From Candidatus Aminicenantales bacterium (GTDB lineage Bacteria > Acidobacteriota > Aminicenantia > Aminicenantales > UBA4085): a stretch of DNA of 31,711 bases. Position 1 is the stretch's first letter. Each line of letters starts with the position of its first letter. The position numbers and the translations under genes were made by a program. The notes beneath the pieces were generated by a model, which had not been told where the DNA came from, did not search any database, and was given only the letters and a program-made list of their open reading frames with translations. Shown here piece after piece: positions 1-31,711 of this stretch. The stretch is taken from contig JBEKTZ010000015.1 in NCBI GenBank assembly GCA_049515535.1, positions 62,001 through 93,711 of the forward strand. The letters run 5' to 3'.

Positions 1-582
1 GATGAACGGGGTCATTTCTTCGAAGCATTCCTCGATGGCATCGAAGCCCGAGTTGGCCCCGAAAAGGGAGAACCAAGGCGTCCAGATGTGGGCCGGGATG
101 ATGACGCACTTCGGGCAGCTGTCGGCCGCCATCTTCACGAAATTCTTGGCGTCCATGCCCAGGATGGGACGGCCGTCCGAACGCAGGTTTCCGATCCCGG
201 CCAGCCGGCCGTTGAGCTTTTCGACGGATTCAAAATCGGGCGCCAGGATCAGGAGATGGATTTTCCGGACCTTTCCCTTTTTGGAATAGATGAAGCTGAT
301 CTCCGTGGAGAGGATGAAGGCCATGTCCCCGGGAGCGAAGGGCACGGATTTCAGATATTCGTCGTCCGGTTTCGGGGGGCTTTTCAAACGGAAAAAGCCG
401 TTGCCGGCCGGCTCGAGCTTCTCCTTGATCAGAAAGAGCCATTCGGGATGCGTGAAATCGGCCGTCGCCAGGACGGAGATGCCTTTGATTTTCGCCCACA
501 AAGCCATGGTCTCGAGGGTCATGTCCCGGGAGGTGGCGCGCGAGAACTTCGAGTGGAGGTGGAGGTCGGCGACGAACTTCAT
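1..582 (-). CDS. PHP-domain protein of the endonuclease Q (EndoQ)-like family, N-terminal part; runs off the window edge
   Basis: Translated by hand because it is not in the ORF track. ATG at 582 gives MKFVADLHLHSKFSRATSRDMTLETMALWAKIKGISVLATADFTHPEW...STEIS...RKIH...DGRPILG...IPAHIWTPWFSLFGANSGFD, open to position 1. The DLHxHSxxSRATS, DFTHP and PAHIWTPWFS motifs are typical of this family. Confidence 0.85.
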   Translation of the reverse strand, partial: MKFVADLHLHSKFSRATSRDMTLETMALWAKIKGISVLATADFTHPEWLFLIKEKLEPAGNGFFRLKSPPKPDDEYLKSVPFAPGDMAFILSTEISFIYSKKGKVRKIHLLILAPDFESVEKLNGRLAGIGNLRSDGRPILGMDAKNFVKMAADSCPKCVIIPAHIWTPWFSLFGANSGFDAIEECFEEMTPFI

Positions 583-594
583 GATCGAAGAATG

Positions 595-623
595 AGTTTA
601 GAGAAATCGGAAGACAATTGCAA
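595..623 (-). promoter_or_regulatory. Putative sigma70 promoter for the PHP/EndoQ-like gene
   Basis: Minus strand TTGCAA-N17-TAAACT, ending 12 nt before the ATG at 582. Confidence 0.45.
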
Positions 624-754
624 GGAACGAAAGGGCTTTTTTTTTGGCGCCGCCGATGATACAATAAAATTTCCCCGCCGCTGCGGACGACCGGAGAGCG
701 GAGGGTCGAGCGTTGACATGCCGTAGGCATGGAGTTTTTTCGAGGAGGCATGCG

Positions 755-1672
755 ATGAGAAAAGCCGTCTTGATTCTCGCGGGTATCATCATCATCGGCG
801 GATGCCTGGCCGCCCAGGATTGGAAGGGGAAAGGCAGATTGGGCGGCGTCGTCTTGGACCAGGACGGCAAGCCGATCCAGGGTGTCACCGTGAAACTGAC
901 CTGGTCGACCTCCGAGACCGGATTCGAAACCATGACGGACCAAGATGGGAAATGGACCGGCGCCTGGCTCCATGGGGGCGCATGGAATCTCAATTTCGAG
1001 AAAATCGGCTTTTCGACCGTCATGAAAACCGTGACCGTCACGGAGTGGACCCGGACGCCCGAGCTCAAATTGACGATGCAAAAGGCCCAGGGGGCGGCCC
1101 TCACCGGCGACTTGATAGCTTTCCTGGAAAAGGCCAACGAGCTCTTCGATCAGAAGAATTATCCCGGCGCCATCGACGCCTACACCGCGATTCTGGCGAA
1201 ATTCCCGGACGCCTACGTCATTTGGAAGAATATCGGCAACTGTTACTTCAACCAGGAGCTTTATGACAAGGCCGAAGAGGCTTATCAAAAGATTCTGGCC
1301 AAGAACCCTATCGACAGCGACGTCATGCTTCTCATCGGCAACTGTTATTTCAATCGCAACCAGACGGATAAGGCCCTGGAATGGTACGGGAAGATCCAAT
1401 TCGAAAAGATCACGGATGCGACCGTCCTCTACAACATCGGCCTGAATTTCTTCAAATCCTCGAAATACGAAGAGGCCTTGAAATATTTCCTAAAGTCGTT
1501 CGAGGTCCAGAAAGACTTTGAGGACGGACTTTATCAGGCGGGCGTGACCTATATCAGCCTGCAGAAGAACGCGGAGGCTGTCGCCGCGTTCGAAAAGTTC
1601 ATGAAGACGTTCCCGAATTCGGAGAAGGCGCCTCAGGTCCAGGGATTTCTGGATTACTTGAAAAAGAAATGA
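755..1672 (+). CDS. Exported TPR-repeat protein with an N-terminal carboxypeptidase-regulatory-like (prealbumin-fold) domain
   Basis: GAGGAGG RBS before ATG 755. Signal peptide MRKAVLILAGIIIIGGCLAA, then GRLGGVVLDQDGKPIQGVTVKL...TDQDGKW, then several TPRs (WKNIGNCYF, LLIGNCYF, LYNIGLNFF, LYQAGVTY). Confidence 0.85.
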   Translation: MRKAVLILAGIIIIGGCLAAQDWKGKGRLGGVVLDQDGKPIQGVTVKLTWSTSETGFETMTDQDGKWTGAWLHGGAWNLNFEKIGFSTVMKTVTVTEWTRTPELKLTMQKAQGAALTGDLIAFLEKANELFDQKNYPGAIDAYTAILAKFPDAYVIWKNIGNCYFNQELYDKAEEAYQKILAKNPIDSDVMLLIGNCYFNRNQTDKALEWYGKIQFEKITDATVLYNIGLNFFKSSKYEEALKYFLKSFEVQKDFEDGLYQAGVTYISLQKNAEAVAAFEKFMKTFPNSEKAPQVQGFLDYLKKK

Positions 1673-1737
1673 ACGACCGCGTCCTCGGCTTCAAGCGCCG
1701 GGGGGGCCGGCTCGCCGTTCTCCATCGCGAGGACATA

Positions 1738-2625
1738 ATGAATAAGACGTCATTTCTTTTCGTCGCCGCGGCCGTCGTTCTTCTCGCCGCCTGCGAGCCG
1801 CGGGTCAATCCGCAGCTCGATCCGGAAAGCCGCGATTTTTACGAGACGTCCCGCCTGGTCATGACCGACGCCGAGCGGGACATTTTCAACCATCTTCCGA
1901 ACATCGATTCCCGACGGGAATTCATCAAGGATTTCTGGGAGAAAAGGGATCCCGACCCAACGACCGAGGTCAATGAGTTCAAGGAAGAATTCGAGAATCG
2001 GATTGCCTACGTCAACCTGCGCTTCAAAGAAGGCCGGCACGGCATCGATACGGACCGGGGCCGGATCTACCTTTATCTCGGGCCCCCGGAAAAGACCGAG
2101 GAATATCTTTTCGTCGAGGGCAGCAACGGTCAGGTGCTCTGGTGGATCTATTACAAATATGATCTTCTCATCGAGTTCATCGACGCCAAGGGCTTCGGCA
2201 GCTACGCGATCAACGAGATCTCCGGCGACCTCCTGGGGGCCATCGAAATGGCCAAGCTCGGAGAAACGTTCTTCGGCGGAGGGCCGCTTCTCACGTTCCT
2301 CAATTTCGATCTGAAATACGATAAAGGGCGAGGGGAATTGACTCTGTCGATCCCGATCAAAAAGATGAATTTCAAAGAGGAAGAAGGAGCGCTGAAAGCG
2401 GATTTCGACTTTGAATTCTATATCTACAAGGACAGCAGCGCCCAGAAGGAGAAATTCGCCGAGTCCCGGCATTTTGAGGGAAAACAGGCCGATCGGGAAA
2501 AAACGAAGGTCATCACGTTCACGTTCCGCCGGGAGCTTCCCCCCGGCAAGAGCTATGTCGATGTCACCGTCAATGGGAAAGAAATGAACGGCAAGTCGCG
2601 AAAGATCTTCGATTTCAAGATCTGA
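1738..2625 (+). CDS. GWxTD-domain lipoprotein
   Basis: GAGGA RBS before ATG 1738. Lipobox LLAAC. FIKDFWEKRDPDPTTEVNEFKEEFENRIAYVN...GIDTDRGRIYLYLGPP matches the GWxTD domain pattern. Confidence 0.85.
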   Translation: MNKTSFLFVAAAVVLLAACEPRVNPQLDPESRDFYETSRLVMTDAERDIFNHLPNIDSRREFIKDFWEKRDPDPTTEVNEFKEEFENRIAYVNLRFKEGRHGIDTDRGRIYLYLGPPEKTEEYLFVEGSNGQVLWWIYYKYDLLIEFIDAKGFGSYAINEISGDLLGAIEMAKLGETFFGGGPLLTFLNFDLKYDKGRGELTLSIPIKKMNFKEEEGALKADFDFEFYIYKDSSAQKEKFAESRHFEGKQADREKTKVITFTFRRELPPGKSYVDVTVNGKEMNGKSRKIFDFKI

Positions 2626-2627
2626 AC

Positions 2628-2641
2628 GCGGGGATCCCCGC
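2628..2641. terminator. Perfect palindrome between convergent genes; possible bidirectional terminator
   Basis: GCGGGGATCCCCGC lies between the stop codons at 2625 (+) and 2648 (-). There is no clear U-tract. Confidence 0.35.
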
Positions 2642-2647
2642 CCTATT

Positions 2648-3727
2648 TCATTTCACCGTGAAATCGACGGATTTCGCGCCGGTCCGGCCCGAGATCTTGT
2701 CCGTGAGCTTGATCGTGAACGTGTAGCTCCCGGCAGACAGATCTTTCATCTCCTGGTTTTCTTTCCCGTCTTTGTCTTTGGTTATGAGAGTCTGCTTGAG
2801 CGGAACGGGCTGGCTGATGAACGGCGTCTCGTAATTCTGAACAGCGAATTTGATGACTTCCTTGTCGCCCTGTTTCACGCCGTACTGACATTCGATGGCG
2901 TACTTGTTCTGATCGTTGGGCTGGGCGCCGAGGATCAGGAAAAAGAGGTCCAGAGGATCGCCGGGGGAGATCACGTTCTCGATGTTCGGCGAGATCTGGA
3001 GGATGGAATATCTCAGGAAGTTTCTGTGGAGCGCGGCGACCTGTTCAGCGGCCGGCAATTCCTTATAATCTTTCAGGAAGTAGACGGGAGTCGTATCCAA
3101 CTCTTTCAGGGCCTTGATGTCCGGGAGCGAGAACTCGTAGTACTGCGTCCCGATCTTTTTCAGGTCGTGCGTCGTGACGGCCATAGCCACGAGATATTGG
3201 CCGGCGGGGAGGGGGTATCCGACGGTGTACCAATCTTCCTTGGCCGGATCGTACCCGGCGGCATCCTGTTCCTGGGTGGTAGGAACATAGACCTCTTTCA
3301 AGATCTGGGTCGGCTGGCCGTTTTCCATTTTATGGAACTGAAGGAAAACATCGAACGTGGCTTTGACCGTCGCCGGCGCGGCGGCGGAAGTCGCGGCCGC
3401 TGCGGCTTGGGGGGCTATGGCGGCGGCATATCCGAGGTCGGCGTTTTTCATCTTCAGGTAGAGAAAGATGTAGAAGGCGGATTGGGCCGGAAGAAAGGAG
3501 CTCCTGAAAATGGTGAAGGGAATATCCTCCCGGATCTGGCGAGTCGGAAGGTTCTTCAGCAGGATGTCTCTGACATCCTTGGGGATAAAGACCTTTGCGG
3601 CGGGCTGTTTGACGTCCTTTTTTTCCTGCTTTTCCTGGGCTTGGGGAGCGGCGAGGCTCGGCATGACAAGAAGACTGAAGGCGAATCCCGCGATAAGTAT
3701 CGGCGCTATAAGCTTTTTCGTTCTCAT
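2648..3727 (-). CDS. Hypothetical secreted protein with predicted beta-sandwich domains and an Ala-rich linker
   Basis: GAGGAGG RBS before ATG 3727. Signal peptide MRTKKLIAPILIAGFAFSLLVMPSLA. C-terminus LSAGSYTFTIKLTDKISGRTGAKSVDFTVK looks like an Ig-like strand pattern. Confidence 0.75.
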   Translation of the reverse strand: MRTKKLIAPILIAGFAFSLLVMPSLAAPQAQEKQEKKDVKQPAAKVFIPKDVRDILLKNLPTRQIREDIPFTIFRSSFLPAQSAFYIFLYLKMKNADLGYAAAIAPQAAAAATSAAAPATVKATFDVFLQFHKMENGQPTQILKEVYVPTTQEQDAAGYDPAKEDWYTVGYPLPAGQYLVAMAVTTHDLKKIGTQYYEFSLPDIKALKELDTTPVYFLKDYKELPAAEQVAALHRNFLRYSILQISPNIENVISPGDPLDLFFLILGAQPNDQNKYAIECQYGVKQGDKEVIKFAVQNYETPFISQPVPLKQTLITKDKDGKENQEMKDLSAGSYTFTIKLTDKISGRTGAKSVDFTVK

Positions 3728-3775
3728 GAATCCTCCTCTTTCAAAGCTTATTAAAAATCTCTCCTCCGACATAAA

Positions 3776-3791
3776 AGCAAGTTCCATGCCA
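3776..3791 (-). promoter_or_regulatory. Sigma54 (-24/-12) promoter
   Basis: Minus strand TGGCATGGAACTTGCT has GG-N10-GC spacing, is close to the TGGCACG-N4-TTGCW consensus, and lies about 50 nt upstream of ATG 3727. Confidence 0.75.
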
Positions 3792-3912
3792 TTTGAGGAT
3801 GAGGTAACCTACGTCGTTTCTTGCGATTAGGCCGAAATCGTTCGTAAACTATCTTTACGGCCATGGCTCACGGACGACGTATCGGCATCTCGCAAAAATT
3901 GAATGTTATATA

Positions 3913-3925
3913 TATCAAATATTTA
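3913..3925 (+). promoter_or_regulatory. IHF-like binding site in an AT-rich tract
   Basis: TATCAAATATTTA matches WATCAA-N4-TTR, with an AT-rich 5' flank. Confidence 0.4.
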
Positions 3926-4004
3926 GACGCTTGGCAAAAGGATTTCCTTCCCGCGGGAAAGAACGGCGGTCAAGCCCCGGGCCGGCTCCGCATCGCCGCC
4001 GATT

Positions 4005-5012
4005 TCATTTTTGATATTTCTTGACCGCAATCTGATGCTCCATGAACGTTCGGCTGAATTGGTGGCTGCCGTCGTTCTTGGACACGAAATAGAGAAAATC
4101 GGCTTCGGCCGGATAGACAGCCGCTTCGAGCGACTCACGGCCGGGGTTCGCGATCGGGCCCGGCGGAAGGCCCGGGTGAAGATAGGTGTTGTAGGGGGAG
4201 TCGAACTTGAGCTCTTTCGACCGCAGCCGGCCTTCGAACGGCCCTTTTTGTCTGAGAGCGTAAATGATCGTCGGGTCGCAGTCGAGCTTCATGCCGATCT
4301 TCATCCGGTTGTGGAAGACGGCGGAGACGAGTCTTTTTTCATCCGGAAGCGAGGTCTCTTTTTCGATGAGCGAGGCCAGGATGACGGCCTCCCGGACGGT
4401 CATCTTCATTTCCTCGGCGCGCCGGCGTCCCTTTTCGCCGAACACGTCTTTGAATTGGGCGATCATCTTCCGGAGGATCTCGCCCTCCGAGATCCCTTTC
4501 GGCAGAAGATAAGTCTCGGGGAAAAGATATCCTTCCAGGTCTCCGGCCTTGGGGTCCCAGAGGGCGATGTCGTCCGTCTCGCGAAAGGCCGCCGCGAACT
4601 TATCGCTTCGTCCAAAGCCCGCGGCGATGAAAATCCCCGAGATCTCCTTCCCGGTCAGGCCTTCGGCGATCGTCACCGGATGCAGGTAAATCTTGCCTTT
4701 GATCAGGATATCGAGGACATCCCGGGCCGAACCGGTTTTAGGGATCCGGTACTCGCCGGCCTTGATGCTTTGGGGCGCGAAGAACAACTTGTAGCGCAGG
4801 AGGAAAGGCGTTTTCTTGGGAAGGATCTTCCCGGCCGAAAGGACTTCGGCGATCGCCCGAACCCCTTTCCCTTTTTCGACCTCGAAGAGGACCGTCCCCG
4901 GCTCGGTCGTCCCAGCCGAGCGGGATTCCCAATAGAGCCAAACCCAGCCGGCGAGAATGAGGACCTGGGCGCAGAGGAGCGCCGCTTTAGCGATCTTGAT
5001 GAATGCGCGCAT
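4005..5012 (-). CDS. mltG: Endolytic transglycosylase MltG (YceG family)
   Basis: N-terminal transmembrane helix. Motifs LEGYLFPETY, ILASLIEKE, SAVFHNR, LDCDPT, SPYNTY...GLPPGPIANPG. Confidence 0.95.
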   Translation of the reverse strand: MRAFIKIAKAALLCAQVLILAGWVWLYWESRSAGTTEPGTVLFEVEKGKGVRAIAEVLSAGKILPKKTPFLLRYKLFFAPQSIKAGEYRIPKTGSARDVLDILIKGKIYLHPVTIAEGLTGKEISGIFIAAGFGRSDKFAAAFRETDDIALWDPKAGDLEGYLFPETYLLPKGISEGEILRKMIAQFKDVFGEKGRRRAEEMKMTVREAVILASLIEKETSLPDEKRLVSAVFHNRMKIGMKLDCDPTIIYALRQKGPFEGRLRSKELKFDSPYNTYLHPGLPPGPIANPGRESLEAAVYPAEADFLYFVSKNDGSHQFSRTFMEHQIAVKKYQK

Positions 5013-5427
5013 CGCTTCGCCTGCTGTCCAGATAGCTTTGGAGAATGATCGCCGCCGAAATCTGGTTGATGACCGACTTCTTGGTTTTCAGCCGGACCTT
5101 TTGCTCGTGGGCCACGTTGATCGCCTGGTGGGTCGTAAGCCTCTCGTCCCAGAAAATGATGGGCACTCGGACCGCCGCCTCCAGCCACTTGGCGAAAGCG
5201 CGCGTCTTTTCAACCCTCGATCCGGGCGTCCCGTCCATGCGCAGGGGAAAACCGACGACGATCTCGTCGATCTGCCGTGTCCGGACAAGCTCCAGGAAAA
5301 AATCGCGATCCTCGGTTTTCTTGCTCTTGGGTTGGTAGGTACTGAGCGGTTGGGCCGTGAGCTTGAGGAAATCGCTCAGGGCGAGGCCGATATTCCGGTC
5401 GCCGAAATCGATGCCGAGGATTCTCAT
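4987..5427 (-). CDS. ruvX: Holliday junction resolvase-like protein RuvX/YqgF (pre-16S rRNA nuclease)
   Basis: MRILGIDFGDRNIGLALSD, VVGFPLRMDG, WDERLTT, AAIILQSYLD. Adjacent to mltG, a common gene order. Confidence 0.93.
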   Translation of the reverse strand: MRILGIDFGDRNIGLALSDFLKLTAQPLSTYQPKSKKTEDRDFFLELVRTRQIDEIVVGFPLRMDGTPGSRVEKTRAFAKWLEAAVRVPIIFWDERLTTHQAINVAHEQKVRLKTKKSVINQISAAIILQSYLDSRRSDARIHQDR

Positions 5428-5446
5428 GGGATTCCGATTCGGGAAC

Positions 5447-6511
5447 TCACGGGGTCTTCGCCACGCACCGCTTTTTCGCGTCGTGCTGTTCGAATCCGAG
5501 TTCGATGAGCTTCTCGACGAGCCGAGGGAAGGGGAGGCCGCTCACGTCCCAGAGTTTGGGATACATGCTGATCTCGGTGAAACCGGGGATGGTGTTGACC
5601 TCATTGACGTAGAGTCTTCGGGTCCGGCGCTCGAGAAAGAAATCCACGCGGGCCATGCCCGCGCCTTCCGCGGCTTTGAAGGCCGCGACCGCCAATCGCC
5701 GGATTTCCCGGGTGAGAGGCGCGGGGAGGACGGCGGGGATGTCGAAGCGCGTTCGGCCGTCGACGTATTTGTCGTCGTAATCGTAGAATTCCCGGAAGGG
5801 CATGACCTCTCCGGGAAGAGACGCCTCGGGCTCGTCGTTCCCGATGACGCTGCATTCGAGCTCGCGTCCCACGATCCCTTCTTCAACGAGGACTTTCCGG
5901 TCGTAGCGGAAGGCCAGATCGAAGGCGCCGCGGGTTTGGGCGGCGTCCTTGACCTTGGTGATCCCCACGCTCGAGCCCAGATTGGCCGGTTTGACGAAGA
6001 AAGGCGGGCGGAATCCTCGCCGAACCGCACCCAGGATCTCGGCGGGGTCTTTATTCCAATCGATCTCGAGAACGACGATGTGCTTGACGATCGGCAGATT
6101 TCGCGACTGGAAAAGGGTCTTCATCACGGCTTTATCCATTCCCGCCGCGGAGCCGAGCACGCCCGCTCCGACGTACGGAACGTCGGCCATTTCCAAGAGC
6201 CCCTGGATCGTCCCGTCCTCTCCGGAGGGGCCGTGGAGGACGGGGAAGTAAATGTCCGCGCTGAACGGTAGGGCCCGGCTCCGGCGATCCCAGGGGAGAA
6301 ATCCGGAAAAAGGCCCGCGGGCCAATTCCCGCGGCGGGACGAGGGGAGAAACGACCTTTTTCCAGCGTCCCCGCTTGTTGATGAAGATCGACAGGACGCG
6401 GAATTTGTCGCGGTTCAGGTTGTTGAAAACGGCGCCGGCCGATCGGATCGAAACTTCGTGCTCGGCCGAACGGCCGCCGAAGAGCAGGGCGACGGTCGTT
6501 TTCTTGGTCAT
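5447..6511 (-). CDS. ddl: D-alanine--D-alanine ligase
   Basis: LFGGRSAEHEVS, FPVLHGPSGEDGTIQG, FVKPANLGSSVG, FYDYDDKY, NEVNTIPGFT..SMYP. Confidence 0.96.
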   Translation of the reverse strand: MTKKTTVALLFGGRSAEHEVSIRSAGAVFNNLNRDKFRVLSIFINKRGRWKKVVSPLVPPRELARGPFSGFLPWDRRSRALPFSADIYFPVLHGPSGEDGTIQGLLEMADVPYVGAGVLGSAAGMDKAVMKTLFQSRNLPIVKHIVVLEIDWNKDPAEILGAVRRGFRPPFFVKPANLGSSVGITKVKDAAQTRGAFDLAFRYDRKVLVEEGIVGRELECSVIGNDEPEASLPGEVMPFREFYDYDDKYVDGRTRFDIPAVLPAPLTREIRRLAVAAFKAAEGAGMARVDFFLERRTRRLYVNEVNTIPGFTEISMYPKLWDVSGLPFPRLVEKLIELGFEQHDAKKRCVAKTP

Positions 6512-6533
6512 TGGTGAATATGGGCGAAGGGAT

Positions 6534-6562
6534 ATTTTAAAGAAGTCGGCAGGCTTTGTCCA
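6534..6562 (-). promoter_or_regulatory. Putative sigma70 promoter for ddl-ruvX-mltG
   Basis: Minus strand TGGACA-N17-TAAAAT. Confidence 0.5.
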
Positions 6563-6598
6563 CAGCGGCGATGCCCGGGGATAAGCGGAGGCGGCGGG

Positions 6599-6868
6599 CT
6601 AGAGGGAATTCTTGAACTGGCGGCTGGGGTTGAACTTGATCCTTTTCTTGCTGGGGATGGCGATCGTCTCTCCCGTTTTCGGGTTCCGGCCTTTTCGCGC
6701 TTCCCGGGTTTTGACCTCAAAGCTCCCGAAGCCGGAAAAGTTCACTTTGCATCCTCGTTTGAGGTCCTCTCTGATCAAATCGAGAAGCGCGGCGAACGCC
6801 TTTTGGGACTGCTGGAGCGTGATGCCGGCGTCTTTGGCCATGCGCGCGGTGATATCTTTTTTTCCCAT
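6599..6868 (-). CDS. hup: HU family DNA-binding protein
   Basis: GGAGG RBS before ATG 6868. 89 aa with GFGSFEVKTREARKGRNPKTGETIAIP. Confidence 0.93.
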   Translation of the reverse strand: MGKKDITARMAKDAGITLQQSQKAFAALLDLIREDLKRGCKVNFSGFGSFEVKTREARKGRNPKTGETIAIPSKKRIKFNPSRQFKNSL

Positions 6869-6917
6869 GCTTGACCTCCTCTCCTTTTTGCCGATTTGCC
6901 GAACGGATGATAAAATT

Positions 6918-6946
6918 ATAATAAAAAGATGGACCTTGAAAGTCAA
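6918..6946 (-). promoter_or_regulatory. Putative sigma70 promoter for HU
   Basis: Minus strand TTGACT-N17-TATTAT. Confidence 0.55.
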
Positions 6947-6951
6947 GCGGA

Positions 6952-7017
6952 TCAAGGGACGAGCCTTCGCGGCGGAAATGGGCCCCCGGGCAAAGCCCGG
7001 GGCCCCAGCCGCCGTCG
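6952..7017 (+). repeat. 66-bp palindromic element, copy A (intergenic)
   Basis: TCAAGGGACGAGCCTTCGCGGCGGAAATGGGCCCCCGGGCAAAGCCCGGGGCCCCAGCCGCCGTCG is 61/66 identical to the reverse complement of 30122-30187. Confidence 0.9.
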
Positions 7018-7070
7018 CGGCCCGACCACCGAACATTTTTAATCTGCGCGTCGGGTTCCGGGTGACAAGG

Positions 7071-7220
7071 AGAACGGGTGACGCCGATCAGGGCGCCCCA
7101 TTTTATTAATAGGGTTTAGCCGCAAAATTGCGTTCACGAGATGCTCCAGGGAAGGGTGGCAGGGAGCGAAGCTCCCGTTGGAGGGAAACCCCAAAAAGGG
7201 TTTTCCTCCAAGAGTGACCG
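7071..7220 (+). repeat. ~150-bp multi-hairpin dispersed repeat, copy 1
   Basis: Core 7108-7220 matches 11883-11995 with 7 mismatches in 113 bp. Weaker similarity extends left to a shared AGAACGGGTGACGC. Confidence 0.92.
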
Positions 7221-7297
7221 ACCGTCGTACGGTTGCTATCGCGAAAATGAATCGATATAATAAAAAAGATGGGTTTATCAAGCATCTGAGGTCAATC

Positions 7298-8074
7298 ATG
7301 AATAAAACAGTCCGGCTCTTTTTGCTTTTCGCCGCGGGCTTGCCCTGGTCCATGGGGCAAGGGAACGTCCAAGTCCCGCTGGAAAGAGATAAAACTCTTC
7401 AAAATGCTTACGCTCTCATTTCCGAATCGGACCTGTCGTGCTCTTTTTTCATTCTGGAAGATTCGCTGCGCCTCCGAATCATCGCCGGCGAAAGAGGCGG
7501 AGAAAAAACCCTCCTGGCGGACGGAGATCTTTTTTATTTCAAAGCCGATGCCGAATCCGGCCTTCAGGAGGGACAACTCATGGCGATCCTGGAATTGGGC
7601 TCCAGGGTCCCCGGGCTGAGGAAAAACTCGGGTCCCCTGGCCTTCAGACGAGGCCGGGCGCGGATCCTTCGCCTCGAAAATAACATATTTTCGGCCCGCG
7701 TGGAAAAAGCCTGCGCTCCTGTCCTGATCGGAGATTATCTGGTGCCCTTCGAGGGAAAAGAAGGACTTCTCGGAAAAGACCTGGGTTTTGATGTTCCCGT
7801 CCGCGGCGGAGATGCCCTCGCGGGGCGGATCGTCTATCTGGACGGTGATTTATTCCAGATTGGGCCCGGGCAGCGGGCCCTCATCGACCTCGGAAAGGAA
7901 AACGGCCTCGAAGTCGGCCGGCAGCTTACGGTCTTTCATCAGGCCGCCAAAGGCGCTCCTTTGGAAGCTGTGGGCAATGTAATCGTCATCGATGCCGGCC
8001 GCCGGTCGGCCACGGTCAAGGCTCTCTCGGCAAAAGACGCCCTGAGGCTGGACGATATTGTCCAGGTCAAATGA
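7298..8074 (+). CDS. Hypothetical exported protein; C-terminus resembles the FlgT-C / LysM-associated beta domain
   Basis: GAGG before ATG 7298 and a signal-like N-terminus. RALIDLGKENGLEVGRQLTVF...VGNVIVIDAGRRSATVK pattern. Confidence 0.6.
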   Translation: MNKTVRLFLLFAAGLPWSMGQGNVQVPLERDKTLQNAYALISESDLSCSFFILEDSLRLRIIAGERGGEKTLLADGDLFYFKADAESGLQEGQLMAILELGSRVPGLRKNSGPLAFRRGRARILRLENNIFSARVEKACAPVLIGDYLVPFEGKEGLLGKDLGFDVPVRGGDALAGRIVYLDGDLFQIGPGQRALIDLGKENGLEVGRQLTVFHQAAKGAPLEAVGNVIVIDAGRRSATVKALSAKDALRLDDIVQVK

Positions 8075-8102
8075 AAAAAGCTTCCCTTTTCCCCCTTTGG
8101 AG

Positions 8103-8131
8103 TTGACAGGAAGACGCCTTTTTGCTAGTTT
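8103..8131 (+). promoter_or_regulatory. Sigma70 promoter of the tRNA pair
   Basis: TTGACA-N17-TAGTTT with an extended TGn, 13 nt before tRNA-Gly. Confidence 0.65.
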
Positions 8132-8144
8132 AGGCCATGTTTCT

Positions 8145-8219
8145 GCGGGCGTAGTTCAGTGGTAGAACGTCTGCTTGCCATGCAGAAGGTCGTGGGTTCA
8201 AGTCCCATCGCCCGCTCCA
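8145..8219 (+). tRNA. tRNA-Gly(GCC)
   Basis: Acceptor stem GCGGGCG/CGCCCGC, anticodon arm TCTGC-TTGCCAT-GCAGA, T-loop GGTTCAAGTCC, encoded CCA. Confidence 0.97.
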
Positions 8220-8259
8220 TTTTCATTGCCTGATCCAGCGGAAGTTTAATGATACGAAC

Positions 8260-8332
8260 GGCGCGGTACCCAAGCGGCTAAGGGAGAGGTCTGCAAAACC
8301 TCGATTCGTCGGTTCGAGTCCGACCCGCGCCT
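8260..8332 (+). tRNA. tRNA-Cys(GCA), CCA not encoded
   Basis: Acceptor stem GGCGCGG/CCGCGCC with U discriminator, anticodon arm GAGGT-CTGCAAA-ACCTC, T-loop GGTTCGAGTCC. Followed by CTCA rather than CCA. Confidence 0.95.
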
Positions 8333-8336
8333 CTCA

Positions 8337-8484
8337 TGCTCCGAAGACGCGTACCTTTTTCGGGGCCCCTCCTGGCTAAAGGAGGGGAAGGGGAGGTGAT
8401 ATCAATAAGAAGATGTGTTATCCGCGTCTTCGGAATAAAATGTGCTCCGAAGACGCGTACCTTTTTCGGGGCCCCTCCTGGCTA
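8337..8484. repeat. MITE/REP-like unit with inverted repeats, plus a tandem partial copy
   Basis: Identical 42-bp direct repeats at 8337-8378 and 8443-8484. 12-bp inverted repeat TCCGAAGACGCG (8340-8351) / CGCGTCTTCGGA (8423-8434). Internal hairpin CCCCTCCT-GGCTAA-AGGAGGGG. Confidence 0.85.
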
Positions 8485-8507
8485 CCCAATTTTTTTCTCC
8501 TCGCAAT

Positions 8508-8536
8508 TTGACACGTCCCCCAAAAGCATATATAAT
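8508..8536 (+). promoter_or_regulatory. Perfect-consensus sigma70 promoter
   Basis: TTGACA (8508-8513)-N17-TATAAT (8531-8536), followed by an AAGGAGG RBS and ATG 8563. Confidence 0.85.
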
Positions 8537-8562
8537 TTTTTCAAACTGAAAGGAGGTCCAAA

Positions 8563-9171
8563 ATGGATTTTAATGTCTTGATTTCCAGGATCCAGGGGAT
8601 TTTTTTGAAACCTCAAGACGAATGGAAAAAAATCAAGGGAGAGCCGACGACGATCAACAAGCTCTATCTGTCATACATCGTCATCCTTTCCGCCATCCCG
8701 GCGATCGCGGGTTTTATCGGGAGCGCTCTGATGGGAAGCCGGATTCCCTATCTGGGCGCATCGTTGATCGGCAAGTTTTTGATCGGCTGGATTCTATCTT
8801 ATATTTTGGGGTTGGCCGCCGTTTATGGCGCGGCCATGATCATTACCATGCTCGCTCCATCGTTCAACTCCAAGCCGGACATGGTGATGTCTTTGAAGCT
8901 CGTGGCCTACGGCATGACCCCCTACTGGGTCGCCGGAATCCTTCATATCATCCCTATTTACGGTCTCTGGACCATCGGCTGGCTGATCGGGCTATATAGC
9001 TTCTATATTTTGTATCTTGGATTTGCCTCCCCGCTCCTCGATACCCCCAATGATAAAACCGTGCCTTTCATGGTCATCAGCTGCATCGCCATTCTCGTCA
9101 TTATCGGCTTGCTGAGCTGGATTCCGATGGCGCTCGTGGGATTGGGAGGAGTGGGTTTCTTCAGGTTTTAG
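8563..9171 (+). CDS. Yip1-family (DUF1282-like) membrane protein
   Basis: IFLKPQDEWKKIKGE, LAPSFNS, LKLVAYGMTPYWVAGIL, LYSFYILYLG. About five hydrophobic helices. Confidence 0.85.
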   Translation: MDFNVLISRIQGIFLKPQDEWKKIKGEPTTINKLYLSYIVILSAIPAIAGFIGSALMGSRIPYLGASLIGKFLIGWILSYILGLAAVYGAAMIITMLAPSFNSKPDMVMSLKLVAYGMTPYWVAGILHIIPIYGLWTIGWLIGLYSFYILYLGFASPLLDTPNDKTVPFMVISCIAILVIIGLLSWIPMALVGLGGVGFFRF

Positions 9172-9186
9172 CTATTTTTTGATACG

Positions 9187-9288
9187 TTCGACGGCGCCAA
9201 ACCCCGATTTTTAAATCGGGGTAAAAAGCGCCGCTCAGTATTAACCCTGAGCGTACCCCGGGCTTCAGCCCGGGGAGTCGAATGGGTT
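9187..9288. repeat. Nested palindromic (REP-doublet-like) element overlapping the pyrF 3' end
   Basis: TTCGAC-[hairpin ACCCCGATTT-TT-AAATCGGGGT]-GCTCAG ... CTGAGC-[hairpin CCCCGGGC-TTCA-GCCCGGGG]-GTCGAA. The outer hexamers are mutual reverse complements. Confidence 0.7.
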
Positions 9289-10002
9289 GATTTCTTCCCA
9301 GACTCGGAGAAACGCTTCCTGCGGCGAAGGGGCCTGGGTGATGGGTCTGCCCACGACCAAATAGTCCGAACCCTTGGCGATCGCCTGCGCGGGCGTCATG
9401 ATCCGCTTCTGGTCCTGCGCGGTCGCCCAGGCGGGGCGGATCCCCGGCGTCACGATCAGGAATTCCGGGCCGGCGTCCTTCCGGACGATCTCGATTTCCT
9501 GGGCGGAACAAACGACCCCGTCCATGCCCGCTTTCTTGGCCAATCCGGCCAGACGTAAGACCTGCGCGGCGGTATCGGCGATCATCCCGATCGATTCCAA
9601 CTCTTCGTTCTTGAGGCTCGTCAGGATGGTCACGCCCAGGAGCAGGGGCTTGGGCGCGCGCCGCTTTTCGGATTCCGAGCGGGCGACGTCAGCGGCCTTG
9701 GCCATCATTTCGAATCCGCCCGAGGCATGAATGGTCATCATGCGGGCTCCGTGGCGTACCCCGATGCGAACGGCCTCGCCCACCGTGTTGGGAATATCGT
9801 GAAGCTTGAGGTCCAGGAATACGTCCTTCCCCATCGCCTTGATGTCCCGGAGAAGTTGCGGCCCTTCCGCCGTGAACAGCTCGAGTCCGATCTTGAAGAT
9901 CCGGGCGTCCTTGAGCTCGCGGACGAGGGCCAATGCCTGTTCCCTGCTTTCGACGTCCAGGGCAACGATGATGCGTTGCCGGTAATCGATGGAATCGGTC
10001 AT
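9265..10002 (-). CDS. pyrF: Orotidine-5'-phosphate decarboxylase
   Basis: IIVALD, FKIGLELF, FLDLKLHDIPNTV, VTPGIRP, DQKR, VVGRPIT. Confidence 0.97.
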   Translation of the reverse strand: MTDSIDYRQRIIVALDVESREQALALVRELKDARIFKIGLELFTAEGPQLLRDIKAMGKDVFLDLKLHDIPNTVGEAVRIGVRHGARMMTIHASGGFEMMAKAADVARSESEKRRAPKPLLLGVTILTSLKNEELESIGMIADTAAQVLRLAGLAKKAGMDGVVCSAQEIEIVRKDAGPEFLIVTPGIRPAWATAQDQKRIMTPAQAIAKGSDYLVVGRPITQAPSPQEAFLRVWEEINPFDSPG

Positions 10003-10017
10003 TTTGACGGCCTCCCG

Positions 10018-10932
10018 CTAGTCCTTTTTCAAGGTTCCGACGAGGTCGGCGATCCTGGCGATGCCTTTGCGCTCGCAGAAATCCTTCATTTCTCCGGCGA
10101 TCCGCGCCGCGGCCCCGGGGTCGATGAAATTCGCCGTCCCGACCTGGACCGCGCGCGCGCCGACGATGAGGTATTCGATCGCGTCCACGCCGCTCATGAT
10201 GCCGCCCATGCCGATGACGGGAATCTTGACCGCGGAAGCGGCCTGGTACGTCATGCGCAGGGCGACGGGTTTGATGGCCGGGCCGCTCAGCCCGCCGAAG
10301 ACATTGGCCAGCTTCGGCCGCCGGGTTTCGGCGTCCACGGCCATGGCCAGGAGCGTATTGACCAAAGAGAGGCCGTCCGCGCCGGCCTCTTCGGCCGCCC
10401 TGGCGATCTCGGCGATGTCGGTAACGTTCGGAGAGAGTTTGGCGATGAGCGGCCGCCGGCTCCCGGCTTTGGCCTGCTTCACCAGCGCGTAGGTCGCATC
10501 CGGATCGAGCGCCGGGCAAAGGCCGTTCTTTTTCACGTTCGGGCAGGAGATGTTGAGCTCATAGGCGTCGATGCCGTCCTGCCGGTCAAGAAATTCGATG
10601 ACCTTGAGATATTCGTCGTCGCTCGCGCCGCAGACATTCACGAAAACCGCGCCGTCGATCTTGCGCAAATCCGGCAGGATGTCCGCGGCGAATTTCTCGA
10701 CGCCGACGCCCTGGAGGCCGATGGCGTTGATCAGCCCGCCGGTCGTTTCGACGAGCCGGGGCGGCGGGTTTCCTTCGCGCGGCCCGTAGTAAAGTCCCTT
10801 GACGACGATGCCGCCGATCTTATCGAGATCCATGAACGGAGCGAATTCAAGTCCGTAGCCGAACGTGCCGCTCGCGGTGAGCACGGGATTCCTGAGCTTG
10901 AGGAAGCCGAGATCAATCGCCAGGTCGGCCAT
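10018..10932 (-). CDS. pyrD: Dihydroorotate dehydrogenase B (NAD+), catalytic subunit
   Basis: LRNPVLTASGTFGYG, GNPPPR, ELNISCPNV, KLSPNVTDI, GGLSGPAIKP. Start is at 10932 or 10935, overlapping the pyrK stop. Confidence 0.96.
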   Translation of the reverse strand: MADLAIDLGFLKLRNPVLTASGTFGYGLEFAPFMDLDKIGGIVVKGLYYGPREGNPPPRLVETTGGLINAIGLQGVGVEKFAADILPDLRKIDGAVFVNVCGASDDEYLKVIEFLDRQDGIDAYELNISCPNVKKNGLCPALDPDATYALVKQAKAGSRRPLIAKLSPNVTDIAEIARAAEEAGADGLSLVNTLLAMAVDAETRRPKLANVFGGLSGPAIKPVALRMTYQAASAVKIPVIGMGGIMSGVDAIEYLIVGARAVQVGTANFIDPGAAARIAGEMKDFCERKGIARIADLVGTLKKD

Positions 10933-11726
10933 CATTCCCCCTCTTCCCAGACGATTTCGTCGGACCAGAACGCCGGGCCGTCTTCGCAGATCTTCCGCCA
11001 TTCTCCGCCGCCGCCCTTTTTGATCCGTTTGACGCAGCCCCAGCAGGCGCCGAACCCGCAGCCCATCATGGACTCGAGCGAGATCCGGGCCGGGATTTGG
11101 CGGCCGGCGGCGATTTCCGCCGCCTTTTTCATCAGCGGGTCCGGCCCGCAGACGAAGAGGATCCCGGGCTTCTCTCTTCGCATTTCGGCTTCGAGCAGCC
11201 CCGTGACGAATCCGGGAAAGCCGAACGACCCATCGTCCGTGGAGCAGGAGATGTCCAGGCCGGACGCTTCGAATTTTGCTTTGACCGGAAGGTCGGCAAG
11301 GCTTTTCCCGCCGTAGAGGACCTTGACCTTGACGCCCGAGTTTTTCAGCTCTCGGCCCAGAAAATAGAGCGGCGCGATTCCCCGGCCCCCGCCGACGAGA
11401 AATGCCGGAGAAGGAATGGGCGCGCCGTCGGGAACGAATTTTTGACCCAGCGGGCCGATGATATCGAGCGATTCGCCTTCCTTTTTCAGGGCGAGCAGGG
11501 CCGTCCCCTGGCCCGCCTCCCGGAAGAAGATATCGAGCGTGTCTTTTTCTCCGGCATGGATACTGATCGGGCGGCGGAGCAGGGGGAACGGAGTCGCGCT
11601 CACCCGGACCATGAGGAACTGTCCGGGCCGCGCTCCTCCCGCGATTTCCGGCGTTTCGAGGCGGAAGAGATGATAATCGCCCCAGCTTTGTTTCTTGATG
11701 ATTTTGGCTACCGAATCGTGAGGCAT
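10932..11726 (-). CDS. pyrK: Dihydroorotate dehydrogenase electron-transfer subunit
   Basis: PGQFLMV, LLRRPISI, GGGRGIAPL, CGPDPLM and the [2Fe-2S] motif MGCGFGACWGC...CEDGP. Confidence 0.95.
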   Translation of the reverse strand: MPHDSVAKIIKKQSWGDYHLFRLETPEIAGGARPGQFLMVRVSATPFPLLRRPISIHAGEKDTLDIFFREAGQGTALLALKKEGESLDIIGPLGQKFVPDGAPIPSPAFLVGGGRGIAPLYFLGRELKNSGVKVKVLYGGKSLADLPVKAKFEASGLDISCSTDDGSFGFPGFVTGLLEAEMRREKPGILFVCGPDPLMKKAAEIAAGRQIPARISLESMMGCGFGACWGCVKRIKKGGGGEWRKICEDGPAFWSDEIVWEEGE

Positions 11727-11745
11727 ACTCGGATCTCTTGTCGAC

Positions 11746-11774
11746 AAAATACCAAAATATCATGAATTTATCAA
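11746..11774 (-). promoter_or_regulatory. Putative sigma70 promoter for pyrK-pyrD-pyrF
   Basis: Minus strand TTGATA-N17-TATTTT with an extended TGn. Confidence 0.5.
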
Positions 11775-11842
11775 TAAAGGACACGGCTGACCGTCGGACA
11801 GTTTCCAAGACGAGGTTTCGAAATGAGTAACGGGGGGATAGA

Positions 11843-11995
11843 AGAACGGGTGACGCTGTCTGGGGTGCCTCATTATTTAGTAAATAGAGTCTAGCCGCAA
11901 AAATGCGTTCACGAGATGCTCCAGGGAAGGGCGGCAGGGAGCGAAGCTCCCGTTGGAGGGAAACCCAAAAAAGGGTTTCCCTCCAAGAGTGTCCG
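11843..11995 (+). repeat. ~150-bp multi-hairpin dispersed repeat, copy 2
   Basis: Direct repeat of 7071-7220. Hairpins GGGAGC-GAA-GCTCCC and TTGGAGGGAAACCC-AAAAAA-GGGTTTCCCTCCAA. Confidence 0.92.
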
Positions 11996-12081
11996 GCATA
12001 CCCCGAGCCTTCTTTTTTGACAATCATCCATTTTTTGGTTAATAATCGATGGGTATTCATAAAGATCTCAAGGAGTCATCC

Positions 12082-13281
12082 ATGGAAATATCGTTCCGAG
12101 GTCGAACGGTTCAGGCTTCCCCGATCCGGAAGCTGAAACCCTACGCGGACAAGGCCCTGGAGCGGGGGATCAAAATCTATCATTTGAACATCGGCGATCC
12201 GGATATCCCGACGCCCAAGCCGATTCTGGACGCTGTCCGGAGCTACGACGAAAAAATCCTCGGCTACGGCCCGGCCCAGGGTTTCCTCGAGCTGAGACAA
12301 GGCATCGCCGGTTATTTCAACGGCTATAAAATTCCCCTGACAGCGGAGAACGTCATCATCACCTGCGGAGGCTCCGAGGCCATCCTTTTCGCCTTCGCCG
12401 CGATCGGCGACCCTGGCGATGAGATCATCATTCCCGAGCCGTTTTACACCAATTACAACGGCTACGCCTCGCTGGCGAGCCTCAAAATCGTACCGCTTAC
12501 GTTAAAGGGCGAAGACGGCTACCGGCTTCCTCCGGCCAAGGAGATCGAATCCAGAATCACCCTCCGGACCAAGGCCATCCTGCTCTGTTCCCCGAACAAC
12601 CCCACGGGCACGGTCTATTCGGCGGAAGAGCTGGATCGCGTCGTCGCGATTTGCCTGAAACACGATCTTTTTCTCATTGGCGACGAGGTCTACAAAGAAT
12701 TCATTTATGACGGCCTCTCGCACAAGAGCCTTCTCGAATACGAACAGGCCAGAGACCGGATCATTGTCGTGGACTCGATCTCCAAGCGTTTCAGTTGTTG
12801 CGGAGCGCGAATCGGCGCCGTCATCACCCGTAACGACGACGTTTATCAGGCCGCTCTCAAATTCGCGCAGGCCCGCCTCTGCCCGCCGTCCATCGAGCAG
12901 AAGGCCGCCATCGCCGCTTACAAGATGGGCATGGGCTATTTTGAGCCGGTTCGCAGGGAGTATGAACGGCGGAGGGACATCCTCCATGCCGGGCTGAACG
13001 CGATTCCCGGCGTCGTCGTCCGCAAGCCCCAGGGCGCTTTTTACATGACTGTCCGTCTTCCGATCAAAGACACCGAACATTTCGCCATCTGGATGCTCAC
13101 CGATTTCGCGCTCGACAAGGAGACCGTGATGGTCGCCCCGGGCCCCGGGTTTTACTCAACGCCCGGCAAAGGCCAGGACGAGATCCGCCTGGCCTATGTC
13201 CTGAAGGAGGAAGACCTGAAGCGCTCCCTCGTCATCTTCAAGGCCGGCCTCGAGAAATATAAGGCTTCGGTCGAGAAATAA
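12082..13281 (+). CDS. Class I/II PLP-dependent aminotransferase (aspartate aminotransferase-like)
   Basis: AAGGAG RBS. SPIRKL, LNIGDPD, GGSEA, EPFYTNY, SPNNPTG, DEVY, DSISKRFSCCGARIG (PLP lysine). A TTGACA at 12017 is a candidate -35. Confidence 0.93.
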   Translation: MEISFRGRTVQASPIRKLKPYADKALERGIKIYHLNIGDPDIPTPKPILDAVRSYDEKILGYGPAQGFLELRQGIAGYFNGYKIPLTAENVIITCGGSEAILFAFAAIGDPGDEIIIPEPFYTNYNGYASLASLKIVPLTLKGEDGYRLPPAKEIESRITLRTKAILLCSPNNPTGTVYSAEELDRVVAICLKHDLFLIGDEVYKEFIYDGLSHKSLLEYEQARDRIIVVDSISKRFSCCGARIGAVITRNDDVYQAALKFAQARLCPPSIEQKAAIAAYKMGMGYFEPVRREYERRRDILHAGLNAIPGVVVRKPQGAFYMTVRLPIKDTEHFAIWMLTDFALDKETVMVAPGPGFYSTPGKGQDEIRLAYVLKEEDLKRSLVIFKAGLEKYKASVEK

Positions 13282-13325
13282 TTTCGGTGACGAATTTCGG
13301 TAATGCGTTGACTGTCACCGAATTT
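13280..13325. repeat. Short imperfect inverted repeat; REP-like remnant or terminator
   Basis: AATTTCGGTGAC...GTCACCGAATTT, with an internal repeat of AATTTCGGT. Confidence 0.45.
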
Positions 13326-13457
13326 CAATCGGCCGGGCTTTGACCTGAACTTTTAACGATTTTTCAAACGCGCGGGTTTCGTCCCCGCTCCTCTTTTCTT
13401 GCGCTTCCGACCGTTTCCGTAGTATATTTTAACGTTTTCATTTTAAGGAGTCGTTTA

Positions 13458-16244
13458 ATGACCAAGAAATGGGTTTATTTTTACGATGAAGTCGCCGCGG
13501 CGGAAAAGTCCGCGGGATCCTGGGAAAACGTCCGCGGCCTGCTGGGCGGCAAAGGCGCTGGCCTTTTCGACATGCGCCGCGCCGGCGTGCCCGTTCCGCC
13601 CAGTTTTACGGTGACGACCGAAGCCTGCAACGCCTATCAAAAAACCGGCAAGTTCCCCGACGGGATGTGGGACGAGATGCTGGCCGCTCTCAAGAAAGTC
13701 GAGGCCGCGGCCGGCCGGAAATTCGGCGACCCCGCCGATCCCTTGCTCGTTTCCTGCCGCTCCGGAGCCAAGTTCTCCATGCCGGGCATGATGGATACCG
13801 TCCTTAACATCGGCCTGACGGATGCCACCGCTGCGGGCCTGGTCAAGCTCACGAACAATCCCCGTTTCGTCTATGACTCGTACCGCCGGCTGGTCGAGAT
13901 GTTCGGCTCCGTGGTGCTCGACATTCCCGACGAGGCTTTCGAAGAGCCGATGAAGGAATACAAGGAAAAGAAGGGCTACAAGCTCGACACGGAGATGACC
14001 GCGGAGGACTGGAAGGCTCTGACCGAAACCTTTAAAACCGCGGTGAAAAAGGCCAAAGGCTTCGATTTCCCGCAAGATCCTTTCAAGCAGCTGGAGCTGG
14101 CGACCGAGGCCGTCTTCAAGTCCTGGAACGGTGCTCGAGCCGTCGTCTATCGCCGTCAGACCGGCATCCCAGACGACCTGGGCACGGCGGTCAACATCGT
14201 CACGATGGTCTTCGGCAACATGGGCGATGATTCGGGCACTGGCGTGGCCTTCACCCGCGACCCGGCGACGGGAGAATCCAAGATGTACGGCGATTACCTT
14301 CTCAACGCCCAGGGCGAGGACGTCGTGGCCGGGATCCGCAACACGAAAAAGATCGCCGACCTGGCCAAGGACATGCCCGCGGTCTTCGCCCAGTTCATGG
14401 ACATCACGGCCAAACTGGAAAAGCATTACCGCGAAATGCAGGACGTGGAATTCACTATCGAGCGCGGCAAACTGTGGATGCTCCAGACCCGCAACGGCAA
14501 ACGCACGGCCAAAGCGGCGGTCAAGATCGCCGTCGACATGGCGAACGACGGCCTGATCGGCAAGGATGAGGCCATTCTCCGCGTCACGCCGGAGCAAGTC
14601 GACACGCTCCTCCACCCGCAGTTCGACGAGAGAGCCAAGGATAAGGCCGAAAATGAGGGCCGCCTCTACGCCAAGGGCGTGAACGCCTCGCCCGGCGCGG
14701 CGGTCGGCCAGGTTTATTTCGATGCGAACACCGCCGAGAAAATGGGCAAAGGCGAGAAAAAAGACGTCATCATGGTCCGTCCCTTCACCAAGCCGGACGA
14801 TGTGCACGGCATGATCGCCTCCAAGGGCATTCTGACCAGCGAGGGCGGCGCGACATCTCATGCGGCCGTCGTCGCCCGTCAGTTCGGCGTCCCGTGCGTG
14901 GTCGGTGCCTCAGCCATCAAGATCGATCTCGACAAGCGGCAGATGACCGCCGAAGACAAGGTCGTGAAAGAAGGCGAGTGGATCTCGGTGGACGGCGCCA
15001 GCGGAAAAGTTTTTCTTGACAAGATCCCGACGGTCATGCCTTCGATCGAAGAGCAGACCGACCTCCTGACCCTGCTGTCCTGGGCCGACGAGGTCTGCGC
15101 CCGGCCCGGCCTCCGGAAGGCGCCCAAGGGGTGGCCGACCGCCGGTCTTCAGGTCTGGGCGAACGCCGATTACCCGAAAGACGCCCGCCGCGCCCGCTCA
15201 TACGGAGCCGTGGGTATCGGGTTGTGCCGCACGGAGCATATGTTCTTCGAGCCGGAACGGCTGCCCATCGTCCAGCGCATGATTCTGGCCGAGTCCGTCG
15301 CGGTCCGGACCAAAGCCCTGGACGAGCTGTTGCCCTTCCAGCGCTCCGATTTCGAAGGGTTGTTCGAGGCCATGGACGGCCATCCGGTCATCATCCGTCT
15401 CATCGATCCTCCTCTCCACGAGTTTCTGCCTTCGGCCGAAGAGCTGCAGGAAAAGATCATCACCCAGCGCCTCCAAACCATGGCGGACTACGTCCTCGGC
15501 AAGGGCGAGAGCAAAGATATCCGGGCGATGGAGAAAGTCCTCCAAGCGGTCGAGGCCCTGCATGAGTCCAACCCGATGATGGGCTTGCGCGGGGTGCGCC
15601 TGAGCATCGTCATGCCCGAGATCGTCGAGATGCAGGTCCGGGCCATTTTCGAAGCCGCCTGCAACGTGACGATGAAGGGAGTCAAGGTCAAGCCCGAAGT
15701 CATGATCCCGCTCACGGGAACGGTCAAAGAACTCGAATGGATCCAGCCGAGGCTCCAGAAGATCGGCGAACAGGTCATGCGGGAAAAGGGCGTCGCGTTC
15801 TCGTACAAGTTCGGAACGATGATCGAGATCCCGAGGGCCGCGCTGACGGCGGCCGAAATCGCCAAGCTGGCCGAGTTCTTCTCCTTTGGGACCAACGACC
15901 TGACCCAGATGACGTTCGGCTACTCGCGGGACGACGCCGAACGCAATTTTCTGGTGACATACATCGAGCAGGGAATCTTGCCCAAGAACCCCTTCCAGAC
16001 GATCGATCGAGACGGCGTCGGACGGCTGATGAGAATGGCCGTCGAAGACGGCCGAAAGACCCGGCCCGACCTCGAAGTGGGCATTTGCGGCGAGCACGGC
16101 GGCGATCCCGATTCCATCGAATGGTGCCATATGATCGGACAACATTACGTCTCCTGCTCTCCCTTCCGCGTGCCGATCGCGAGGCTGGCCGCGGCCCATG
16201 CCGCGTTGAAACACAGCGGTAAGGCCGTCGCGGAGGATAAATAA
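13458..16244 (+). CDS. ppdK: Pyruvate, phosphate dikinase
   Basis: TAAGGAG RBS. LLGGKGA, SMPGMMDTVLN, NAQGEDVVAG, GGATSHAAVVAR (phospho-His), GLCRTEHMFF, FSFGTNDLTQ, GICGEHGG. Confidence 0.98.
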   Translation: MTKKWVYFYDEVAAAEKSAGSWENVRGLLGGKGAGLFDMRRAGVPVPPSFTVTTEACNAYQKTGKFPDGMWDEMLAALKKVEAAAGRKFGDPADPLLVSCRSGAKFSMPGMMDTVLNIGLTDATAAGLVKLTNNPRFVYDSYRRLVEMFGSVVLDIPDEAFEEPMKEYKEKKGYKLDTEMTAEDWKALTETFKTAVKKAKGFDFPQDPFKQLELATEAVFKSWNGARAVVYRRQTGIPDDLGTAVNIVTMVFGNMGDDSGTGVAFTRDPATGESKMYGDYLLNAQGEDVVAGIRNTKKIADLAKDMPAVFAQFMDITAKLEKHYREMQDVEFTIERGKLWMLQTRNGKRTAKAAVKIAVDMANDGLIGKDEAILRVTPEQVDTLLHPQFDERAKDKAENEGRLYAKGVNASPGAAVGQVYFDANTAEKMGKGEKKDVIMVRPFTKPDDVHGMIASKGILTSEGGATSHAAVVARQFGVPCVVGASAIKIDLDKRQMTAEDKVVKEGEWISVDGASGKVFLDKIPTVMPSIEEQTDLLTLLSWADEVCARPGLRKAPKGWPTAGLQVWANADYPKDARRARSYGAVGIGLCRTEHMFFEPERLPIVQRMILAESVAVRTKALDELLPFQRSDFEGLFEAMDGHPVIIRLIDPPLHEFLPSAEELQEKIITQRLQTMADYVLGKGESKDIRAMEKVLQAVEALHESNPMMGLRGVRLSIVMPEIVEMQVRAIFEAACNVTMKGVKVKPEVMIPLTGTVKELEWIQPRLQKIGEQVMREKGVAFSYKFGTMIEIPRAALTAAEIAKLAEFFSFGTNDLTQMTFGYSRDDAERNFLVTYIEQGILPKNPFQTIDRDGVGRLMRMAVEDGRKTRPDLEVGICGEHGGDPDSIEWCHMIGQHYVSCSPFRVPIARLAAAHAALKHSGKAVAEDK

Positions 16245-16332
16245 CTCTCCGCCCATGATCGCCGAGCTGTTGGTTTACGTTTATTTTTGATCGGGGAGAC
16301 GATACCTACCGGCGCCGCGGCCGGTCGTTTTG

Positions 16333-18891
16333 TCAGCGATCCGTGACGATCTCGGATCGGCGGCTCTCCCGGCCGTCCAGGTAGACGGTCGTCAAGGCAT
16401 AAACGTATGTCTTGGTCGTAAGAAGGCCGCTGTCCTTATAGGACAAAGTCGCGGAATTCAGGGTGGCGAGCTTGACGAATCGGTCGTCGCTTTCTCCCTC
16501 GTACCGGCGATAGAGGTTGAACCCACTCACTTCGGATTCGTCGTTCAGGTCGTTTCTCTCGAACGTGATGGTGTCCTGCTTTTCCTGATAAAACAGGATT
16601 CTCATGATCGCCGTCCTGATGGCGGGATTGAGGGGCGGGAACTCGAATTTCCGCGTCTCGACGACCGTGGGGGAGGGATCGCTTTCGATGTCGGCTTGGG
16701 ACAGCGATGTCAAACGGTAAGCATATTTCGTCTTGACCTCAAGGCTCGAATCCTCGTAAAGGAGCGCGATGGGAGGAATTTCGGCCTGAAGCGTGAACCC
16801 GCCGTCTCCTTGCGTCGTGAGCTTCCGATAGAGCCGATAATTCTTGAGCGGGATGCCCGCGTTCCCGGCGTTGGCCTTCCAAGAGAGAGAGTTGATCTTC
16901 CGCGTTCCCGTTCCGTCCAACCGCGTGTCTAAAACCGGGTCGAGCGGCGCCTTGGGTTTGGGCGGCGTGATCGTGAACGGACGGTCGCTGACGTCCGAAG
17001 GAGCGCCGTCCGGAGCCTCGTTGATTCTCACCAGGCAGTTGGAGCCGGGCGTATTCGGGATCGTCCACGCATAAGATCCGTTGTTGGATGCGGCGGAAAC
17101 GATCGTCGTATAGCTCGTTCCTCCGTTCGTCGAGATCTCGATCAGGACGTCCCCCACGATTCCCGAGGTCGTCCAGGTGATCGCCTGCGTCGTGCCGGCC
17201 TGCCAGGATTCGCCGCCGTTCGGCGAGAGCACGGTGATTGTCTCTTTTTGGCTTTTCAGGCCTTTGAACCAGGTTTCGGCCATGAGCTGGTATCCGCTGG
17301 CGTTCGGATGAACGCCGTCAATAAGCAGGAGCGACGGCCATCCCCCGTCCGCGGCGGGGTAGGTGTAGAAAGCGTCGAATTGATCGACGAGCGGGATATT
17401 CAGGCCGGCGGCGACCTGCCGGATTTTCGCGTTGAGATCGAAGATCCTGGTTTGATAGACCGGGTCAGACCATTTCGAATCGTTGCGGGGAATGATCGTG
17501 GCGAGGAGGGGAACCATTCCGGAGCCCAGTCCCCGGAGGGCCATTTCTCGAAGGTCGAAGGCCGCCGTGTCCATGGAGATATCGAGAAAGATGACGTCGT
17601 TTGTTCCTTCCATAAGGAGCAGATATCGGGAGGCGTGCGCCGCGATCGCGGAATCGATCCGGGACAGCCCATCCGGTGTCGTTTCGCCTCCCATCCCCTC
17701 GTTCCAAATTTTCGCCGAGCCGTATTTTTGAGTGAGCAGGGGCTCCAGGCGGGGTTGATAGCCCTGGTTTTCGGCATAAGTGATACTATCGCCGAACGTG
17801 GTATATTGATTTTCGTCCCGCGAAAATGCCTTGACGGGCGGCGATTCCCCGCGCGAAACGGCAAGATCGGTTTTTTCGATCAGCTCTCGAAGCGAGAGGA
17901 TGAGCGATTCGGTTCGTTCGCCCGATTCCCAGGTCACTTTGAGGAGGTCCCCGGTGACGGCCAGACGGGGTGGTCCGAGAGGCCCGTCCCTGTCCGAAGC
18001 GATTTCGATTTCCGGACCCCAGGCCGGCCCGCGCTTGATCCGGGCAAGAAGCGCGCCTGCCCGGCCTACGGATCGGCGCCAAACGACGAGGGGAGTCGAT
18101 CCCGAGACAAAGGCGAAGGACGGCGAGGTGTTGGCCGAGGGATCGTCCGTGATTTTTTCTTCGGGCGACCAGGCCTCCCCATTCCAAAAGGAGAAGAATA
18201 TCTCATAGGCCCGGCCGTCGTATGCGGACCAGAAGACCCAAGGACATCCGTTCGGGTCAAGGCCGGCCGAAGGATTCATATGAGGATAGCGGCTTTCCCC
18301 GTTGAGACGGAAGGGCTTTGACCATATGTCCCCGAGCAAGACGCAGCCGAAGATCTCATCCCTTGCGGCGTCCCTTCCCGTCCAAAAAACCCATGTTCCC
18401 CGGCTCCCGCCCGCCAGAATTTTGGGCGTCAGGGCGGAGGCGACATATGGGCCGTTGATGATCCACGCGTTTTCCGGGACGAGACTCGCGACGCCGACGG
18501 AGAAGTTGCCTCCGGCTCCCTCGATCCATGTGATCCAGGGATTCTGGAATTCATCGAAGTCCAGATCGGGCGAAAAGAGCGGGAGGGTGGAACGGAAAAT
18601 GAGACGATCCGAGACGATCCTGCCGTCCTTGATCCGGCCGAAACGAATTTCGCTCGTTTCTTGAACCCGCCGGACCCAAACGATTCCGCTCTCTCCGGTT
18701 TTGTCTTCTTTGACGACGGTCGCGACGATTTGTTCCTGGGCCGCGATCTTTGTCGCGGCCCCCTCTCCTGTCGCGAGGCCGGAGCCGAGCCAGGCCATGA
18801 GAAAGCCGGCGAACGAAATACGGGCCAGGATCAAAAGGGCCTTTTTTTCCCGGGATATCATCCGGGATTTGGATATATCGTTCATGGACAT
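16333..18891 (-). CDS. Secreted modular SGNH/GDSL hydrolase: propeller-like N-terminus, SGNH domain, Ig-like domain, two Fn3-like repeats
   Basis: SGNH blocks FGDSIT, NEGMGG, EGTND and DGVHP. Ig-like segment ITVLSPNGGESWQAGTTQAITW. Two YR...YxD...YxY repeats at the C-terminus. The exact start is uncertain. Confidence 0.82.
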   Translation of the reverse strand: MSMNDISKSRMISREKKALLILARISFAGFLMAWLGSGLATGEGAATKIAAQEQIVATVVKEDKTGESGIVWVRRVQETSEIRFGRIKDGRIVSDRLIFRSTLPLFSPDLDFDEFQNPWITWIEGAGGNFSVGVASLVPENAWIINGPYVASALTPKILAGGSRGTWVFWTGRDAARDEIFGCVLLGDIWSKPFRLNGESRYPHMNPSAGLDPNGCPWVFWSAYDGRAYEIFFSFWNGEAWSPEEKITDDPSANTSPSFAFVSGSTPLVVWRRSVGRAGALLARIKRGPAWGPEIEIASDRDGPLGPPRLAVTGDLLKVTWESGERTESLILSLRELIEKTDLAVSRGESPPVKAFSRDENQYTTFGDSITYAENQGYQPRLEPLLTQKYGSAKIWNEGMGGETTPDGLSRIDSAIAAHASRYLLLMEGTNDVIFLDISMDTAAFDLREMALRGLGSGMVPLLATIIPRNDSKWSDPVYQTRIFDLNAKIRQVAAGLNIPLVDQFDAFYTYPAADGGWPSLLLIDGVHPNASGYQLMAETWFKGLKSQKETITVLSPNGGESWQAGTTQAITWTTSGIVGDVLIEISTNGGTSYTTIVSAASNNGSYAWTIPNTPGSNCLVRINEAPDGAPSDVSDRPFTITPPKPKAPLDPVLDTRLDGTGTRKINSLSWKANAGNAGIPLKNYRLYRKLTTQGDGGFTLQAEIPPIALLYEDSSLEVKTKYAYRLTSLSQADIESDPSPTVVETRKFEFPPLNPAIRTAIMRILFYQEKQDTITFERNDLNDESEVSGFNLYRRYEGESDDRFVKLATLNSATLSYKDSGLLTTKTYVYALTTVYLDGRESRRSEIVTDR

Positions 18892-18995
18892 TCCCTAAGG
18901 TTGACGTCGCCAAACCTCAAGCGGCTCAGGCCGGGACAAGAGCGATCCTGAGACGCGCTCCGGATCCGGAAACCCGGAATGCGCTCCTTTTGATT

Positions 18996-21092
18996 TCAAC
19001 GCAAAACGAGGTTTTCGATGAAGAATTCCATCATCCGTTGCTGATTGACGCTCGTATGGCCCAGATCGGGGCCGACTTGGACCTCGAAGCTTTTGCCGGC
19101 TTGCTGGAGGGCCGTGATGAGCTGCATGGCGTTGGTCGGGTGGACGTTGTTGTCCGCGGTCCCGTAATAAATCATCAACCTCCCCTTGAGGTCTTTGGCG
19201 TATTTCATCGCGGTTCCGGCTTCGTAGCCTTCTTTGTTCTCCTGCGGGATCCACATGTAGCGCTCGGTATAGATGCTGTCGTATTGGTTCCAGGAGGTCA
19301 CGGCGGACTGGGCGCAGGCGGCCGCGAAGACGTCAGGATAGCGGAGCAGGCACATCGCGGACGAATAGCCGCCGTAGGACGTGCCGAAAATGCCGATCCG
19401 CTCCTTGTTGATGTAGGGCCTGTCCCAGAGCGCCTTCACTCCCGCCGCCTGGTCGTCCATCTCGACGATGCCCAGCTTCAGATAGATGGCGTCGAGGGCT
19501 TTCTTGCCTTTGAAGTTCGCGCACCGCGAGTCGAGGCTGGCGATGAGGAAGCCGTATTCGGTGAGCGGGTTGGGCGAGGACCATGTTTCGCGGGCGCCGT
19601 TCGTAGCCGGCCCGGCGTAAACGCTGACGAGGAGCGGGTATTTCTTGCCGGGATCGAAGTTGGACGGGAAGTTCAGGATTCCGTAGAGATCCGTGCTGCC
19701 GTCCGCCGCCTTGTACTTGAACAGTTCGACTTTTTTCAGACCGAGCTGGTCGAATTTGGTCAGGTCGCTTTTGGCCAGATCGGCGACGACCCTGCCTTTG
19801 GCGTCCATCAGCCGGGTCGACGGGGGGACGTCATGGGCCTGGGCGACGTCGATAAAATATCTGCCGTCCGGAGAAATATTGACGGCATGGCTGAGCGCGG
19901 GGTCGGTCAGGCGCACGTCGTCCTTTCCCGTCAGTTTGACGCGGTGGAGCTCGGTCATCATATAGTTCGTGCCGTCGCGGGCCATGTAAAAAATGACGCC
20001 CGCGTCCTCGTCCACCTTCACGATATTGGCGACCTCGAAAGGATGGTTCGTCAGGGTCGCCAGGAGCTTGCCGCTCAGGTCGTAAAGGGAGAAGTTCTTG
20101 AAGCCCGTCCGCTCCGAGGTCCAGATGAACCGCTTGCCGTCTTTGAGAAACTGCATCGACGGTGAATTTTCGACCCAGCCGGTCGGCCATTCCTCCCGGA
20201 TGATGACCCGGCACTTGCCCGTCGCCGGGTCGGCGGCCGCGAACTCGAGGATGTTCTGGCGGCGATTCGTGCGGTTGAAGAGCAGCTCCTTGCCGTCCGG
20301 AGACCATGACACATGGTAGGCGTAATGGCCGACGACGGCGTTGTCGAACGGCTGGCCGTCGCGGACGTCGATCTGGGTGATCTTCTTCGCCGCGACGTCA
20401 TAGACGAAAATGTCCGCGATGGGGTTCGGCTCGCCCGCCTTGGGATAGGCTTCGATATCGGCCGTGGTGTACGGCTTGGTCTGATTCATCTGCAGAAAGT
20501 AGTCGGGGACTTTGCTCTCGTCGAACCGGTAAAAGGCGATCTTCGCGCTGTCGGGCGACCACCACATGGCCGTGGTCTGGGATAATTCCTCGCCGTAGAC
20601 CCAACTGGCCGTGGCGAACTTGATCCGCGCTTTTTCGTTGCCTTCCGTCGTGATGGCGACCTCGTTCTTGCCGTCGGGGTCGCTCAGCCAGAGGTTGCGG
20701 TCGCGATAAAACGCCTTGATCTTCTTGTCGGGCGAAAACGCCTCGGCGAACTGCCGTCCCCGGGCCGGACCGCCGATGCCTCCGCGGCCGCGCTGGCCGG
20801 CCTGGTCCAAGGGCGCCGGCGCGCCGACGACTTCGGACGTTTTCTCGGAGGCGATGTCATAGCGCCAGGTTTTGCCGTCTTTGGCGAACTCGAACGCTTT
20901 TCCTCCGTCTTTCCACGTCACTTGCAGGGAACCGGGCTTGACGGCGCCCTGCATTTCCTTGCTCATTTTCTGGTATTGGTCGTACCCCGGATACGTCTTC
21001 AGGCGGTCTTGCGCGCCCAGAAACGAGACGACGAGAACGCCGAACGTCAGAGCAAGGACGATGAGAAAAATACGGTTTTTCGTTTTTGTCAT
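18996..21092 (-). CDS. S9B family dipeptidyl peptidase IV-like serine peptidase
   Basis: GAGGAGG RBS and signal peptide. WVYGEEL, WWSPDS, YPKAG, nucleophile GTSYGG, YDSIYTERYM, GTADNNVH, and the His in LGHTS. Confidence 0.93.
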   Translation of the reverse strand: MTKTKNRIFLIVLALTFGVLVVSFLGAQDRLKTYPGYDQYQKMSKEMQGAVKPGSLQVTWKDGGKAFEFAKDGKTWRYDIASEKTSEVVGAPAPLDQAGQRGRGGIGGPARGRQFAEAFSPDKKIKAFYRDRNLWLSDPDGKNEVAITTEGNEKARIKFATASWVYGEELSQTTAMWWSPDSAKIAFYRFDESKVPDYFLQMNQTKPYTTADIEAYPKAGEPNPIADIFVYDVAAKKITQIDVRDGQPFDNAVVGHYAYHVSWSPDGKELLFNRTNRRQNILEFAAADPATGKCRVIIREEWPTGWVENSPSMQFLKDGKRFIWTSERTGFKNFSLYDLSGKLLATLTNHPFEVANIVKVDEDAGVIFYMARDGTNYMMTELHRVKLTGKDDVRLTDPALSHAVNISPDGRYFIDVAQAHDVPPSTRLMDAKGRVVADLAKSDLTKFDQLGLKKVELFKYKAADGSTDLYGILNFPSNFDPGKKYPLLVSVYAGPATNGARETWSSPNPLTEYGFLIASLDSRCANFKGKKALDAIYLKLGIVEMDDQAAGVKALWDRPYINKERIGIFGTSYGGYSSAMCLLRYPDVFAAACAQSAVTSWNQYDSIYTERYMWIPQENKEGYEAGTAMKYAKDLKGRLMIYYGTADNNVHPTNAMQLITALQQAGKSFEVQVGPDLGHTSVNQQRMMEFFIENLVLR

Positions 21093-21127
21093 GGTCGAAA
21101 CCTCCTCTCGTGAAATGATATTTTCAT

Positions 21128-21156
21128 ACAATAATTTTTTTCGGCGGATTTGACAA
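21128..21156 (-). promoter_or_regulatory. Putative sigma70 promoter for the S9 peptidase
   Basis: Minus strand TTGTCA-N17-TATTGT. Confidence 0.5.
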
Positions 21157-21183
21157 GCCTTCGTCGCGGAATCCCGGGTCTCC

Positions 21184-22344
21184 CTATTTCAGTTTTTCCA
21201 TTCCCTGAAAGTGCCGGCAGGGCGAGAGGAACTTCAGGATTTCCCGGTCCCGGGCCCGAAGATCGCCTTTGATGAGATGGACCAGCATCTCGCCGAGACC
21301 CGGGCCGATCATGAAGCCCTGGCCGCACATGCCGGCGGCGAGGAGCAGGCCCTTGACTTCTCCGGCCCAGCCGACGAGCGGAGCCCCGTCCGGCGTCATG
21401 GGATAAAGGCCGCGCCAGGTCCGCCGCACGCGAAGGTTCTTGAGCCGGGGCATGATGGTCACCATGCGGCTCGCGACCAACGGCAGGAACGAACTCGTCT
21501 CGCGCGTGTCGAACCCCCAGATGCTCGGGTTGGGCGTGATGCAGAATATGACCTGGCCCGTCGCGTGCTGATAGAAATAATAATTCGCGGACGCATCCGT
21601 GGGATGGATGTCCACGATCATGGGGTTCAGGAAATGGGCGACGGGCTCGGTGACGGCCCCTTCGTGGGAATCGGGGCGGACGGGAAGGTCGATGCCCGCC
21701 TGTTTCGCGATCTCGGCGGCCCAGGCTCCAGCGGCGTTGATCACGACCTCGGCGCCGTATTCCGCCCGGTCCGTTTTCAGGCCGCGGACGCTTCCGCCTT
21801 CGACGATCAGGCCGGTGACTTTTTCGTTGAAATGGAATTCCGCTCCCGCGCGCCGGGCCTCGGAAAAAAAGGCGTGGCCGGCGAGCAGCGGCGAAGCGTG
21901 GCCGTCGTCGGGCGAGAACGTTCCGCCGATCAGGCCGTCCGGATTCAGGTCCGGAGCGACCCCGAGCAGTTCTTGCTTATCCAGCCAATCGATATTCAGG
22001 CCGAAATTCTTCTGGGCGACGAGCAGCTCTTTGAGCGTCCGTTCCTCGCTTTCGCCGTAGGCGGCGAACATGTAGCCGCCCTTTTGCCACTCGATATTGT
22101 CTCCGTGGAGCTCTTTCCACGTGTCGAAGATTTCAAGGCTCCGGAGGCAGATGCGGATCTTTGCCGGGTCGGAGTGGGTCGCCCTCAGCCCGCCGATGGC
22201 GTGCTTATTCGAGCCCTGGCCGGCGCTTCGGAACTGGTCGATGACGAGCGTCCGGATCCCCTCCTTGGCCAGGAACAGGGCCGTTGGCGTGCCGACGCTG
22301 CCCGCGCCGACGATGATGACATCGAAGGACTTATTAGCGGTCAT
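21184..22344 (-). CDS. FAD-dependent oxidoreductase, DAO family (sarcosine oxidase beta / dye-linked proline dehydrogenase beta-like)
   Basis: DVIIVGAGSVG, VINAAGAWA, RTWRGLYPMTPDGAPLVG, GMCGQGFMIGP. Overlaps the stop codon of the upstream gene. Confidence 0.9.
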   Translation of the reverse strand: MTANKSFDVIIVGAGSVGTPTALFLAKEGIRTLVIDQFRSAGQGSNKHAIGGLRATHSDPAKIRICLRSLEIFDTWKELHGDNIEWQKGGYMFAAYGESEERTLKELLVAQKNFGLNIDWLDKQELLGVAPDLNPDGLIGGTFSPDDGHASPLLAGHAFFSEARRAGAEFHFNEKVTGLIVEGGSVRGLKTDRAEYGAEVVINAAGAWAAEIAKQAGIDLPVRPDSHEGAVTEPVAHFLNPMIVDIHPTDASANYYFYQHATGQVIFCITPNPSIWGFDTRETSSFLPLVASRMVTIMPRLKNLRVRRTWRGLYPMTPDGAPLVGWAGEVKGLLLAAGMCGQGFMIGPGLGEMLVHLIKGDLRARDREILKFLSPCRHFQGMEKLK

Positions 22345-24442
22345 GACCCGCCCCCTTCGCCTCATCGCACCCGGCGAACGTGCCGAGAGACACCTCCATG
22401 AACAGCGGGCGATGGATCTGGTCCACGATCTCCGCCTCCGGTACGCCTTCCTCCCGGAAAAGGCGGTGGATGAGCGGCGTGCAGGTCTTGGCGCCGCATG
22501 AGCCCATACAGGCCCTCGTCACGGCCTTGATCTCGTTGATGTCGCGATAGCCCCTCTGGATGAGGGCGCGGAGCTCGCCCGCCGTCACCCGCTCGCAGCG
22601 GCAGACGATCGTGTCGTCGGCCGTGCGCTCGACGTAGCGGGCCATGGGCTTCGTGATCTTGTCGGCCTGGACGCGAATGCCGGCGATCCTCCTGGCGATG
22701 GCGCGCGGCGATTTGAGCTTCACCAGGACGGTCCGGTCGTTGATCTTGATCGCCCGGACGCCGCTGACCTCGACGTCCCCGATCTCGCTCCCTTCGGTGT
22801 CGAGGACCGTGACGATGTCGCCGGTCTCGATGCCGTCCTGGAGGAACTCATAGGGGATGGTCACGGTCGGGAATTCCGGGTCCTTGCGGTAGTCGACGAG
22901 AGAGACGGCCAGGCCGGGGCAGATCACGACGCATTTTTCGCAGCCCGTGCATCCCTTTTCGTTCTCCTGGACCTTGAAATAGGGCAGGCGGCGAATGTCG
23001 CTCGAGTCGATGTGAATGAGGTTCTGCCGGCAGACCGTCGTGCACGGATCGCAGGGAATTTCCTGGACGCAGTGGAGGACCGGAAAAACTCCGCTTTCTT
23101 CCGCCGGATAGAGTTCGGGCTCGGTTTTTCCCGGTTTGGATTTGAGGATCTCGGCCGTTTCATACCATTCTTTCTTGATTTCGCCGACGTCATGGCCGAT
23201 GGCCCGGGCGATCTCGAGACCCTTGATTTTGCCGGAGAAAATGGCCGCGGAAGCTTCCGCGATCTCCTCGGCGTCGCCGGCGGCGAAGGTCGCCATCCCG
23301 AATTCCCGTCCCTTGAGATAGAACTCATTGACGGGGTCGAGGCCGATGGCGATGAGGATGGTGTCGCAAGCGAAAGAGCGTTCCGTCCCGGGAAGGGGCC
23401 GCCACTTTTCGTCCAGCCCGGCAATGGTCACGGATTCGACCGAGTCCCCGCCGTTCGCGCTCAGGATCGTGTGAGACGTATAAATGGGAACGCCGAAGCG
23501 GCGCAGCTTATCCTTGTGAACCTTGTAGCCGCTGCATTCGGGCAGGGCTTCGACGAGTCCGACGACCGGAATGCCCGCCTGGAGGGCATGGTAGCCAGCG
23601 ATGAGCCCGACGTTCCCCCCTCCGACGATGAAGAGCTTTTCCGAGGAGCGGACGAGGTCCCTGTTGACGATCGTCTGGAAAGCGCCGGCCCCATAAACGC
23701 CGGGCAGCGTATTGCCCCTGAAGGCGAGTGACTTTTCGCGGGCTCCGGCCGTCACGAGCAGCGCCTGAGGCTTGACGAGCACGTGGCGGTCGCCTCCGGC
23801 CAGGATCCCCACCTTCCGGTCGCTGTAGACGGCCAGGGCCGCGCTCTGAAGCCAGATGCGGACACAGGAAAACGCGCGCAACTCGTTTTCGAGCTTCGTT
23901 GCGATGTCGATGCCTCGCGTTCCCGCGTAAACCAAATCATAGGAGCCGAAAAATCGATGGGTCTGGAGAACGAGCTTGCCGCCCAGCCGGTGCTTGTCGT
24001 CTATGAGCAGCGTTTCGATGCCGCGTTTGCCGAGTTCGATGGCCGCCGAAAGGCCGGCCGGGCCGCCGCCGATGATCAAAACGGGAATGTCGATCTCTTC
24101 GCTCGGGCCGGTCCGCGGGGATTCGGCGACCCGGGGAAGCTCCGGCAGGCCGTCCACGGGCTCGACGCGCATCCCCGGCCGGACGAGCTCCATGCAAGCC
24201 TTGAGCGGCAGGCCGTCGGCCAGGACCAGACACTGGGCGCATTGGCCGTTGGCGCAGAAAATGCCCTGGGGAGCATGATCTTTATGATGATAGCTGAATA
24301 TTCTCTCCCCATGGGCGAAAAGAGCGGACGAGATCGTTTCTCCCTTGATGGCGATGAACGGCCGTCCCTTCCAGCTGAAGGGTATGGTTTCGGCGGATGC
24401 CGGAGCTAGAATCGGATGGCGTTCGATGCGATAGACACTCAA
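22334..24442 (-). CDS. Multidomain [2Fe-2S]/FAD-NAD/[4Fe-4S]/BFD oxidoreductase (alpha-subunit-like)
   Basis: Probable TTG start at 24442 after GAGGAGG. GIFCANGQCAQC, IIGGGPAGLSAA, VGGGNVG, CVQEIPCDPCTTVC, CTGCEKCVVICP, CRCE...CMGSCGAKTC. Confidence 0.88.
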   Translation of the reverse strand: MSVYRIERHPILAPASAETIPFSWKGRPFIAIKGETISSALFAHGERIFSYHHKDHAPQGIFCANGQCAQCLVLADGLPLKACMELVRPGMRVEPVDGLPELPRVAESPRTGPSEEIDIPVLIIGGGPAGLSAAIELGKRGIETLLIDDKHRLGGKLVLQTHRFFGSYDLVYAGTRGIDIATKLENELRAFSCVRIWLQSAALAVYSDRKVGILAGGDRHVLVKPQALLVTAGAREKSLAFRGNTLPGVYGAGAFQTIVNRDLVRSSEKLFIVGGGNVGLIAGYHALQAGIPVVGLVEALPECSGYKVHKDKLRRFGVPIYTSHTILSANGGDSVESVTIAGLDEKWRPLPGTERSFACDTILIAIGLDPVNEFYLKGREFGMATFAAGDAEEIAEASAAIFSGKIKGLEIARAIGHDVGEIKKEWYETAEILKSKPGKTEPELYPAEESGVFPVLHCVQEIPCDPCTTVCRQNLIHIDSSDIRRLPYFKVQENEKGCTGCEKCVVICPGLAVSLVDYRKDPEFPTVTIPYEFLQDGIETGDIVTVLDTEGSEIGDVEVSGVRAIKINDRTVLVKLKSPRAIARRIAGIRVQADKITKPMARYVERTADDTIVCRCERVTAGELRALIQRGYRDINEIKAVTRACMGSCGAKTCTPLIHRLFREEGVPEAEIVDQIHRPLFMEVSLGTFAGCDEAKGAGHDR

Positions 24443-24614
24443 AGAAGCCTCCTCGGAACAGGGGTCGCGCATTCCGGTATTCGTATCATCAAAAGCCGTT
24501 CTTGTATCCGGTGAATTCGGCGGGCGCGCCCGAATTCTCCCTATTTGAACGCGGTATTATATCACATTTCAAAAAAATGAAACGCCGCCCGGCCCGAAAT
24601 TGCCGATGAGATTC

Positions 24615-24681
24615 GACGCGGAATTCTGGGACATGAACCCAATCTCCGGATTGAGTGTCGTGTACCAAGGAATTCCGCGTC
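24615..24681. repeat. 67-bp imperfect palindrome with perfect 12-bp ends (REPIN/MITE-like)
   Basis: GACGCGGAATTC (24615-24626) / GAATTCCGCGTC (24670-24681), with a partly complementary interior. Confidence 0.6.
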
Positions 24682-24790
24682 TCTCCCAAAAATCCCGGTC
24701 TTCCGGAGGAGTGAAAGATCTATTGACAATTTTGAGGCCGGGAACGCGCTTGAGTTTTTCAAGGGAAGTGATATGCTTACCGTTTCCGCC

Positions 24791-25792
24791 ATGGGACTGC
24801 TCGATCTCTTCATCAATAAGAAATTCTCCTTCAAATTCGTTTACAGCGACGAATACTGGATGGCGGACCTCGGAAAACACATTTTTCCCGTCAAAAAATA
24901 CAGGATGATCTACGAGAACCTCCTGGCCATGGGGGCCAAAAAGGAGAATTTCATCGAACCGTCCCCGGCCGTCGACGAAGACCTCCTCCTCGTCCACGCG
25001 GCCAAGTACCTGAAGAAGTTGAAATCAGGGACCCTTTCCCATGCCGAGATCCAGGCTTTGGAACTTCCTTATACGGAGGACCTGGCGAAATTCGGCTGGC
25101 TCCATGTCGGCGGGACGATTTTAGCCGCCGAGCAGGCCCTGAAGGACGGTCTGTGCGTTCATATCGGAGGGGGCTTTCATCACGCTTTTTCCGACCATGG
25201 AGAGGGTTTCTGCGTTTTGAACGACGTTGCCGTGGCCCTCGAAAAGCTGAGGCGGGAAGGGAAGATCCGTAAGGCGATGGTTGTGGACTGCGACCTTCAC
25301 CAAGGGAACGGCACAGCCGCGATTTTCTTGAAGAAGGAATACGCGTTTACGTTCTCCATCCATCAGATGGACGTTTATCCCGCCGAAAAACAGATGAGCA
25401 CCGTCGATGTCGGCCTCTGGTCGGGTGACGGCGATGACAAATATCTGGCCGCGTTGAAGGAGCATTTTCCGGGCTTATACAGGAAATTCGAGCCGGATCT
25501 TATTTTTTTCGTCGCCGGATCAGACCCCCTCGAAGGCGATCAGCTCGGCGGATTGACCCTGACCAAGGAAGGCCTCATCGAAAGGGACACGATCATCATC
25601 GAAGAGGCGAGGCGGCTGAAAATCCCGCTCACCGTGGTTTGCGCGGGCGGATATTCGCGCGACGTCCTGGACAGCGTGGCCGTCCACATCAACACGATCA
25701 AGGTCGCCCAAAAAACCATGCGCAAATTCGGGATGAGAAAAACGGGGATCCTTCACTTTCATTCCGAGAAACGCGCGGCCGCGTCCTCTTAA
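24791..25792 (+). CDS. Zn-dependent histone deacetylase family protein (AcuC/AphA-like)
   Basis: HIFPVKKY, GGGFHHA, GEGFC, DCDLHQGNGT, AGSDPLEGDQLG, AGGY. Start is at 24791 or 24773. Confidence 0.92.
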   Translation: MGLLDLFINKKFSFKFVYSDEYWMADLGKHIFPVKKYRMIYENLLAMGAKKENFIEPSPAVDEDLLLVHAAKYLKKLKSGTLSHAEIQALELPYTEDLAKFGWLHVGGTILAAEQALKDGLCVHIGGGFHHAFSDHGEGFCVLNDVAVALEKLRREGKIRKAMVVDCDLHQGNGTAAIFLKKEYAFTFSIHQMDVYPAEKQMSTVDVGLWSGDGDDKYLAALKEHFPGLYRKFEPDLIFFVAGSDPLEGDQLGGLTLTKEGLIERDTIIIEEARRLKIPLTVVCAGGYSRDVLDSVAVHINTIKVAQKTMRKFGMRKTGILHFHSEKRAAASS

Positions 25793-25820
25793 GGCGTCCC
25801 TTGACCTCCGGCGGCTTTCT

Positions 25821-27047
25821 TTATTCCTGCAGGAAGATATGGGCGAAGACTTTGGCGTCTCCCACCATATTGTCGATGATGCAATATTCGTTGGGCTGAT
25901 GGGCGGTCTCGTCGAGCCGCGACCAGCAGGCCGCCTCGAAACCTTCGTGGCGGAAGAGGGCCGCCACGGTCCCCCCGCCGATGCCCATCGGCTTGCCTTC
26001 TTTTCCATAAACCGCCTTGATGGCCTTGCCGAGGGCCATGACGACGGCCGCTTTGGCCGGGGTCGGCGGCGCGGCCAGCGCTTTCTGGTGCTCTTCGATG
26101 GAGATCTTGACCTTGAACCGCGCTTCAATCCCGGCAACGATCTCCTTGATCTTGGCTTGGACGTCCGCGACCTCGTAGTTCGGCAGGATCCGGCTGTCCA
26201 TGTAAAAAACATCCTCGCCGGGGATGGTGTTGATGTTGGGGACGTTGGCCTCTTTTTTCGTCGGCTCGAACGTGGAGATCGGAGGATCGAACACCGGGTC
26301 TTTGACCGGGAAGATGTCATATAGCGTGTTCAACTCGGCGGCCAGGAAAGAGGCGGCCTTGAAAGCGTTGATCCCTTTTTCGGGCATGGAGCCGTGGGTC
26401 TGCTTGCCGAGCGTTTTGAATTTCAACCACAGGATGCTCTTTTCCGCGATTTCGATCATCGTCCCGTCCTCGTTCCCGGCGTCGGGGACGATGATCAGGT
26501 CTTTGGGCCGGAAGGCTTTCGAATGGCGAAGGACGTAGGCGATCCCTTTATCGCTGCCCGTTTCCTCGTCGGCCACCAGGGCCAGGCCGATATCGTAATT
26601 GGGCTTGAGTCCCAGCGCCTGAAAGGCTTTGACGGCGAAAATCGAAGCGACCAGATCCTGCTGGTTGTCCTCGACGCCGCGGCCGAAGATCTTGCCGCCC
26701 TCGACCCACGGCCGGAACGGGTCGCCGCTCCAGAGCGAGAGTTCGCCGGGCGGGACGACGTCCATATGACTCATGATCCAAATCGTCTTGGCCGAGCTCT
26801 TGCCCCGGCAATAAGCGAGGATGTTCGGCCGATATCCCGAGGGCGCATCGAGGTCCGGCGCTTTGATGACCTCGATGTCCACGAAACCGTTCTCTTGGAG
26901 GAATTTGACCAGAAATTCGGCTTTTTTGGCCTCGCCTTCGCCGCCGCTCGACGGCGCTATGGCGGGGATGGATGCCAGTTTGACCTGAAGCTCGATCATG
27001 GCATTGCGATAGGATTCGATGCGCTGGGCGATCTTTTCAAAGGGCAT
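25821..27047 (-). CDS. M20 family metallohydrolase (ArgE/DapE-like)
   Basis: AGGAG RBS. SHMDVVPPG, GRGVEDN, ADEETG, AHQPNE. Confidence 0.92.
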   Translation of the reverse strand: MPFEKIAQRIESYRNAMIELQVKLASIPAIAPSSGGEGEAKKAEFLVKFLQENGFVDIEVIKAPDLDAPSGYRPNILAYCRGKSSAKTIWIMSHMDVVPPGELSLWSGDPFRPWVEGGKIFGRGVEDNQQDLVASIFAVKAFQALGLKPNYDIGLALVADEETGSDKGIAYVLRHSKAFRPKDLIIVPDAGNEDGTMIEIAEKSILWLKFKTLGKQTHGSMPEKGINAFKAASFLAAELNTLYDIFPVKDPVFDPPISTFEPTKKEANVPNINTIPGEDVFYMDSRILPNYEVADVQAKIKEIVAGIEARFKVKISIEEHQKALAAPPTPAKAAVVMALGKAIKAVYGKEGKPMGIGGGTVAALFRHEGFEAACWSRLDETAHQPNEYCIIDNMVGDAKVFAHIFLQE

Positions 27048-27070
27048 GGGAGTTCTCCTTGTGACGCAAA

Positions 27071-27100
27071 ATCATTGCCTGAATATATATCATTGCCTGA
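27071..27100. promoter_or_regulatory. 12-bp direct repeat in a divergent promoter region
   Basis: ATCATTGCCTGA at 27071-27082 and 27089-27100, separated by ATATAT. Confidence 0.4.
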
Positions 27101-27137
27101 CGAAAATCGCAAGATCATCGGTCAGGGCGGACCTTAT

Positions 27138-27167
27138 TTGACATTTCCCGGGAATTCAGCATACATT
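27138..27167 (+). promoter_or_regulatory. Putative sigma70 promoter of the glycosyltransferase operon
   Basis: TTGACA-N18-TACATT, ending 8 nt before ATG 27176. Confidence 0.5.
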
Positions 27168-27175
27168 TACTCAAA

Positions 27176-28312
27176 ATGCGCATCGGGTTCGATCTCCGCC
27201 CTTTTCTCAAACAGGAAACCGGCGTCGGCGTCTATTTCAAAAACCTTCTGTTCGCGCTGGCCCGCCTCGACGCGGTCAACGAATATTTTCTTTTTTCGGC
27301 GTCATGGAAGGACCGATTTCCGGAGGCCAAGGTTCCGCCCTTCAAGAATAGGACCTTCCGCGATTTCCGCCGGCCCGTGAGAGCCGTGAATTTCTTTTGG
27401 TACAGGCTCGGGCGGCCGACGCTCGACGCGATGTTCGGGACGCGACTCGACCTGACCCATTCTCCGACGCCGTTGATCCTGCCCACGCGGGGCCGCAAGG
27501 TCGTCACGGTCTGCGATCTTTTTTACATGGATTTTCCGGACAAGGCCGACGTCGAGGCGCGGCGGTATTTCCATAAAAAGACCGAGGCCGCGCTTCGGAA
27601 GGCCGACGGCATCGTGACGATCTCCGAGTTCACGAAAAAAAAGCTCCTGGAGCGTTTCGGGCTGGCCGAAGGCCGGATCAGGGTGACGTACCTCGGATTG
27701 AACGCCGGTTATGAGGAAACCGGGGACGAGGCGCCGGCCGAAGCGATCCGGCGCAAGTTCGGCCTGCCGGAGAAATTCCTTCTCTTCGTCGGGGCCTCCG
27801 AACCCCGCAAGAACCTGCCCCGCTTAATCGACGCGCTTTCCGTCCTCCATGGCCGCGGGTTGAGAATCCCGCTCGCGCTGGCGGGCCGGGAAGGCTCCGA
27901 TCACTCCGCCCTCCTAGACCGCATCGCGGCGCGCGGACTCGGGCCCTGGATCAGGATCCTGGGCTATCTTCCCGAAGCTGATGTCCGGGATCTCCACCGC
28001 GCCGCCGCGGCGCTCGTCTTTCCTTCTTTATGCGAAGGGTTCGGGCTCCCGCTCCTCGAAGCCATGGCCGGGGGGCTGCCGGTCGCGGCTTCGAACGTTT
28101 CCGCGCTGCCCGAGATCGGCGGAGACGCGGCCGTCTATTTCGATCCGGAGGATCCCGAGGATATGGCGGATAAAATCAGGCTGGTCTTGGAGGACGAAGG
28201 GCTCCGGCAATCGATGAAAGCCCGAGGACGAAAGAGGGCTAAGACGTTCACTTGGGAAAAAACGGCGGCGGAAACCCTGGCTTTTTACGGCGAGATCCTG
28301 GGACGGCCATGA
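27176..28312 (+). CDS. GT4 family glycosyltransferase (MtfB/WbpY-like)
   Basis: MRIGFD...TGVGVY, LFVGASEPRKNL, FPSLCEGFGLPLLEAMA, FTWEKTA. Confidence 0.92.
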   Translation: MRIGFDLRPFLKQETGVGVYFKNLLFALARLDAVNEYFLFSASWKDRFPEAKVPPFKNRTFRDFRRPVRAVNFFWYRLGRPTLDAMFGTRLDLTHSPTPLILPTRGRKVVTVCDLFYMDFPDKADVEARRYFHKKTEAALRKADGIVTISEFTKKKLLERFGLAEGRIRVTYLGLNAGYEETGDEAPAEAIRRKFGLPEKFLLFVGASEPRKNLPRLIDALSVLHGRGLRIPLALAGREGSDHSALLDRIAARGLGPWIRILGYLPEADVRDLHRAAAALVFPSLCEGFGLPLLEAMAGGLPVAASNVSALPEIGGDAAVYFDPEDPEDMADKIRLVLEDEGLRQSMKARGRKRAKTFTWEKTAAETLAFYGEILGRP

Positions 28313-29457
28313 AAAATATCCTGTTCGTTTCCCATTCTTCCGAACTCAACGGCGCCGAGCTCTGGCTGTTCGATATCCTGAAACGGCTCGACCGCGGGAT
28401 TTATGCTCCGTTTTTGATCGTTCCGCGGCCGGGACGGCTCGCAGAGGCCGCCAAGGAGATCGGGGTCGAGACCCGGGCCGTTCCCATGAAATGGTGGATC
28501 ACGGAGAAATCCAGGATCTGGCGGCAGCCCATCGGCCGGGCCTTGAACGGGCGAAACGTCGGACGGATCGCGAAGATCATCGCCGAGAAAAAAATCGATC
28601 TGGTCTTCACGAATTCGGCGGCGGTGAACGCCGGCGCCAAGGCCGCCGCGAGGATGGGCGTTCCCCACGTCTGGGCGGTTCACGAGGTTCTGGGCGGGGC
28701 GAATCCTTTTCTTTTTCATATCTTCGGCCGCCGGGCGCTCGCGAATTTCATCGTGAAAAGCTCGGCCCGGATCATCGTCAATTCGGAAATCTCCAAGGCG
28801 GCTTTTCCGAATGCTCCGAAGGTCGTCCTGGTTGACAACGGCATGGAGATGAAAAGCGGTGATGAAGGCCGGCCGGAGACGCTTCGCCGCGAATTCGGAA
28901 TTCGGGAGGGCGATCTGGTGGCCGGGATCGTCGGGAAGCTCTACGCGGGCAAAGGCCAGAGAGAGGCGATCATGGCCGCGGCGCTTCTCAAATCGTCATT
29001 TCCTCGGCTGAAATGGCTCATCGTCGGCGAAGCCCGAGACGCGCGCTACCATCGCCGGCTGAAAAATCTCGTCAAGGACGGCGGACTCGACGATCGGGTC
29101 ATTTTTACCGGTTATCGGCCGGATCTCATCGATGTTCTGAAAATCATGGATGTTCTGGTCGTCGCCTCCGTGGTCGAATCGTTCGGGAGGGTCGCCTTGG
29201 AGGCGATGGCCGCGGGTGTGCCCGTCCTGGCCGTGCGGGCCGGGGGGCTTCCCGAGATCGTCCGCCATGGGCAGAACGGCTTTCTTTTGGATTCGCGCGA
29301 CCCCCGCGTCATCGCCCTCGGCCTGGAATACATTTTCCAGAATCCCGATAAGGCGAAAGAAGCCGTCGCGGGCGGGAGACGGACCATTCTCGAGCGATTC
29401 ACTCTCGAACGGCAGATCCGGGAGGTCGAAAGAGTCCTGGATGAAAGCCTGGTCTAG
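28309..29457 (+). CDS. GT4 family glycosyltransferase
   Basis: ATGA overlap with the previous stop. ILFVSHSSELNGAE, KGQ, ESFGRVALEAMAAG. Confidence 0.92.
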   Translation: MKNILFVSHSSELNGAELWLFDILKRLDRGIYAPFLIVPRPGRLAEAAKEIGVETRAVPMKWWITEKSRIWRQPIGRALNGRNVGRIAKIIAEKKIDLVFTNSAAVNAGAKAAARMGVPHVWAVHEVLGGANPFLFHIFGRRALANFIVKSSARIIVNSEISKAAFPNAPKVVLVDNGMEMKSGDEGRPETLRREFGIREGDLVAGIVGKLYAGKGQREAIMAAALLKSSFPRLKWLIVGEARDARYHRRLKNLVKDGGLDDRVIFTGYRPDLIDVLKIMDVLVVASVVESFGRVALEAMAAGVPVLAVRAGGLPEIVRHGQNGFLLDSRDPRVIALGLEYIFQNPDKAKEAVAGGRRTILERFTLERQIREVERVLDESLV

Positions 29458-29460
29458 GGC

Positions 29461-30405
29461 ATGGAATTATCCATCATCCTTGTCAGCTATAACGACCGGA
29501 GGCACATCGAAGCCTGTCTTTCTTCGCTCCAGGAGAACGTTCCGTCCGTCGAACACGAGATCATCGTCGTGGATAACGCGTCCACGGACGGCAGCCGGGA
29601 ATTGATCGCCCGCTCGTTCCCGGCCGTCCGTTTGATCGCGAACGCGGATAACGCCGGCTTCTCGCGGGCCAATAATATCGGAGCGAAGGAAAGCCGCGGC
29701 GAGTTCTTGCTCTTTTTGAACACGGATACGGTCGTCACCCCCGGAAGCATCGGCGGTTGGCTTGATCATCTCGGCGCCGACCCGTCCATCGGCGCGGCGG
29801 GCCCGGCCCTCCTTCGGAAGGGCGGAGCCGTCCAGGTTTCTTTCGGGAAAAAGGTGAATTTCCCCGCTCAGCTTTGGCAGAAACTCTTCCTGAACCCGGT
29901 TTACGGACGCCTCCTGAAAAAGAGCGCCGGGACGCGAAGCGTCGGCTGGCTGAGCGCTGCCTGCCTCCTCTGCCGCCGGAAGGCGTTCGAGCAAGTAGGA
30001 GGGTTCGACGAGAATTTTTTCATTTATTTCGAAGACATCGATCTCTGTCTTCGGCTGCGGGAAGCCGGCTGGAAGCTCGTCTATATTCCGGGAACCAGGA
30101 TATTTCACGAAGGGGGAGCGACGACGGCGGCCGGGGCCCCGGGCTTTACCCGGGGGTCCACTTCCGCCGCGAAGGCTTGTCCCTTGACATCGCCGCGCCG
30201 GGACTTCAGCCGCTATCAATATCGCAAAAGCCAATTGTCTTTTTATCGCAAACACAGCCCGGGAATATCCTTGAGCCTTCTTCGCGCCTCCCTGAAGGTG
30301 AAGCTCGTGTTTCTTTTCATCCGGGGCGCGTTCCGCGGCGAAGAAGGCGCCCGGCTGCGGCGCCTGTATCGGGAGCTGTTGAGAAAGGACCCTGAGCGAG
30401 GATGA
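29461..30405 (+). CDS. GT2 family glycosyltransferase (WbbL/RfbF-like) carrying an in-frame palindromic insertion
   Basis: LSIILVSYN, VVDNASTDGS, NAGFSRANN, FLNTD, GGFDENFFIYFEDIDLC, HEGG. Confidence 0.92.
   Translation: MELSIILVSYNDRRHIEACLSSLQENVPSVEHEIIVVDNASTDGSRELIARSFPAVRLIANADNAGFSRANNIGAKESRGEFLLFLNTDTVVTPGSIGGWLDHLGADPSIGAAGPALLRKGGAVQVSFGKKVNFPAQLWQKLFLNPVYGRLLKKSAGTRSVGWLSAACLLCRRKAFEQVGGFDENFFIYFEDIDLCLRLREAGWKLVYIPGTRIFHEGGATTAAGAPGFTRGSTSAAKACPLTSPRRDFSRYQYRKSQLSFYRKHSPGISLSLLRASLKVKLVFLFIRGAFRGEEGARLRRLYRELLRKDPERG
30122..30187 (-). mobile_element. 66-bp palindromic element, copy B, inverted and in frame within the GT2 gene
   Basis: Reverse complement TCAAGGGACAAGCCTTCGCGGCGGAAGTGGACCCCCGGGTAAAGCCCGGGGCCCCGGCCGCCGTCG is 61/66 identical to 6952-7017. 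The repeat is observed; mobility is inferred. Confidence 0.8.
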
Positions 30406-31547
30406 GGAAGATCCGGATTCTCGAGATGATCGACAAGCCCTTTTTGGGCGGGGGGCAGGTCCATTTGCTAACGCTCGTCAAGAATTTGGATAAAAGCCGG
30501 TTCGAGATCATCGTCGCGGCGAAAGGCGGAAAGCCCCTCGAAGATGAAGTCCGCCGCGCCGGAATCCCGTTCATGCCTGTTTCGCTCGGCAAGAAGATCA
30601 GCCTTCGAACGGGCAAAGACATCGCCGACATCCTCAAGGGAAACGAGATCGATATTCTGCATACGCACGGCGGCGTGGCCGGCGTCTTCGGCCGCTGGGC
30701 GGCCGGAAAGGCCGGAACTCCGATCATCGTCCACACGCTCCACGGCATCCACTATCTGCATTACCGCAATCCGCTCCTGAAATATCTTTTCGTGCTTCAA
30801 GAGCGGTATTTTTCCCGGCGGTCCGATGCCGTCATTTTCGTTTCCGAAGCGGACCTCGAAGCGGGAAAAAAATTCCGGCTGGCGCCCGAGGGAAAATGCC
30901 GGCTGGTTCGAAACGGCGTGGACGTCGGGGGCCTACGCGATGCCGATATGAGCGCGCGGAAAAGGAGGGAGCTCGCGGCGGCGATGAAACTGTCTCCGCC
31001 CGTCATCGGGACGGTCGCCCGACTGCACCGGCAGAAGGGCGTGGTTTATCTTTTACGGGCCGCCAAGCTCGTCCGGCGCCGGCATCCCGAAGCCAGGTTC
31101 GTCATCGTTGGGGGAGGGCCCCTCGAGAAGAGCCTGCGGCGACGGGCGGGAAAGATGGACCCCGAAGACCATGTCCTGATGCTTGGCGAGCGGCCCGATG
31201 CGCGCGAGATCGTTTCCCTGTTCGACGTCTTTGTCCTGCCTTCGCTGTGGGAAGGGCTTCCGCTCGCCCTCATCGAGGCCGCCGCCCTCGGCCGGCCCAT
31301 CGTCGCCACGGATATCGACGGCGTCCGGGAAGTCATCCGGCCGGGCGATACCGGAGTCCTTGTCCCGGCCAAAGACCCGGCGAAGCTCGCCGAAGCCCTC
31401 AGCCGTCTTCTCGACGACCCGGCGTCGGCCGTGAAAATGGGCGAGCGGGCGAAACGGGAGATCCCTCCGCTTTTCACTCTTTCGGGGATGGTCGAGAAGA
31501 CGCAGCGGATCTATATGGAATTCGCCGCCCGCAAACTCAAAATGTGA
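30402..31547 (+). CDS. GT4 family glycosyltransferase
   Basis: ATGA overlap with the GT2 stop. GGGQVHL, VHTLHG, VARLHRQKG, LPSLWEGLPLALIEAA. Confidence 0.93.
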   Translation: MRKIRILEMIDKPFLGGGQVHLLTLVKNLDKSRFEIIVAAKGGKPLEDEVRRAGIPFMPVSLGKKISLRTGKDIADILKGNEIDILHTHGGVAGVFGRWAAGKAGTPIIVHTLHGIHYLHYRNPLLKYLFVLQERYFSRRSDAVIFVSEADLEAGKKFRLAPEGKCRLVRNGVDVGGLRDADMSARKRRELAAAMKLSPPVIGTVARLHRQKGVVYLLRAAKLVRRRHPEARFVIVGGGPLEKSLRRRAGKMDPEDHVLMLGERPDAREIVSLFDVFVLPSLWEGLPLALIEAAALGRPIVATDIDGVREVIRPGDTGVLVPAKDPAKLAEALSRLLDDPASAVKMGERAKREIPPLFTLSGMVEKTQRIYMEFAARKLKM

Positions 31548-31548
31548 C

Positions 31549-31711
31549 GAGCGGTTCCCCGCGGCAAGCCGCGAGGAACCGCTTGTAGAGGGATCCAAGG
31601 GGGAGCCGCCCCCTTGGTCGCAGTCCTATGCGGAGCATAGGGCGAGAAAGGGAGGCAGGGCGACGCCGTTTTGTACCCTAGAGTACAAAACGGTGTGCCC
31701 GTTGGAAGGGG
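31549..31711 (+). repeat. Dense multi-hairpin element related to the ~150-bp repeat; truncated by the window end
   Basis: Four consecutive hairpins. Shares the scaffold AAGGGNGGCAGGG...CCCGTTGGA with 7152-7182 and 11927-11957. Confidence 0.7.

What the first reader, a model, noticed from the sequence alone, without database searches (positions are those of the whole stretch)
30122..30187. Palindromic element inserted in frame inside a glycosyltransferase gene, with an intergenic twin
Seen: the reverse complement of 30122-30187 matches 6952-7017 at 61 of 66 positions. All five differences are transitions, and the core stem CCCCGGG(C/T)-AAA-GCCCGGGG and outer stem GCGGCGG/CCGCCGT are kept. Inside GT2 the element reads TAAGAPGFTRGSTSAAKACPL. 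GAC occurs at both 30123-30125 and 30186-30188. Deleting the 63 nt from one GAC to the other leaves the frame open as HEGGATTSPRRDFSRYQYRKSQ, which looks like an ordinary GT2 segment. Known: Rickettsia palindromic elements add peptide inserts to intact proteins, and IS200/IS605 ends carry subterminal hairpins recognised by the HUH transposase TnpA. Inference: this is a possibly undescribed non-autonomous element, mobilised in trans, that creates new protein sequence. Its conserved TCAA/TTGA end and CCCCGGGCnnnGCCCGGGG hairpin are reminiscent of IS200/IS605-type ends.
Basis: partly seen in the sequence, partly recalled or inferred. Interest (0 to 1): 0.82.

Follow-up and report, generated by a model that had tools for sequence, protein, structure and literature searches.

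The report
Gene-invading hairpin repeat of Aminicenantes
A 63-base hairpin-forming mobile repeat has recently landed in frame in this sugar-transferase gene and in other genes of an uncultured Aminicenantes bacterium, adding a floppy 21-amino-acid loop; such protein-decorating repeats are known from other microbes, but we found no paper on this family and did not find the enzyme that moves it.

Summary
Confirmed, with corrections. The 61/66 match is real, but the element is 63 nt (30125-30187; twin 6952-7014), and GAC is target-motif overlap, not a duplication. The two copies belong to a family of 126 loci in this genome (63- and 102-nt forms plus nested composites) and occur in 13 of 41 related genomes. 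Anatomy: no terminal inverted repeats, no target duplication, fixed ends TCAAGG...CCGCCG, target R^YSGA. All 24 GT2 orthologues lack the 21 residues, and strains about 97-98% identical carry the empty site in 3 of 4 runs laid, so the insertion is recent. About 18 of 114 copies sit in ORFs; 7 of 7 tested are true in-frame inserts, including the only gltX found. AlphaFold models them as disordered loops. Best mechanism: a non-autonomous element moved as single-stranded DNA by an IS200-type HUH transposase (PATE-like, about 0.6). No autonomous partner was found and the canonical guide rule fails. It behaves like Rickettsia RPEs. Not found in the papers searched; this scan has already noted the same family on other DNA.

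The parts
30125..30187 (-). 63-nt short-form copy of the repeat (reads TCAAGG...CCGCCG on the minus strand), in frame in the GT2 gene; adds 21 residues (A223-T243)
   Evidence: ends; orthologues; empty alleles
30137..30155 (.). Core hairpin of the GT2 copy (8-bp stem, 3-nt loop); similar to right-end hairpins of IS200-type elements in the same order
30125..30169 (.). Outer stem (30125-30130 pairing with 30164-30169) enclosing the core hairpin; forms the end that always abuts the target motif
30121..30124 (-). Target-derived bases (TCGT on the minus strand; family consensus YSGA), not part of the element
30188..30188 (-). Target-derived purine before the element (G on the minus strand; G 100, A 13, C 1 of 114 copies)
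29461..30405 (+). GT2 family glycosyltransferase, 314 aa (293 without the insert), in a GT4/GT2 cluster; invariant His216 lies 6 residues before the insert
6952..7014 (+). Intergenic 63-nt copy of the same repeat, target A^TCGC, 84 nt upstream of the HU gene start
6599..6868 (-). HU DNA-binding protein gene (neighbour of the intergenic copy; not part of the element)

Best explanation
The segment is a recent insertion of a small, non-coding, non-autonomous mobile element that is abundant in some Aminicenantia genomes (shown). It inserts without duplicating its target, at R^YSGA, always with the CCGCCG end against the YSGA motif (shown). In this genome the two main forms are 63 and 102 nt and most frames are open, so copies that hit a gene keep the frame; those that land in tolerant surface loops survive, the rest are purged (counts shown, selection inferred). 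It most likely moves as single-stranded DNA: an HUH tyrosine transposase of the IS200/IS605 type, supplied in trans, binds the GC-rich hairpin, cuts at R^Y junctions, and joins the element 3' of a TCSR tetranucleotide on the strand that reads CGGCGG...CCCTTGA (inferred; enzyme not identified). The added peptide is probably a near-neutral disordered loop (modelled); in the GT2 it sits where GalNAc-T2 has its active-site flexible loop, so an effect on activity is possible (inferred).
For: 126 loci, 114 with both ends, mean identity to consensus 96%. Sharp ends fixed by 3 nested 165-nt copies inserted at the element's own G^TGGA, by an insertion in an IS91-like gene and by empty alleles. No TSD, no TIR, one-sided motif, repeated in other genomes. 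On the other strand the layout is TCSR | element ... TTGA |, the IS200/IS605 polarity, and the mixed R^Y letters are what base-pair recognition with G-T wobble would give (inference). Core hairpin matches 19 of 20 nt of right-end hairpins of TnpA-only elements L196/L197 (E 0.02) and L213 (E 0.006). Two copies keep the same TTGA-side junction as L068 but have the other junction moved to an upstream TCGA (L312, L334), as one-ended attack on a new target would give. 18 of 114 copies are inside called ORFs against 74% of R^YSGA sites. In-frame inserts confirmed for 7 of 7 hosts tested. Inserts modelled as low-confidence loops on intact folds.
Against: No transposase gene flanked by these ends in the own genome, 5+5 element-bearing genomes, 30 Y1 loci from 251 genomes, or 234 sampled element starts. 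The guide rule, which holds by eye for several IS200 elements, gives no match here: the four bases 5' of the core hairpin do not predict TCSA or TTGA on either strand. The IS200 types with the most similar hairpins sit in genomes such as G009, G013 and G032 that gave no match to the repeat. GC-rich palindromes resemble each other easily. Wobble-versus-mismatch counts do not pick an active strand (41 vs 27 and 10 vs 11). The own genome's IS200 tnpA has an internal TAA and a different hairpin. No expression data.
Confidence: 0.6

Rival explanations
1. REP-like: mobilised by a RAYT-class Y1 enzyme that reads the TCAA-first strand, where GTGG/GTAG-like bases precede the core hairpin and the adjacent GGAC could guide a G^T cut in the way GTAG guides C^T.
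For: GTGGA (variants GTAGA, GCGGA) lies just 5' of the core hairpin; a 78-nt variant keeps the same R^Y junction with a different 5' end; mosaic nesting resembles BIMEs; RAYT-like genes occur in all 10 element-bearing genome searches; intragenic REPs are known (PMC3733652, PMC6006769).
Against: The RAYT-like genes seen are flanked by GGGG-type terminal inverted repeats (TIRYT/subclass 2.1 in PMC6006769), not by the repeat; 214 of 251 genomes of the class have some Y1 gene, so co-occurrence says nothing; copies are single units with a 5-nt target motif, not inverted doublets; characterised RAYTs cut CT or CA (PMC8266576).
Confidence: 0.15
2. Mobilised by the IS91-like Y2 rolling-circle transposase of these genomes.
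For: Six Y2 matches in the own genome; the repeat lies in or against Y2 gene remnants in G008, G024 and 5 of the metagenome loci; one fixed end beside a target motif with variable other end is IS91-like.
Against: The IS91-like elements end in an AAATTC(C/T)TATC-type ori motif that the repeat lacks; L068 shows a clean insertion into the gene, i.e. it is a target; dead transposase genes are neutral DNA and also hold an unrelated hairpin insert; G014 and G027, rich in the repeat, gave no Y2 match (genomes 92-95% complete).
Confidence: 0.08
3. Spread without a dedicated HUH transposase: by an unrecognised recombinase with a 2-bp GT core, by an RNA intermediate, or by host repair and gene conversion.
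For: GT is present at both junctions in 75 of 114 copies; no partner found; different subfamilies occupy the same site in GT2 and LeuC homologues, which conversion could explain.
Against: 37 of 114 copies have unequal junction dinucleotides, more than the 4% internal divergence explains; IS110 loci show no shared ends; the strict orientation to a 5-nt motif needs a sequence-specific enzyme.
Confidence: 0.13
4. The insert is removed or bypassed at the RNA level, so the protein lacks the peptide.
For: It is highly structured and sits in the only gltX found.
Against: No Rfam intron match; copies in genes occur in both orientations and keep the frame; 101-nt copies in other lineages are seldom in coding context (2 of 32 vs 14 of 63 for 102 nt), as expected if the insert is translated.
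Confidence: 0.03
5. Assembly chimera caused by a repeat.
For: Metagenome-assembled genome; contigs often break in the repeat.
Against: Other assemblies encode the same 314-aa protein with the insert (P0002, P0003 on 12 contigs); run X2 has 99.5%-identical contigs entering the element from both sides; frame kept in 7 of 7 hosts.
Confidence: 0.01

Closest known systems
PATEs (palindrome-associated transposable elements) of Haloquadratum, ends-only IS200/IS605 derivatives (PMC3119063, passages read)
   Same: No terminal inverted repeats, near-terminal palindromes, no target duplication, too short to code, >90% identical copies, strain-specific insertions, targeted by other small elements.
   Different: No cognate IS with matching termini was found; the guide rule is not met; the element has a long nested stem at one end and frequently survives in frame in genes.
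Rickettsia palindromic elements (RPE) and similar coding palindromes (reviews PMC2229807, PMC10969869, passages read; primary papers not read)
   Same: Palindromic repeat, intergenic and in frame in unrelated conserved genes, peptide probably neutral or mildly harmful, mover unknown.
   Different: RPEs are 105-146 bp with terminal inverted repeats; this one is 63/102 nt, asymmetric, has a defined one-sided target motif and is polymorphic between close strains of a free-living anaerobe; no sequence relation was tested beyond Rfam.
REP/BIME/REPIN with RAYT (PMC3733652, PMC6006769, PMC8266576, PMC3116915; passages read)
   Same: GC-rich hairpin preceded by a GTGG/GTAG-like motif, mosaics, occasional intragenic copies.
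   Different: Single units rather than inverted doublets; no flanked RAYT; cut at R^Y, not C^T or C^A.
Small dispersed repeats (SDR) of Nostoc (Elhai et al. 2008; recalled, and named in an earlier scan note; paper not held)
   Same: As recalled: tiny inserts, in frame in genes, nested in each other, mover unknown.
   Different: As recalled: much shorter (about 20-30 nt); not checked.

Membership tests
PATE / non-autonomous IS200/IS605 derivative | No terminal inverted repeats; too short for a transposase | tested here: met
   Ends TCAAGG and CCGCCG; 63-165 nt
PATE / non-autonomous IS200/IS605 derivative | No target-site duplication; insertion next to a 4-6 nt target motif | tested here: met
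   0/114 duplications of 4 nt or more; motif R^YSGA; empty alleles
PATE / non-autonomous IS200/IS605 derivative | Near-terminal palindrome similar to that of an IS200/IS605 element | tested here: inconclusive
   19/20-nt match of the core hairpin to right ends of L196, L197; L213 E 0.006; palindromes match easily and those IS sit in other genomes
PATE / non-autonomous IS200/IS605 derivative | Termini shared with a cognate TnpA/TnpB/IscB-encoding element | tested here: not met
   None found; IscB itself was not searched; draft genomes may lose such elements
PATE / non-autonomous IS200/IS605 derivative | Guide tetranucleotide 5' of the hairpin foot complementary to the cleavage sites | tested here: not met
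   By inspection of the consensus with the rule as recalled and as it fits IS200 ends: no canonical guide for TCSA or TTGA
PATE / non-autonomous IS200/IS605 derivative | Strand-specific cleavage by TnpA | not testable with these tools
   Substitution asymmetry inconclusive
REP/REPIN | GTAG-type tetranucleotide at the hairpin foot | tested here: inconclusive
   GTGG/GTAG/GCGG two bases before the core stem, but embedded in a larger structure
REP/REPIN | Inverted doublets and a RAYT gene flanked by the repeat | tested here: not met
   Single units; RAYT-like genes carry unrelated TIRs; one copy abuts a RAYT start in L155 only
Classical MITE | Terminal inverted repeats and target duplication | tested here: not met
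RPE-like coding palindrome (works-like class) | In-frame insertion in unrelated, otherwise intact conserved genes | tested here: met
   GT2, GltX, LeuC-like, AOR, iPGM, LptC/LptA, histidine kinase
RPE-like coding palindrome (works-like class) | Insert is translated and the protein is active | not testable with these tools
   Only indirect: sole gltX found carries it
IS91/ISCR non-autonomous derivative | oriIS motif at one end | tested here: not met
   Resident IS91-like ends share no sequence with the repeat

The most novel reading that the evidence does not exclude
The family is moved by an undescribed single-strand enzyme or an undescribed way of target reading (R^YSGA, no canonical guide), and hits the same protein loops again and again with different subfamilies (two different short-form peptides at the GT2 site, short and long forms at the LeuC-like site, present and absent alleles within one species cluster), so that it acts as a recurring, removable source of loop variation, here in the active-site loop region of a cell-surface glycosyltransferase.
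Probability: 0.15. Interest if true: 0.8.

Novelty: new variant of a known kind. Interest (0 to 1): 0.55.

Why it matters
How RPE-like repeats move and why proteins tolerate them has stayed open partly because most examples are old and lack empty alleles. This family is young (96% identical copies), has exact ends, a clear target motif, and present/absent alleles in close strains, including in an aminoacyl-tRNA synthetase and next to a glycosyltransferase's metal-binding histidine. That makes both questions testable: which enzyme cuts it, and what 21 extra residues do to an enzyme. It also matters for annotation: dozens of Aminicenantes proteins will carry this spurious-looking shared peptide. 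The concept is not new, and this scan has already noted the family elsewhere.

Tried and rejected
Autonomous partner: Y1 in own genome (2 matches), 5 rich relatives, 5 further element-bearing genomes (at least one is the same genome as), 251 class genomes with 30 best loci examined of more than 600 matches: no shared ends. TnpB family 0 of 5 genomes. Y2 3 of 5: targets, not partners. IS110 3 of 5: no shared ends. IscB, IS607 serine recombinases and reverse transcriptases were not searched. 234 element starts from 236 loci: none seen to enclose a transposase (output cut, part of the 92 'partial' rows not seen; tblastn with 7 transposase queries over all loci). Plasmids: no match. Viral contigs: 3 matches, none continuing as the element. 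Rfam: no relevant family on 4 loci. Cross-phylum spread: rejected as unsupported; loci whose records are labelled Eubacteriales lie in genomes that match class members, four single hits in other taxa do not continue as the element, and one Spirochaete-labelled contig has a flank like an Aminicenantes locus and may be misbinned. 'Length is always a multiple of three': rejected as general; a 101-nt form is common elsewhere (32 of 142). Active strand from wobble counts: inconclusive. 12 half-copies in the own genome do not pair up around a gene. Expression: no RNA holder listed. X2 contigs enter the element by only 27 and 29 letters, below the tool's 31-letter bridging rule, so they are not counted as bridging. 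Elhai 2008 not held. Supplements of the cited papers (e.g. REP and PATE consensus tables) were not read and figures are not held, so a match to a listed consensus cannot be fully excluded.

Full report
OBSERVATION. The reverse complement of 30122-30187 matches 6952-7017 at 61 of 66 positions, all differences transitions; it is the longest inverted pair in the window and folds better than shuffles (z -2.2 to -4.5). The ORF 29461-30405 is a GT2 glycosyltransferase (PF00535, E 3e-22) that reads through the segment. The twin lies 84 nt upstream of the likely start of an HU gene.

A GENOME-WIDE FAMILY. BLASTN of the window's genome (G000, 3.45 Mb, 94% complete) gave 126 loci; 114 have both ends (my end-calling clipped about six composites early). 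Lengths: 63 nt (53 copies, plus 5 at 62 or 64), 102 nt (40, plus 5 at 101-104), and composites of 128-165 nt (11). The 102-nt form is the 63-nt form plus a 39-nt internal hairpin. Copies average 96% identity to their consensus. The repeat matched 13 of 41 genomes searched, 9 of 24 in the same family, patchily. Named records holding it are mostly Candidatus Aminicenantes; I found no sound evidence for it outside that class (see Tried and rejected).

ENDS AND TARGET. The unit is TCAAGG...CCGCCG. The base before it is G in 100, A in 13, C in 1 of 114; after it come T92/C17, C66/G36/T10, G101, A89: target R^YSGA, the same for both forms and in other genomes. There is no duplication (flank identity 5, 6 and 0 of 114 for 2, 3 and 4 nt) and no terminal inverted repeat. 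GT stands at both junctions in 75 copies, but 37 have unequal dinucleotides, so a strict 2-bp core is unlikely. Three 165-nt copies are long forms nested at the short form's own G^TGGA, which fixes the ends; an insertion in an IS91-like gene of G008 gives the same ends.

THE GT2 INSERTION IS REAL AND RECENT. All 24 best orthologues fetched (of 60 relatives searched) lack exactly 21 residues after HEGGATT (one is truncated later). Contigs of four DNA runs from four studies were laid on 28500-31700: X7 has one contig joining 30122 to 30187 through one letter (net 63 nt less; 46 differences in 1796 letters; 173 letters on the short side); X4 shows the same joint and X3 the plain 63-nt skip (35 and 30 letters on the short side). 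X2, 99.5% identical, has contigs entering the element from both sides but not bridging it. Other assemblies encode the same 314-aa protein (P0002, P0003), though they may come from the same site. A fragment, P0005, has a different variant of the peptide at the same site, with residues that match other subfamily variants; independent insertion or conversion is inferred, from protein only.

OTHER GENES. With an ab initio gene model covering 70% of the genome, 18 of 114 copies lie inside called ORFs against 74% of R^YSGA sites: a strong deficit, read as purifying selection. Fifteen are clearly mid-gene. Seven were tested and all are true in-frame inserts: GT2; GltX (19 of 19 orthologues lack the 21 aa; above the TIGR00464 cut-off; the only match in G000); an aconitase/LeuC-family protein; an aldehyde ferredoxin oxidoreductase; iPGM, 34 aa from the long form; an LptC/LptA protein; a histidine kinase with a 677-aa empty allele. 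A LeuC-like homologue carries the long form at the same site (P0012). BamA has it near the N terminus (not tested against empty orthologues). Frame-keeping length is not universal: a 101-nt form makes up 32 of 142 copies in other sources, and is in coding-like context in 2 of 32 cases against 14 of 63 for 102 nt.

STRUCTURE. AlphaFold2 gives an intact GT-A fold (mean pLDDT 88) with pLDDT below 50 at 225-244 and an intact GltX (89) with 235-256 low; low confidence is expected for columns with one sequence, so this shows compatibility, not disorder. The GT2 profile aligns to GalNAc-T2 ending at query 216 / chain 359 (fold match E 2e-15). His359 binds manganese and residues 362-373 form the flexible loop that switches the enzyme between active and inactive states (PMC4432651, passages). 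The insert is 6 residues after the invariant His216, so it may not be neutral (inference from a distant homologue).

MECHANISM. On the strand reading CGGCGG first, the layout is TCSR | element ... TTGA | Y: a target tetranucleotide on the left and a similar element-borne one at the right end, without duplication, as for IS200/IS605 (PMC6006769, PMC8266576, passages). TnpA-only IS200 elements in the same order have right-end hairpins matching the core hairpin at 19 of 20 nt. In L312 and L334 the TTGA-side junction equals that of L068 while the other junction has moved to an upstream TCGA, which fits one-ended attack on a new target or recombination between two copies. Against: no transposase with these ends was found; the guide rule (recalled in detail; it fits several IS200 ends by eye) finds no guide in the repeat; the look-alike IS types are in genomes without the repeat; strand asymmetry is inconclusive. 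I put IS200-type HUH mobilisation at 0.6, RAYT-type 0.15, unknown recombinase/RNA/conversion 0.13, IS91-type 0.08, RNA-level removal 0.03, artefact 0.01. That it is a mobile insertion is about 0.97.

COMPARISON. It works like Rickettsia RPEs (reviews PMC2229807, PMC10969869, passages) and is built like a PATE (PMC3119063, passages), but fails the tests for cognate termini and guide, for REP doublets with a flanked RAYT (PMC3733652, PMC6006769), and for classical MITEs. It is therefore not filed in any of these families. Paper searches that could have shown it (listings only) gave nothing on Aminicenantes repeats; Rfam gave no relevant match. The library lacks most subscription papers and I read no supplements. 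Earlier notes of this scan describe the same family in this and another genome; they are not independent evidence.

VERDICT. Real, recent, in-frame insertion of an apparently undescribed, asymmetric hairpin element; a new variant of a known kind. Interest 0.55: the concept is known, but exact ends, a target motif, empty alleles in close strains and an insert in the only gltX make it a good system for finding the mover and measuring the cost.

Noticed in passing
window 7059-7220 and 11831-11995: A second repeat family (about 150-160 nt, with a GC/AT hairpin at its 3' end); about 16 loci in the genome.
   Followed up: partly
window 31549-31711: A third hairpin-rich repeat family, about 35 loci; its first hairpin resembles the end hairpins of the IS200 element in L001/L058, so it may be that element's true non-autonomous partner.
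   Followed up: partly
window 8337-8378 and 8443-8484: Exact 42-nt direct repeat 106 nt apart, single locus in the genome.
   Followed up: no
L001 (G000 C9:107983-108345): IS200-type tnpA with one internal TAA, inserted in another transposase-like gene; the same 5 nt stand at both junctions. An intact relative is in L058.
   Followed up: partly
L197, L196, L201-L213: TnpA-only IS200 elements of the order vary in guide and target tetranucleotide in step, a natural series for the guide rule.
   Followed up: partly
L072, L095, L312, L128, L153: A separate 33-37 nt hairpin module inserts in either orientation into the core hairpin of this repeat and into IS91-like genes.
   Followed up: no
G000 C12:61871-62020 and C12:65626-65700: A long-form copy sits directly before the 3' half of a tRNA-Arg-like sequence, and the junction is duplicated 3.7 kb away; may be an integration-site remnant.
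   Followed up: no
L044 (G000 C2:209882-211606): iPGM domains are in swapped order (metalloenzyme part first, iPGM_N last) and the 34-aa insert lies in the linker between them.
   Followed up: partly
L038 / L238-L256: The GltX of this family is short (427 aa without the insert); some relatives have a second, roughly 500-aa GluRS that was not found in G000.
   Followed up: no
L155 and L335: One copy abuts the start codon of a RAYT-like gene; another lies between TIRYT-type terminal repeats with no gene between them.
   Followed up: no
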